A DNA stretch of 40,256 nt from a virus, in IMG/VR virus record IMGVR_UViG_3300028438_000001. One strand, 5' to 3'. Numbering within the stretch: position 1 is the stretch's first letter; every line of letters starts with the position of its first letter. The notes beneath the pieces were generated by a model. It was given only the letters and a program-made list of their open reading frames with translations. It ran no database searches and had not been told where the DNA came from. Shown here piece after piece: positions 1 to 40,256 of this stretch. Position numbers and translations under genes: made by a program.

Positions 1-127
1 AGGTTTTCCGAGAATTCGCCCGGACGCACCGCGCCGCTTTTCTGTACCTCAGCCGCTCGCTGGATATCGGCCAAGCGCCGCCCGGCGTCGTCCAGGTTTT
101 TCTTGAGCTGTTCCTGCTGCGCCAACC
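1..127. repeat. Terminal redundancy: identical to 40130-40256 (circular-contig overlap)
   Basis: Read directly: aggttttccgagaattcgcc...ctgctgcgccaacc occurs at both window ends. The identity stops exactly at the window edges and lies inside an ORF that continues in frame. Confidence 0.95.
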
Positions 128-476
128 AGCGCGATTGATACTTCTTCTTGACCTTCTGCTGTTGCCCGGCCTCGAACGAGGCAAGCGCCGCCTGATATTC
201 CCGTTGCGCCTGCGACAAATCCGCGTCGGTCACGCCGCCCATGCCGAGCCCATAGGAAATGAGCCCTTGAGCCGTGCGCCCGCCCGACACCCACGGCGCG
301 AACGCCTGGTCGTTCTGCTGTAGCTGCTGCCAGGTGACTTTGCTGTTGTAGTCCGCCTGGCCCCGGATATCGTTGGCGGATTGTCCCGCCGCGCTGGATG
401 CCATCGCCCCGGAGGCGAGGGAACCGCCCGCCGCAATCGCCGTGCCAGCTACCGCCGCTGTTGCTGCAAAACTCAT
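1..476 (-). CDS. Internal virion / DNA-ejection protein, 5' part of a junction-spanning gene (476->128 joins 40256->39448; about 385 aa in total)
   Basis: Hand translation from ATG 476-474: GAGG lies about 8 nt upstream and there is an ATGA overlap with the stop of 473..985. It gives MSFAATAAVAGTAIAAGG...KKKYQSRW with no stop, then LAQQEQLKK, which is the start of ORF 39448..40254. 349 + 809 nt = 386 codons. Confidence 0.75.
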   Translation of the reverse strand, partial: MSFAATAAVAGTAIAAGGSLASGAMASSAAGQSANDIRGQADYNSKVTWQQLQQNDQAFAPWVSGGRTAQGLISYGLGMGGVTDADLSQAQREYQAALASFEAGQQQKVKKKYQSRWLAQQEQLKKNLDDAGRRLADIQRAAEVQKSGAVRPGEFSEN

Positions 477-985
477 GGTAGTACCTCGAACCTCGGTGAA
501 TTCTCGCGCGCCAGATAGAGTTGATACTCCTCCATGGTCTCGGCCACATAGTCCTTCTCCAGTTCGGCCAGGAGTTCCGGTGTAACCTCCCGGATCGGCT
601 GCCGGAGCTTGTGCACCGTCAAGAACATGGTGTCGGTATGGGTGCGCAGCGCCCGCTTCGCGCCTGGCTGGGAAACGAATATGTTGTAGCCCGACATCCG
701 GTATGCGCCGGTATGGTCGAAAATGGTGATATCGCCGTACACCTGAATCGCGATATGCTCGTGCTTGTGGATCCGGCCGGTGACATCCAGCCCGGCAGGC
801 ATGAAGATTTCCCGCACGTAGCAGCCGTCCGCGATGAAATGACGGAGCGGCAGCTCAACTTGCGGCTTCTGGCCATTGATCTCCTCCAGCGCGAATACGT
901 GGGCCTGCGCCTCGCGGGTCGGGATGGCGTCGGCCAGCCGTTCACGGTGCCCAAAGCGTTCCGGGCGTTCGATGATGTCGGTCAT
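473..985 (-). CDS. Cupin-like beta-barrel protein within the virion module
   Basis: ORF track, 170 aa. TAATG junction with the upstream gene. GRIHKHEHIAIQVYGDITI resembles a cupin metal-binding motif (by eye). Confidence 0.55.
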   Translation of the reverse strand: MTDIIERPERFGHRERLADAIPTREAQAHVFALEEINGQKPQVELPLRHFIADGCYVREIFMPAGLDVTGRIHKHEHIAIQVYGDITIFDHTGAYRMSGYNIFVSQPGAKRALRTHTDTMFLTVHKLRQPIREVTPELLAELEKDYVAETMEEYQLYLARENSPRFEVLP

Positions 986-1335
986 TAGAAATGCGTCACG
1001 GTGACTCGAAAGGTTTGCGCCGCCGGATCGATCGGCGATCCGGTAATGTTCGTGGCCCGCACCGTCACGGTATCGGCGGCGCTCACGAACGCCTGATAAA
1101 CAAGTCCGGCCGTGGGCGCGGCAGGGAGTCCAAGTTCAACGCTATCGTTCGCCACGACGCCCGGCACGGTGATGGTAAGGTCCTGGTGGTTGCCGGCCGG
1201 AATGCTCGGAAAATCGAGCGTAGCCGTCTCCGTCTTGATACTGAGGAATAACTCCTGAATGCGGCTGAGCCACAGCGCCCAACGGGGGTTGGTGTTGCTG
1301 ACGGATTCTTGTAGGGGCGGGGGCGAGAGGTTCAT
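985..1335 (-). CDS. Small all-beta (Ig-like?) virion-module protein, paralog of 4076..4399
   Basis: ORF track 985..1344 starts at a GTG. The internal ATG 1335 forms an ATGA overlap with the stop of 1332..2735. Shares GV..ND.V / TAGL / SA.DT blocks with 4076..4399. Confidence 0.65.
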   Translation of the reverse strand: MNLSPPPLQESVSNTNPRWALWLSRIQELFLSIKTETATLDFPSIPAGNHQDLTITVPGVVANDSVELGLPAAPTAGLVYQAFVSAADTVTVRATNITGSPIDPAAQTFRVTVTHF

Positions 1336-2735
1336 GATACCCACAGCGTCGCGGATTTGATCGCAACTTTAACGGGGTCCGTGATGCTGAGCTTGAACGT
1401 CCGGCTGAATCCGGCCCCGAGCCTGTTCCACTTCACCCGCCGTCCATACTCGCCCATGCGCCCGATGCCGCGCCAATGTTCGTTGCCGTAGAAGTTGCCC
1501 CGGTCGTTGGACCATTGCAGCATCGCTTGCGGATCCTCGCCTTGCCCGGACTCGATGCCAACGCCCTCGTCCATGTCCATTTGCAGCGAGTGGTAGAACG
1601 TCCGCCGTCCGTCCGTTCCGAGGTGCGGAAAGATCAGTTCGCGTCGAATGGACGCGCCATCGTCGGCGTATACGTCATTTTCCAGCTTGTAGATGATGCC
1701 GTCCCGGTAGCTGCCGACCAGGTGGAAGCCATTGAAATAAGCGTACGCTTCGCCCAGGTGCCGCCCGCCTTCGAGCCCTGAAGAGCGTTCGTGCCAGCCG
1801 TCCGTGGTCAGGTCGTAAACCCAGGTTTTGTTAGCGGTCGGGAAATTCAGGACGTAGAACGTGTGGCCTTCGGAGATGTAGCTGTAGCCGGTAGCGTCGG
1901 CGATGTTGCCGTACCGCGCCCACTGGTATTCCTGCGCGTGTTTTGAGATCGGAACAACATTGCCGCCCTGGGCGTGAACCGCAACGCCCGCGCCCTGCGG
2001 CGTCCGCGCCAGCCAGAACAACGAATTGCCGGTCGCGTCGGCCTTGGCCACGCTGAACCGCGCCATGCAGCCGTACCCGCTCGTCATGCCGTCAGCCCGC
2101 TGGAACGGGAACGCGGTTCCGGCGTTGTACCAAACCTCGGTGGAAAACTCGCCAATCAGGTACAAATGGCTGTAGGTTGCATACGGCAGAACCAGGTTGT
2201 CCGGGGTGGACTCCGCCGTGGCGAAATCGAGCGCGTCCCATGTCGTTCCGTCGTAGCCGGACGAGATGTAGAACCGCCCGGAGTCGGCTTTGTTGACGAT
2301 AAAAAAGCTGTCGAGGAAGGTGACGTAATCAGCGGTCGGAAAGTCGCCGTCGCTGATCTTCGCGAACGTGTCCGTGCCGGTGTTGTAGATATAACCCGAG
2401 ACGCCATCCACTAGCATGACTTGCGTGCCGTTGTCGGCGAACGAGACGCGCCCCATGGACGTATCGAGCGTGCCGAGCGACGTTGCAACGCCAGCCGTGT
2501 TGATCTCGTACAGCGTGTTTCCGGATGCCGCGTAAAGCACGTTTCCGAACGGGTGCAGGCCACGTATCGGATAGGCGCCGAGGTTGACGAACGCGGTCAG
2601 GCCGGGCGTGCCGTACAGGGCGACGATCTGACCGTTTTGCAAAATCTCTGGGTAGAGATTGACGAAGCGCAACGCGCCTATGGCCTTCGACCGCCCGGCG
2701 TAGGGGCCGATGAAGTTGATCTGCTCAATAGCCAT
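1332..2735 (-). CDS. P22 gp10-like packaged-DNA stabilisation / tail hub protein
   Basis: 467 aa. TPGL..F, LY.v.g..LY, DFATAESTPD and STEVWYNAGTAFPFQR blocks match my recollection of the Phage_stabilise family. Position after a gp4-like gene fits. Confidence 0.6.
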   Translation of the reverse strand: MAIEQINFIGPYAGRSKAIGALRFVNLYPEILQNGQIVALYGTPGLTAFVNLGAYPIRGLHPFGNVLYAASGNTLYEINTAGVATSLGTLDTSMGRVSFADNGTQVMLVDGVSGYIYNTGTDTFAKISDGDFPTADYVTFLDSFFIVNKADSGRFYISSGYDGTTWDALDFATAESTPDNLVLPYATYSHLYLIGEFSTEVWYNAGTAFPFQRADGMTSGYGCMARFSVAKADATGNSLFWLARTPQGAGVAVHAQGGNVVPISKHAQEYQWARYGNIADATGYSYISEGHTFYVLNFPTANKTWVYDLTTDGWHERSSGLEGGRHLGEAYAYFNGFHLVGSYRDGIIYKLENDVYADDGASIRRELIFPHLGTDGRRTFYHSLQMDMDEGVGIESGQGEDPQAMLQWSNDRGNFYGNEHWRGIGRMGEYGRRVKWNRLGAGFSRTFKLSITDPVKVAIKSATLWVS

Positions 2736-3423
2736 CGAAAATCGTTCCCCGCGCTTCCGGCATCACGTCGGAGCGGGCGATAATGGGCCGATTGGCCGCA
2801 TTCAGCCGCTTGATGTTGGCCATGGCTTCGTTGGCGGTATTGATGACGTGGGCGGATGGCTCCGCGCCAAACTCCGGGGCAATCTGAAGAGCCAGATTAA
2901 AAACGATGGCGTTTTCGTAACCTGGAGGAAGCGCCAAATCAGTGGTCAGGTTCGCAAAGCTTTGAAGCGTCTGCCACGTATAGAGATAGAGTTCATACCC
3001 AGAGCCCGGTGGCGGAAACAGCCTGATCTTGCCAAGCGGGTAGGCGGTTTCGTAATAGAGGATTTCCGGCACGTAGCCTGTCGTTTGCCGGTCGCCGATC
3101 TCCGACCACGTGTCCACGCTCACGACTCTGAGCGGGTAATCGCTCGTGCCGTCGCGCACGAAAGCCCGCTCGATCCGCACGGGCCGTTCGATGGCGAAGT
3201 TCCCACCCGAGCCGATGGTATAAAGCGATTGCCCGCCGGTTAGCGTCTGCGCGGCTTCCTCCTTGATCTGATAGACCAATAGGCCGTCAATGCGCCAACT
3301 GTCGAGCATGGCATTCAGCGCGGTCAGTCCGTCGGCCGCTTCCTCGGCGGGGAGCGTTTCGCCCGACGCCGCGACTCCGCACAGCCGAAGCGAGCGGGTA
3401 ATGAGTTGCAGTGCGGTAGCCAT
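2725..3423 (-). CDS. Head-completion / tail adaptor protein (P22 gp4-like)
   Basis: 232 aa. The N-terminal LITRSLRLCGV..GETL.AEEAADGLTALNAMLDSW pattern is typical of podovirus adaptor proteins. Synteny supports the call. Confidence 0.45.
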   Translation of the reverse strand: MATALQLITRSLRLCGVAASGETLPAEEAADGLTALNAMLDSWRIDGLLVYQIKEEAAQTLTGGQSLYTIGSGGNFAIERPVRIERAFVRDGTSDYPLRVVSVDTWSEIGDRQTTGYVPEILYYETAYPLGKIRLFPPPGSGYELYLYTWQTLQSFANLTTDLALPPGYENAIVFNLALQIAPEFGAEPSAHVINTANEAMANIKRLNAANRPIIARSDVMPEARGTIFDGY

Positions 3424-3594
3424 CTAATGCATCAACGGGTCAGATTCCAGTATAACGCTTCGGCTTCCTGCCCCTGCGCTTCGGTTCAGGTAGTCGGTCG
3501 CCATCTGTTCGAGTTGCTGGCGCATGGTCATTTCCGGGGTCTGTTGCAGGCATAGCGACTCCACCAAAGCAATCAGATAGTCCAATTTGTCCAT
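3424..3594 (-). CDS. Small hypothetical protein (56 aa)
   Basis: Internal ATG 3594 of ORF 3424..3702. High third-position GC in this frame by hand count. Stop TAG abuts ATG 3423. Confidence 0.5.
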   Translation of the reverse strand: MDKLDYLIALVESLCLQQTPEMTMRQQLEQMATDYLNRSAGAGSRSVILESDPLMH

Positions 3595-3727
3595 TAAATT
3601 TGTCCGGGTTGTCGTACCAGCCTGGCTCCCATTCGTCCATCGAATGGATGATCTTCTTCCCGTGCGCCGGGTGGTAAACCCAGGACGGGAAGGTGATGTC
3701 ATCGATGTAGCCGTTACCGATTTGCAT
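3440..3727 (-). CDS. Small hypothetical protein; the 3' 150 nt overlaps 3424..3594 and looks non-coding
   Basis: ATG 3727 with GAGAG 5 nt upstream. The N-terminal part (MQIGNGYIDDITFPSWVYHPAHGKK..WYDNPDKF) has high GC3. After 3595 GC3 collapses. Confidence 0.45.
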   Translation of the reverse strand: MQIGNGYIDDITFPSWVYHPAHGKKIIHSMDEWEPGWYDNPDKFNGQIGLSDCFGGVAMPATDPGNDHAPATRTDGDRLPEPKRRGRKPKRYTGI

Positions 3728-4076
3728 AACGGCTCTCATAGCACGGCATGTGCATCGGGTCGTCCGGATGGAAGGACATCACGTCCCCGTCCATCAGGTG
3801 CCTATACGGATGCTCCTTCAAATCGCTTTCGGAATTCGTACATTTCCCGCGCAAAAATCCCGCCTTGTTTTTCTCGTGCGGCACGCGGGACAAATACCTA
3901 CAGGTATTGCAATTACGTTCGGATTCGTGGAACAGGCGCACGGATTCCTTCCGCGCCTCTTCGTAACCCGGAGCCGCCGGATACCTGGTTTTGACGCCCG
4001 GAATGACGCCTCCCGTCCATGCGACTTGATCGCCTGAAACCGTCTTTCCCGTCCAGTGGCAAACGTACGAAGGCAT
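3714..4076 (-). CDS. Hypothetical Cys/His-rich protein
   Basis: ORF track, 120 aa. TAATG junction at 4076. Confidence 0.6.
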   Translation of the reverse strand: MPSYVCHWTGKTVSGDQVAWTGGVIPGVKTRYPAAPGYEEARKESVRLFHESERNCNTCRYLSRVPHEKNKAGFLRGKCTNSESDLKEHPYRHLMDGDVMSFHPDDPMHMPCYESRYANR

Positions 4077-4399
4077 TACTCCACCGTGCCGTTAGGCAAT
4101 ACGCCCGCATCCTGCGACGGACGCGCGATAACGATCTTGTATTCCTCGGACCCGGCATTGACCGCGGTCGTGGCCGAATTCTGGAACGTAATCGCCAGCG
4201 TGTCCTTAGCCGAAATACGGGCATTGACGATGCCCAATCCTGCCGTTGCGGTCGGCTTGATGACGTTCAGCACGACATCGTTGGTCGTCACGCCCTTGAG
4301 CGTGAAAGTTTGCTCAGCACTGGTCTGCGCGTTGACAGAGGCCGGATCCATGGTCAGACGGCATACCCGGATCGATTGAATATTGGTTTGTGGAATCAT
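4076..4399 (-). CDS. Small all-beta (Ig-like?) protein, paralog of 985..1335, translationally coupled to the glycosyltransferase
   Basis: Internal ATG 4399 of ORF 4076..4651 forms an ATGA overlap with the stop of 4396..5145. 107 aa, Thr/Ser/Asn/Val-rich. Confidence 0.65.
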   Translation of the reverse strand: MIPQTNIQSIRVCRLTMDPASVNAQTSAEQTFTLKGVTTNDVVLNVIKPTATAGLGIVNARISAKDTLAITFQNSATTAVNAGSEEYKIVIARPSQDAGVLPNGTVE

Positions 4400-5145
4400 G
4401 CTACTTGCCTCATGGCTTCTTCTCGAAGCCGTAAAAAGTGTTCGGCGAAATTGCCCTTGAATTCCTTCATTCCGACGTGAACCAGATCGGCATCCGGTTC
4501 GAGCCACAGTTCGCCGCCGAGCGCTTCCCATTTCCTGGACAGCCAATAATCCTCGCCCCAGTAGCCGTTGTCCCGCTCCCCGTGCTCGAACACGGGGCGG
4601 CAGGCGCGGCCCTGGCAGTCCTTGTACTCCCGGCCCTTTTCCGCCTCCCACAGCGCTTCGACGGCCTCCCGCGTGAAGCGGATAAAGCCGCCGGAGAGCA
4701 TGTCCGCGCGGATTAATGGGCCGTCATGGATGGTGAATCCTTCGGCGTCCTCGGCTAATCGGGTGGTGAACTGGTCCCAGGCGTTTTTAACCGGATAGGC
4801 GCAGCCGACAATGGGCTTGTCGGCCAGCCACAGTTTCAACACCGTTCCCGGCTTGAATCCCATGTCGGAATCGATGAACAGCAGGTCGCTCGCGTCCGAT
4901 GACAGGAACATGGACAGCATGGAGTTCCGCGCCCGGTCGATGTAGGAATCGCCCGGCAACGGCTTGAACTCCGCCGCAAGATCAAGGTTCCTAAGCGTCA
5001 TCATCAGATTGACGAGACTTAGGGTGTATTGCAGCCACGTCGTACAGAGATAGAACGGCGTTGCCACAAAGAGCTTGCGGGACCGCAAGGGCTCCAGTTG
5101 CTTCAAAATGGCCTGATAGTCTTTCGATCCCGCGTCACTCATCAT
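4396..5145 (-). CDS. GT-A-fold glycosyltransferase-like protein
   Basis: 249 aa. ..GDSYIDRARNSMLSMFL.SDASDLLFIDSDMGF.. carries a DXD-type motif (DSD) in a context typical of GT-A enzymes. ATGA overlap with the coat gene stop. Confidence 0.6.
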   Translation of the reverse strand: MMSDAGSKDYQAILKQLEPLRSRKLFVATPFYLCTTWLQYTLSLVNLMMTLRNLDLAAEFKPLPGDSYIDRARNSMLSMFLSSDASDLLFIDSDMGFKPGTVLKLWLADKPIVGCAYPVKNAWDQFTTRLAEDAEGFTIHDGPLIRADMLSGGFIRFTREAVEALWEAEKGREYKDCQGRACRPVFEHGERDNGYWGEDYWLSRKWEALGGELWLEPDADLVHVGMKEFKGNFAEHFLRLREEAMRQVA

Positions 5146-6374
5146 TCACCCCATAGTCTGCAAGCCGTTTCCGGACGCTGGCACAGCCAGCCGTAGAGGA
5201 CATCGGCACGGCCCAGGAACACGTCGTTGTTGATGTCGTAGTCGAACACGATACGTAGCGAAATGCCGTCCATGACCGCCCGCGAGCCCATGTGCACGCC
5301 TTCCGGCAACACAAGGTCGGCGGTCGCCAGCGTGAATGAATCCTGGTGATAAACGAGGTTCTGGGTGTAGGCCGTCGCCGAACTGCCGACGAACGTCACA
5401 TCCGCGTTGTCCGCGATCTGATCGGAAGCCGCCGATACGGTCTGTCGCGCACCGCTGAAAATGATCGGCGGGTCGATGGTGATGGATGCCGTCGAACTGG
5501 TGTCCGAATTCGCGTCCGCCTTCGCAACGAACTGTTGCAGCACCGCCAAGGCCGTCTTGGTTTCCGGATTGACCGCGTAGGCTCCCTCGATGGTGAACAC
5601 GTCGCCCGCCTTGACCGCGCCGGTTTGGGACGCGCCGAAACCGTCCACGGAAATGGTGGAAGTCGATGTCGTGATCGCCCCCTTGATTTCCTTGGTTGCC
5701 GTGGAGATCGTGCCAACCATGTGACGGTTAACGTTCTGGTCCATGGTGATTTCCTTGAGGCCCAACACGTCCATGCCCATCAGTCCTTTCTTGAACTGCT
5801 TGGAGATGGTGTCGCCGTTGTGGAACAGGCCTTTCATACCGTCCACAAGGTAGGCGTTCGCGGTCGGGTTGATCGTCGCGCAACGCCGCCCGTCGCTGGG
5901 GGTATTGGTGAGGTCTAGCTTTTCCTGCGCCAGAAGCAGCGAGAGAGCGGTGCTCGGCGTGGTGCCCGGCGTTCCGACGCTGTTGTACACGTCCTTGTAG
6001 AGCGCCAAGCCGTCCGCGTCCACGGTTGCCGCCAAGACAGCCATGGCCGGTTGCAGGAAGCGTTCACGCAGATCGTCGATCTTCATGGTCAGTTCCAGGC
6101 TGGAGAATTCCAGCGGGACATGAGCCTGCGTCGAGACGGTCAGCGTTGTGTATTCCTCCACGCTGTCACGCGAGGTCGAAAGCGTTGCCGACTTGGTAAC
6201 GGCGTATTTCGGAGGCTTGCGGATGCGGAGCGTGGTGCCGATTTTGGCCCCCTTCTTCGCGAAAGAGCTGTCATATTGACGGTTTACTGTCCGCGTGAAA
6301 CCCAGGTTAGCGTGCAACACGTCCAAGGCTTCCCGCGTAATCTGGTCAATGGTAAGTAAAGTGTTGCTTGCCAT
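5142..6374 (-). CDS. Major capsid protein (P22 coat-like)
   Basis: 410 aa. The N-terminus TIDQITREALDVLHANLGFTRTVNRQYDSSFAKKGAKIGTTLRIRKP matches the P22 coat-family N-arm pattern. Follows the scaffold gene. Confidence 0.8.
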   Translation of the reverse strand: MASNTLLTIDQITREALDVLHANLGFTRTVNRQYDSSFAKKGAKIGTTLRIRKPPKYAVTKSATLSTSRDSVEEYTTLTVSTQAHVPLEFSSLELTMKIDDLRERFLQPAMAVLAATVDADGLALYKDVYNSVGTPGTTPSTALSLLLAQEKLDLTNTPSDGRRCATINPTANAYLVDGMKGLFHNGDTISKQFKKGLMGMDVLGLKEITMDQNVNRHMVGTISTATKEIKGAITTSTSTISVDGFGASQTGAVKAGDVFTIEGAYAVNPETKTALAVLQQFVAKADANSDTSSTASITIDPPIIFSGARQTVSAASDQIADNADVTFVGSSATAYTQNLVYHQDSFTLATADLVLPEGVHMGSRAVMDGISLRIVFDYDINNDVFLGRADVLYGWLCQRPETACRLWGE

Positions 6375-6379
6375 GGAGA

Positions 6380-7201
6380 TTACCTAAAACGTTCGGAAAG
6401 TTGTTTTCTCCGCAGCCTCGAGTAATCCTCCATCGAGAGATTGGGATCATCGAGGCGCGGGGTGGATGCCGAACCGCGAGCCCTGACCGGGTTCACGGGT
6501 GGCGGTGCGTTGCTAGCCTTGGGTTTGGGCGGGTCTTTCAGCTGTTGGGCTAGTTTGTCTTCCAGCTTCCCGATTTCAGCGGCCTGTCTTGCAGGCGATA
6601 GGTGCGCGATACGCTCGGCTTCATCCGGGTTTTTCGCGAGGTGATACAGCAAATTCGGGCCGATGTCGCTTTCTACAATCACGTCGAACATGATCTGCGT
6701 CATCGGCGTGTCCTGTGCGTCCTGGATCGCGTCGTCGTAATCCTGGACGGTAGCGCGGACCTTGCTTTCCGCTGCCCTGAACGCCTCCATGCGCTTGTCG
6801 GCTTCGGTCTTGGCCCTGGTTTTCTCGGATTCGGCTTTCAGCTCGTCACGGAGCCTGTTGGCCTTTTCCTCGGCTTTCCAATCGGCCAGCGCCTCGACAT
6901 AGGCGTAGTCATCCTGGAAGTCTTCCGGCTTCGGACGCGCAGCCGATGGCTCGGGCTGCCGCTCCTGCCGCTCCCTGAGCTTCGCTTCCAGTTCCTCGGC
7001 TTTCCGCTTGGCCTCGTTGGCCTCCCAGGTCAGCCGGTCGATACGTTTCTGGGCGTATTTCCGCGCTTTCTCGCGGGCCAACGCCTCGATGCGCTCCTCT
7101 TCGGAGAGTTGCACTTCGTCCTGTTGCTGCTCGTCGTTTTCCGGCGCGGCAACGTCTTGCAGGGGTTCATCCACCCCAGTGTTTAAGGTTTCGTCAGTCA
7201 T
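6380..7201 (-). CDS. Scaffolding protein
   Basis: Highly charged coiled-coil sequence (E/K/R/A-rich) between the portal region and the coat gene. ATG 7201 is preferred over the GTG at 7267, which abuts the terminator. Confidence 0.7.
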   Translation of the reverse strand: MTDETLNTGVDEPLQDVAAPENDEQQQDEVQLSEEERIEALAREKARKYAQKRIDRLTWEANEAKRKAEELEAKLRERQERQPEPSAARPKPEDFQDDYAYVEALADWKAEEKANRLRDELKAESEKTRAKTEADKRMEAFRAAESKVRATVQDYDDAIQDAQDTPMTQIMFDVIVESDIGPNLLYHLAKNPDEAERIAHLSPARQAAEIGKLEDKLAQQLKDPPKPKASNAPPPVNPVRARGSASTPRLDDPNLSMEDYSRLRRKQLSERFR

Positions 7202-7267
7202 GGGTTTCCAGCCATGGGAAGCGCGTCTCACGACGCGGTAGGGCTCGGTTAGCCACCGAGAGGGCAC

Positions 7268-7293
7268 AAAAAAACCGGCTTATCGCCGGTTTC
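7268..7293 (-). terminator. Intrinsic terminator inside the late operon
   Basis: Minus strand: aaccggc-gataa-gccggtt followed by T7, immediately after the stop at 7292-7294. Confidence 0.6.
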
Positions 7294-8329
7294 AGTTGTT
7301 CGTCTGCATGGGCGTTCGACGCGCCCGCATGCGTATTTTCATGATTGCGTCCGCTATTGAACCATCCGATGCTAAAACGCTATCGGCAGACTCCGTGATC
7401 GACGCCGCAGATCCGATAACAACGATATTGCCAGCGCCTACAACGCTATCCGCCGTCTCGGTAATGGCCGCAGTGCCGACCGATGCGCTACTCGAAACGC
7501 CGGTTGCCGTTACCGTGTCGGCTGCTTCGGTAATCGCCGCCGAGCTGATAACGATGATATTCGCCGAGCCTGCGACGGAATCGGCCGTTTCCGTGATCGA
7601 GGCCGAGCCGGACGCGCCGCTTGCCGCCGCAGCCGCCGACAAAATGATCTCCGGCCACGCCGGATAGATGATCCTCGGATGGTCCGCCGTCGCGCCGCCC
7701 GTCAGCGTGCCCATCAGCCCGCCGACAATATCGTTCGTTCGAGACGTATTCTCCAGGGGCGCGTATAAAAGCTGGTTTTTTTGGTAAACCAGCGCCGTGT
7801 AGCCCTGCCCGTACGCCTCGGCCACCCAATCCGGCACCGACTCAAGCCAAATCGCGGCTTCGGAATAATCGCCGTCAACGCCGTCCGAGGTTTCCGCCGT
7901 TTCGTGTCCGATCTGTACCGACGATGCGGAATTCTGAACACTGGCAGGACTACCCGAAAACCATGCCGTGGTCGTTGCCGCCGACCCGTTGACCCAAATC
8001 GATTGGGTCTTCGTGCCGCCTAGCCCGCCGATACGGGCCACAATGCGGTAGGTATTGCCCGCGGTCAGGTTTAACGCGGTCGTTTTTGGGCCATACAACG
8101 ACGATCCGTTGCGGACCGTGAACCCGATCTCGTCGGTGTCGACCACCTGCATCAAAAACGCGCCGAATGTAGACGACGCCCATTGATGGATGACCCGATT
8201 GTTCGTTGCGGCATTGATCGCCGAGGGCCTGAGCGTCACCGCAACCGTGATCGCCGTGGCCCCGGCTATTGAGGCTATATCGCCGAAATCGACCCTATCA
8301 TTCCCTGACCCGGCTAGGGTAATCGCCAT
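7292..8329 (-). CDS. LamG/concanavalin-like domain protein with C-terminal tandem repeats
   Basis: 345 aa. The N-terminal 220 aa resemble Laminin_G_3-type lectin folds (by eye). The C-terminus has about 4 repeats of ITE(T/A/S)AD(S/T)V...NI.VI.SAA. Confidence 0.5.
   Translation of the reverse strand: MAITLAGSGNDRVDFGDIASIAGATAITVAVTLRPSAINAATNNRVIHQWASSTFGAFLMQVVDTDEIGFTVRNGSSLYGPKTTALNLTAGNTYRIVARIGGLGGTKTQSIWVNGSAATTTAWFSGSPASVQNSASSVQIGHETAETSDGVDGDYSEAAIWLESVPDWVAEAYGQGYTALVYQKNQLLYAPLENTSRTNDIVGGLMGTLTGGATADHPRIIYPAWPEIILSAAAAASGASGSASITETADSVAGSANIIVISSAAITEAADTVTATGVSSSASVGTAAITETADSVVGAGNIVVIGSAASITESADSVLASDGSIADAIMKIRMRARRTPMQTNN
7375..7605. repeat. Imperfect tandem repeats of about 66 bp inside the LamG-like gene
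   Basis: Repeated gctatc(g/c)gc..tc(c/g)gt(g/a)at..gccgc.. blocks that correspond to the ITExADSV peptide repeats. Confidence 0.6.
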
Positions 8330-8833
8330 TTACGTATCGCTATAACTGAGCTCCGCCATGGTAACCAACGCATCGCCGGTCATGGTGTCGCCCGCGTCAG
8401 CCGCCACACGGTACAGCTTGAGTACGACCCAATCGTTAGCGGCAATCGAATCGAGATTACTGATCGTAATGGCGCACTCGTGCAACCGCTGCCCGGTCGT
8501 TCCAATGTGCGAATCGGTCACGGTCTGCGCTGTCGAGAACGCCTTCGTCTCGATATCCTGGGTATCGGTGTTCGGCGTAATCGCGGCAATCGCCGCCCCA
8601 AAGACGACATCTCCGGAAGACGCGGTATCGGCGTACCAATTCAGGGTGAGTGTTAGGTTGCCGCTGCCGTAGCTCGCGGCCCGGAAGGTGAAAAATACTG
8701 ACTCCTCGGTACTGGCGTCGAACGCCAGGGACGGCACAGGGAAATTCGTTCCGTCCACAATCTTATGCTGAGCGCCGTTGCTGCTCGCCGGGATCGCCGC
8801 TCGCGGGTGTAGAGAAATTTTTACCGTTGCCAT
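8330..8833 (-). CDS. Hypothetical structural-module protein
   Basis: ORF track, 167 aa. Tight junctions with its neighbours. Confidence 0.65.
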   Translation of the reverse strand: MATVKISLHPRAAIPASSNGAQHKIVDGTNFPVPSLAFDASTEESVFFTFRAASYGSGNLTLTLNWYADTASSGDVVFGAAIAAITPNTDTQDIETKAFSTAQTVTDSHIGTTGQRLHECAITISNLDSIAANDWVVLKLYRVAADAGDTMTGDALVTMAELSYSDT

Positions 8834-8836
8834 GGC

Positions 8837-9076
8837 TTATACCTCGAACCGCTTGCGGACGATGAGCGAGGCGATGTGTTTTTTCTGCGCCGGGGTCATG
8901 GTTGCCGCCGCGCCTGTGAACGCCTGGTAAAAACCGGGCAACACCGATTCGATATAGGCATCGACCGCCTCGAACGCCGCGTAAAGCTCGGGCTTTGTAA
9001 TGCCTATGGTCTCGGCATTCTCGCGCTGGAACCGCTCGTATAGGTCGCGGAGAACGGGTTCGGTTAGGAGCGTCAT
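8837..9076 (-). CDS. Hypothetical protein (79 aa)
   Basis: ORF track 8837..9079 (GTG). ATG 9076 shares one nt with the upstream TGA. Confidence 0.6.
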   Translation of the reverse strand: MTLLTEPVLRDLYERFQRENAETIGITKPELYAAFEAVDAYIESVLPGFYQAFTGAAATMTPAQKKHIASLIVRKRFEV

Positions 9077-9477
9077 CACGCATTCCCCTCGGTAATCACA
9101 AACGAACTGATCTGTACCGGCTGGCCGGCCACAATCGCAGCGCCGAAATTAAGTTCCCCCGATCCTACGCCCGCCGTAACCTGTGCAACGTTATTGCCGT
9201 TCGAATCCGCGAGCCTCGCAAATGTCGGCGTGCCGTTCGCGTCTCCGGACGAATCCTCGGTTATGGCCGAGAACGTCAGAACACCGTTCGATACCGAACC
9301 GCCCGGATCAGAAAGCGTGAGCGTTGCTAGTAGCGTCTGATCGGTAATCGCCGTCCCGACGTTGGCCGGGACCGTGCCGCTATAAACCTTGACCGTTCCG
9401 GCCCCGGCTCCGGCGTCGATGGCGTTTAACACCTGCGTCATTCGGTTCGAGCGAACCGTTGTGGTGTAACTGGGCAT
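9076..9477 (-). CDS. Hypothetical structural-module protein
   Basis: ORF track, 133 aa, Gly/Thr/Ala-rich and beta-like. Confidence 0.6.
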   Translation of the reverse strand: MPSYTTTVRSNRMTQVLNAIDAGAGAGTVKVYSGTVPANVGTAITDQTLLATLTLSDPGGSVSNGVLTFSAITEDSSGDANGTPTFARLADSNGNNVAQVTAGVGSGELNFGAAIVAGQPVQISSFVITEGNA

Positions 9478-9486
9478 GGTTTCGAC

Positions 9487-9795
9487 CTATTTGTAGTAGC
9501 TCACATTGACCTTAGCCGATGCCGTGGTCTCGATCAGGCGAACCGCCGATAGATTGCCGATGTACCAAACATCCGAACCGGATGCGACGAGCATCCCCGT
9601 GTTGGCGTCCGGGTTTGTCCCGTCGTCTCGATATCGCACGTTTTGCGTTTCCGCCTGGATAAGCGCCAGCCGAGCCCCACTCGGCACGGTCAACGACTTG
9701 ACCGTGCTCAACCCCGTGATTTGCTCATACCCTAACGGCGTCAGATTACCGTCAACCACAGGGGTCGAAGCATGGTTAAAAAGCTGTGTTGTCAT
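9487..9795 (-). CDS. Hypothetical structural-module protein
   Basis: ORF track, 102 aa. The start overlaps the portal 3' end by 20 nt. Confidence 0.6.
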   Translation of the reverse strand: MTTQLFNHASTPVVDGNLTPLGYEQITGLSTVKSLTVPSGARLALIQAETQNVRYRDDGTNPDANTGMLVASGSDVWYIGNLSAVRLIETTASAKVNVSYYK

Positions 9796-11755
9796 CAGTA
9801 TTTCTCATTTCCGCCCGGTGTAAATCCCACATATTCCGCTGCGCCTCTTCGCGTAGCGCCGCCTGAGCCTGCACGCGCTCCAATTCGATTTTCAGCCGCT
9901 CGATTTCGGCGGTTAGTTCGATCTCGCGTTCTTTCGCATCCAGCTTCACGGCCTCTGTCGAACCCTGTATTTTTTGGAGCTCTTGCATGGCCGCCTGCAT
10001 TTGCTGCTGCATCTGCTGGATAACTTGCTCGTACTGCTGCTGCATCAACTGCATTTCCGGGTTGCCCGAGTCGTCGTCTTCCTGCAATTCCGGAGGTAGC
10101 GTCTTTTTGAGCCGCTTCGCCAGTTCGTCGGCTCCCGGCCAGTCCATGTTGCGCACCATGATGTCGCCGCCCAGCTTCAGGAGATCGGGCGCCGCGGAAA
10201 CTATGGCCGTCATCATTTCCGCCGCCTCGACCCGCTTGGTGTTGTAGGACGGGCCTACCGATACCGACACGTCGTATTTGCCTAGTTTTGGGTTGTAAAT
10301 CCTCGCGATATCGCCATTAAAGCCCTGCATCTCCATGTAGGATTGCGGCGCATTCGGGTCGATCATGGCGCTATTGGCGGTACCATCCTCGCCCAATACG
10401 CGCACGATGCGCTGCTGGTCGTAAATTTTCGGGATGAGATCAACGATAATGCGCCCGGCGTGCCGAATGGCACGGGACAGGTTATCGATATAGTGGTAGG
10501 TCGCGGTGTCGCTCTCTTTCTGCCGCGCCAGAATAGCCTTGCCGCTCTTTTCGTTCGACTGCTCGCCCAGGCTGGCGTTGTACATGCCCAACGCGCCCTG
10601 AATATCGTGCTCGGTGAGTTGCAAACCAGTCACGAACGCCGCGGGTATATCGGCCTGCGGGTTGCGCTGCGGAGCGCCGATCAGATTGCCGTTTACAGTC
10701 GTGGCCTTGTACCGCAAAACGGAGACATTGCGCTTGTTCGCGTCCCTCCACTCGGCCTCGAACGGAGCCACCTGATCGGCCTCGGCGATCCACGGGGCCA
10801 GCGGAGCCAAGGCCACGCGCTCGACGAACGCCGACGCCATGTAGTTGTACATGCGCATAGCGTCCGCCGCGCTATCGATCATGCCGGAATATCGCGGCTT
10901 GTCGTCGATCATGATTTCGTTGCCGAGCACCCGCAGTATCGGGATATACCGGCTCGGGAATACCGTCGATTCCAGCTCTTCCTGACCGTTGACCTTGCAC
11001 CATTTCACTTCCGGCACCTTGACGATCCGGATTAACGAGCGGTCCACGCCCTCGGTGCTCTTGATTTCCTGCACGACGCCATCAATGCGGGCCAACGTCT
11101 TTTTGCTGTAGGTCCGATAGTAGTACTCGGCCACGCGCACATGCTCTTTCGTCGCCCAGGATGCGCCCATGGACTCGAAGTCGAGCTTAGAAGCGTCCGG
11201 ATACAGCCTTTCAAACGTCCGAATCGGCATCAACTCGGAAATCAGGCACCGCTCCGCGTCGGATCCTTCCGGCTCCTCGGCGTCCGGGTCGAACCATACG
11301 GACAGCGGATCGCGAACGCGCCGGATAAAAATATCCTGGTCGAACCCCTCATCATCCATATAATCCGTCGCGATGCGGAAATATCCGACACCGCCCCGGA
11401 TGGCATACCCTAATGCCGTGATATAGGCGATATCCGCGCGGCTCTGATCCTCGATGTTGCGGATGAGCCCGTCCAGCATCTCGGCGGTTTTGACATCCGC
11501 GTTCGAATCGACCGGCCTTACCTTGATCGCCGGTTTGTTCTGACGCGCGTCGTTCTCGACCTGCCGCAAATACTGGCCCATCTTGTCCATCGTGAGGCAC
11601 GGGCGGCCATCCAACTCCCGCTGATTGCGTACGCGCTCGTCCCACTGTTCGCCCGCCGAGAACCGAATGTCGGCACGCGCGCGCCGCCGGTTTTCGGACT
11701 CGCGCTCGTCGGCGTATTCGAAAAACTCGCGGGCCTCTTTGACTATGTCATCCAT
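9776..11755 (-). CDS. Portal protein (P22-type)
   Basis: DIRFSAGEQWDERVRNQRELDGRPCLTMDKMGQYLRQVENDARQNKPAIKVRPVD is the classic portal motif. ATG 11755 (MDDIVKEAREF) is preferred over the upstream alternative start. Confidence 0.85.
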   Translation of the reverse strand: MDDIVKEAREFFEYADERESENRRRARADIRFSAGEQWDERVRNQRELDGRPCLTMDKMGQYLRQVENDARQNKPAIKVRPVDSNADVKTAEMLDGLIRNIEDQSRADIAYITALGYAIRGGVGYFRIATDYMDDEGFDQDIFIRRVRDPLSVWFDPDAEEPEGSDAERCLISELMPIRTFERLYPDASKLDFESMGASWATKEHVRVAEYYYRTYSKKTLARIDGVVQEIKSTEGVDRSLIRIVKVPEVKWCKVNGQEELESTVFPSRYIPILRVLGNEIMIDDKPRYSGMIDSAADAMRMYNYMASAFVERVALAPLAPWIAEADQVAPFEAEWRDANKRNVSVLRYKATTVNGNLIGAPQRNPQADIPAAFVTGLQLTEHDIQGALGMYNASLGEQSNEKSGKAILARQKESDTATYHYIDNLSRAIRHAGRIIVDLIPKIYDQQRIVRVLGEDGTANSAMIDPNAPQSYMEMQGFNGDIARIYNPKLGKYDVSVSVGPSYNTKRVEAAEMMTAIVSAAPDLLKLGGDIMVRNMDWPGADELAKRLKKTLPPELQEDDDSGNPEMQLMQQQYEQVIQQMQQQMQAAMQELQKIQGSTEAVKLDAKEREIELTAEIERLKIELERVQAQAALREEAQRNMWDLHRAEMRNTDDNTAF

Positions 11756-13134
11756 CCGGTCGGTCCAGTAATGCGCTGTCTGGGTTCGTACATGGGCTGG
11801 TACACACGTGGTATTCCCAATTCGGCGAACGTCAATAGCCAAGCGTCAGCCCGGTTCGGCGACGCCACGCCGCGCTTTTTCAATTCATCCTTGCCTTCGA
11901 CCTTGATCTTTCCGCTGCTTAATACCTGATACTTCGGCGTCACCAATTCACCAATCAATTCATCATCATCCGCCAACCGACAATCCTTTGCCTCCAACCA
12001 TTCACGGCCCAAAAACCACAGCTCATCACGCAATCGATGATACCGCTCGCTGGCGGATGCCGATTCCGAGACGTTCACGCCTTTCACCGGCAATCCCAAT
12101 TCTTTCAACCGATCCACCACGCCCGATCCAATCCCAATCACGTCCACGTTGATGACGCTCGGCTTTTCCGTCGCGCTGTCGTATTCCAGCTTGACTAACC
12201 CCGCCGTCTGCATGGTGTCCTTGCCGTACCATTCGCGGCAGGGCTCAACCTGCACGTTGCCCTTGCGCTTGGCCAGTGCCGTTGAGTCGTCGCCGAATCG
12301 AGCCACGTCCAGGCCCCAGATTACCGGAGCTGAGCTGATCGGCTGCACCTCGCGGACTCTCGCCGCCTCGCAGAGCGATAGCGGGATAACGCTATCGGTA
12401 GCCGTCGCGAAATTACCTTTGACGCGAACTTGGTAGATGGGCGAATCGACGCCGTATTTCGCCCGCATATCGTCCACGTACTGGCGCGATACCATGGGCG
12501 ACTCTTCGCCGTCCCAATGCAGCGCCGCCCAACGATCCCGCATTTTGTGGTGCGAGTCGTAGAAATAGCCGTCCTCGCGCGTCGGGTTAGCGGCCATAAC
12601 GACGAACGCGCCGTCCGTCGATAGCGCACCCTCGGCCACCTGGAACACGTTCTCGGCAACACCGGACGCTTCATCGATCAGGAACAGGATATTTTCGGAG
12701 TGAAACCCCTGTAGCGCTTCCGGGCGTTCCGGACGCGCCGTCCGAGCCACGGCAAACGACTCATTGGGATTGCTCTTGAGGTAAAACTTTTCCTTGGTCC
12801 ACTCGAACTCGTTAGCGAGCGGCGGCACGCGCTCACGCATGGCCGCGTGCCACTTGGCGATTTCCGCCCACAGAATGTCTTCGAGCTGGTGACTCGTCGG
12901 CGCTGTGGACGGCACCTTGCACGGGTAGTAGCAGCTCATGAACCACAGCACGCACCAGGCCATGAACGCGGATTTGCCCGTACCATGACCCGAGCGGATC
13001 GACACGCGACGGCGCTCGACTATCGCCCGGCTTGCCTCCCATTGCTGCTCTGTCGGACTAGCCCCCAAAACCTCGGACGCAAACAGGGCCGGTCCGCCAG
13101 CACGCCAGCGGATGATCGTTTGTTCCGGATTCAT
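11743..13134 (-). CDS. terL: Terminase large subunit
   Basis: 463 aa. Walker A-like SGHGTGKS, Walker B-like LFLIDEASGV, and a nuclease-like C-terminal half. Confidence 0.85.
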   Translation of the reverse strand: MNPEQTIIRWRAGGPALFASEVLGASPTEQQWEASRAIVERRRVSIRSGHGTGKSAFMAWCVLWFMSCYYPCKVPSTAPTSHQLEDILWAEIAKWHAAMRERVPPLANEFEWTKEKFYLKSNPNESFAVARTARPERPEALQGFHSENILFLIDEASGVAENVFQVAEGALSTDGAFVVMAANPTREDGYFYDSHHKMRDRWAALHWDGEESPMVSRQYVDDMRAKYGVDSPIYQVRVKGNFATATDSVIPLSLCEAARVREVQPISSAPVIWGLDVARFGDDSTALAKRKGNVQVEPCREWYGKDTMQTAGLVKLEYDSATEKPSVINVDVIGIGSGVVDRLKELGLPVKGVNVSESASASERYHRLRDELWFLGREWLEAKDCRLADDDELIGELVTPKYQVLSSGKIKVEGKDELKKRGVASPNRADAWLLTFAELGIPRVYQPMYEPRQRITGPTGWMT

Positions 13135-13148
13135 AAGATTTTCTTATG
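13132..13148. repeat. Palindrome CATAAG-attt-t-CTTATG spanning the terL start codon
   Basis: Read directly. Similar to the palindrome at 13216-13233. Confidence 0.5.
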
Positions 13149-13215
13149 GATCAATCGCCGGTTTTGCCGACAACCCGGTATTAACCCGGCGTTTTTGACC
13201 ATTTTTTATACAATG

Positions 13216-13233
13216 CATAAGTTTTTACTTATG
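13216..13233. repeat. Palindrome CATAAGT-tttt-ACTTATG spanning the terS stop codon
   Basis: Read directly. Confidence 0.5.
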
Positions 13234-13617
13234 ATTGCCGCCGAGTTTCGCGAGAATCGAGGCGAGACCCTCGCCGACATCGTGCGTGAGTTCCGTTTTC
13301 TCGCCGTACGCTTTCGGTTTGAGCTTGCTGGCGATCCATTTGCGGGCGTCAATCCTCACGCGCCGATCCTGTGGATCCAGCTCGCGATTGTCAGCAATAT
13401 CAATGATTTCGTCGGCCAGCGCGTCGGCTCCAGCCTGCCGTGCTTGCGCGTATTGCTGTGCAAACTCCGGATACCGCGCGAGCCACTGCATGACTGTTTT
13501 TAGGCCCGGCATATCGTGCTGCGCGCAGATCGAGCGTAGGGATCGGCCTATCGCTATCTGCTCGCAAATCGCGTCTACCACCGCCTGTGTGTATGTGCTA
13601 GGCCTACCTCCAGCCAT
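13225..13617 (-). CDS. terS: Terminase small subunit
   Basis: 130 aa. The GGRPSTYT...ICEQIAIGRSLRSIC...W...YAQAR...ADEIIDIAD...RVRIDARKW..SKL.PK.YGEK pattern is typical of HTH-type small terminases. Lies directly upstream of terL. Confidence 0.75.
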   Translation of the reverse strand: MAGGRPSTYTQAVVDAICEQIAIGRSLRSICAQHDMPGLKTVMQWLARYPEFAQQYAQARQAGADALADEIIDIADNRELDPQDRRVRIDARKWIASKLKPKAYGEKTELTHDVGEGLASILAKLGGNHK

Positions 13618-13701
13618 TTTTGTGCACCCTCACTATCGCCCTAATCCACCATACCCACCGCGGCCAATCGACACCGAGCGTGCGCGGCAGGCATTTCAGT
13701 C

Positions 13702-13977
13702 TCATTGCCTGATCTCCGGATAGCCGGATCGCGGCACGTACAAATCCTGCCGGAGTTGCCGTAGATCGTCCCGCATTTGCGCCTGCTGATCGCGTAAATG
13801 ATCGATATCCGATTTGAGCGCGCTATATGTGCCGCCGCCAGTCAGCGCGGCAATCAGCAATGCCTCGACGATTCGAGCGGTATTGATTTGAGCGCCCCCG
13901 GCTGCCGCGATCAGGAATGGAAATTTGGCGCTGGCGATTTTGAGGGCCAGCAATTTTTCGCCGATGCAGCTCATCAT
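13702..13977 (-). CDS. Membrane-associated protein with C-terminal coiled coil (holin/antiholin or lysis regulator?)
   Basis: ATG 13977 in a TAATG junction. Hydrophobic FPFLIAAAGG / ALLIAALTGGG segments, then DIDHLRDQQAQMRDDLRQLRQDL. Confidence 0.4.
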   Translation of the reverse strand: MMSCIGEKLLALKIASAKFPFLIAAAGGAQINTARIVEALLIAALTGGGTYSALKSDIDHLRDQQAQMRDDLRQLRQDLYVPRSGYPEIRQ

Positions 13978-14240
13978 TATTCCCGGTTCAGCGTCGAATC
14001 GATGACGTAGCCGGTGCAAAATGCACCCCATGCCGCGCCCCATGTAAGCTCAGGCTGGCCCGCAGCCATGAACGCGAACCACGAGGTAAAAAATGCAAAA
14101 AACGACCGCGCCGTCGCTTTCGGCTGGCAGTGGAACAAATAGCAAACGAGATCGTTCGGCGTCTGGCCAGCGAGATAGCGTTTGAGCCAATGCCCGACCC
14201 ACCCGGCCAGGCCGATAAAAAAAAGAGCTGCTGCGGTCAT
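13977..14240 (-). CDS. Putative holin (three predicted TM segments)
   Basis: 87 aa with three hydrophobic stretches. ATGA overlap with the Rz stop. Sits in the lysis cassette. Confidence 0.5.
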   Translation of the reverse strand: MTAAALFFIGLAGWVGHWLKRYLAGQTPNDLVCYLFHCQPKATARSFFAFFTSWFAFMAAGQPELTWGAAWGAFCTGYVIDSTLNRE

Positions 14241-14752
14241 TTATTGATTTCCCGATGGATTTTTATCGCCCATTCGCGCCCGGCTGCGGCTTGCTCTCGG
14301 ACTCTGTCGGCGTCGGCTGCCAACTCCGTAAGAAATCGCGCACACGCTCTTGAAAACTCGGCTGGATCGGCTTCATCAGCGCTTGCGGAGGCTCCGGCAC
14401 TGTCGGGCACGGCGTCTGCACGGCTTGGACAGTTGGCTGGTTCGCGCAGCCGGAGAGAGCTAGCGAGCCGGCGATTATCATCGCGCAGACGATCGATTTC
14501 GGTTTGTCGTTGAGCATCATCTGTATCGATTTGATAGCGGGCATCGGCTAGCCGCGATTCGAGTGCCGCTTTTTCCTGTACAGCCTCAGTCAATGCCCGA
14601 TCCGCCGCATGCCGAGCCACTGCAACGGCAATCTCACATTCGAGGCCACGGTAGTAATCTCCGTAGTACCACCCAGCCCAGGCCGCGCCCAGGATAGCCA
14701 GCAGCACGGCGAGCGCTTTTGCGGCCAATCCGTACGGATTCAGTTCGAGCAT
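14237..14752 (-). CDS. Rz: i-spanin (Rz-like)
   Basis: N-terminal TM segment (LAAKALAVLLAILGAAWAGW) followed by a charged coiled coil. Contains an embedded lipoprotein ORF in another frame. Confidence 0.75.
   Translation of the reverse strand: MLELNPYGLAAKALAVLLAILGAAWAGWYYGDYYRGLECEIAVAVARHAADRALTEAVQEKAALESRLADARYQIDTDDAQRQTEIDRLRDDNRRLASSLRLREPANCPSRADAVPDSAGASASADEADPAEFSRACARFLTELAADADRVREQAAAGREWAIKIHREINK
14263..14520 (-). CDS. Rz1: o-spanin (Rz1-like lipoprotein) embedded in Rz
   Basis: MMLNDKPKSIVCAMIIAGSLALSGC has the lipobox LSGC. The mature part is Pro-rich. The ORF lies entirely inside 14237..14752 in a different frame. Confidence 0.75.
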   Translation of the reverse strand: MMLNDKPKSIVCAMIIAGSLALSGCANQPTVQAVQTPCPTVPEPPQALMKPIQPSFQERVRDFLRSWQPTPTESESKPQPGANGR

Positions 14753-14758
14753 AAAAAC

Positions 14759-14842
14759 ACAGGTTGATATAACAAAATGTTATTTGCACCACATGCGCAT
14801 GTGGACTAATCTATACCCAACGCTGAGGGGTTGGCCCGAGGC
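14759..14842 (+). promoter_or_regulatory. 84-bp promoter/operator unit, copy 1 (TTGCAC-N17-TAATCT with two palindromes)
   Basis: -35 at 14784-14789 and -10 at 14807-14812. A 16-bp perfect palindrome CCACATGCGCATGTGG (14789-14804) sits in the spacer, and ATAACA-aaa-TGTTAT lies at 14769-14783. Repeated at 15572-15655 with 2 mismatches. Confidence 0.6.
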
Positions 14843-14861
14843 GATAGATTAGGAGGATGCC

Positions 14862-15539
14862 ATGACCTCAATGATTAATCTCCGCGAACGCGGATCAGAT
14901 AAGGACACGTCCTGGATGGACGTGGATGTGTCGAGCCGTGGCGTATGGCTGCGCCCGGCGTCCTGGGTATCGGAGACATCCGGTATCGAATACCGGGTGT
15001 TCGCCTGGGCCGGCACGGAGGAGGGATTGGAAATCCCGCCCGCCGCAGACCCTGCGCGCGGTTGGGCTGGACCCGCAGTATTCCTGCCGATCAGCGAGGT
15101 ATATGACTACCTCGCGGCAAATGGCCATGACGGCCCCGTGTCGGATATGGTGTCCGATATCACATATGCCGCCCGTAAGGCGGAGCGGACCTCTCCATGG
15201 GCTACCATCAACAAACCAAAGCTACTAAAGCTACTAAATGCTTTTTCGGCCAACATGCTGGCCGAGTTCCCGTCCTCCGTGACTTTCACGGAGATTTTGG
15301 TGCACGAGGCAGCTAATCTCGCACGTAATGCGGAATCGGCGGTCGGACACGCCGACACAGCCGCCGTGTTTGCGGCAGTGCTTGGCGTGCCGGTCGAGTG
15401 TCGGCGCGTGAGCGTCGAGCTTCACCCCGGTGACTCGGCAGTCATCGGGCAGTATCGCGGTCCACGGTTGCCAGAAGGGGCAACCACTCTGCCCGAGGGC
15501 GCGGAGATTAAATGGCTGCTGTGCAAGATAGCTGCATAA
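14862..15539 (+). CDS. Hypothetical protein; the C-terminal about 75 aa resemble the DUF1874 / STIV B116-like DNA-binding fold
   Basis: ORF track, 225 aa, with AGGAGG RBS. The C-terminus is HADTAAVFAAVLGVPVECRRVSVELHPGDSAVIGQYRGPRLPEGATTLPEGAEIKW (family recalled by eye). Confidence 0.6.
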   Translation: MTSMINLRERGSDKDTSWMDVDVSSRGVWLRPASWVSETSGIEYRVFAWAGTEEGLEIPPAADPARGWAGPAVFLPISEVYDYLAANGHDGPVSDMVSDITYAARKAERTSPWATINKPKLLKLLNAFSANMLAEFPSSVTFTEILVHEAANLARNAESAVGHADTAAVFAAVLGVPVECRRVSVELHPGDSAVIGQYRGPRLPEGATTLPEGAEIKWLLCKIAA

Positions 15540-15571
15540 TGCACACGCCGCCTATAGCGCCGCCCGCCGGG

Positions 15572-15655
15572 ACAGTTTGATATAACAAAATGTTATTTGC
15601 ACTACATGCGCATGTGGACTAATCTATACCCAACGCTGAGGGGTTGGCCCGAGGC
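15572..15655 (+). promoter_or_regulatory. 84-bp promoter/operator unit, copy 2
   Basis: Identical to 14759-14842 except 2 nt. -35 at 15597-15602 and -10 at 15620-15625. Confidence 0.6.
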
Positions 15656-15701
15656 CCGGCGCAACGGCGGTTCCGTTGCAGGCAACCTAGGAGAAAAAAA
15701 A

Positions 15702-15863
15702 ATGAAAAGTCACATGACTTGGAAAGTAAGGGCCAAGGACTTGGCCTGGTTCGGTATCTCCATGGACAGGAGGAAAGCCACCAAGTACGCCCGCAAGGCG
15801 TACAAAACAGGCCGCCAAGTAGGCCCGTTCTACTGGACGGACCTTGGCCTTGAGGCTGGTTAA
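15702..15863 (+). CDS. Small basic hypothetical protein (53 aa)
   Basis: ATG 15702 follows aGGAGa plus an A-run. The upstream part of ORF 15597..15863 is the promoter repeat. Confidence 0.55.
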   Translation: MKSHMTWKVRAKDLAWFGISMDRRKATKYARKAYKTGRQVGPFYWTDLGLEAG

Positions 15864-16091
15864 ATGGCCATCCGCCGCCTCTTCCTCGTGCGCCGCACCC
15901 CCTCACATACGGTTGTAGCGCACACGGTGATCCGCGAGACTCAGGAGGGACAACGGATGTTCCTCCTCCGGATCACGCCGGACTCAGGTCCGATGCCGGA
16001 CGTATCGAACCTGATTGGTAAACCCTACGCCGCCCGCCGGGATTTGTGGGCTGATATCAAGGCAAGGATGCTCGAACTCAGTTTAATCTAG
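15864..16091 (+). CDS. Hypothetical protein (75 aa)
   Basis: ORF track. The ATG directly follows the upstream TAA. Confidence 0.5.
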   Translation: MAIRRLFLVRRTPSHTVVAHTVIRETQEGQRMFLLRITPDSGPMPDVSNLIGKPYAARRDLWADIKARMLELSLI

Positions 16092-16127
16092 CCTCTAGCT
16101 ACCGAGGCGAACCAAGGGGAGACGAAA

Positions 16128-16385
16128 ATGAACGCAAATGTAATCGAAACTTTATGGATCGACGGGCAGAAGAAGGACGGCTCTAACGCCGGACCTATCC
16201 CGCTTGAGCTTCGCCTGGACGGCGAACGGTTCCGGTGGTACTGCCAAGACTACAACCAGGACGGCATCCCTGGAGGGGATTGCGTATTGGATACGGAAAT
16301 CAGCGGCAGCACCGAAGACGAGGCCATGGAGGCCGCTTGGCAATCATGGGGCAGTTCGGCTTGGAACCTGCGCACCGCCCCGTAA
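16128..16385 (+). CDS. Hypothetical acidic protein (85 aa)
   Basis: ORF track. GGGGAG RBS. Confidence 0.6.
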   Translation: MNANVIETLWIDGQKKDGSNAGPIPLELRLDGERFRWYCQDYNQDGIPGGDCVLDTEISGSTEDEAMEAAWQSWGSSAWNLRTAP

Positions 16386-16431
16386 CTCATCCACCCACCG
16401 CCCACGGACGGGCATAACAGGAGATAAGACG

Positions 16432-16809
16432 ATGAAAACAAAAGTTAAAAACCTGAAAAACGGCCGCATTGTTGTAGAAACCCGCGCCGTAGGAGATGAG
16501 ATCGAATATATCGATCCGGACGATGGCGAATTTGCAAAATGTGGCGCCATTGGGACGTTTTTCACTGTCGAAACAACGCTCCCGCGAAATCACGGTACTC
16601 GTTACAGCGCCGGCCTATGCGACCATCCGGACGGAGTTGCCGGAAACATGAACAAATCTATCCGGTGTCATCACGGATGGAGGGGAACCACCGGTAATAG
16701 AGCCGTCTACGCGCACGGACGACGGCAGGTTATAGAATCCCGACCATTGAGCCGGGGTGTTGGCTGGCGCACGGTATTGAGCGCTGACCTGTCCCCGAAC
16801 GAGGAGTGA
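16432..16809 (+). CDS. Hypothetical protein (125 aa)
   Basis: ATG 16432 after CAGGAGA. Preceded by a conserved 31-nt motif that is shared with the gene at 17366. Confidence 0.6.
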   Translation: MKTKVKNLKNGRIVVETRAVGDEIEYIDPDDGEFAKCGAIGTFFTVETTLPRNHGTRYSAGLCDHPDGVAGNMNKSIRCHHGWRGTTGNRAVYAHGRRQVIESRPLSRGVGWRTVLSADLSPNEE

Positions 16810-16812
16810 GGC

Positions 16813-17289
16813 ATGGACGCCATTGACGCAATCGTGGGTTGGCGCAAGGGCCTCAAATTTCGTGGCATCGCCGAATTACGACACTCTAATTTAGAGAGTG
16901 TTTTGATGTTGCCATGCTATGCACATCTGCGAGCCATCGCGCCCAACTGGAGCCACCATGCTATAGCATGTGTCGCGTTATCCCTAGCAACCGCCAGGAT
17001 GAACGATAAAGAAGACATTTTCTCCGGCCTGGCACATGCCAAGGCGGATTTTCCGAACTCAGGCCAGCGGCATATTTACGATTTCCGATTCGATGCCCTG
17101 CTCAAATCATACGATTGGCCTGAGTTTTACGCGGCATTGAGCACTATTATCAAGGTACTGATGCAACGAAACGGGGGCGCAAACTGGCGTAGCATAGTCC
17201 ATGTAGTGCACGACTTTGACACTGGATCGAACTGGAAAATTTCAGCCGCGGAAAAATATTATTGCTATCAGGGGGCGGATCATGACTAG
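16813..17289 (+). CDS. Helical 158-aa protein resembling the CRISPR type I-E small subunit Cse2/CasB (unverified)
   Basis: GAGGAG RBS. The blocks MDAIDAI, IAELRHS..LP.Y, RFDALLKSYDW, NWRSIVHVVHDF and AAEKYY parallel the Cse2 family layout as I remember it. AT-richer than the flanks. Confidence 0.35.
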   Translation: MDAIDAIVGWRKGLKFRGIAELRHSNLESVLMLPCYAHLRAIAPNWSHHAIACVALSLATARMNDKEDIFSGLAHAKADFPNSGQRHIYDFRFDALLKSYDWPEFYAALSTIIKVLMQRNGGANWRSIVHVVHDFDTGSNWKISAAEKYYCYQGADHD

Positions 17290-17365
17290 CCCCTGCCAAC
17301 CAGCTTTTTGCGCTGCCCGTTTAACCCATCAACGCCCAAGGACGGGCATAGCAGGAGAGAGAAAA

Positions 17366-17530
17366 ATGAATGTAATCAACATCAACGGAATTCATTACAT
17401 CGTGGTTTCCGAAAAGCCATTTTCGCACAATGGTAAACAGCGCACTGTTTTAACCCTGAGATTACCGAAAGGTAAGCGCCACTACGAAGCCGTTATTTAT
17501 GAAAATGGCTCAATCAGCGAGGTAGTGTAA
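17366..17530 (+). CDS. Small hypothetical protein (54 aa)
   Basis: ATG 17366 after CAGGAGAGAG. Same upstream motif as the gene at 16432. Confidence 0.55.
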   Translation: MNVININGIHYIVVSEKPFSHNGKQRTVLTLRLPKGKRHYEAVIYENGSISEVV

Positions 17531-17757
17531 TGGAAATAGCACGCAAGATCAGAATCCACAGAGCCGCAACAACTAGCCGAGAATACGACGCTATCACCGT
17601 TGTAATAGCTGATTTACATCTAAGGTGCGACCTGGTTTGTGACCGGCAGATTCGACTAGCAAACGCACTAGCGGAATCCCATGGAATCCCATTAACCGTG
17701 GACGACACACTAGCGGAAAGAGTACGAAAAGCGCTGCATAGGGAAAAAAATGACTAA
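17530..17757 (+). CDS. Hypothetical protein (75 aa)
   Basis: ORF track. TAATG junction. Confidence 0.55.
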   Translation: MEIARKIRIHRAATTSREYDAITVVIADLHLRCDLVCDRQIRLANALAESHGIPLTVDDTLAERVRKALHREKND

Positions 17758-17920
17758 CCCAGGCGCCGCCCTCCAGTCCCTCCGCCGCCGGGTAGAGAAA
17801 ACCTGCCCGGTGTGCGGAGAAACATTCACCGGCTACGAATACGCGGTCGTATGCCGGAAACCCGCCTGTAAATCGGCCTGGAAACGACGGAAAGCCAAGG
17901 CCAATAAAAAAGCCCCGTAA
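17750..17920 (+). CDS. Small zinc-ribbon protein (56 aa)
   Basis: Hand translation: MTNPGAALQSLRRRVEKTCPVCGETFTGYEYAVVCRKPACKSAWKRRKAKANKKAP. Below the 60-aa track cutoff. Ends at the terminator. Confidence 0.5.
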   Translation: MTNPGAALQSLRRRVEKTCPVCGETFTGYEYAVVCRKPACKSAWKRRKAKANKKAP

Positions 17921-17938
17921 CAGGGGCTTTTCTTTTTT
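17908..17938. terminator. Bidirectional intrinsic terminator between convergent operons
   Basis: aaagcccc-gtaaca-ggggcttt is flanked by an A-run and tcttttttt. Confidence 0.7.
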
Positions 17939-18013
17939 CGGCAGTTGCCGAAGCTTAGCGATTACTATAGCACAAACCGACAGTTTGCAATAGCTCGTGT
18001 TGGCGCGGCTTAA

Positions 18014-18496
18014 TTATGAGTTATGCCGCTTCATCGCGGCTTCTGCCAGGGAAGTGGTTTCTTCTGCCAGGTACGTGCCGAATACGCCGTCATCGGCATC
18101 GAATGCCGAGTAAACAATGCTCATCGCTTCGAGCGCCTTCGCTGCCTGGAACATTATCGAAATCTGCGAGCCGCCGACAGAGCAGGGGCTGCATTCGGAC
18201 GGCTCAATCCCAGTCAGGATGCAATACAACGCGCTGCAAACCATGTCCGTCGTCTCGCCGAAATAGGAGACGTATTCATGACCCGGTCTGTCGGCAAGCA
18301 AAGCCTCTTCTGCATTCGACGCCGCCTCGTGAGCCGCCTTGAATGCCCGCAGGCATGTCAGCACTCCGGCAGCAACCTCCGGCTGCTCAGTGTTCAACGG
18401 TTGCAGCGCCTCCCAAGCAGCCATCATTCCGGCGCGGCTAATGTCCTCACTCTCCTGATCGGTAGGCTCATAGACTTTTCTGGTCGTTTCGCTCAT
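18014..18496 (-). CDS. Acidic hypothetical protein (160 aa)
   Basis: ATG 18496 with a GGAGAAAGAAGAG RBS. The rest follows ORF track 18014..18526. Confidence 0.65.
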   Translation of the reverse strand: MSETTRKVYEPTDQESEDISRAGMMAAWEALQPLNTEQPEVAAGVLTCLRAFKAAHEAASNAEEALLADRPGHEYVSYFGETTDMVCSALYCILTGIEPSECSPCSVGGSQISIMFQAAKALEAMSIVYSAFDADDGVFGTYLAEETTSLAEAAMKRHNS

Positions 18497-18535
18497 CTCT
18501 TCTTTCTCCGTAGTTGGCAACGGCACAACCCAACG

Positions 18536-18961
18536 CTACAGCCGGAAGGACGCGCCGCATGTGTTGCTACCCATATTTTTCTCAATCCGACACACACCGG
18601 ACAGCCAAATCTCAACAACCCGATTGACCGCCCGTTCGTACATACGTTCGCGCGCGTCTCCTGAAATCGATTCCTGATTGACGAATTTACGCCACAGCAC
18701 ATCGTAATACCGATTGCCGCAATGATAATGCCCCCGCAAATGCGCCAACACACGGCCCATCTCCATCACATCGCCCGGAATCCATATCCCCGGCGGCAAC
18801 GGTCGACCGCCACCGCAAGGCGGATGGCTGCCCCCGTCGCGGATGCGCCCGAGGATCGAACGCTCCGCAGCGGCGGCATAGAGCCCTAGCGCCTCGTGCT
18901 CGCCCCACCGGGTGAGCATGTCGATCACGATATCGCGGGGGGTTTTGCGTCGTCTGGTCAT
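18536..18961 (-). CDS. Possible antiterminator Q-like protein (weak)
   Basis: 141 aa. The N-terminal ML.RWGEH and the central Cys/His cluster loosely resemble the Q family. Last regulatory-size gene of the early operon, as in lambdoid phages. Confidence 0.3.
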   Translation of the reverse strand: MTRRRKTPRDIVIDMLTRWGEHEALGLYAAAAERSILGRIRDGGSHPPCGGGRPLPPGIWIPGDVMEMGRVLAHLRGHYHCGNRYYDVLWRKFVNQESISGDARERMYERAVNRVVEIWLSGVCRIEKNMGSNTCGASFRL

Positions 18962-19443
18962 GCGATTCTATCTAACTCGAAACGGTAGACCGCAGCCAAG
19001 AATTTTTCCGGCGTCGACTTTCCCAGCACCGTATTGTAAAAACGCTTATGGTACGCCGCGATCGCCGGCCAGTCGCCCGCCTCCGGCAACGGCTCCGGCC
19101 TGCGCCGGTAATGCAGCCGGCAAAACACCGTGGCATAGCGCAGGTCGTACACCAACCGATCAGCGCTAAACCGCCCGTCGCCGATAACCCGCATGACGCG
19201 ACCGTACAGGTCGGCATTGTGCATCAGCCAGTTGTTGAGGATATCACCATGGGTGGCGGGCTCCATCTGGTAGATGCCGAGCGCCGGCCCACCCCACCGC
19301 TGCTTTAGCCATTGGCCGCATTCCGATTCGTGACATGCCGTGCCAAGTAGCAACTGTTCTGCCGCTTTGCTGTACATTCCCAGCGCGTCTAGCGTCGGGC
19401 GTATGATTAAATCTCGCAGTTGTGCCACATTAATGCCGTTCAT
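18958..19443 (-). CDS. Lysozyme-like / lytic transglycosylase-like protein (candidate endolysin)
   Basis: 161 aa. TACHESECGQ...GGPALGIYQMEPATH resembles the SLT catalytic Glu-Ser and GLMQ motifs. ATGA overlaps on both sides. Confidence 0.4.
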   Translation of the reverse strand: MNGINVAQLRDLIIRPTLDALGMYSKAAEQLLLGTACHESECGQWLKQRWGGPALGIYQMEPATHGDILNNWLMHNADLYGRVMRVIGDGRFSADRLVYDLRYATVFCRLHYRRRPEPLPEAGDWPAIAAYHKRFYNTVLGKSTPEKFLAAVYRFELDRIA

Positions 19444-19598
19444 TTGTCGCCCTCGTCTATGTCATCGTCCGCGCCCGGCTCCCGGACAAAGTCCCGGCAT
19501 TTCTCGTCTCGCCAGGTTTTTCGCTTATGCTGCATGCACCAGCCGGTATACATGTCCCACCGTGCACAATACCGGCATTTGATTTGCTCCGGCCTCAC
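19440..19598 (-). CDS. Small Cys-rich protein (52 aa)
   Basis: GTG 19598 forms a GTGA overlap with the stop of 19595..19900. C-terminal part of ORF 19440..19820 (IKCRYCARWDMYTGWCMQHK..). Confidence 0.45.
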   Translation of the reverse strand: MRPEQIKCRYCARWDMYTGWCMQHKRKTWRDEKCRDFVREPGADDDIDEGDK

Positions 19599-19900
19599 GC
19601 CAACGTCACCCCGTTTACCCGCACCCTCCCGAGCGATCTGCCCACCGGACCGCGCCAGACTCGATCCGGACGCGGAGGCCAGAGGGCGAACAATTGATTT
19701 TGCGACGCACGATTCAGCCGGCTCTTTCGACGTTGATAGTTCAGCCGATTGGCCAAATGCTCGCACTCGACACATTTCCGATTCGAGACGAACCGATTCG
19801 CAACGTGTCCGCGCGAACATGGTTTACCGGTGAAGTAAAACATTTGCCCGCCCGACACGGCGGCGTCCTTGGCTTTCAATCGCTTCCGGCCTGTCCTCAT
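19595..19900 (-). CDS. Zinc-ribbon-like hypothetical protein
   Basis: ATG 19900 in an ATGA overlap. FTGKPCSRGHVANRFVSNRKCVEC motif. Confidence 0.5.
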   Translation of the reverse strand: MRTGRKRLKAKDAAVSGGQMFYFTGKPCSRGHVANRFVSNRKCVECEHLANRLNYQRRKSRLNRASQNQLFALWPPRPDRVWRGPVGRSLGRVRVNGVTLA

Positions 19901-20004
19901 GCCGCCCACCCCCTAACCCACCGCACCCCATGCGGCACGAGCGACACGGCCACGCAGACCAGCGCGACGGCGAACGCCAGGACGGTAATTAGTCGATCGG
20001 TCAT
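19897..20004 (-). CDS. Single-TM micro-protein (35 aa)
   Basis: ATG 20004 in an ATGA overlap. MTDRLITVLAFAVALVCVAVSLV... Confidence 0.4.
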   Translation of the reverse strand: MTDRLITVLAFAVALVCVAVSLVPHGVRWVRGWAA

Positions 20005-20369
20005 GCGGCCTCCAAGTTCAGATAATTCACAATCACGTCCCGCGCCGCTTCCCAACCTGTACACCAAGTTGCGAGATAGCCGGCGCTGCCCAAATATTCC
20101 AGCCATTGCCGTTGCGCCGATGTCGGTTTGTTTCGCCCCACTTTCAATTCCAGGTATAGCCCGTGATAGGGGCCGCGCGGGACCGGGAGCGCCACGTCTG
20201 GGATTCCTGCTTTCGCACCAGCAGCCTTGACCTTACGCGCCACACGGATATCCCGGTGATAGCCGTTCGGCACGGCAAACATCCATTCCAGCTCAGGATG
20301 CTCGCGCCGAACGCTCCATGCCCACCGAAACAGGGCGCATTGCTCCGCATGCTCGCGCTCCCTAGCCAT
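20001..20369 (-). CDS. VRR-NUC domain nuclease
   Basis: 122 aa. E..C..F.W, GIPDVAL and LYLELKVGRNKPTSAQRQW are the PD-(D/E)xK VRR-NUC hallmarks. Confidence 0.8.
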   Translation of the reverse strand: MAREREHAEQCALFRWAWSVRREHPELEWMFAVPNGYHRDIRVARKVKAAGAKAGIPDVALPVPRGPYHGLYLELKVGRNKPTSAQRQWLEYLGSAGYLATWCTGWEAARDVIVNYLNLEAA

Positions 20370-20578
20370 TACCGCCTCTCCCTAACCACCGGCTCGGTTT
20401 TTGGCCAAAACATCTCGCAGATGCCGTGCTCAAAGTCGGCTCCGTCCACCAGATCGTTTAGATGCGCACACCAATAGTCATCAACTATCAGCCCCTCATG
20501 CACCCGCCGATACTCGCAGGTACAGCAGCACACGCCGCGCTCGGGCAACTGACAGGCGCTCACCCCAACACCCGGCAT
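20369..20578 (-). CDS. Small Cys-rich protein (69 aa)
   Basis: Internal ATG 20578 of ORF 20369..20653. Confidence 0.4.
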   Translation of the reverse strand: MPGVGVSACQLPERGVCCCTCEYRRVHEGLIVDDYWCAHLNDLVDGADFEHGICEMFWPKTEPVVRERR

Positions 20579-20676
20579 AAGCTCATCCCAAACGCATGGT
20601 CCAGCGCCATCGCGCCGAAATAGCCGGCGACGAATGCCCCGGCAAACCAACAAATCAACGTCGCTTTTTCACGCAC
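20560..20676 (-). CDS. Possible single-TM micro-protein (38 aa, GTG start)
   Basis: GTGCGTGA overlap with the upstream stop. KATLICWFAGAFVAGYFGAMAL is hydrophobic. Tentative. Confidence 0.25.
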   Translation of the reverse strand: MREKATLICWFAGAFVAGYFGAMALDHAFGMSLCRVLG

Positions 20677-20860
20677 TCTCGTTCTCCTGTTCCTTGATCT
20701 GTAAATAACTCGTCCAGTCCGAGCCTCCGCACATCCGCCCGTAAAACGGCGTGCGCGGACCAATATCGTGCAACGACAAATGCCGTAGGCAGGTCTGCCG
20801 TTTCGGGCAGTCGTGGCCACTGCAACGGGCCATGTCGTGGGGTAGGGTGTATGTGATCAT
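20669..20860 (-). CDS. Small Cys-rich protein (63 aa)
   Basis: ATG 20860 in an ATGA overlap. MARCSGHDCPKRQTCLRH. Confidence 0.5.
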   Translation of the reverse strand: MITYTLPHDMARCSGHDCPKRQTCLRHLSLHDIGPRTPFYGRMCGGSDWTSYLQIKEQENESA

Positions 20861-21207
20861 GCCGCCCTCCTCGGCCTGCCCCGCCGCTTCTGCGTCGCAT
20901 CCCGGTTGATCGTAAACGCCGCCAGACTGTTCGCGTCCTCGACATCCCGCGGAATCTTGGCCGTAGGTTTCGCACCGAACACGATGCGGGACCGTGCCGT
21001 GCCCGACACCGGTGAGCCGTCCAGCCGGTACAATGTCCCGGTGATCCGATCGGCAAACAGCGATTCTCCCAGGATCGTCACCCGGCAGAACTGCCGCCGC
21101 TCGATGGCGCCGAGCATTTCGAGCGGGAGCGATTCGGATTTCAGGCGCTTGAGCCTGTCGACCTCGCGGTGATCCAGGCATGTTGATGTTTCTGTGCTTA
21201 GTTTCAT
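20857..21207 (-). CDS. Hypothetical protein (116 aa)
   Basis: ATG 21207 in an ATGA overlap with the stop of 21204..21656. Confidence 0.55.
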   Translation of the reverse strand: MKLSTETSTCLDHREVDRLKRLKSESLPLEMLGAIERRQFCRVTILGESLFADRITGTLYRLDGSPVSGTARSRIVFGAKPTAKIPRDVEDANSLAAFTINRDATQKRRGRPRRAA

Positions 21208-21656
21208 GCCGCAAACCTCAAAACTTGATCGACAACATCGTCTAGATCCTCCCGCGTCCACGTGGTCAAAACCTTCTGCAAAATCACATTGATCACCGCC
21301 GAATACAGCCGCTCGAACTCGTCCTCCTCCATGTTCGCGAACGCTATGCTTTTCGCCTTCAGCCGCACCGAACCGCCCAGACTAGCCACAACGTCGTAAT
21401 ACCCGGCCAGGATCGTGACCTCCTCGCGGAACCGATCCATGTTTTTTTCGACCGCCCGGCCCTTGTATTCGGCGCTTGGTGTCCAGTAGTCGAACCCGAC
21501 GTTGAGCAGGGCAAAAAATTTCCGGTGAAATTTCGGATTGCGCGGCTTGGTGACCTTGGCCTGCACGATCTCGCCCACGCCAAACCGCTTGGCCTCTTCC
21601 GCGTCCAGCGGGTAGGCCGGCATGAAAGAACCGTTCGGGCGCTTGACGAGGTACAT
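21204..21656 (-). CDS. DUF1367-like phage protein
   Basis: KPRNPKFHRKFFALL...TILAGYY...RLKAKSIAFANMEEDEFERLY matches my recollection of DUF1367. ATG 21656 shares one nt with the dnaB stop. Confidence 0.6.
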   Translation of the reverse strand: MYLVKRPNGSFMPAYPLDAEEAKRFGVGEIVQAKVTKPRNPKFHRKFFALLNVGFDYWTPSAEYKGRAVEKNMDRFREEVTILAGYYDVVASLGGSVRLKAKSIAFANMEEDEFERLYSAVINVILQKVLTTWTREDLDDVVDQVLRFAA

Positions 21657-22957
21657 CAGTCGCCACACCTGTCACCGCCGGTTTCCGCCATCCGATCGCC
21701 CCACATCATTTTTTCCGCAACGTACGACGCCCGGACCTTGCCAATCGGCCCATGCCGGTTTTTCTCAATCAGGATTTCGGCCTCCGTGGGATCGGCATTC
21801 TCGTCGTACACATGTTCGCGGTAGAGGAACGTAACGATATCGGCCTCTTGCTCGATCTCGCCGGAATCCCGGAGGTCCGAGAGCACCGGACGCTTGTCGG
21901 CACGGCGTTCGCATTCGCGCGATAGTTGCGCCAGGCAAACCACCGGAATATCGAGCTCGCGGGCAATCGTTTTCATGGCCGCCGCCATTTTCCCGACCTC
22001 TCGCGTACGGGAAACGTCCGCCTCGTCAGGCGTCAGCCGCGTCAGGAAATCGACAAACAGCACGTCCAGTCCGCCCGAGAGTTGCCAAGCCTTGGCCTGC
22101 ATCATGATGTCGCTCGGAGTGCACGCCGGTTTGTCGTAGAGCATGATCGGGAGGGCCTGCAAGCGCCCTGCTCCCTCGGCCAGTTCTCGGAAATCCCTGT
22201 CCGTGAACTTCCCGGTCCGCAACACATTCGCCGGCAAATCAGCCGCCAGCGACAACGCGCGTAGGCCCAACTGAACGGACGGCATTTCCGCCGAGATAAT
22301 CCCAGCGCGCCGCCCGCGTAGCGCGGCTCGGTAGGCCGACGTCAGCATCAGCGCGGTTTTACCCATAGCAGGGCGAGCCGCGACAATGATCAGATCGGAT
22401 TTGTGATACCCGCCCATGACGCGATCCAGCCCGCCAATCCCGGTAGGCACTCCGACGATCCCGCCCCGCTTGGCGGCCTCATGCACAGCTTCGGCCTGAT
22501 CCAACGCCGCCGCCATCCAACCCGTGGCGTCTACCGCATAGCCCGCGCCGTCGCGGTCCAGCTCGGCAATCCGAGCAATCAACCGCGCCGCGATCTCGTC
22601 CGCCGTGCCAGTCCTTGCGTGCAAGTCCTCGGCCGATTTCGCCAGCAACTCGGCCAGGGCCCGGCTCCGCGCCTCGGATTTCAGCAACCCGCAGTAGTGC
22701 GCCAGGTTCGATACGCTGCCAGCCGTGTCCTTCCACAACGACGCCACGATTGAAACCGCGTCCTGCCGTCCCAGGCGTTCCGCCACGTTGAACACGTCCG
22801 GTTCCTGTCCAGCCGCCACCGCCGCCCGCATGGACTGGAAAATCAGGCCGCAAGTCGGGTTCTGGAAATGATCGGCACGGATGTCGACGCGAACAATTTG
22901 CTCCGGATGGCGTAGCAGAATGCCGAGGATGATTTGTTCGATGTCGAATGCGTTCAT
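21656..22957 (-). CDS. dnaB: Replicative DNA helicase (DnaB family)
   Basis: 433 aa. GVPTGIGGLDRVMGG...LIIVAARPAMGKTAL is the Walker A motif, followed by the RecA-like C-terminal motifs. Confidence 0.9.
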   Translation of the reverse strand: MNAFDIEQIILGILLRHPEQIVRVDIRADHFQNPTCGLIFQSMRAAVAAGQEPDVFNVAERLGRQDAVSIVASLWKDTAGSVSNLAHYCGLLKSEARSRALAELLAKSAEDLHARTGTADEIAARLIARIAELDRDGAGYAVDATGWMAAALDQAEAVHEAAKRGGIVGVPTGIGGLDRVMGGYHKSDLIIVAARPAMGKTALMLTSAYRAALRGRRAGIISAEMPSVQLGLRALSLAADLPANVLRTGKFTDRDFRELAEGAGRLQALPIMLYDKPACTPSDIMMQAKAWQLSGGLDVLFVDFLTRLTPDEADVSRTREVGKMAAAMKTIARELDIPVVCLAQLSRECERRADKRPVLSDLRDSGEIEQEADIVTFLYREHVYDENADPTEAEILIEKNRHGPIGKVRASYVAEKMMWGDRMAETGGDRCGD

Positions 22958-23760
22958 GTCAGAAAATCACGTGCTCGGGTTTTTGGTTCCGTCCGCGCCA
23001 TCGATGCATTGCTGATTGCGGCAACTCTAGGCGCTCTGTCCTGGGCTCTGCTCAACCAACCCGTCAGGAATCTGGCGTAGTTGGATTTTCGGTTCTTCGG
23101 GTTTGCAATCAACCAAGCTGCTGCCCTTGCAAGCTCGGCATCCAGACTGAGGGCTGGATAGGCTCTCTGCCAAGCATCCCGTAGTCCGGGTGTTATGTGC
23201 AGAAATTGAATCCCGTCGAACTCGATTTTTTTTGTTTCGGCAGAAGAAACGAACGAAGTGAGTTTCTTCTCTTGGTTTCTTCTTGGTTTCTTCTTGGTTT
23301 CTTCTTTGCCCGTTACCAATTCGGTAACCGTTAAGTTACCGATTCGGTAACCGTTTAGTTCCGATTCGGTAACCGTTTCTGATTCGGTAACCGTTTCTGA
23401 TTCGGTAACCGTTTCTGATTCGGTAACCGTTTCATTGGCATCTAACGCGATTTTCAACGCCTCTGTGATTTCTGTAGGAACCGTGATTTTGTACTGAGTG
23501 GGCGACGATCTGCCGCCGCTTCCGCACTTTTCTAGCCATCCGAGCCTGACTAATTCAGTGGTCGCCGTGGAAATCTTGCAGAGAGGCAATCCGCACCGTA
23601 CCGCCAAAGTTTCTCTTTTCGGGAAAATCACATCGGTTCCGCGTGAACGGAACGATAGCAGGGCTATCAGAACGCGAATATGTGTCAGAGATAGCCGCTT
23701 ATCGAATGCTATTTCGACCGGTACAAAAGAAAACGGGAGACGATCGGCTGTCACGCTCAA
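22954..23760 (-). CDS. Replication initiator (lambda O-like, winged-helix N-terminus) containing the origin iterons
   Basis: ORF track 22954..23778. There is no ATG near the N-terminus. TTG 23760 gives a TTGA overlap with the upstream stop. The internal ETVTES x4 is encoded by the iterons. Confidence 0.65.
   Translation of the reverse strand: MSVTADRLPFSFVPVEIAFDKRLSLTHIRVLIALLSFRSRGTDVIFPKRETLAVRCGLPLCKISTATTELVRLGWLEKCGSGGRSSPTQYKITVPTEITEALKIALDANETVTESETVTESETVTESETVTESELNGYRIGNLTVTELVTGKEETKKKPRRNQEKKLTSFVSSAETKKIEFDGIQFLHITPGLRDAWQRAYPALSLDAELARAAAWLIANPKNRKSNYARFLTGWLSRAQDRAPRVAAISNASMARTEPKTRARDFLT
23264..23306. repeat. Three 11-bp repeats (tttcttcttgg) next to the iterons (possible unwinding element)
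   Basis: Read directly: tttcttctcttggtttcttcttggtttcttcttggtttcttcttt. Confidence 0.5.
23319..23431. repeat. Six iterons ATTCGGTAACCGTT (putative ori)
   Basis: Copies start at 23319, 23342, 23364, 23382, 23400 and 23418. The last four are spaced 18 bp apart. All lie within the initiator gene. Confidence 0.75.
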
Positions 23761-23909
23761 ATCCCCAACTGCTCGCAAATCACCCGCATAGCCGCCTCAT
23801 ACTCAGCTGGCGTAGCGGCTGGGTGAGCGTCAATCCATTCCCGTTTCAGGATTTCGTAAAGAGCCCAAAAATCGGAATCCTGCCGCATGTTTTCCGCTGG
23901 TGTACTCAT
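23757..23909 (-). CDS. Small hypothetical protein (50 aa)
   Basis: ATG 23909 in an ATGA overlap. MSTPAENMRQDSDFWALYEILKREW... Confidence 0.5.
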   Translation of the reverse strand: MSTPAENMRQDSDFWALYEILKREWIDAHPAATPAEYEAAMRVICEQLGI

Positions 23910-23995
23910 GCCAGCAACCCTATCGCGCCGAGGAACCCGGCCAGCAGGCACAGCACGGCGACAGCGATTAATTCCCGTTCGGTGTAAACGTTCAT
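23906..23995 (-). CDS. Single-TM micro-protein (29 aa)
   Basis: ATGA overlaps at both ends. MNVYTERELIAVAVLCLLAGFLGAIGLLA. Confidence 0.35.
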   Translation of the reverse strand: MNVYTERELIAVAVLCLLAGFLGAIGLLA

Positions 23996-24207
23996 GCCGC
24001 ACCCTTTTTAAACGTCGTTCGGGTAATTCCCCAGCGCGACGCCAGAAACTGTATGTCGTCCAGCGATATGCCTAGATTTGAAGCCGCCTGTTTCTCCGTT
24101 CGATACGCCAGCGCGAATTCGACAAGCCTCGGAGTCGCGCCCTTTTCCAAAAGCCAGGATAATCTACAGCTATCATCTTCCGGGCATCGCCCGATAATAC
24201 TGCTCAT
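23992..24207 (-). CDS. Hypothetical protein with a possible HTH (71 aa)
   Basis: Internal ATG 24207 (ATGA overlap) of ORF 23992..24276. Confidence 0.5.
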   Translation of the reverse strand: MSSIIGRCPEDDSCRLSWLLEKGATPRLVEFALAYRTEKQAASNLGISLDDIQFLASRWGITRTTFKKGAA

Positions 24208-24347
24208 ATAACCATGCTCATGCCGGTGAATATCCCTATCCCAAACATCGCCGCGCCGGTGCCGATAACCCACCATAATGAGTATTTCGGATCGGACCAG
24301 GTGTAGATAATCGCTATGCGTTCGAGAAATCTGAGGATGGTTTTCAT
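24204..24347 (-). CDS. Small membrane protein (47 aa)
   Basis: Hand translation: MKTILRFLERIAIIYTWSDPKYSLWWVIGTGAAMFGIGIFTGMSMVI. ATGA overlaps at both ends. Confidence 0.4.
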   Translation of the reverse strand: MKTILRFLERIAIIYTWSDPKYSLWWVIGTGAAMFGIGIFTGMSMVI

Positions 24348-24514
24348 TTAACGATCCGAAATGTTGGTTTTGTCCATTTCAGCTTGTTCGCCTCTTGATC
24401 GAGCTCCTTTCCTAGAATACGTTCCGCAACTTCTTGGAGAGTTTCCCTCTTCCCCTTAATAGTCCCTAAAAAAGCTTTTAGGGATTTATCGATGCTGATG
24501 ATGATTTCGGGCAT
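24344..24514 (-). CDS. Small hypothetical protein (56 aa)
   Basis: Hand translation: MPEIIISIDKSLKAFLGTIKGKRETLQEVAERILGKELDQEANKLKWTKPTFRIVK. AT-rich segment. Confidence 0.4.
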   Translation of the reverse strand: MPEIIISIDKSLKAFLGTIKGKRETLQEVAERILGKELDQEANKLKWTKPTFRIVK

Positions 24515-24528
24515 TTAGAGTCCCTGCC

Positions 24529-24720
24529 TTAAGCGGCGGTTAGGATGGTCAAATAGTGCTCAAGACCTTTGATGAGCAGCTGGCGGCCCAGTATCGACTT
24601 TGGAATGTCCTTGCGATTGGCCAGCTTCATGAGTGTTCGGTATTGCTCTTCGGTCAATCTGACCTTGAGTTCTATATCGTGGATCTCTTCTGGCTTTTTC
24701 CGAGGTCTGCCGATACTCAT
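24529..24720 (-). CDS. Ribbon-helix-helix-like small DNA-binding protein
   Basis: 63 aa. RPRKKPEE..ELKVRLTEEQYRTLMKLA is an RHH-like strand-helix pattern. Confidence 0.5.
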   Translation of the reverse strand: MSIGRPRKKPEEIHDIELKVRLTEEQYRTLMKLANRKDIPKSILGRQLLIKGLEHYLTILTAA

Positions 24721-24752
24721 ACGTAATCCATGTTGGTTATTGGTGTTTCAGC

Positions 24753-24787
24753 AAAAAAAGCCCGACACCAGACGAACCGGTGCCGGG
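24753..24787 (-). terminator. Intrinsic terminator between cro-like gene and downstream early genes
   Basis: Minus strand: cccggcacc-ggttcgtct-ggtgtcggg (one mismatch) followed by c and T7. Confidence 0.6.
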
Positions 24788-24930
24788 TGGGGTAACTGCC
24801 GCGAACGGTAGGGGAGGAGACAGCGCCGATATTCGCGCCTCGGTGCCAGGGCGCTGGAGGGAAAGGGCGGAACCGATCCGGGTAACACTCACGAGCCATC
24901 GTTGGGTAAAGATTCCGGTCGGTTCCATGG

Positions 24931-25143
24931 TTAGGCGGCCTCGTCTGACGGCCATAGATCGGGGCGCAGATCGGAGCGCCGAACCTTGTTTGACAGGGCT
25001 TTCTCGATCTCAATTGCACGTTCGGCGGAAACACCATTCCGCAGCCAATAAGAGATATGCTGCTGCTTGACGTTCCCGCCAAGAATTTGAGCCAACTTCA
25101 CTTGGGAGCCAGCTATGGAAATTGCTTTAAGTAGTCCGTTCAT
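24931..25143 (-). CDS. cro: Cro-like repressor (YdaS/Cro HTH family)
   Basis: 70 aa. GSQVKLAQILGGNVKQQHISYWLRNG.VSAERAIEIEKAL......DLRPDLW. Divergent from the cI-like gene. Confidence 0.65.
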   Translation of the reverse strand: MNGLLKAISIAGSQVKLAQILGGNVKQQHISYWLRNGVSAERAIEIEKALSNKVRRSDLRPDLWPSDEAA

Positions 25144-25151
25144 GGGTATAG

Positions 25152-25180
25152 ACCTTACAAATTTAATTTGTCTTTGTCAA
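25152..25180 (-). promoter_or_regulatory. Leftward early promoter (TTGACA-N17-TAAGGT) with an operator in the spacer
   Basis: -35 is the reverse complement of 25175-25180 and -10 is the reverse complement of 25152-25157. This leaves only a few nt of leader before ATG 25143. Confidence 0.5.
25157..25171. promoter_or_regulatory. Operator ACAAATT-T-AATTTGT
   Basis: 7-bp inverted repeat, read directly. Confidence 0.6.
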
Positions 25181-25208
25181 CAAGTTAAACCTGTTGGCAA
25201 GGTAACAA

Positions 25209-25219
25209 ACAAAATTTGT
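25209..25219. promoter_or_regulatory. Short operator-like palindrome ACAAA-A-TTTGT just before the cI-like start
   Basis: Read directly. Confidence 0.4.
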
Positions 25220-25222
25220 ACT

Positions 25223-25618
25223 ATGACCTACATGAAATTAGGCGATCGAATCAGAAAATGCCGCGAGCAAAAAGACATGTCCCAAGAGGACTTAGGTAAA
25301 GCTATCGGGCAAACACAGCAGACGATTGCGGCCATTGAAGATGGAACTATCGAGAACCCTCGCCGTTTGAAGAAGATTGCCGAAGCTCTTGGCGTAACAG
25401 AGGCTTATCTAAGGTTTGGTGAATCGCCTTCGCGGGAAGATGAAGAGCGATTCACCGAAGCGCAGTTCCTGGTAGAGCAATTCCTTATCTCGCATCGAAA
25501 ATCGTTGACGTTAAGAGATAAGTTCTTGGTTGTCTCGCGGCTCTATCTGCACATGAAGCGTTGCAACCAGGTAACGGCATCGGACGCAGATGTGAAACGC
25601 GCGTTCATGGGCCTGTAA
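25223..25618 (+). CDS. cI-like repressor (XRE-family HTH, no obvious S24 peptidase domain)
   Basis: KLGDRIRKCREQKDMSQEDLGKAIGQTQQTIAAIEDGTIENPRRLKKIAEALGV is a canonical XRE HTH. The start is ATG 25223 or 25232, and no SD is visible. Confidence 0.8.
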   Translation: MTYMKLGDRIRKCREQKDMSQEDLGKAIGQTQQTIAAIEDGTIENPRRLKKIAEALGVTEAYLRFGESPSREDEERFTEAQFLVEQFLISHRKSLTLRDKFLVVSRLYLHMKRCNQVTASDADVKRAFMGL

Positions 25619-25631
25619 TCGGGAGGTCGTT

Positions 25632-25901
25632 ATGTCGGAAAATGGCGACAAGGTTTTTAGCGAGGCATTACAAAACTGCGCCTGCGTAGTCTTCTATACT
25701 CAAATCGGCAACAACATTCGTAGCGGGGGTCTTATGGGCAGCTTTGATGCCGTAATCAGAAGCATTCTTGAGCAATACCCGCCGTCACAGGCGGAATCCG
25801 ATATCATCGTTAAATTCAAGGCCGATTCCATTGATCTGACTATCGAAAAGAAGTCTCATAAAAGCGGCGGCGATATCATCGAAAACGAAGAGCAACCATG
25901 A
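25632..25901 (+). CDS. Hypothetical protein in the repressor operon (moron)
   Basis: ORF track, 89 aa. GGGAGG RBS. AT-richer segment. Confidence 0.6.
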   Translation: MSENGDKVFSEALQNCACVVFYTQIGNNIRSGGLMGSFDAVIRSILEQYPPSQAESDIIVKFKADSIDLTIEKKSHKSGGDIIENEEQP

Positions 25902-25911
25902 GGTGTTGAGC

Positions 25912-26181
25912 ATGAAAAAGATTGTTGCGTTTGCATTACTCTGGTTTTGCGTTTCAGCTTCTGCCGATCAGTACGTGGACGGCTATGTCCGGCAAGATGG
26001 AACATATGTAGCGCCACACTTCCGGAGCGAACCAAATCAGTACCGGTTCGACAATTATAGCGGCCAAGGGAATTACAACCCCTACACTGGCCAGCAAGGC
26101 TATCAACGGCACGAGTATTCAAACCCGTCAATTTACAGCTACCCTCAAGCGCAGCCCAGACGGCGCAGCGCGTGGGATTGA
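25912..26181 (+). CDS. Secreted Tyr/Gln/Asn/Pro-rich small protein
   Basis: ATG 25912 after GAGG. Signal peptide MKKIVAFALLWFCVSASA. The mature part contains DGTYVAPHFRS...NPYTGQQG. Confidence 0.65.
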   Translation: MKKIVAFALLWFCVSASADQYVDGYVRQDGTYVAPHFRSEPNQYRFDNYSGQGNYNPYTGQQGYQRHEYSNPSIYSYPQAQPRRRSAWD

Positions 26182-26202
26182 CTTCATCTCTTGCGACAAT
26201 GT

Positions 26203-26228
26203 AAAGCCCGGCGTGTCCGGGCTTTTTT
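26203..26228 (+). terminator. Intrinsic terminator ending the repressor operon
   Basis: aaagcccgg-cgtgt-ccgggcttt followed by ttt. Confidence 0.75.
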
Positions 26229-26254
26229 ACGCTCAAAAAATTTTTTCGGCGAAC

Positions 26255-26297
26255 ACAAATTAAACTTGTTGACAGACACAAATTTAGTTTGTACTCT
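26255..26297 (+). promoter_or_regulatory. Rightward early promoter TTGACA-N17-TACTCT with two operators
   Basis: -35 at 26269-26274 and -10 at 26292-26297. Operators ACAAATTAAACTTGT (26255-26269) and ACAAATTTAGTTTGT (26278-26292) match the 25157 operator. Confidence 0.6.
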
Positions 26298-26335
26298 TTC
26301 ACCCAAGCCGCCCACAGCGGTGTTTTACCTCCCTA

Positions 26336-26360
26336 CCGCGCCCTTTCGAGCGCGGTTTTT
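26336..26360 (+). terminator. Terminator-like hairpin in the 5' leader of the rightward operon (attenuator?)
   Basis: ccgcgc-cctttcga-gcgcgg followed by ttttt, about 40 nt downstream of the -10. Confidence 0.4.
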
Positions 26361-26384
26361 CGAAATGAACAACTGGAGAAAAAA

Positions 26385-26717
26385 ATGAACCTAGACGAAC
26401 TGACCATCGGACAAGCAAAGCAGCTGGCTGCCATGTTTGGCGCGCAAGCGCCGCAATCGACCGCTTACGAGGTCGGCAAATGCTATTTCATCCGCACGGC
26501 CACCTATCACGTGGTCGGGCGGCTCGTCCGGATCACCGATAGCGATCTCGTGCTAGAAGACGCATCGTGGGTTGCGGATTCGGGCCGGTTCCATAACGCA
26601 TTACGAGACGGAGAGCTAGGCGAGGTGGAGCCATTCGTCAGGCCCGTCATTGTCAGCAGGGGCGGATTGATCGACGGAACCGAATGGATTCACCCGCTGC
26701 CGGACAAGCAGAAATGA
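26385..26717 (+). CDS. Conserved-looking hypothetical phage protein (110 aa)
   Basis: ATG 26385 after GGAGA plus an A-run. ...CYFIRTATYHVVGRLVRITDSDLVLEDASWVADSGRFHNAL... Confidence 0.65.
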   Translation: MNLDELTIGQAKQLAAMFGAQAPQSTAYEVGKCYFIRTATYHVVGRLVRITDSDLVLEDASWVADSGRFHNALRDGELGEVEPFVRPVIVSRGGLIDGTEWIHPLPDKQK

Positions 26718-26872
26718 ATGCGGTAATTAAAGGCATGAGCAGGAGCATGAGCAGGAGCATGAGCAGGAGCAGGAGCGGGAGCAGGAGCGGGAGCCTGAGC
26801 TGGAGCTTGAGCAGGAGCTGGAGCGGGAGCAGGTGCTTGAGCCGGAGCTGGAGCCGGAGCTGGAGTTTATAG
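26714..26872 (+). CDS. Ser-alternating (X-S)n repeat peptide 1 (52 aa)
   Basis: ATG 26714 in an ATGA overlap with the upstream stop. MNAVIKG then MSRSMSRSMSRSRSGSRSGSLSWSLSRSWSGSRCLSRSWSRSWSL. Coding status is uncertain because of low complexity. Confidence 0.45.
   Translation: MNAVIKGMSRSMSRSMSRSRSGSRSGSLSWSLSRSWSGSRCLSRSWSRSWSL
26735..26866. repeat. 22 tandem hexamers NNGAGC
   Basis: Parsed unit by unit from the sequence. Confidence 0.9.
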
Positions 26873-26874
26873 AA

Positions 26875-27111
26875 ATGAATGCGGCAATTAAGAGCAGAAC
26901 CGGGAGCTGGAGCTTGAGCAGGAGCAGGAGCCTGAGCGGGAGCTGGAGCTGGAGCTGGAGCGGGACCTGGAGCGGGAGCATGAGCAGGAGCATGAGCTGG
27001 AGCTGGACCTGGAGCGGGACCTGGAGCGGGATCAGGAGCGGGAGCCTGAGCTGGAGCTTGAGCAGGAGCTGGAGCGGGAGCAGGAGCAGGAGCAGGAGCA
27101 GGTTCTTATAG
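26875..27111 (+). CDS. Ser-alternating (X-S)n repeat peptide 2 (78 aa)
   Basis: ATG 26875 lies 2 nt after the first ORF's stop. It has the same head (MNAAIK) and the same TTATAG end as peptide 1, in a different absolute frame. Confidence 0.45.
   Translation: MNAAIKSRTGSWSLSRSRSLSGSWSWSWSGTWSGSMSRSMSWSWTWSGTWSGIRSGSLSWSLSRSWSGSRSRSRSRFL
26890..27105. repeat. 36 tandem hexamers NNGAGC
   Basis: Parsed unit by unit. A few units have ACC/ATC/TTC instead of AGC. Confidence 0.9.
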
Positions 27112-27151
27112 ATAACCCGCCAATGGCGGTAACAACCACGGAAACACTGAC

Positions 27152-27451
27152 ATGAGCGAATTATTTTTGGAACTTGGCAGGGCGCTGAACCCGGCAATCA
27201 ACGACCAACACCCGCGCGGAACCGTTCAGGACAAAATTGCCTTCCTGAACGATTCGGACAGCTGGAGGGACATTTTTACGAAGGCCGGACTCGATCCGGA
27301 CATGGAATTCGAGTGGCTGGCCGCCGAGGTTTACAGCGGTCACCGCTCGGACGCGCAACGCCGGGTGAACCGGGCGCTTGAGCTTGCCTACAACGCGGCT
27401 TGCGACCGGCGTGAACGAGACATGTTTGAGAGTATGGAGAACGCGGCATGA
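27152..27451 (+). CDS. Hypothetical protein (99 aa)
   Basis: ORF track. Confidence 0.6.
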   Translation: MSELFLELGRALNPAINDQHPRGTVQDKIAFLNDSDSWRDIFTKAGLDPDMEFEWLAAEVYSGHRSDAQRRVNRALELAYNAACDRRERDMFESMENAA

Positions 27452-27678
27452 GCTTAGACAAGCCGTTCAGCAACGGGAAATGGTCGATTACTGTGCATAC
27501 GGTTGGAGAGTTAATAGACGAGCTCTCCAGATTGCCGAGAGATTTACCAGTAGATCAAGAGTATGAGGGGAGAGGGTCTGATTTAGTTGTAATCAATCGC
27601 AATTCGGATGCTCATATCCGGCTTGACGAGGTCGGTTTTTGGGAAGACCAATCCGAGAGCGTGGAGGATGAGGAATAA
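27448..27678 (+). CDS. Hypothetical acidic protein (76 aa)
   Basis: ORF track. ATGA overlap. Confidence 0.6.
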   Translation: MSLDKPFSNGKWSITVHTVGELIDELSRLPRDLPVDQEYEGRGSDLVVINRNSDAHIRLDEVGFWEDQSESVEDEE

Positions 27679-27837
27679 GAGCCCGCCCGGAGCTTATCCG
27701 GGCAACTACCGGAGAGCGCTTTCGGCCAGCAGTGAAATGAGCCGCGCCGCTTGGATACAGAGAGCGCTCCCCGATGGTTGTAGCCATCTTGTTAGTACTT
27801 CAACTCGCCATGGATGGCTCTTTTACTGGAGACGAAC

Positions 27838-28017
27838 ATGAACCAAACCGTTAACCAAGTCCGCTCGCTGGAACGCGCGCGTAGCCGCCAACGAGAAGTC
27901 AAAAAAGAGCTGCAGAAAAACTGGGCTCGCGTAATCGATAGGACGCCTGACGATTTCGACGAGGCGGAATGCAACATGCCGCGCCCGATCCCGCACGCAT
28001 GGCAGCACATGGAATGA
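27838..28017 (+). CDS. Hypothetical protein (59 aa)
   Basis: ATG 27838 after GGAGA. In frame with ORF 27814..28017. Confidence 0.55.
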   Translation: MNQTVNQVRSLERARSRQREVKKELQKNWARVIDRTPDDFDEAECNMPRPIPHAWQHME

Positions 28018-28130
28018 GGCAGTTCGCCGGTTTTCTGGCGGAACTCGCCGGGTGGATGCTGTTCTTTGTCGCGCTGGCGGCGGTGGTGTGCGGGGCGGTG
28101 TGGTCGGCTTTGAAAGATGAGGAGTTTTAA
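28014..28130 (+). CDS. Single-TM micro-protein (38 aa)
   Basis: ATGA overlap. MRQFAGFLAELAGWMLFFVALAAVVCGAVWSALKDEEF. Confidence 0.4.
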   Translation: MRQFAGFLAELAGWMLFFVALAAVVCGAVWSALKDEEF

Positions 28131-28355
28131 GTGGAAAAGATCAGTTTACTGATATTGATAGCCGTAATCTTTACAGCCGGTTTTGGCTGGGGTCAGTGGT
28201 ATGCGGAACGATCTATCCGACAGGAAAGACTCCGGCTTACAAGCGGTCGGTTTGAAATATCCATGCCAATGAACCAAGACGACGCTGCTGCAATGCTAAC
28301 GCTGTTGAAAGATTTGATAGACGAAGTTAAGCACAGAAAAGATGAGCCGCATTGA
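28131..28355 (+). CDS. Membrane-anchored hypothetical protein (74 aa, GTG start)
   Basis: ORF track. GAGGAG 7 nt upstream. N-terminal TM segment. Confidence 0.55.
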   Translation: MEKISLLILIAVIFTAGFGWGQWYAERSIRQERLRLTSGRFEISMPMNQDDAAAMLTLLKDLIDEVKHRKDEPH

Positions 28356-28371
28356 AAGATGAGGAGTGGTA

Positions 28372-28584
28372 ATGATGTTAGTAACAGAACGCGACGCAAC
28401 AATGAAATGGTGCCCGTTTGGTAGTCGGGTATGGGGTGAGTCAACCATAACTGGTTCCTGCTGCGGTCATAATCGAGACTATCACGACAAACCGACAACC
28501 TTGTGCCTTGGTTCTCGGTGCATGGCGTGGAACGAAAAGACTATTGACGGAGTGGTTAAGGGATATTGCGGGCTAACAAGATGA
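28372..28584 (+). CDS. Small Cys-rich phage protein (70 aa)
   Basis: ATG 28372 after GAGGAG. WCPF...CCGH...CLGSRCMAW...GYCGL. Confidence 0.6.
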   Translation: MMLVTERDATMKWCPFGSRVWGESTITGSCCGHNRDYHDKPTTLCLGSRCMAWNEKTIDGVVKGYCGLTR

Positions 28585-28730
28585 GCCGCATTAAAGACGC
28601 GCTGATTATCGATCAGCGGACGGAGGAACCGCCCGAGGACGAGGTGCTATTCGAACCGGGCGGCGAGTGTCCTGAAATGGACGATGAAATTATAGAGGAG
28701 TTTTTCGATGTCGAAACAGTCCCCTTCTGA
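28581..28730 (+). CDS. Possible small acidic protein (49 aa)
   Basis: ATGA overlap. MSRIKDALIIDQRTEEPPEDEVLFEPGGECPEMDDEIIEEFFDVETVPF. Overlaps the next gene by 23 nt. Confidence 0.35.
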   Translation: MSRIKDALIIDQRTEEPPEDEVLFEPGGECPEMDDEIIEEFFDVETVPF

Positions 28731-29391
28731 AAAAACCGGCCTGGCTCTATTGCGCGAGCCGTTCCCGCCGAGTCAAATCTCTAAACTTCCGAAGTTTCGG
28801 AAGGATTCGACAGCTCGGAAAATACGGTGCCCGATATGCCGCGGGTATCACCCGGAAGATGCGGTGCATTTGGATTACGTTGGCCATGCGGCCCTCACCA
28901 ACCGGCTGCTTGATGCCGATCCAGAATGGAATTGGGAACCGCTGGCTGTTGATGAATCCGGACTGCCACGCATGGACCGCTGCGGCGGCATGTGGATCAA
29001 GCTGACCGTATGCGGTGTTACCCGGCTTGGCTATGGCCATGCCGAAGGCAAACAGGGCGGCGACGCGATCAAGGAAACGATCGGCGACGCGCTGCGTAAT
29101 GCCGCAATGCGATTCGGCGCGGCGCTTGATTTGTGGCACAAGGGAGATCTACACGCTGATGACGGCACGGACGAACAGCCTCCGGAGCGGGAAGCGCCAA
29201 AACATGAGCCGTCGTTCGCGCCGCTGAGCGAACAGCAGGTCGTCGAAATCGCGGCTTTGGCCGACGAGGTCGGCGTACCGCTGGATAAAATCCTTGCCTT
29301 CTGCAAGGCGCGAACCTTCGCCGAAATTCCCGCGACGGCTTACCAGAAAATCATCAACAAGCTGGAACAGTCCAGGAAGGCGGCGGCATGA
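28708..29391 (+). CDS. Rad52-family single-strand annealing protein (Sak/DUF1071-like)
   Basis: 227 aa. ..HLDYVGHAALTNRLLDADPEWNWEP...GMWIKLTVCGVTRLGYG...GDALRNAAMRFGAALDLW. Confidence 0.6.
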   Translation: MSKQSPSEKTGLALLREPFPPSQISKLPKFRKDSTARKIRCPICRGYHPEDAVHLDYVGHAALTNRLLDADPEWNWEPLAVDESGLPRMDRCGGMWIKLTVCGVTRLGYGHAEGKQGGDAIKETIGDALRNAAMRFGAALDLWHKGDLHADDGTDEQPPEREAPKHEPSFAPLSEQQVVEIAALADEVGVPLDKILAFCKARTFAEIPATAYQKIINKLEQSRKAAA

Positions 29392-29585
29392 ATTTAACCC
29401 ACACCAAACCCCGTAAACCACGCGCAAGCAAGTTGCCGGATGCGGGCAATGAGAATTTTATAGTGCGCGTTGATGGGAAGCTGTTTAGATGTGATTGCGG
29501 ATGCAACGTCTTTCATAAACCCAAACCTGGACATACATATATCTACGAGTGCAATGAGTGCGGATCTCGATATAAAGGGGCTTAA
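29388..29585 (+). CDS. Zinc-ribbon protein (65 aa)
   Basis: CDCGCN...ECNECG. ATGA overlap. Confidence 0.6.
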   Translation: MNLTHTKPRKPRASKLPDAGNENFIVRVDGKLFRCDCGCNVFHKPKPGHTYIYECNECGSRYKGA

Positions 29586-29586
29586 C

Positions 29587-30075
29587 ATGAAATACCCACC
29601 AACGTTGCGCGAGCTCACAAACCAGCAGCTCGAATTGCTGAACATGGCCGACGTGCCGGTAGACGCATTGCGCGACACGCTCGAAGGGCTGAAAGGCGCG
29701 ATCACGGAAAAAGCCGAGAACATTGTCGCCGTCATCAACCGCCTTGAATCCGACGCCGAGGCATGCCGTGCCGAGGAAAAACGGCTAGCCGAACTCCGCC
29801 GCTCGCGTGAGGCGCATTCGAAGCGGCTGAGGGAATACCTCAAGGTCAACATGGAACGGCTGGGCGTTGAAAAAATCGAGTGCCCGCTGTTCAAGATTTC
29901 GATAAAGGCTAATCCGCCCGCGGTCAGGATCGAGGACGAAAACCTAATCCCGCTCAATTACACGCGGATCCCTGATCCTGAGATCGACAAAGCCGCGATC
30001 AAGTGCGATCTACTCGCCGGGAAAGACGTGCCGGGGGCGGTGCTGGAGAGCGGGACGAGGGTTGAAATTAAATGA
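29587..30075 (+). CDS. Siphovirus Gp157-like protein (recombination-module accessory)
   Basis: ATG 29587. A coiled-coil N-terminal half plus ...FKISIKANPPAVRIEDENLIPLNY fits the Gp157 family pattern. Confidence 0.6.
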   Translation: MKYPPTLRELTNQQLELLNMADVPVDALRDTLEGLKGAITEKAENIVAVINRLESDAEACRAEEKRLAELRRSREAHSKRLREYLKVNMERLGVEKIECPLFKISIKANPPAVRIEDENLIPLNYTRIPDPEIDKAAIKCDLLAGKDVPGAVLESGTRVEIK

Positions 30076-30278
30076 TTACCGAAAGCAAATGCACGTGCGG
30101 TCAGAAATTCCTTATTGAACATAATTCCGAAAACTATTTTCGAAGGGATCGCAAGCGGATTTTCTACTCGCTGGACGAAAGCAAGGGAATATGCGTGTTC
30201 CGATGTCGGAACTGCTTGGCGCCCGTTCACGAAACCGTGCCGGGCGCGGAGATGGAGATCGGCGGGTTAGACAATTAA
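30072..30278 (+). CDS. Zinc-ribbon protein (68 aa)
   Basis: CTCG...CRNC. ATGA overlap. Confidence 0.55.
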   Translation: MITESKCTCGQKFLIEHNSENYFRRDRKRIFYSLDESKGICVFRCRNCLAPVHETVPGAEMEIGGLDN

Positions 30279-30289
30279 CTGGAGAAACC

Positions 30290-30547
30290 ATGAAACAGCA
30301 TGAGGAAGCGCCGGGGTCGGCGGCGCGGTGGGTATTGGGCGAGACGCACCCAATTTACGGCGAAGTGCAGATGATGGGCGTTCTTGGCGGCGAGGCATAC
30401 AGATGGTTCGCGAAGGACAACCTGGTATCCATGATTCCGCTGAGCATTTTGCTAAGCCACCAAACGCAGACCTTTGCGGAGCGTTCCGGTGCAGCGCCGT
30501 CGCTCTCGGGCCGCTTGTTAGGCGCTTTTAACAACGACGAAGGATAA
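30290..30547 (+). CDS. Hypothetical protein (85 aa)
   Basis: ATG 30290 after GGAGA. Confidence 0.55.
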   Translation: MKQHEEAPGSAARWVLGETHPIYGEVQMMGVLGGEAYRWFAKDNLVSMIPLSILLSHQTQTFAERSGAAPSLSGRLLGAFNNDEG

Positions 30548-30552
30548 ACGAA

Positions 30553-30753
30553 ATGAGCACTACCGTACTAGATGCATTGCAGAACGCACAGATCAACTTT
30601 GAAACCATTGGAAAAATGGGGGCGAAGAACAACCCGATTTTTATGATTGCAATGAATCAGCTCAAAAACGCCATTACGGCGCTTGAGAATGACAAGGGGC
30701 CTGATGACGTGATTCAGGATCATATGTTCGGTGATGTAGATACTGGTGCCTAA
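30553..30753 (+). CDS. Hypothetical protein (66 aa)
   Basis: ORF track. Confidence 0.55.
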   Translation: MSTTVLDALQNAQINFETIGKMGAKNNPIFMIAMNQLKNAITALENDKGPDDVIQDHMFGDVDTGA

Positions 30754-30785
30754 CAAGATTTATACACCTGATTAGGTGCCTAATC
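30748..30785. repeat. GCCTAA-N18-TTAGGTGCCTAA element, copy A1
   Basis: Read directly. About 80 percent identical to 31491-31529. Starts at the stop codon of the upstream gene. Confidence 0.6.
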
Positions 30786-30944
30786 GATAAAAGCCAGAAA
30801 GAACACCCAAAGAGGCGATGAAAGCGCAAAGTGGCACTACCTGCGCCGGAGCCCATGAAGTGCCTACACCGGTGAGCTTTGGAGGGCTGGAAAACCGGGA
30901 AGAGGTTATAGCTAAACCCTCCACTTTTGTCCATTGGAGGATTT

Positions 30945-31247
30945 ATGAGCGAATTAGATGAAGCAATCCAGCTAGTAGATGAATGGAACCATGATAGGAG
31001 ACGCGCAACCCACGGTGATGCCGTATGGGCCGGGTTAAAGCTTATTCAAGAAATCGAGCGCCTTAGCGCCGAAATCGAAGCGCTGCGGGGAGTTCACGAA
31101 TCTGCGACCCGTGTATTCAAATTTCACGCTGTCAACAAACGAAATTTTTTTATGGCGTTACGTGATTTGGAAAGTGAGCTTAATCGGGTTGCCGAGATCG
31201 AAGCCGCGAGAAAGGGGGGAATGATGCGCGAATGCAAAGAGTTCTGA
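30945..31247 (+). CDS. Hypothetical coiled-coil protein (100 aa)
   Basis: ATG 30945 after GGAGGA. In frame with ORF 30927..31247. Confidence 0.6.
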   Translation: MSELDEAIQLVDEWNHDRRRATHGDAVWAGLKLIQEIERLSAEIEALRGVHESATRVFKFHAVNKRNFFMALRDLESELNRVAEIEAARKGGMMRECKEF

Positions 31248-31287
31248 CCCTATGATCCTGGACAGATTTATTCGGCTGCGTGATGCG
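31248..31287 (+). repeat. 40-bp perfect direct repeat R1 (decoy copy of the xis 5' end)
   Basis: ccctatgatcctggacagatttattcggctgcgtgatgcg is identical to 31570-31609. Here the MILDRFIRLRDA reading frame stops after 23 codons. Confidence 0.9.
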
Positions 31288-31297
31288 GAGAATCAGT

Positions 31298-31489
31298 ATG
31301 GCGAAAGCAAAGACGGCTTTTGATGGAGAATGGGTAAGAACATCACCGATGATGTCTAAGCGTTTTGGTGTTGGCGTCCTACCGAAATGCGAAATCTGCG
31401 GGAAGATGAGTTGTTTTGCATGCTGGTACTCGATTAGAAAAAAGGTATTCAGATGTTTCAAATGTTTTACCCCAAACGATTTGAAATGA
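31298..31489 (+). CDS. Small CxxC zinc-finger protein in an AT-rich insert (63 aa)
   Basis: ATG 31298 after GGAGA. CEICGKMSCFACW...FRCFKCF. Confidence 0.5.
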   Translation: MAKAKTAFDGEWVRTSPMMSKRFGVGVLPKCEICGKMSCFACWYSIRKKVFRCFKCFTPNDLK

Positions 31490-31490
31490 C

Positions 31491-31529
31491 GCCTAACTAG
31501 GTTTTATACACCATTTTAGGCGCCTAATC
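31491..31529. repeat. GCCTAA-N19-TTAGGCGCCTAA element, copy A2
   Basis: Contains the perfect 12-bp palindrome TTAGGCGCCTAA. Confidence 0.6.
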
Positions 31530-31569
31530 CTGAAATAACCGTCAAATACACCCATGCAACGAGACTTGC

Positions 31570-31609
31570 CCCTATGATCCTGGACAGATTTATTCGGCTG
31601 CGTGATGCG
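31570..31609 (+). repeat. 40-bp perfect direct repeat R2 (true xis 5' end)
   Basis: Identical to 31248-31287. Confidence 0.9.
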
Positions 31610-31936
31610 CCTGGGTATCTGGGCATAAACAAAAACGATTTCAATGCGACTGTTCGCCCCCTACTGACCGAAATTCCGATGATGGCTCGGGGCATTGGAT
31701 TCGACCGGCTTGAGCTAGACGCCTGGTTCGAGGAATATAAGGCCCGCAACGGGAGACCGCCGCGCACAGAGGAGATGCAACCATGGCAAAGAGAAAAACG
31801 CCAGGGCTCACCTATACGGGCGGGCAATGGGTCATCGATAAAAGAGTCCAGGGATTCGGACGACTTTTTGAGCGCACTGGAATCGGTGACAAGGGGAAGG
31901 AAGCGGAAGCCGTCGCCTATCTCAACCGAAGGCTAG
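31574..31936 (+). CDS. xis: Excisionase / AlpA-like HTH protein
   Basis: RLRDAPGYLGINKNDFNATVRPLLTEIP...GFDRLELDAWFEEY resembles HTH_17-type excisionases. The 3' 154 nt overlaps int. Confidence 0.55.
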   Translation: MILDRFIRLRDAPGYLGINKNDFNATVRPLLTEIPMMARGIGFDRLELDAWFEEYKARNGRPPRTEEMQPWQREKRQGSPIRAGNGSSIKESRDSDDFLSALESVTRGRKRKPSPISTEG

Positions 31937-32907
31937 GCGAAATACGGGACCATCAGGAAAGGGAGAAGAATGGAATCCATACGTTTCGGCAGGCGGCAAC
32001 GCGATATCTCAAGAGCGAGACCAAGCGGAGTTTGGATAGGGATGCGTATTGCCTAAAAGCGGCCGATCCGTTCATCGGGGCACTACAATTGGAGCACGTT
32101 CACATGGGAACGCTTCAGCCGTTCATCGATAGCCGGAGGGACGAGGGAATCAAGTCGTCAACGGTGGTCAGGGAATTGTCAATTATTCGCCGGGTGCTGA
32201 CCCTGGCTGCCCGGCAGTACCGGGACGAACAAGGGCGCCCGTGGCTCAAACAGGCCGTGCCCATGTTTACCATGCCGGATTGGGAAGACGCGGCGCAGGC
32301 TTACCCGCTCAATTGGGAAGAGCAAAAGCGGTTTTTTAGGCTCCTGCCGGATTATTTAGCGGCCATGGCCCTGTTCGGGGTCAACACCGGGCTAAGAGAG
32401 CAAGGGATATGTTGGCTACGGTGGGATTGGGAAGTGAAAGTGCCGGAACTCGGAATCTCGGTATTCATCACGCCAGGCAAGCCGCGGATTTACTCTGACG
32501 GAAAATGGACAGGCGAGAAGAACAAGGAAGACCAGGTTGTCGTTCTAAACCGCGTGGCTCGCTCCGTGGTCGACGGACAGCGCGGCAAGCACCCGGTCTA
32601 CGTGTTCCCGCACCGGGACAAGCGCCTCAATACCATGTATCGAAGCGCCTGGATCACGGCGTGGAGAAAAGCCGGATTGCCGACAGACGAAAGCGTGTGC
32701 CGAGGTCCGCACAACCTCAAGCACACGTTCGGCAGGCGATTATCCGCCGCTGGAGTGCCGCCCGACATTCGAAAAGCGCTGCTCCATCATACAACGGGTG
32801 ACGTTACGTTGCATTACTCGCCGGCCGACATCGGGCGGTTGCTGGAAGCAGCTGAAATGGTCGTGCAGCAAGATCGCGAGTGGACGGTTTTGAGGAGGGT
32901 GAGGTGA
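31783..32907 (+). CDS. int: Tyrosine integrase
   Basis: 374 aa. GLREQGICWLRW, HNLKHTFGRRL and LLHHTTGDVTLHY correspond to the R...HxxR...Y catalytic pattern. Confidence 0.9.
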   Translation: MAKRKTPGLTYTGGQWVIDKRVQGFGRLFERTGIGDKGKEAEAVAYLNRRLGEIRDHQEREKNGIHTFRQAATRYLKSETKRSLDRDAYCLKAADPFIGALQLEHVHMGTLQPFIDSRRDEGIKSSTVVRELSIIRRVLTLAARQYRDEQGRPWLKQAVPMFTMPDWEDAAQAYPLNWEEQKRFFRLLPDYLAAMALFGVNTGLREQGICWLRWDWEVKVPELGISVFITPGKPRIYSDGKWTGEKNKEDQVVVLNRVARSVVDGQRGKHPVYVFPHRDKRLNTMYRSAWITAWRKAGLPTDESVCRGPHNLKHTFGRRLSAAGVPPDIRKALLHHTTGDVTLHYSPADIGRLLEAAEMVVQQDREWTVLRRVR

Positions 32908-33120
32908 TTACGTCAGCCGTTTTACGCAATGGTTCCGCAAAACAGTCGTAAGTCATTGTTCTAAAATAACCGAGGCGCATTTTACAAGCGACTTGGAATT
33001 TTAACCACTTGTTTTTACTATGCGCTAGTCTGTCTTCCGTTGCACAAAAAGCACAGAAGCGCGCAAAAAAGCTGAAGAGATTACGCAGATTTTACGCAAG
33101 AGCTATTGATACGCTTATAG
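32906..33120. other. Putative attP region with arm-type repeats
   Basis: GATTACGtCAGccgTTTTACGCAA (32906-32929) and GATTACGCAGaTTTTACGCAA (33079-33099), plus TTTTACAAGCG (32980-32990). AT-rich and non-coding, directly downstream of int. Confidence 0.5.
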
Positions 33121-33122
33121 CG

Positions 33123-33620
33123 TCAAAACCGCTTCCACGGGCTGATACGGTTGATTAACTGACCGCGATCGGATAATTTCCAGCCGAACCGGATCAATAG
33201 CCCGCGCCCGGTTTTTCCGTACGGGATTCGAAGCGCGTAATCCCAATACGTGAACCAGCGTCCCGGCATTTTGTTGACGGTAACAAAATGGTATTCGACA
33301 TGCGTGACGGGCCGATTCATGGGAGCGCCAATCCAGTGCGAGAAGCCGGACACCGGATTCCGCCAGGCCAGCCAAATCCAGCGATATCGATAGGTTCGGT
33401 TCTTGCCGTTGGTGAGCCTCGGCCAGATGGGATTGTTGCCGTTCAGCGTGCCGTTGATGCCGGTCGGATTCTGCCATGGGCCGAATAGCCACGGCATGAA
33501 CTCGTCATCCGGCCCGCAGAACAAAAGCCCGAGGGCGACGGCTGGGAATCCGAGCGCCCATAGGAAAAGCCAAACGGCGAATAGGCATAAGCTTATGAAT
33601 AGACGAGGAATGGCGATCAT
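33123..33620 (-). CDS. Membrane protein next to attP (165 aa; possible lysogenic-conversion gene)
   Basis: Internal ATG 33620 of ORF 33123..33848 forms an ATGA overlap with the upstream stop. N-terminal TM helices and a Trp-rich sequence. Confidence 0.55.
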   Translation of the reverse strand: MIAIPRLFISLCLFAVWLFLWALGFPAVALGLLFCGPDDEFMPWLFGPWQNPTGINGTLNGNNPIWPRLTNGKNRTYRYRWIWLAWRNPVSGFSHWIGAPMNRPVTHVEYHFVTVNKMPGRWFTYWDYALRIPYGKTGRGLLIRFGWKLSDRGQLINRISPWKRF

Positions 33621-34009
33621 GTGCCCGCCGGGAATCCAGGGTGCGCCGGCAGCGAATCCGGAATCACGTCCGGCCTGGGCTGCGAAAGGATCGCCCGGAG
33701 CGCCTTTCTGTAGTCGGTGAAGGCCACCACGTCGGGCGCGTTGATCACCGTCGTTCCGGTTGCCACGGCCTCGGCGATGCGCTCCATGGTGACGCTGGTT
33801 TTGGCGAGCGCCGTCAATGCCCGGCTCTGATATTCGGCCCACAGCCACCCGTTATCCTCCACCCAATCGGTTCCGTCGTGCCGCCATTTGCCCGGTTCAA
33901 GGGCAAAATCTTCAGGTACGTCGATGACGATATCGCCGGGATCGTTGGCGGAAACGAAACCGTGCGTTTTAAGGATGCGCGAGTTTGGATCGATGAATGC
34001 TTTTCTCAT
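33617..34009 (-). CDS. Tail fibre assembly/chaperone-like protein
   Basis: ATG 34009 (MRKAFIDPNSRI...). The C-terminal ..FTDYRKALRAILSQPRPDVIPDSLPAHPGFP resembles the Tfa family end motif. Follows the fibre gene. Confidence 0.45.
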   Translation of the reverse strand: MRKAFIDPNSRILKTHGFVSANDPGDIVIDVPEDFALEPGKWRHDGTDWVEDNGWLWAEYQSRALTALAKTSVTMERIAEAVATGTTVINAPDVVAFTDYRKALRAILSQPRPDVIPDSLPAHPGFPAGT

Positions 34010-34010
34010 T

Positions 34011-35342
34011 CTAGCCCCCATTCGGCACGGTGTAGCCATCTATCGAAAGATATAGCCCACCCGATGTTGCTGGAACTGAATTTATCCGATAGGCGATGCT
34101 CTGGCTTATATTTGGTATGAATATGCTGCCATCTGCCGATGCCGATTGATTGGCTGCGGCAACTTGAGCCCCCGCAATTCTGCGGCCATTATTCTCGAAA
34201 AATCCACCGTCAGGCCGAACGTACCCGGCGAATGAAGTCGCCGAGGTATGTTGTACAAGAATAGTGCCGTGCAAAAAAATCAACCCCGGTAATGGAGGAA
34301 CCAGTGATGAACAGTCGATGCTAGTCATCGTTGTTTGTTGCCCTGCCGCCAGAATCTGCGTTGCGCCACCGTCCGCGATACCGTAGCTAACAGTGTTTCC
34401 AGTACACACGACCAGGCGCAACGCGCCGCTAGAGTTGAGATATACCGAACACGCATACGCCCAATGGGTGTACCCTGACGGCAGCGTAGGCCCGGTCGGG
34501 GGAGCCGTGGCGCTTGAGATCGTCGCAAGCGTCGTTCCGTTCCAAATCCAGTAGAAGTGTACCCAACTGGAATTCGAGAACGCGCCGGCCTGATCGCGTC
34601 CGTTCGCGGCGGGTCCGGCGGTCGAAATGTTGTTGGTGATCGCGGCTCCCGGATTCCAAACCGTGACCGTCTGGTTCTTGCTGTTTCGGAGGACGATGGC
34701 ATCGGCGTCCATGTCGAATTGCGTGTTCGGCGTGCTGGAGTTGTTCGCGCAATTGCAGCCGATGACGCGCATGGAGCCTTCATGAATGCGCGGCATGCTG
34801 GTGTTGGTTGCCGTCATCAGTCCGAGATCAACGGAACTTAGGCCGCTATCCAGGGTGCCGGACTGGTTTTCGACCGTGATGGTTGTATTCGGGTCGTTGT
34901 AACTGGACGCGGCAACGACGCTGTAAGTCGTGCCCGAGGTGTTGGTCGTTTTGATGCGCCGACCGACTTCATACGAGGCCGTCTTGTCGCCCGGTACGGT
35001 GAACGAGATTGACGATACGTAGGTGGGCGTATCGCCCGAACTGATCCACTCGGAGGAAGCGGCTACCGATGTAATCGCTCCGATGACGGGATCTAGCGTT
35101 TTGATCGTCGAGCCGCCGGAATCCTTGATGACCAGCTTATAGCTTCCGCTGCCGAAATAGACGACCGCTTCGCCCCGAGAATCTAGCGTTTTGGTCGTGA
35201 AGCTTGTCGACTCGCTGGAGTCTCCGTATGCTGTTTTCGGGGTCGAACTGCCGGACTCGTAGAACTCCAGCGTTCCGCCCGCGAGTGGATCGCCGTTGCT
35301 GTCCTCGAAACGCAGAAGCGGGTTTGCGGCTGCCGTCGCCAT
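34011..35342 (-). CDS. Tail fibre / receptor-binding protein
   Basis: 443 aa. N-terminal FEDSNGDPLAGGTLEFYESGSSTPKTAYGD motif, common in phage fibres/spikes. Gly/Ser/Thr-rich. Confidence 0.65.
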   Translation of the reverse strand: MATAAANPLLRFEDSNGDPLAGGTLEFYESGSSTPKTAYGDSSESTSFTTKTLDSRGEAVVYFGSGSYKLVIKDSGGSTIKTLDPVIGAITSVAASSEWISSGDTPTYVSSISFTVPGDKTASYEVGRRIKTTNTSGTTYSVVAASSYNDPNTTITVENQSGTLDSGLSSVDLGLMTATNTSMPRIHEGSMRVIGCNCANNSSTPNTQFDMDADAIVLRNSKNQTVTVWNPGAAITNNISTAGPAANGRDQAGAFSNSSWVHFYWIWNGTTLATISSATAPPTGPTLPSGYTHWAYACSVYLNSSGALRLVVCTGNTVSYGIADGGATQILAAGQQTTMTSIDCSSLVPPLPGLIFLHGTILVQHTSATSFAGYVRPDGGFFENNGRRIAGAQVAAANQSASADGSIFIPNISQSIAYRINSVPATSGGLYLSIDGYTVPNGG

Positions 35343-35360
35343 GGTCTAACCTCTGAAACG

Positions 35361-35384
35361 AAAAAAACCCGCATAGGGCGGGTT
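35361..35384 (-). terminator. Intrinsic terminator immediately upstream of the tail fibre RBS
   Basis: Minus strand: aacccgc-cctat-gcgggtt with T7. Confidence 0.6.
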
Positions 35385-35447
35385 AGGTGACTAAAATGTT
35401 GACTAAAGTTGGTCGGTTCGAATGGGCCGATTTCTATAGAGCGCCAA

Positions 35448-35477
35448 TTGCTCTATTGCTGTGGCCCGTGGTATTAA
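35448..35477 (+). promoter_or_regulatory. Candidate promoter TTGCTC-N18-TATTAA for the lipoprotein moron
   Basis: Read directly. About 100 nt upstream of ATG 35577. Confidence 0.35.
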
Positions 35478-35576
35478 TCAATTACCGTTTGCGCTCAAAA
35501 CGCATGGTCAAGGATCGGTGGTTTTGGGCCGACGCTCTTCTTTGTCGATGGGGATATTACATTTAAGGGGCTGAAA

Positions 35577-35900
35577 ATGAAAAAGCTGATGCTGGTTAGC
35601 GTTTTGGTTCTGTCATCCGGTTGCGCGGCTCAACGATTACCGACGCGCGCCGATCTTGAAAGACCGGCCATGAATCGGTGCGATTACGTCCTGGGTATCG
35701 ATAAACACCCAGAAGAAAAAGGCACCAGAGAGTACCGGGAATGCGTGGCGGACACGATGGACGACATGTACAGGGACGCCATGCAAGCCGTCGCCACGGA
35801 ACAACAACAGCGCTCGCAATTCGCCAGGGATTACTTAATAATTCAGCAGATGAACAGGCCTCAAGAGATTACTGTGCATCATCGCCCGTTTCCGTTTTGA
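35577..35900 (+). CDS. Lipoprotein (moron; superinfection-exclusion candidate)
   Basis: MKKLMLVSVLVLSSGC has the lipobox LSSGC. Opposite strand to the surrounding late genes. Confidence 0.7.
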   Translation: MKKLMLVSVLVLSSGCAAQRLPTRADLERPAMNRCDYVLGIDKHPEEKGTREYRECVADTMDDMYRDAMQAVATEQQQRSQFARDYLIIQQMNRPQEITVHHRPFPF

Positions 35901-35915
35901 TTTCGAGCGGTATTG

Positions 35916-36062
35916 ATGGAAAATCTTGTTTTCTGGAAAGCGTTCGTCGCCGGACTCAGCGCCACGCTCGGCGGTTGGCTGATCAAGGAACTGGGAAGCT
36001 GGATTATCCGCCGCTTGCCGAATGGCAAGGCAAAACGGATTCTCGGCAAGGAGCTATGGTGA
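35916..36062 (+). CDS. Small TM protein (48 aa)
   Basis: Hand translation: MENLVFWKAFVAGLSATLGGWLIKELGSWIIRRLPNGKAKRILGKELW. Confidence 0.4.
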   Translation: MENLVFWKAFVAGLSATLGGWLIKELGSWIIRRLPNGKAKRILGKELW

Positions 36063-38102
36063 TTATTTATTGGTCAACTTGTACTGCGCCGCCATGGACG
36101 CCAACGACGGCGTAATGCGCTCCGCGATGCGCCCGGCGATTTCTTGTCCGGGATAGCCGCCCAGCATGTATTTCATGCCGGGGCGCGAAGTCGCCGCCCA
36201 CCAAAGAGCGCCTAGCGTCGGTTCCGCGTATAGCATGCTTCCGGTTGCCGCCGTAGGTCCGAAATAGCCGATCAACTTTTCAGCCGTTCCAGGCCCGACA
36301 TCCGGAAGCGTATTGCCTAGAATATCGTTGGCGAGTATGGCTTCTTTCTGCATCAATGACCGGGTGCGTCCGAAAGACCGCTTACCCTTGGTCTTGTCCA
36401 TCCGGCGAATCGCGCTCAAAAGCTGCCGAGGCGTTACCACGCCTTGAGACTGTGCGCCAATCATCGCCGACGCGTCTTGTAGCCGCAGGAACTTCGCGTA
36501 TTGCCGATCTAGCGGGTGTATCTCCTTCCGCGCTTCCTTCGGTAAGGATCGATGAATCATCTTTTTCAAGGACTTTCCAATTTCCTCGAACGCTTCACCC
36601 AAGGGCGCGTTGCCGCGATTGAACGCGGACTGCTTCCATTCCCTGATCTGCCCTTCAAGAATTTTGATTTGATCGCCCCGAAATCCGTTGCTCGGCGCCA
36701 GCGTGTCGAGCAATTCCGACATGCGGAGGTCGAATTCGCCGCGCCCGCCGGCCCCCGTTCCAAGCTGCGCGTACTTCCGTTCGAGCCGCGCCATGTCGTC
36801 AATGAACTGATCGTCCAGATTGATGAAATATTTCCCGAGAAGATTCTGATACCGATTGCTGAACTCGTCCGCGATCTCGCCCACCACGTCGCCAATCGCC
36901 GCGTCTTTCGGCGTCCTCGGGACGAATCCAGGGGGGGCAACTTCCTTTGCGATAACCCGGTTCCAATCCTGAAACGCCTTGCGCTCGGATGAGCGAATCA
37001 TCGGCCCGACAATCGGCCACGCCTTTGCGCGTTCCTCGACTCCTCGAACGACCTTCCCGACGATACCAGGCTTATCGGCTTGAATCGCCTGCCCAGGCGT
37101 AAGCCTCACGCCTTGCCGCATAAGCTCTTTCGATTCCTGCGTCACGCCTTTCGAGAGCGGCCCACGCGTAAGCCCCTGAATGCCCTTTCCGATGAGTCCG
37201 CCCGCCGCGCCGCCTATGCCGCCCGATACCACGTTCCCGGCCACGCTCTCGCCCGTCCGCGTCGGCTGTAAAGCGCCCATGACCGCGCCGATGGCGGTTG
37301 ATCCGGCCACCGTCCCGCCGCCCGGTATGGGAGCCGTGGCAATACCGATAGGGATAGCGCCGGCTACCGCGCCGACCTTGCCCGCCGTGGTTTCCATCAA
37401 AGGCGCGTCGTGCTTTGCCGCTTCATCGATGTTGGCTTGAATCTCGCGCATGGACTGCGCCGTACGCTCGTCCTTCGGAAGAATTCCGTAATTCTCCAAC
37501 GCATTTATGGCCTCGATGCCGCGCTGAGCGATGCCGCGCCCGGTGTCCACCATGGTTTTGCCCATGCCGGCGCGGAATTTCTCGAACGCGCTCATACCTT
37601 CGGTCGGGTCTGCCGCTGCTTGAGCCTGCTGTAACTTTCCGGGGTCGATACCGCGAGCCTTGAACAGGTCAACGGGTTGTCTCCTCGGCTGTTCGACTTC
37701 TTCGGCTTGCGCTGTTCCCATGGGATTCAAGGCCCCCATGATCTTGGAAACATAGTTTTGGGTCTCCGGAAACGGCGGAACCCCACCATGTTCCTTAACG
37801 GCTCCTGGCCCCGCGTTATAGGCCGCCAGCGCCAGCTTCGGGTCTTTGAACTCGTTCAGCATGGCGGACAGGTATTCCGCGCCAAAGCGCACGTTCTCGG
37901 CCCGGCTGTTATCCCGCATCGGCTGAACGCCGTAGCCGGGGTCTTTGGCTGTCGCGGGCATGACCTGCGCGAGTCCTTGCGCCCCCTTCCGCGAAACGGC
38001 GTTCTGGTTTCCGCCGGATTCCGCGCCCACCAAAGCACCGAGCATGCCCGGCGGCAACCCAAAGCGCCGTTCGTAATGTTCGACGATCAAGTCTCTGGCC
38101 AT
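36063..38102 (-). CDS. Internal virion / ejection protein with an N-terminal soluble lytic transglycosylase domain
   Basis: 679 aa. GAESGGNQNAVSRKGAQGLAQVMP...AAYNAGPGAV are the canonical SLT motifs. Confidence 0.8.
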   Translation of the reverse strand: MARDLIVEHYERRFGLPPGMLGALVGAESGGNQNAVSRKGAQGLAQVMPATAKDPGYGVQPMRDNSRAENVRFGAEYLSAMLNEFKDPKLALAAYNAGPGAVKEHGGVPPFPETQNYVSKIMGALNPMGTAQAEEVEQPRRQPVDLFKARGIDPGKLQQAQAAADPTEGMSAFEKFRAGMGKTMVDTGRGIAQRGIEAINALENYGILPKDERTAQSMREIQANIDEAAKHDAPLMETTAGKVGAVAGAIPIGIATAPIPGGGTVAGSTAIGAVMGALQPTRTGESVAGNVVSGGIGGAAGGLIGKGIQGLTRGPLSKGVTQESKELMRQGVRLTPGQAIQADKPGIVGKVVRGVEERAKAWPIVGPMIRSSERKAFQDWNRVIAKEVAPPGFVPRTPKDAAIGDVVGEIADEFSNRYQNLLGKYFINLDDQFIDDMARLERKYAQLGTGAGGRGEFDLRMSELLDTLAPSNGFRGDQIKILEGQIREWKQSAFNRGNAPLGEAFEEIGKSLKKMIHRSLPKEARKEIHPLDRQYAKFLRLQDASAMIGAQSQGVVTPRQLLSAIRRMDKTKGKRSFGRTRSLMQKEAILANDILGNTLPDVGPGTAEKLIGYFGPTAATGSMLYAEPTLGALWWAATSRPGMKYMLGGYPGQEIAGRIAERITPSLASMAAQYKLTNK

Positions 38103-39445
38103 TACTGCCCCTCAAGCATCTGAATAACCTGTTCGGGCGTCATGCCGTATTGCTGTGCCGTGAACTCTATATCGCTCATGTCGTATTGCTGCGACGACGG
38201 CGGAGCGCTTGCCGATGGACTGCCGCCGCCACCTCCCCATGATCCCGTCGCGCCTCCCTCCTGTGGTGATTGAGGCAATCCATCCTGGAACGGAGACATA
38301 TCGAAGCCTTGACGTCCATAAATCCGCAATCGGCGATTCAGTGCGTTTTCGACAATCCGCTGTTGTCTCGCAAGGTTCTGCCGCGCCTGCTTCGGGTTCA
38401 TGCCCGGCGAAATGATCGCCTTTTCGAATTCGGCCTTTTCCGTCTGCGTTAACGCCCCGCCAAAGAGGCTATGCCGCACGTCGTTGATATAGCCCTGGTA
38501 ATCCTGCCACCACTGCGCTTGACCTGGACTAGCCGGATCTCCAAACGTTCGCCCCATCCAGTTCTCAACACGTCCTAACGCCGGATTTCCTGCAAACTCA
38601 TCGACGAATGACTGATTCAAACGCCGCAGCGTATCAAGTTTGTCGAGTTGGCCTGTCAATTCCTTGGTGATCATGTGGCCCGGCGCTTTGAGCGTAGGCC
38701 TATCCGCCGGTCCGCCCGGTATCGGTTCAAGGTTTCCATTCGCGCCCCATCGATAACCGGACGGCGGTTTCGATTGCCCCCCTCCCATCTGCGCGATTCG
38801 CTGGCGTCGCAAATCCAGGGATTCCCGTTGATACGGCGTTATCGGGCGACTTGCCGATAGCTCGGCTTCGGCTTTTTTGCGCTCCAAGTCATACGGCAGT
38901 TTCGCCGCCTCCATCCGCTGCGCCTTGGCGACATCCAGGCCTATACCGCCGCCGGTCAGTCCGTAGAACGCTTGAAGATCCGGTTTTTTGGCCGCCATGT
39001 CCTGAAGCTCGGCAGGATCGAACGCCCCGGTCTGCCCGAGCGATTGCACGAACCGCGGATAAAGTTGCTCAAGCGCCGCCTGGTGCTGCTCCGGCGGTAG
39101 CGTGTCGAGATAGCCGCGCAACCGTTTCGCGCCTTCGACCACGAATTCATGCTTTTTGCCGGCGATATCGGTTTGCGCCTTCCGTGCCTGGACTTGCTTG
39201 TAACCTAGCTCAGCCTGTGCCTTCTGTGAATCCAGTGCGTTTTTTTGAAGCGATAGCGCGGTCGAAGGATCGATCGCCATGATCTCGCGCAAGGTCGTCG
39301 GCGAACCGATATCCGCGTTCGGATTGCTCAATAGCTCGCCTAGCCGGCTTCGAACCTGATTTTGCCGGCGTATCTCGTCCATTTGGTGCAAAGCGCCAGC
39401 GCCCCGCGCCATTTCAGCGAGACTCGGCATGTACGGTGTCGCCAT
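38102..39445 (-). CDS. Internal virion / ejection protein
   Basis: 447 aa. Gln/Ala-rich and coiled-coil, with a Gly-rich C-terminal tract. Lies between two other ejection-type genes. Confidence 0.55.
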   Translation of the reverse strand: MATPYMPSLAEMARGAGALHQMDEIRRQNQVRSRLGELLSNPNADIGSPTTLREIMAIDPSTALSLQKNALDSQKAQAELGYKQVQARKAQTDIAGKKHEFVVEGAKRLRGYLDTLPPEQHQAALEQLYPRFVQSLGQTGAFDPAELQDMAAKKPDLQAFYGLTGGGIGLDVAKAQRMEAAKLPYDLERKKAEAELSASRPITPYQRESLDLRRQRIAQMGGGQSKPPSGYRWGANGNLEPIPGGPADRPTLKAPGHMITKELTGQLDKLDTLRRLNQSFVDEFAGNPALGRVENWMGRTFGDPASPGQAQWWQDYQGYINDVRHSLFGGALTQTEKAEFEKAIISPGMNPKQARQNLARQQRIVENALNRRLRIYGRQGFDMSPFQDGLPQSPQEGGATGSWGGGGGSPSASAPPSSQQYDMSDIEFTAQQYGMTPEQVIQMLEGQ

Positions 39446-39447
39446 GA

Positions 39448-40256
39448 TTACCCCAAAAGACTACCGAATTTAGGTCCGAAATTCTGAAACGCGGTGTTTG
39501 CGCCGAGATTGTTCGCGAACGTGCTTGTATTGCCGCCGCCGCTGCCGCCGCCGCTTCCGCCAAACCCACCGCTGCCCGCATACATGCCTAACGAACCGAT
39601 GCTATTCAATGCGCTGGATAATCCGGAGGCCATCGCATTCGCGCCCATCACGTTGTAATTGCCTGCGGCGTTGACGGCATTCGCCGTGCCCTGATTGTTC
39701 GCTTGTTGGCCTTGAAACGCCAGTTGCGCCAACTGCCCGAGCGTTTGGAGCCCTTGGCCCGATTGACCGGTGAGTTTCCCGAACTTGGCCTCGCGCTCGC
39801 CAACCCGAGCCGTGTAATCCGCCAAATGCCCCGTATAAGCCCGCCCATAGGCCGAATCTAATAGATTCCGGTAGCGGTCGTAAATATTGCCGAATTCGTT
39901 GGAGGCGAAATTCTGGCCATACTGCTGCAAGGCTTTCCCGGTCTGGCCGGATAGCAAGCCGCCGCGCGCCGCCGCGCTGTTTTCCACGATCTTTTGGCCC
40001 TCGTCCCGGCGGAACAGATAGCCGGGATCGGTTTCCCACTTGCCTTCCGAGATCAGCCCTTTGTCGAGCAAGAACTGATAGGTGGGGTCTTTCCGGGCAT
40101 CTTCCGGCGTGAACGAGAATTCGCGCCACAGGTTTTCCGAGAATTCGCCCGGACGCACCGCGCCGCTTTTCTGTACCTCAGCCGCTCGCTGGATATCGGC
40201 CAAGCGCCGCCCGGCGTCGTCCAGGTTTTTCTTGAGCTGTTCCTGCTGCGCCAACC
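39448..40256 (-). CDS. Internal virion / ejection protein, 3' part of the junction-spanning gene (see 1..476)
   Basis: ORF track 39448..40254 has no genuine start at the window edge. The frame continues upstream via the circular junction. Gly-rich C-terminus GSGGFGGSGGGSGGGN. Confidence 0.75.
   Translation of the reverse strand, partial: LAQQEQLKKNLDDAGRRLADIQRAAEVQKSGAVRPGEFSENLWREFSFTPEDARKDPTYQFLLDKGLISEGKWETDPGYLFRRDEGQKIVENSAAARGGLLSGQTGKALQQYGQNFASNEFGNIYDRYRNLLDSAYGRAYTGHLADYTARVGEREAKFGKLTGQSGQGLQTLGQLAQLAFQGQQANNQGTANAVNAAGNYNVMGANAMASGLSSALNSIGSLGMYAGSGGFGGSGGGSGGGNTSTFANNLGANTAFQNFGPKFGSLLG
40130..40256. repeat. Terminal redundancy: identical to 1-127
   Basis: Same 127-nt string as the window start. 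Confidence 0.95.

Follow-up and report, generated by a model that had tools for sequence, protein, structure and literature searches.

What can the small subunit of type I-E Cascade do in a phage that encodes no other part of the complex? The window, i.e., the whole stretch of viral DNA that was analysed (40,256 nucleotides), comes from a circular genome of 40,129 bp that belongs to a temperate P22-like phage of Methylocaldum, a methane-oxidising bacterium, and carries genes for the P22 portal and coat proteins, an Sf6-type small terminase, DnaB, an integrase and a repressor. The original prediction, made from the letters of the sequence, proposed that one of its proteins resembles Cse2/CasB and might serve as an anti-CRISPR decoy. 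Two questions follow: is this protein Cse2 by descent, and if so, is a decoy the best account of it? The gene in question is:

16813..17289, + strand: Cse2/CasB (Cas11e)-like orphan gene, an ORF from ATG to TAG, 158 aa, net charge about 0

This is a real ORF, preceded by the ribosome-binding site GAGGAG, 9 nt 5′ of its ATG, with only 3 nt between it and the stop codon of the gene before it. The frame is unbroken in more than 24 contigs, and dN/dS is 0.22 at a dS of 0.50, which points to purifying selection. All the sequence blocks by which the family had been recognised by eye are present in the translation (MDAIDA, AELRH, LPCY, RFDALLKSYD, NWRSIVHVVHDF and WKISAAEKYY), and in a MAFFT alignment the blocks of the window protein coincide with the E. 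coli CasB segments AQIRR, IPAFY, RRIFQLIRAD, DWPLMARMLTWW and LLEDF.

The 158-aa protein is truly homologous to type I-E Cse2/CasB (Cas11e), though diverged. Its sole match in Pfam is PF09485 (24.3 bits, E 4.5e-5, profile positions 3-133 of 137), its sole match in NCBIfam is TIGR02548 (22.9 bits, E 7.6e-5) and its sole match in PADLOC is Cas11e (E 1.1e-6). The Pfam and NCBIfam scores lie slightly under the curated cut-offs (24.3 vs 24.6 for Pfam, 22.9 vs 28.5 for the NCBIfam equivalog); the sibling protein P0002, 82% identical, reaches 29.0 bits, above the Pfam gathering score. When the orphan family was compared with operon-encoded Cse2 by hhalign, a probability of 99.3% and an E-value of 8.4e-21 over 157 columns were obtained, and among PDB sequences the orphan-family profile matched only E. 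coli CasB (E 1.9e-4). Single-sequence phmmer with the window protein gave no Cse2 match among the PDB sequences, so a family profile is needed to reach CasB there. The divergence is considerable, with at most 30% identity in a direct alignment to the operon-encoded Cse2 P0005, and PHROGs yielded nothing for this protein, nor for most of its neighbours in the island described below. An identical protein, WP_133719057.1, had already been named 'type I-E CRISPR-associated protein Cse2/CasB' by the NCBI pipeline.

The fold leads to the same family. The AF2 model of the 158-aa protein has a pLDDT of 91.6, a pTM of 0.87 and ten helices, and the first seven Foldseek matches in the PDB are all type I-E Cse2/CasB (TM 0.59-0.76, probability 0.99-1.0, full length), after which the TM falls to about 0.2. 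The protein aligns end to end with known Cse2/CasB structures (4QYZ, 5U0A, 3WA8, 4H79, 8YB6), with which it has in common the two-domain all-helical fold, a similar length, the core RF..L.KS.DW..FY and a C-terminal A..(F/Y)Y motif. A mimic of the type III Cas11 proteins Csm2 or Cmr5 was also considered and was rejected, because no such structures are among the Foldseek matches. The likeness to Cse2/CasB that had first been noticed by eye is thus borne out both by the profile searches (Pfam, NCBIfam, PADLOC, hhalign) and by the modelled structure, and no unrelated helical family emerged as a rival.

The orphan, phage-borne state of the gene could be confirmed as well. Six-frame searches of the window and of all other loci of the orphan family detected no Cas3, Cse1, Cas7, Cas5, Cas6e, Cas1 or Cas2, whereas in all cellular loci listed (39 of 39) Cse2 has type I-E cas genes beside it. 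The window gave no match to a CRISPR array, in agreement with the array-free 40-kb genome of the original prediction, nor to a tRNA or an Rfam family, and a solitary type I-E repeat, as would suit an RNA anti-CRISPR, was not found in the phage at up to three mismatches. Among the 58 phage ORFs the only CRISPR-related matches are Cas11e and Csx16. The further claim that no other cas gene is present therefore holds for the Cascade and adaptation genes in all six frames, but not for the first gene of the surrounding island, which is a homologue of the Csx16/Crn2/AcrIII-1 family.

This island occupies the + strand from 14862 to 17920 and is flanked by blocks of genes on the − strand. It comprises the following features besides the Cse2-like gene, the small ORFs being taken from gene calls on identical contigs:

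14759..14842, + strand: 84-nt element, copy 1, candidate promoter/operator, 5′ of the first island gene
14862..15539, + strand: 225-aa gene that opens the island, with a DUF1874/STIV B116-type C-terminal domain (residues about 123-208)
15572..15655, + strand: 84-nt element, copy 2, 5′ of the second island gene
15702-15863, 15864-16091 and 16128-16385, + strand: three small ORFs of 53, 75 and 85 aa
16399..16424, + strand: 26-nt hairpin and ribosome-binding-site element CGCCCACGGACGGGCATAACAGGAGA, copy 1, directly 5′ of the 125-aa gene
16432..16809, + strand: neighbour gene of 125 aa, β-rich and Cys/His-rich, with a conserved HGWRGTT, ending 3 nt before the ATG of the Cse2-like gene
17333..17358, + strand: 26-nt hairpin and ribosome-binding-site element, copy 2, between the Cse2-like gene and the 54-aa gene, directly 5′ of the latter
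17366-17530, 17530-17757 and 17750-17920, + strand: three small distal ORFs of 54, 75 and 56 aa
17908-17931, + strand: strong intrinsic terminator that closes the operon, 9-bp stem and T-run

A shorter terminator-like hairpin lies at the same place on the opposite strand (17925-17913). The island had been described as AT-richer and self-promoted. The former is correct, since GC is 0.50-0.51 over 16.5-18 kb and about 0.57-0.60 in the flanks; the latter is plausible, as a promoter is required where the strand switches, but a sigma-70 consensus scan gave no site at the island's head. The 84-nt element is a direct repeat with 98% identity, of which copy 1 contains the palindromes ATAACAAAATGTTAT and CCACATGCGCATGTGG. 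The 26-nt element occurs in exactly two copies in the window, where none is expected by chance, and these bracket the two-gene unit formed by the 125-aa gene and the Cse2-like gene. Family searches revealed no Aca-type HTH regulator among the island proteins and no family match for the proteins of 53, 75 and 85 aa. The 56-aa distal protein has a CxxC...C zinc-ribbon-like motif and only weak zinc-ribbon/RING/HNH-like matches, and the three distal ORFs (17366..17920) are possible regulators.

The gene that heads the operon gives the island its probable meaning. In the 225-aa protein, the C-terminal domain scores 31.1 bits with Pfam PF08960 (gathering score 26), the protein matches PADLOC Csx16 at E 2.5e-11, and among PDB sequences it matches 2j85 (STIV B116, 6e-6), 2j6b, 2x4i and 6scf, that is, B116, AFV3-109, SIRV1 ORF114 and 6SCF of the AcrIII-1/Crn2 (DUF1874) family. 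DUF1874/STIV B116 proteins are the AcrIII-1/Crn2 cA4 ring nucleases, with a catalytic His-47. The GH motif of the 225-aa protein aligns with the GH of STIV B116 and AFV3-109, LPEG is kept, and this motif is expected to mark the position of the catalytic His-47 of the family. Judged by these alignments the protein is an AcrIII-1/Crn2/Csx16-type homologue and a predicted ring nuclease, which differs from both AcrIII-1/Crn2 and Csx16 in an extra N-terminal part of about 120 aa. Since the operon opens with such a homologue, the most likely reading of the island is that of an anti-CRISPR locus.

The 125-aa gene directly upstream of the Cse2-like gene has a dN/dS of 0.21. A homologue is located in the corresponding place upstream of P0002 (83% identity); the distant orphan P0010 has one there too (blastp E 1.5e-7 to 6.7e-9, jackhmmer 8.5e-21). 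No family match was obtained for this protein, and its single-sequence AF2 model has a pLDDT of 35.8. The idea that it is a universal partner of the orphan proteins was rejected, as it is present in only two of the seven orphan lineages.

How widespread is the family? An exhaustive HMMER search of 1.84 billion (1.84e9) representative proteins returned only eight matches. Seven related lineages were recognised, all of them outside cas operons; P0005 alone lies in an operon, cas3-cse1-cse2-cas7-cas5-cas6e-cas1-cas2. Four of the seven lineages are on contigs that are clearly phage-like and three on atypical or short small-ORF contigs, one of the seven being on an odd contig amid genes for ribosomal proteins and RNA polymerase. 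Near the orphan P0006, at a distance of 1.5 kb, an AcrVA2-like gene was found, which together with the AcrIII-1-family gene in the same operon as the window protein supports an anti-CRISPR neighbourhood. The orphans form a monophyletic group in 200 of 200 bootstraps of a neighbour-joining tree, a value that long branches or shared compositional change may inflate. With the orphan profile, Cse2 of the Desulfobacterales type obtains higher scores (64-68 bits) than Cse2 of Methylococcales (28-46 bits) and, therefore, the gene was not captured recently from the host lineage. The orphans are a separate, old clade; none of them belongs to a cas operon, and most are on phage-like contigs.

Other collections added nothing to this set. 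The island has no megablast match among 50,697 phage records, tblastn of the Cse2-like protein found no relative in 50,697 phage genomes and 72,556 plasmids, a pattern scan of IMG/VR with the orphan alignment did not find the family, and Foldseek found no relative in BFVD (TM not above 0.26). A search of genome contigs with the single Cse2-like protein found nothing, and the family alignment, used in a word-indexed search of proteins, brought no additional members. As the family was not found in the phage, plasmid, IMG/VR (pattern scan) and BFVD sets, guilt by association rests on very few loci.

The comparison of the orphan clade with cellular Cse2 is more telling about function. In E. coli Cascade, R27 and R101 of Cse2 form a triad with D22 and W199 of Cas7 at the flipped target-strand bases and are the two arginines that dock Cse2 on the Cas7 backbone, the basic groove of Cse2 binds the non-target (displaced) DNA strand, and E150 makes a salt bridge to R483 of Cse1 (PMC5965380). 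The equivalent of R101 (R92 in the window protein) is arginine in 10 of 10 orphans and 53 of 53 cellular Cse2 proteins, and the equivalent of R26 is invariant in both groups as well; only five columns of the orphan alignment are invariant, namely these two together with M1, I88 and Y150. The equivalent of R27, arginine in all 53 cellular proteins, is histidine in nine of the ten orphans (H24 in the window), and that of E150 is E147, acidic in five of the ten. The arginine clusters RGARARLRR and RRxRR of cellular Cse2 are gone in the orphans, which have a conserved motif of their own, IAELRH, and the columns that are basic in at least 80% of cellular Cse2 are mostly non-basic in the window protein. 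The net charge is about zero (+0.3 for the window protein, −3.3 to +4.1 for the orphans), whereas cellular Cse2 has a mean of +10.3 and a pI of 9.75 in the single operon clade from which this comparison was drawn (n=28). In the orphan clade, thus, the basic surface of Cse2 is lost and the Cas7-anchoring arginine is kept.

What would such a protein do in an infected cell? Given the retained fold and the equivalents of R26 and R101, it could occupy the Cse2 position in host Cascade. Nearly all conserved basic residues are lost, including the equivalent of R27 and the arginine-rich helices of the displaced-strand groove, and because of this loss a Cascade that carries the orphan subunit would neither stabilise and lock the R-loop nor license Cas3. 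The net effect would be dominant-negative 'subunit poisoning' and would parallel, in type I-E, the mechanism proposed for the Cas11b-like AcrIB4. The charge loss, taken together with the AcrIII-1-type leader of the operon, makes the Cse2-like gene a good candidate decoy, by which the host complex would be poisoned, and we put the chance that it is a diverged, phage-adapted Cse2/Cas11e paralogue acting as a dominant-negative small subunit of Cascade at about even. As a candidate anti-CRISPR the decoy appears better supported now than from the sequence alone; that the protein binds Cascade and inhibits it, and that the host has a type I-E system, is what we infer. Possibly a Cascade poisoned in this way would keep binding its targets while Cas3 is not recruited, in which case the DNA binding may be harmless or even useful to the phage. 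The loss of the R27 equivalent could equally mean that Cascade is not bound at all.

This last point leads to explanations in which the Cse2 site is not used. [quoted passage not shown] The context and the selection evidence fit such an inhibitor just as they fit a decoy, the absence of the R27-type docking arginine suits a protein that has left Cas7, the acidic residue for contact with Cse1 persists in half of the orphans, and the translationally coupled 125-aa gene is kept in two lineages. Nevertheless, that gene is absent from the other five, and the invariance of the R101 and R26 equivalents indicates that Cas7-type docking has been retained, so that partner sequestration appears quite unlikely. 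Alternatively, the Cse2 fold may have been exapted for a role that has nothing to do with CRISPR, e.g., as a helical adaptor or regulator in a moron island. Deep divergence (not more than 30% identity to P0005), the disappearance of the nucleic-acid-binding surface, an old monophyletic family with its own IAELRH motif, the lineage amid ribosomal-protein and RNA-polymerase genes and the lack of a Methylocaldum locus among the Cse2 and Cas7e loci listed would all be in line with exaptation. Yet the invariant residues are those that contact Cas7 in Cascade, anti-CRISPR genes adjoin two independent lineages, and orphan viral cas homologues that were tested proved to be Acrs (Katz et al., bioRxiv 10.1101/2023.06.24.545427); we regard exaptation as unlikely.

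Could the protein be a working small subunit, supplied by the phage to use or boost host Cascade, either to exclude rival phages or to make a non-cutting binder? Phages are known to carry parts of CRISPR-Cas systems, the full Cse2 fold is kept and selection is purifying, but this phage has neither a source of crRNA nor another Cascade gene, the conserved basic residues that hold DNA are nearly all gone and the adjoining gene is of anti-CRISPR type, which makes a working subunit very improbable. Least credible is that the gene is a functionless remnant of a cas operon or that it resembles Cse2 by chance. The scores just under the curated cut-offs and the blank single-protein phmmer search of the PDB sequences might suggest this; however, a decaying remnant of a captured operon is contradicted by the low dN/dS over a dS of 0.5 and by the frame that stays intact across contigs, chance similarity of helical bundles by the hhalign E-value and by top Foldseek matches that are exclusively Cse2/CasB over the full length, and both by the conservation of seven lineages. 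A dominant-negative Cse2 subunit remains the reading that we prefer.

For such a subunit the host has to be considered. Among Methylococcales, the order of the host, type I-E systems from the closest Cse2 clade are frequent. Scans for that clade and for Cas7e gave many Methylococcales, but the 39 Cse2 loci and the 80 best Cas7e loci listed include none from Methylocaldum. A comparison of the phage with 2,378 type I-E spacers from 74 loci of other taxa gave no credible match, the best being 23/34 with 3 mismatches.

The proposal has precedents. Of the Cascade complexes, that of type I-E has been studied best, and it serves as a tool. AcrIB3 and AcrIB4 are Cas-derived anti-CRISPRs that give a defective type I-B Cascade, and AcrIB4 of Listeria, a homologue of the Cas8b C-terminus (Cas11b), was proposed to replace Cas11. 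Like AcrIB4, the orphan Cse2 is a mobile-element gene for a homologue of a Cascade subunit, and the mode proposed for AcrIB4, small-subunit replacement that leaves a complex unable to engage or hold DNA, is the one considered here. It differs in that it concerns type I-E and not I-B, and a stand-alone Cse2 and not a Cas8b C-terminal product; inhibition by AcrIB4 was shown experimentally, and inhibition by the orphan Cse2 is a prediction. To our knowledge, the route from a Cas subunit to an Acr has been demonstrated so far only in Listeria type I-B. Orphan viral cas genes were reported from 358 loci in IMG/VR, and viral cas homologues were found to act as Acrs (Katz et al., bioRxiv 10.1101/2023.06.24.545427). 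The present gene resembles these in being a solitary viral cas homologue, without array or operon, beside anti-defence genes; no mention of Cas11, Cse2 or CasB was found in its text or in the supplements searched. In the literature searched, no Acr derived from Cse2 or Cas11e and no anti-CRISPR study on methanotrophs as hosts was found, and two prophage studies that mention Cse2 describe no solitary Cse2 gene.

What follows for the family and its phages? The island of this methanotroph phage, in which the orphan Cse2 goes together with an AcrIII-1-like gene, is a concrete locus to test, and the features of the family provide a search signature, i.e., a Cse2 profile match, no cas neighbours, near-neutral charge and ELRH in place of RLRR. 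The orphan clade would offer a new source protein for inhibitors of type I-E, and a natural separation-of-function variant, with docking residues kept and the DNA-holding surface lost, that bears on R-loop locking and Cas3 licensing. The broader proposal is that a new clade of charge-neutralised Cse2/Cas11e paralogues would be dominant-negative type I-E subunits and the first Cas11e-derived Acr family, which together with the AcrIII-1-type nuclease might disarm type I-E and type III systems at once; its probability, in our estimate, falls a little short of even. If confirmed, the route by which Cas subunits give rise to anti-CRISPRs would extend to the small subunit of type I-E.

The Cse2-like gene lies in an accessory block (the island, 14862–17920, + strand) that is flanked by − strand genes and has the following elements within it or at its edges.

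Features of the island
14759–14842 and 15572–15655: 84-nt element, copies 98% identical, before the first and second island genes
14862–15539, + strand: first island gene, 225 aa, C-terminal half a DUF1874/STIV-B116 domain
16399–16424 and 17333–17358: 26-nt hairpin-plus-RBS element, exactly two copies
16432–16809, + strand: 125-aa neighbour, beta-rich, conserved HGWRGTT, ending 3 nt before the Cse2-like start
16813–17289, + strand: Cse2-like ORF, 158 aa, ATG start, GAGGAG ribosome-binding site, 3 nt past the preceding gene's stop
17750–17920, + strand: last island gene, 56-aa basic CxxC...C zinc-ribbon-like protein; weak RING, zf-C4 and HNH-like matches
17908–17931: strong terminator closing the + strand block

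The Cse2-like gene encodes a genuine homologue of Cse2/Cas11e, the small subunit of type I-E Cascade. The original prediction had recognized it from a series of sequence blocks, all of which are present and align with the matching segments of E. coli CasB (joint alignment, reference sequence from NC_000913); profile libraries, profile–profile comparison and the predicted fold bear this assignment out. Cse2 was the sole family matched in three libraries: PADLOC Cas11e (E = 1.1e-6), Pfam PF09485 (E = 4.5e-5; 24.3 bits, just below the gathering score of 24.6; profile positions 3–133 of 137) and NCBIfam TIGR02548 (E = 7.6e-5, under its cut-off). A metagenome sibling, 82% identical, scored 29.0 bits, which is above the Pfam threshold. 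When 177,635 PDB sequences were searched with the profile of the orphans (Cse2-like proteins outside cas operons), E. coli CasB was the sole match (E = 1.9e-4), and comparison of profiles of 10 orphans and 27 operon-clade Cse2 gave 99.3% probability (E = 8.4e-21, 157 columns). The AlphaFold2 model, built from 11 sequences, is confident (pLDDT 91.6, pTM 0.87) and contains ten helices; when it was compared with the PDB by Foldseek, type I-E Cse2/CasB structures took all of the first seven places (8YB6_K, two chains of 3WA8, 4H79, 5U0A_J, two chains of 5U07; TM 0.59–0.76, probability 0.99–1.0), after which TM drops to ~0.2. Bare homology is not new, since Cse2/CasB is the name that NCBI's annotation pipeline has given to the identical protein of Methylocaldum gracile and Methylocaldum sp. 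0917, WP_133719057.1; the new question is what role the gene has on a phage.

Bases 1–127 of the window are repeated exactly at 40130–40256, therefore the genome is circular, with a length of 40,129 bp. Among its products are portal, coat and tail accessory proteins of P22 type, a small terminase of Sf6 type, DnaB, an integrase and a CI-like HTH repressor. The identical Cse2-like protein is also found on a 5.29-Mb Methylocaldum chromosome and on a 181-kb contig, so that the phage, a temperate one, occurs both integrated and excised. The island is indeed AT-richer, as had been proposed, with GC of 0.50–0.51 against about 0.57–0.60 in its surroundings. No CRISPR array, I-E-type repeat, tRNA or Rfam match was found in the window, and six-frame searches of it returned no Cas3, Cse1, Cas7, Cas5, Cas6e, Cas1 or Cas2. 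PADLOC, run over 58 window ORFs, gave as CRISPR-related matches Cas11e (the Cse2-like gene) and Csx16 only. The proposed absence of an array thus holds, and the proposed absence of any other cas gene calls for a qualification, because Csx16 is matched at 14862–15539. Several repeats lie elsewhere in the genome. The origin of replication is probably at 23270–23433, where iteron-like tandem repeats (18-nt units GATTCGGTAACCGTTTCT, ~4–6 copies, and an 11-nt repeat) lie inside or beside the gene upstream of dnaB. The hexamer GCAGGA occurs in ~60 tandem copies at 26733–27102 (18-nt super-unit, 72% match), either as coding sequence of low complexity or as a contingency-type repeat. A 56-nt direct repeat (31232–31287 and 31554–31609, 91% identity) lies a little upstream of the integrase gene (31783–32907), where it may belong with the attachment site or with regulatory DNA that has been duplicated.

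The cA4 ring nucleases of the AcrIII-1/Crn2 family (DUF1874) act in their viral form as anti-CRISPRs directed at type III systems, and so the operon of the Cse2-like gene starts with a recognized anti-CRISPR gene type, which the original prediction had missed. The 225-aa protein matches Pfam PF08960 with 31.1 bits (gathering score 26) and PADLOC Csx16, a related cA4 ring nuclease, with E = 2.5e-11; among PDB sequences it matches STIV B116 (2J85), AFV3-109 (2J6B), SIRV1 ORF114 (2X4I) and 6SCF (SIRV1 gp29 in complex with cA4). It retains LPEG and a GH motif aligned with that of B116 and AFV3-109; His-47 is described as the absolutely conserved catalytic residue of the family. The cellular form, Crn2, occurs in type III loci of several Methylococcales. 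The ring-nuclease domain is fused to an N-terminal region of ~120 aa without assignment, and from its sequence the protein probably serves as an anti-CRISPR against type III systems, one that has an unusual extension.

The copies of the 26-nt element bracket the 125-aa gene and the Cse2-like gene as a pair, and the element could mark the limits of a cassette or serve to control the translation of both units alike; other island genes, too, have a small hairpin right in front of the ribosome-binding site. With its two perfect palindromes, ATAACAAAATGTTAT and CCACATGCGCATGTGG, the 84-nt element is a candidate duplicated promoter/operator; a consensus scan found no sigma-70 site there. The stop codon of the last gene falls inside the terminator hairpin, and its zinc-ribbon-like product is a possible island regulator. 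The 125-aa neighbour has no family match in any library. It belongs to a family of 125–146 aa with the motif D..DG..GN.N..I..HGWRGTT (window 16432–16809; contigs L011, 26–466, and L009, 66–443), which in two divergent lineages, including that of the distant orphan P0010, always stands directly upstream of the Cse2-like gene and is absent from the other orphan lineages; it is a lineage-specific companion. Directly downstream of the Cse2-like gene, the lineages of orphans P0003 and P0006 have a DUF1456 (PF07308) gene (L010, 833–1090; L019, 4918–5211), which may be a second recurrent companion.

How widespread are such proteins? Among 1.84 billion representative proteins, searched exhaustively with HMMER, only eight matched at E ≤ 1e-3, and the one cellular match (P0005) sits in a canonical cas3-cse1-cse2-cas7-cas5-cas6e-cas1-cas2 operon. 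No member of the orphan family was found in 50,697 sequenced phages, in 72,556 plasmids, in BFVD or in a pattern scan of IMG/VR. There are seven orphan lineages (window/P0002, P0003, P0004/P0010, P0006, P0007/P0011, P0008 and P0009), and none of their contigs carries cas genes. On the contigs of the window, P0003, P0010 and P0009 there are genes for terminase, integrase, tail proteins or VapE; those of P0006 and P0008 are short runs of small ORFs, and that of P0002 is below 1 kb. The P0011 contig (L015, 3470–5393 and 10410–13721; also L016), seen in 61 sample blocks, is atypical in that a recombinase and small ORFs of phage-like character stand together with the genes of ribosomal proteins L11, L1, L10 and L7/L12 and of an RpoC-like protein (1,103 aa). 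Either an element has inserted in the rplKAJL-rpoBC region here, or a mobile element has genes of this kind as its cargo; both are possibilities.

Orphans were monophyletic in 200 of 200 NJ bootstraps (rooted on E. coli CasB), which suggests a single origin, and long-branch effects may contribute to this result; they have the derived motif IAELRH in common. The nearest cellular clade comes from Desulfobacterales, Geobacter and conspicuously many Methylococcales (Crenothrix, Methylobacter, Methylomonas, Methylovulum and Methylotuvimicrobium), with I-E cas genes at 39/39 of its Cse2 loci and arrays at most loci examined. Since the orphan profile scores Desulfobacterales-type Cse2 highest, the gene was not acquired recently from the host's own lineage. 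At three I-E loci, L044 and L045 (Methylovulum psychrotolerans) and L060 (Methylotuvimicrobium sp. KM1), cas3 and Cascade genes are present and neither cas1/cas2 matches nor an array were found within ~10 kb; the two Methylovulum loci carry near-identical cse2. These may be I-E variants without adaptation genes.

In the sister clade, cellular Cse2 is a strongly basic protein (mean pI 9.75 and mean net charge +10.3, n = 28); net charge in the ten orphans lies between −3.3 and +4.1, with +0.3 for the window protein. The RGARARLRR and RRxRR clusters and several other basic columns are changed to Ile, Glu, His, Ser, Thr or Met, and only two of the columns with at least 80% Lys/Arg in cellular Cse2 are kept invariably.

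Three arginine positions of E. coli Cse2 and their equivalents in the window protein
R26 (window R23): Arg in 10/10 orphans; basic in 98% of 53 cellular Cse2
R27 (window H24): His in 9 and Arg in 1 of 10 orphans; Arg in 53/53 cellular Cse2
R101 (window R92): Arg in 10/10 orphans and 53/53 cellular Cse2

R27 and R101 dock each Cse2 on Cas7 via a triad with Cas7 D22 and W199 and also contact flipped-out target-strand bases; the displaced non-target strand runs in a basic groove across the Cse2 dimer, and Cse2 movement underlies R-loop stabilization and Cas3 recruitment (PMC5965380). E. coli E150 forms a salt bridge with Cse1 R483 (PMC5965380); its equivalent is E147, by which the window protein possibly retains the Cse1 contact. 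Comparison with the 82% sibling gave dN/dS of 0.22 at dS 0.50, so the gene is not decaying (upstream gene, dN/dS 0.21).

Because the fold and the R101-type anchor are kept and the DNA-holding surface is missing, the pattern is that expected of a dominant-negative small subunit. Such a subunit would replace Cse2 in Cascade, and the poisoned complex could neither stabilize and lock the R-loop nor license Cas3. Several points weaken this reading. Loss of the R27 equivalent might abolish binding to Cascade rather than merely disable the complex. Methylocaldum is absent among the Cse2-clade and Cas7e matches listed, and none of 2,378 I-E spacers from other genera targets the phage. That the gene did not come recently from the host lineage also counts against it. 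The association of orphans with acr genes amounts to two loci, the present island and that of P0006, where an AcrVA2-like gene lies 1.5 kb away. Some anti-I-E role of the gene is held to be fairly probable, and for subunit poisoning of type I-E Cascade in particular the balance is even; the decoy idea of the original prediction is strengthened, not proven.

As a precedent, hundreds of orphan viral cas genes sit in anti-defence loci (Katz et al., bioRxiv 10.1101/2023.06.24.545427); Cas11, Cse2 and CasB are named neither in the text of that survey nor in the supplements searched. No solitary Cse2-derived Acr was found in the literature searched. A further precedent comes from Listeria, where two Cas homologues, AcrIB3 and AcrIB4, give rise to a defective type I-B Cascade, and AcrIB4 is proposed to take the place of Cas11; the present candidate is likewise Cas-derived, but from Cas11e and for subtype I-E, where no reported example was found. 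Its clear sequence signature makes this candidate Cas11e-derived anti-CRISPR directly testable.

Follow-up and report, generated by a model that had tools for sequence, protein, structure and literature searches.

Several kinds of low-complexity protein resemble parts of the locus described here. The RS/SR and RG/RGG tails of eukaryotic RNA-binding proteins include the Gly-Arg tails of SmD1, SmD3 and LSm4, which are bound by Tudor β-barrels. The SD repeats of staphylococcal Clf/Sdr proteins are acidic stalks inside large secreted, wall-anchored (LPXTG) adhesins. The Trp/Arg antimicrobial peptides (indolicidin, tritrpticin and synthetic (RW)n) belong to secreted host defence, are ~13 residues long and have no alternating Ser. 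The GGGGCC expansion of C9orf72 gives rise to dipeptide-repeat proteins (poly-GR, poly-PR and others) by pathological non-AUG translation in several frames, with each product homopolymeric (PMC10637751). In mobile elements, the account of Borgs describes tandem repeats that create disordered regions and arise independently (PMC9879509).

The locus analysed here lies in a 40,256-nucleotide stretch of viral DNA, IMG/VR record IMGVR_UViG_3300028438_000001, which we call the window, and consists of two ORFs made almost entirely of hexamer repeats directly downstream of a gene for a 110-aa protein.

Twin hexamer arrays in a Methylocaldum prophage

The twin ORFs lie in the window with the immunity region on one side and the recombination genes on the other, and the features of the locus are as follows.

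26385..26717, + strand: partner gene, product of 110 aa: N-terminal helix, linker and predicted Sm-like small β-barrel (AlphaFold2, Foldseek)
26714..26872, + strand: ORF1, 52-aa dipeptide-repeat microprotein, in translation MNAVIKG + (X-Ser)n + Leu-stop
26714..26734, + strand: ORF1 head MNAVIKG, a shortened form of the family leader
26735..26866, + strand: array 1, 22 hexamers, 20 of them exact NNGAGC (Tandem Repeats Finder and direct count)
26782..26833, + strand: 52-nt stretch, array 1 copy, identical to 27033-27084 (sequence comparison)
26862..26865, + strand: GGAG within the last array 1 unit, 9 nt 5' of the ORF2 ATG (read from the sequence)
26875..27111, + strand: ORF2, 78-aa dipeptide-repeat microprotein, MNAAIKS + (X-Ser)n + Arg-Phe-Leu-stop
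26890..27105, + strand: array 2, 36 hexamers, 30 of them exact NNGAGC (Tandem Repeats Finder and direct count)
27033..27084, + strand: 52-nt stretch, array 2 copy, identical to 26782-26833 (sequence comparison)
27117..27129, no strand assigned: hairpin CCGCC-AAT-GGCGG just 3' of ORF2 (sequence and relatives)

A first-pass annotation of this DNA had described the arrays, their hexamers, heads and tails, the ATGA overlap and the difference in frame, and all of these are present where it had placed them. The head sequences of the two arrays are CAGAAATGAATGCGGTAATTAAA and TAGAAATGAATGCGGCAATTAAG, and ORF1 and ORF2 share a TTATAG tail. In the Ser-X frame the product of ORF1 reads MNAVIKGMSRSMSRS...WSL* (52 aa) and that of ORF2 MNAAIKSRTGSWSLS...RFL* (78 aa). 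The two deviant hexamers of array 1 are AGGTGC and TGGAGT. Tandem Repeats Finder reports a period of 6 and 60.8 copies over 26733-27102, and 50 of the 251 GAGC tetramers in the window fall inside the 403-nt array region; the twin arrays are far beyond chance.

The ATG of ORF1 overlaps the stop of the 26385-26717 gene (ATGA at 26714-26717), and that of ORF2 (26875) lies 2 nt beyond the ORF1 stop (26872), with the GGAG at 26862..26865 as its likely Shine-Dalgarno sequence. ORF2 is a tandem duplicate of ORF1 in a different absolute frame (ATG position mod 3 of 2 for ORF1 and 1 for ORF2), and the 52-nt identity is the mark of a recent exchange between the twin arrays. The stem of the hairpin, CCGCC/GGCGG, is also found 3' of the arrays in three related loci (L001, L093 and L094), with different loops. 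Further 3', at 27618-27635, is a terminator-like site.

The first-pass annotation had suggested confirming the assembly of this low-complexity region. The independent ENA assembly (L199, a 181-kb contig) is identical to the window across the array region, which is not an assembly artefact. Two short-read Logan contigs (L200, L201) break at the shared 52-nt stretch, and a third (L202) joins at it and is 251 nt shorter, so that short-read assemblies break at precisely such repeat genes. The partner protein is identical to WP_133719042.1 of Methylocaldum and is also encoded on a 5.29-Mb NCBI contig of this genus; the window is a prophage of Methylocaldum, a cultured methanotroph.

The reading frame of the arrays

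Translation of the arrays as (Ser-X)n from their own ATGs, as the first-pass annotation had proposed, is supported by the persistence of Ser across five codons and by the linkage to the partner gene. Among 128 non-identical arrays from 81 loci, the constant codon always reads Ser, the dominant codon being TCT in 53 arrays, TCG in 39, AGC in 24, TCA in 11 and AGT in 1. The variable codon is essentially the NGG set (W, R, G); the Met, Leu and Lys found at X in the window are one-step derivatives of these codons, and Asp and Glu together account for ~1% of X. Trp and Arg/Lys are both present in 95 of 95 arrays of at least 15 units. The Ser third bases and the choice between AGG and CGG track the G+C of the flanks (Spearman 0.58, p 6e-10), and while the codons used for Ser and Arg shift with G+C, the Trp share stays at 0.27-0.29 and the Arg share at 0.29-0.34.

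The family leader has 12 residues, M-N-x-A-[IVL]-[LM]-R-x-G-[FY]-[DEN]. Across 39 distinct leaders Gly9 is invariant and uses all four GGN codons, Ala4 is encoded by all four GCN codons and Arg7 by AGR as well as CGN codons. The three codon positions have entropies of 0.95, 0.66 and 1.39, and the leader varies as a coding sequence would. Among close relatives the ATG, the head and a TTATAG or TTATAA tail are kept, the array length shifts by multiples of 6, and the number of genes runs from 1 to at least 3; unit gain and loss in sixes with the head retained is what the first-pass annotation had looked to relatives for. That annotation had not seen the partner as an invariant companion, the restriction of X to the NGG set, or the head as a shortened 12-residue leader.

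Other frames are mostly open on both strands, a point the first-pass annotation had made and which we confirm, and annotation pipelines have at times followed them: gene callers chose the Glu frame in one locus (L093) and the minus strand in five (L095-L099). The coding frame could then be minus-strand (Ala-Pro)n, plus-strand (X-Glu)n or a +1 (Gly-Leu/Arg/Ala/Gln)n whose wobble position would carry the variable base; this hypervariable base would be silent for CTN, CGN and GCN codons. We find this scarcely credible. No alternative frame or strand keeps its composition across array types; in each of them the partner residue of the dipeptide shifts with the type and nothing is conserved. The minus-strand Ala-Pro frame is directly preceded by TAA and has no start codon, and the +1 frame of the window contains TGA stops. 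A +1 reading would leave the third base of its Gly codon unconstrained, but just 2.6% of units differ from the majority there. In the Ser frame a median of 1 codon separates the last unit from the stop, versus 9 and 12 codons in the other frames.

The same open frames on both strands, the copy number that differs among relatives and a position 5' of the recombination genes would also suit an array acting at the DNA level (a binding or decoy array, a recombination hotspot or a set of iterons) or a neutral VNTR with accidental ORFs, alternatives that, iterons apart, the first-pass annotation had listed. These fare poorly, and we regard them as very improbable. The hexamer itself is not kept from one relative to the next; only its reading as Ser-X and the variable codon's GG are conserved. 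The unit changes among AGC, TCT, TCG, TCA and AGT types while the Ser reading persists, and a neutral repeat would not preserve a leader, keep its ATG on the upstream stop and finish in a stop of its own. Iteron-like repeats of the window lie elsewhere, at 23310-23433, inside the initiator gene beside DnaB.

In the sequence comparisons these patterns demonstrate selection at the protein level, across the family, on frame, leader and composition. Inside the arrays synonymous variation is no higher than non-synonymous variation, so the usual dN/dS logic does not apply within the repeat. In ~91% of units the variable codon ends in G, even in phages of 35% G+C, a bias that selection on the protein alone does not explain and that leaves room for a layer at the RNA or DNA level.

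The upstream partner and the spread of the module

The partner is predicted to have an Sm-like small β-barrel fold. Its AlphaFold2 model (mean pLDDT 91) has one helix and six strands; the Sm fold is a helix at the N-terminus and then a sharply bent sheet of five strands. In the PDB, Foldseek ranks Sm/LSm proteins highest for this model (E 2e-3; TM 0.6-0.79 target-normalised, ~0.5 query-normalised); nearly all of the top 50 PDB matches are Sm/LSm, although other small β-barrel families look alike. The protein has no match in Pfam, PHROGs, NCBIfam or PADLOC, its profile has none among PDB sequences at E up to 10, and neither the window's partner nor any of the 36 members of the alignment has a Pfam hit, LSM with its Sm1/Sm2 motifs included. 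Partner and peptide have complementary charges, on average -3.6 for the partner versus +9.1 for the peptide, and the acidity of the partner makes it a poor fit to a classical RNA-binding Sm protein. Sm/LSm proteins form RNA-binding rings of six or seven subunits, and tandem two-domain versions of the partner (P0076, P0087, P0174) hint at self-association. A search for natural fusions of partner and repeat returned long matches that are N-terminal extensions or tandem barrel duplications. A motif in the N-terminal helix co-occurs with canonical leaders (odds ratio 6.5, p 0.004), a result from loose patterns, uncorrected for phylogeny, to which we give little weight.

The first-pass annotation had suggested asking whether homologues of the upstream gene are followed by an (X-S)n ORF, and they are almost everywhere. 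Relatives of the partner are followed by a period-6 array in more than 80 of 91 viral loci, and the arrays in almost all of these loci start a few tens of nucleotides past the partner stop. In metagenome-assembled genomes, 9 of 13 loci, from at least six phyla, have the partner homologue and then an array, and 4 of the 13 have the homologue without one. When all flanking ORFs were clustered, the partner was the sole conserved neighbour, with no conserved third gene. Where peptide genes are present, they number 1 to 8 for one partner gene; the peptides are 31-117 residues long, and in 44 of 69 partner-peptide pairs the ATG overlaps the partner stop. The partner is the invariant upstream companion of the Ser-X arrays, and the linkage is obligate. 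The module is widespread, with hundreds of IMG/VR loci and hosts in many phyla, and the partner family comprises ~2,090 representative clusters at 50% identity.

Little of this is visible in existing annotation. A search of GenBank phage DNA with window positions 25900-28700 gave no match, and a search of GenBank phage proteins gave two weak partner matches only, among 50,697 records. GenBank MW202573.1 contains an ORF of the same kind, read in the Ser frame and annotated as hypothetical. ORF1 and ORF2, from any start, are missing from a collection of 15 billion proteins, which indicates that gene callers miss such genes. Searches of the peptides against Pfam, PHROGs, NCBIfam and PADLOC gave low-complexity noise at most, and literature searches on repeats, dipeptide repeats, motifs, Sm-like proteins and phage condensates turned up no account of the family. 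The first-pass annotation knew of no such phage family, and the library and literature searches agree. The Ser-X microprotein genes form a large, undescribed family and are unannotated in the window; current annotation is blind to them though the module is common, and it would be a mistake to write off hexamer repeats in phages as junk or assembly noise.

A sister partner family is paired with (Gly-[Ser/Tyr/Asp])n arrays, which are acidic, and the two partner families share the N-terminal helix. Array DNA of both types, Ser-X and Gly-X, has GG every 6 nt. This regularity, the variable third base held at G against genome composition and the likeness of the partner to Sm/LSm, an RNA-binding fold, would fit a module that works through its transcript, in which GG recurs at six-base intervals and which the Sm-like partner would bind as a scaffold, sponge or regulatory leader, translation being secondary or regulatory. 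We judge this improbable, given that the other triplet always encodes Ser from two unconnected codon families, that the shares of Trp and Arg hold steady as synonymous choices drift, that the leader carries a coding signature and that a stop comes right after the array in the Ser frame only. The array RNA folds no better than shuffled sequences (z 0.19), Rfam 15 has no match within 26385-27150 at E up to 1, and the partner is acidic. G-quadruplex formation by (GGN4)n was set aside on general grounds, as such repeats would give two-layer quartets with 4-nt loops at most.

Possible functions and likeness to described repeats

From the sequence comparisons, we consider it probable that ORF1 and ORF2 are protein-coding, tandem copies of a microgene in a two-part module with the partner. 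The microgene product would consist of a short N-terminal leader followed by a repeat in which every other residue is Ser and the rest are a mix of Arg, Trp and Gly with some one-step variants. The first microgene would be translationally coupled through the ATGA to the gene for the mildly acidic Sm-like partner. Gain and loss of hexamer units would change the array length, under selection that retains leader, Ser frame and W/R mixture.

How the products act is a separate matter. The median net charge of the peptides is +9, and a tentative proposal is that each is a strongly cationic, aromatic, multivalent polymer, disordered or β-prone, that docks on the partner and acts on polyanions. The partner would bind, chaperone or display the peptide, whose targets would be RNA, DNA or ribosomes; coating or condensation is one way it could act on them. 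Action early after induction is suggested by the position of the genes, flanked by the immunity region and recombination genes. This functional proposal is drawn from composition and context.

An unlikely alternative for the translated peptides is that they are membrane-active or toxic effectors, kil- or holin-like, involved in superinfection exclusion, or the toxin to an antidote in the acidic partner. Their Trp and Arg composition resembles that of Trp/Arg antimicrobial peptides, and a small acidic upstream gene, a basic downstream gene and an ATGA overlap give a layout like that of type II toxin-antitoxin operons. The first-pass annotation had thought of an amphipathic β-strand, an idea with which the single-sequence AlphaFold2 model of ORF2 is loosely consistent: it has four strands, with a Ser face, at low confidence (mean pLDDT 66). 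The peptides, however, have no signal peptide or hydrophobic segment, half of their residues are Ser, and 1 to 8 peptide genes per partner is unlike toxin-antitoxin stoichiometry. No toxin-antitoxin match was found in PADLOC, Pfam or NCBIfam, and the sister acidic Gly-Tyr-Ser-Asp repeats would not be membrane-active in the same way. The architecture of a 12-residue leader followed by a repeat is also that of the leader and core of RiPPs, and clustering of flanking ORFs found no RiPP modifying-enzyme genes conserved near the arrays.

The proposal of a partner-docked polymer can be extended, more speculatively, to both families. Phages might make 'sticker-and-spacer' polymers in two chemistries, a cationic (Ser-[Arg/Trp/Gly])n and an anionic, Tyr-rich (Gly-[Tyr/Ser/Asp])n, each nucleated by its own partner and driving or dissolving condensates with nucleic acids or with each other early in infection. 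In that case the NGG set would make the arrays fast-tuning loci, kept because single-base changes switch among Trp, Arg and Gly and never create a stop. The chance of all this holding is slim. Whether condensates play a part in phage development was still called unclear in 2026 (PMC13401047).

If the coding interpretation is true, phages make a gene product of a new class, a dipeptide-repeat microprotein that stands alone and has its own partner, and the genes are an unusually clean natural case in which protein-level selection (on Ser and the Trp share) can be separated from an unexplained NGG constraint on the same bases. Methylocaldum offers a tractable host for the module in the window, and a cultured Vibrio phage, IKEMa6-1, has the sister module.

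The only similarity found in family libraries is to the Clf/Sdr SD repeats (NCBIfam; E down to 4e-4, 18 bits versus cut-offs of 999-2500). Both are length-variable Ser-X dipeptides from short periodic DNA, but the phage products are wholly repeat, basic and aromatic, without a signal peptide or any other domain. The Trp/Arg antimicrobial peptides are likewise rich in Trp and Arg and cationic, whereas the phage peptides are 31-117 residues long, phage-encoded and without a signal peptide. With the RS and RG tails the family shares Arg alternating with a small residue, association with a barrel of the Sm/Tudor type and multivalent binding, to the extent that the predicted fold and proposed docking hold. 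Those tails sit in cis and contain no Trp, and phosphorylation or methylation regulates them; the phage repeat is a separate microprotein with ~14% Trp, and its partner is acidic and lacks Sm motifs. Borg repeats are similar in being perfect or near-perfect tandem repeats with a unit that is a multiple of 3, on a mobile element, fast-evolving and encoding low-complexity protein, but the phage arrays are a single family across phyla, with a leader and a partner, and the repeat is the entire gene. The likeness to C9orf72 lies in a hexanucleotide repeat read as a dipeptide repeat and in Arg-rich polycations, which in C9orf72 bind RNA and low-complexity partners. Unlike the C9orf72 products, the phage family has an AUG, a conserved leader, one frame, a W/R/G mixture, a stop and a partner gene.

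The twin genes and their setting in the prophage

The window is a prophage of Methylocaldum gracile / sp. 0917, an assignment made via WP_133719040.1 and via WP_133719042.1, which is identical to the 110-aa protein encoded just upstream of the arrays (the partner) and lies on a 5.29-Mb contig. The first-pass annotation had described two NNGAGC arrays there as translated Ser-X genes, X being the variable residue, and re-reading the region bore out its coordinates, hexamer counts, heads, tails and ATGA overlap.

Features of the window (coordinates, strand, description)
21656-22957, minus, DnaB gene, adjoining the initiator gene
22954-23778, minus, HTH_36 initiator-like gene, containing iteron-like repeats
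24931-25143, minus, Cro/YdaS-like gene
25115-25618, plus, HTH_3 regulator, first in plus-strand order
26714-26872, plus, ORF1, MNAVIKG-(X-S)n-L*, 52 aa
26735-26866, plus, array 1, 22 hexamers, exact NNGAGC in 20/22
26875-27111, plus, ORF2, MNAAIKS-(X-S)n-RFL*, 78 aa
26890-27105, plus, array 2, 36 hexamers, exact NNGAGC in 30/36
28708-29391, plus, single-strand annealing protein
29470-30075, plus, Gam-like Gp157 protein
31783-32907, plus, integrase

Both twins end in TTATAG. The ATG of ORF1 overlaps the stop of the partner gene (ATGA, 26714-17), and that of ORF2 lies 2 nt past the ORF1 stop in a different absolute frame. Tandem Repeats Finder reports a single period-6 array of 60.8 copies over the twins, and the 403 nt of this region contain 50 of the window's 251 GAGC tetramers. 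This structure is real, yet it is a trap for short-read assemblers, because an independent ENA assembly (L199) is identical across the region while short-read Logan contigs (L200, L201, L202) end at, or in one case join across, a 52-nt exact stretch common to both arrays (26782-26833 and 27033-27084). The joined contig has lost 251 nt and fuses ORF1 and ORF2 in frame, which could be assembly collapse or a true recombinant. Neither twin ORF, from any start, is present in a collection of 15 billion proteins, and a 156-aa minus-strand ORF is likewise absent from it.

On the plus strand, the HTH_3 regulator is followed by two small genes and then, across a gap of 200 nt, by the 110-aa gene and the twins; next come a weakly DUF6280-like gene and the annealing protein gene. 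This order places the twins near the start of a plus-strand operon extending from the immunity region into the recombination and integration genes, and which is taken, from gene order alone, to be the early operon. The corresponding part of lambdoid phage genomes carries accessory and host-takeover genes. The plus strand has two terminator-like hairpins, each trailed by a T-run: one at 26307-26321, within the 200-nt gap ahead of the partner gene, and another at 27618-27635, in the operon past the twins. The former suggests that the partner gene begins a transcription unit. A conserved 5-bp G+C stem, CCGCC...GGCGG (27117-27129), separates ORF2 from the gene after it, with no T-run behind it on the plus strand; this stem, with variable loops, also lies just 3' of the arrays at three other loci (L001, L093 and L094). 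Within the HTH_36 initiator-like gene, three copies of the 11-nt repeat TCTTGGTTTCT are followed by about six 18-nt units with the palindrome TTACCGATTCGGTAA (23270-23433, with ori-like iterons at 23310-23433). These repeats are probably the prophage replication origin, its iterons lying inside the initiator gene as in lambda.

Linkage of partner and array

In a profile search of 1.84 billion representatives, the partner family comprised 2,090 clusters at E <= 0.001, of which 1,563 reach E <= 1e-10; a 90%-identity collection holds 75 unnamed clusters of this protein. IMG/VR contributed 192 relatives, and in nearly all of the 91 loci examined the partner stop is followed, a few tens of nt on, by the start of a period-6 array; where there is no array, the contig mostly ends at that point. 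An array is also present beside 9 of 13 relatives in MAGs, which are from Rickettsiales, Phycisphaerae, the FCB group, Bacteroidetes, Acidobacteriaceae, Solirubrobacterales, Gammaproteobacteria and CPR lineages; those of Solirubrobacterales sit inside 2.3- and 2.5-Mb contigs. Clustering of the flanking ORFs gave no other conserved neighbour. Only two weak partner matches were found among 50,697 GenBank phage records. One of the two, uncultured Myoviridae sp. ctTUS972, carries the canonical pair, and its record lists the peptide, read in the Ser frame, as a hypothetical protein.

The first-pass annotation had asked whether homologous loci keep the ATG and head and differ by multiples of six, and the close relatives support translation on this point. 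At least three repeat units follow a partner 96% identical to the window's (L092), one unit of 28 aa follows a partner at 84% (L093), and one of 72 aa, identical across six samples, follows a partner at 79% (L094-L099). All keep the ATG, the MNA[AV]IK head and a TTATAG or TTATAA tail, and their arrays differ by whole hexamers. Other loci have up to eight tandem units (L035). Existing JGI gene calls read the array in the wrong frame in L093 (3356-3466; Glu-X, TTG start) and place it on the wrong (minus) strand in L095 and L097-L099, and no gene is called over the arrays of L092. Relatives at 79% identity have a pentapeptide-repeat protein gene next to the array on its 3' side (L094, 1091-1744), where the window has its DUF6280-like gene.

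The twins are genes under protein-level selection

The twins are under selection as proteins and are made together with the partner. Across 128 non-identical arrays from 81 loci (arrays in L002-L091), the constant triplet is a serine codon in every one, the dominant codon being TCT in 53, TCG in 39, AGC in 24, TCA in 11 and AGT in 1. AGY and TCN codons are not interconvertible by single steps, so what is conserved is the amino acid. All other frames and strands shift their reading with array type; the window's minus-strand Ala-Pro, for example, becomes Arg-Pro, Asp-X or Thr-X. That Ala-Pro frame has no start and is closed by a TAA directly upstream. The +1 frame, (Gly-Leu/Arg/Ala)n, would make the hypervariable base a silent wobble base, but it fails as a coding frame: its second residue varies with array type, its Gly third base, expected to be free, is off the majority in only 2.6% of units, its tails run on, and it has TGA stops in the window.

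Over a flank G+C range of 0.28-0.61, the serine third base tracks the genome (T/A at low G+C, G at high G+C) and the CGG share of Arg codons climbs from 3% to 66% (Spearman 0.58, p 6e-10), while Trp keeps to a share of 0.27-0.29 and Arg to one of 0.29-0.34. Trp and Arg/Lys are both present in 95/95 arrays of at least 15 units, and the X residues are interspersed, since shuffles have more identical neighbours (732 +/- 20) than the arrays do (670).

Ahead of the arrays is a leader, M-N-x-A-[IVL]-[LM]-R-x-G-[FYLH]-[DEN]-x, of which the window's MNAVIK and MNAAIK are a short form common to close relatives. Among 39 distinct leaders, the invariant Gly9 is encoded by GGT in 13, GGA in 10, GGC in 9 and GGG in 7, Ala4 uses all four GCN codons, Arg7 both AGR and CGN, and Leu6 both TTR and CTN; entropy at the three codon positions is 0.95, 0.66 and 1.39. 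The peptide ATG overlaps the partner stop in 44 of 69 pairs and is at most 12 nt away in all but one of the others, and a stop follows the last Ser-X unit after a median of one codon in the Ser frame vs 9 and 12 in the other two. Lack of conservation in the unit sequence excludes a DNA-binding array, and the window's ori-like iterons are elsewhere (23310-23433). A purely RNA-level role would leave the invariant serine, the constant share of Trp, the leader and the stop unexplained; the array RNA is no more stably folded than shuffled versions (z 0.19) and has no match in Rfam.

In 82% of 2,978 units the variable codon is TGG, GGG, AGG or CGG, and in 91% it ends in G. This NGG bias persists in phages of 35% G+C, where just 15% of partner-gene third positions are G. 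In these phages GGG accounts for 96% of the Gly at X, AGG outnumbers AGA by 234:12, and the Ser codon follows the genome where X stays NGG. General codon usage is not the cause, because the leader Gly uses all four codons. The fractions of units off the majority base at hexamer positions 1-6 within arrays are 0.026, 0.036, 0.048, 0.523, 0.111 and 0.084, nearly all variation falling on the single base whose identity decides whether a unit has Trp, Arg or Gly. TGG is the sole Trp codon, and NGG would be the only codon set in which a first-base change yields W, R or G and never a stop. Our best idea is that this property makes NGG self-maintaining in arrays that would turn over by unit duplication and first-base change. 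An RNA-level requirement for GG every 6 nt may act as a second layer on the X codon. TCC, which with NGG would create the self-complementary CCNGG, is almost never the Ser codon (8/3,106).

The partner, a sister module and a proposed action

In the confident AlphaFold2 model of the partner (pLDDT 91), a variable linker joins an N-terminal helix to a small beta-barrel. Its best PDB matches, to Sm/LSm proteins, are weak (E 2e-3; TM 0.5 by query, 0.6-0.79 by target), its viral structure matches are uncharacterised or DUF6948 proteins, and sequence and profile searches gave no sequence-level tie to any family. The modelled partner looks like a small beta-barrel and fails the sequence test for Sm membership. 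Homologues with two tandem barrels in one chain (P0076, P0087 and P0174) hint that the barrel self-associates. Partners are mildly acidic (mean net charge -3.6) vs the strongly basic peptides (mean +9.1), and their conserved residues are acidic or aromatic (E80, E82, D65, D97, W62 and F69), which would suit binding of an Arg/Trp polymer.

A sister family of small proteins has the partner's N-terminal helix (38% identity over 65 aa, E 2e-12), differs in its C-terminal half, and is followed by hexamer arrays that read (Gly-[Ser/Tyr/Asp/Asn/Phe])n after the head M-[PS]-[KR]-L-N-[NK]; modules of this sort thus extend beyond the family seen in the window. The sister module is found in cultured Vibrio phage IKEMa6-1 (PP738966.1; L105, 1501-2152), at 3001-3641 of L001 and in L106-L185. 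The sister family also includes a Methyloversatilis MAG and has 209 relatives in IMG/VR, some of them, judged from IMG identifiers only, seemingly from isolate genomes or human-gut samples. Each of the four Gly codons is dominant in some of 80 distinct sister arrays, and both array types occur together in some loci.

The Ser-X peptides are half Ser, about 18% Arg and 14% Trp, evenly spread, and would form a multivalent cationic and aromatic polymer with Ser as its spacer half. As the likeliest action we tentatively propose that this polymer binds or condenses polyanions (RNA, DNA or ribosomes, for instance) and that the partner serves as its chaperone, anchor or nucleator. The main functional rival, a membrane-active or toxic peptide to which the partner is the antidote, strikes us as improbable. 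The amphipathic strand that the first-pass annotation envisaged receives weak support from a single-sequence AlphaFold2 model of the repeat peptide with four beta-strands (pLDDT 66), and disorder fits equally well.

No description of the Ser-X family was found in open-access full texts or four profile libraries. C9orf72 dipeptide repeats, staphylococcal Ser-Asp repeats, SR and RG tails (those of Sm proteins included), Borg tandem repeats and Trp/Arg antimicrobial peptides each have one trait in common with the twins, but in every case the defining features fail.
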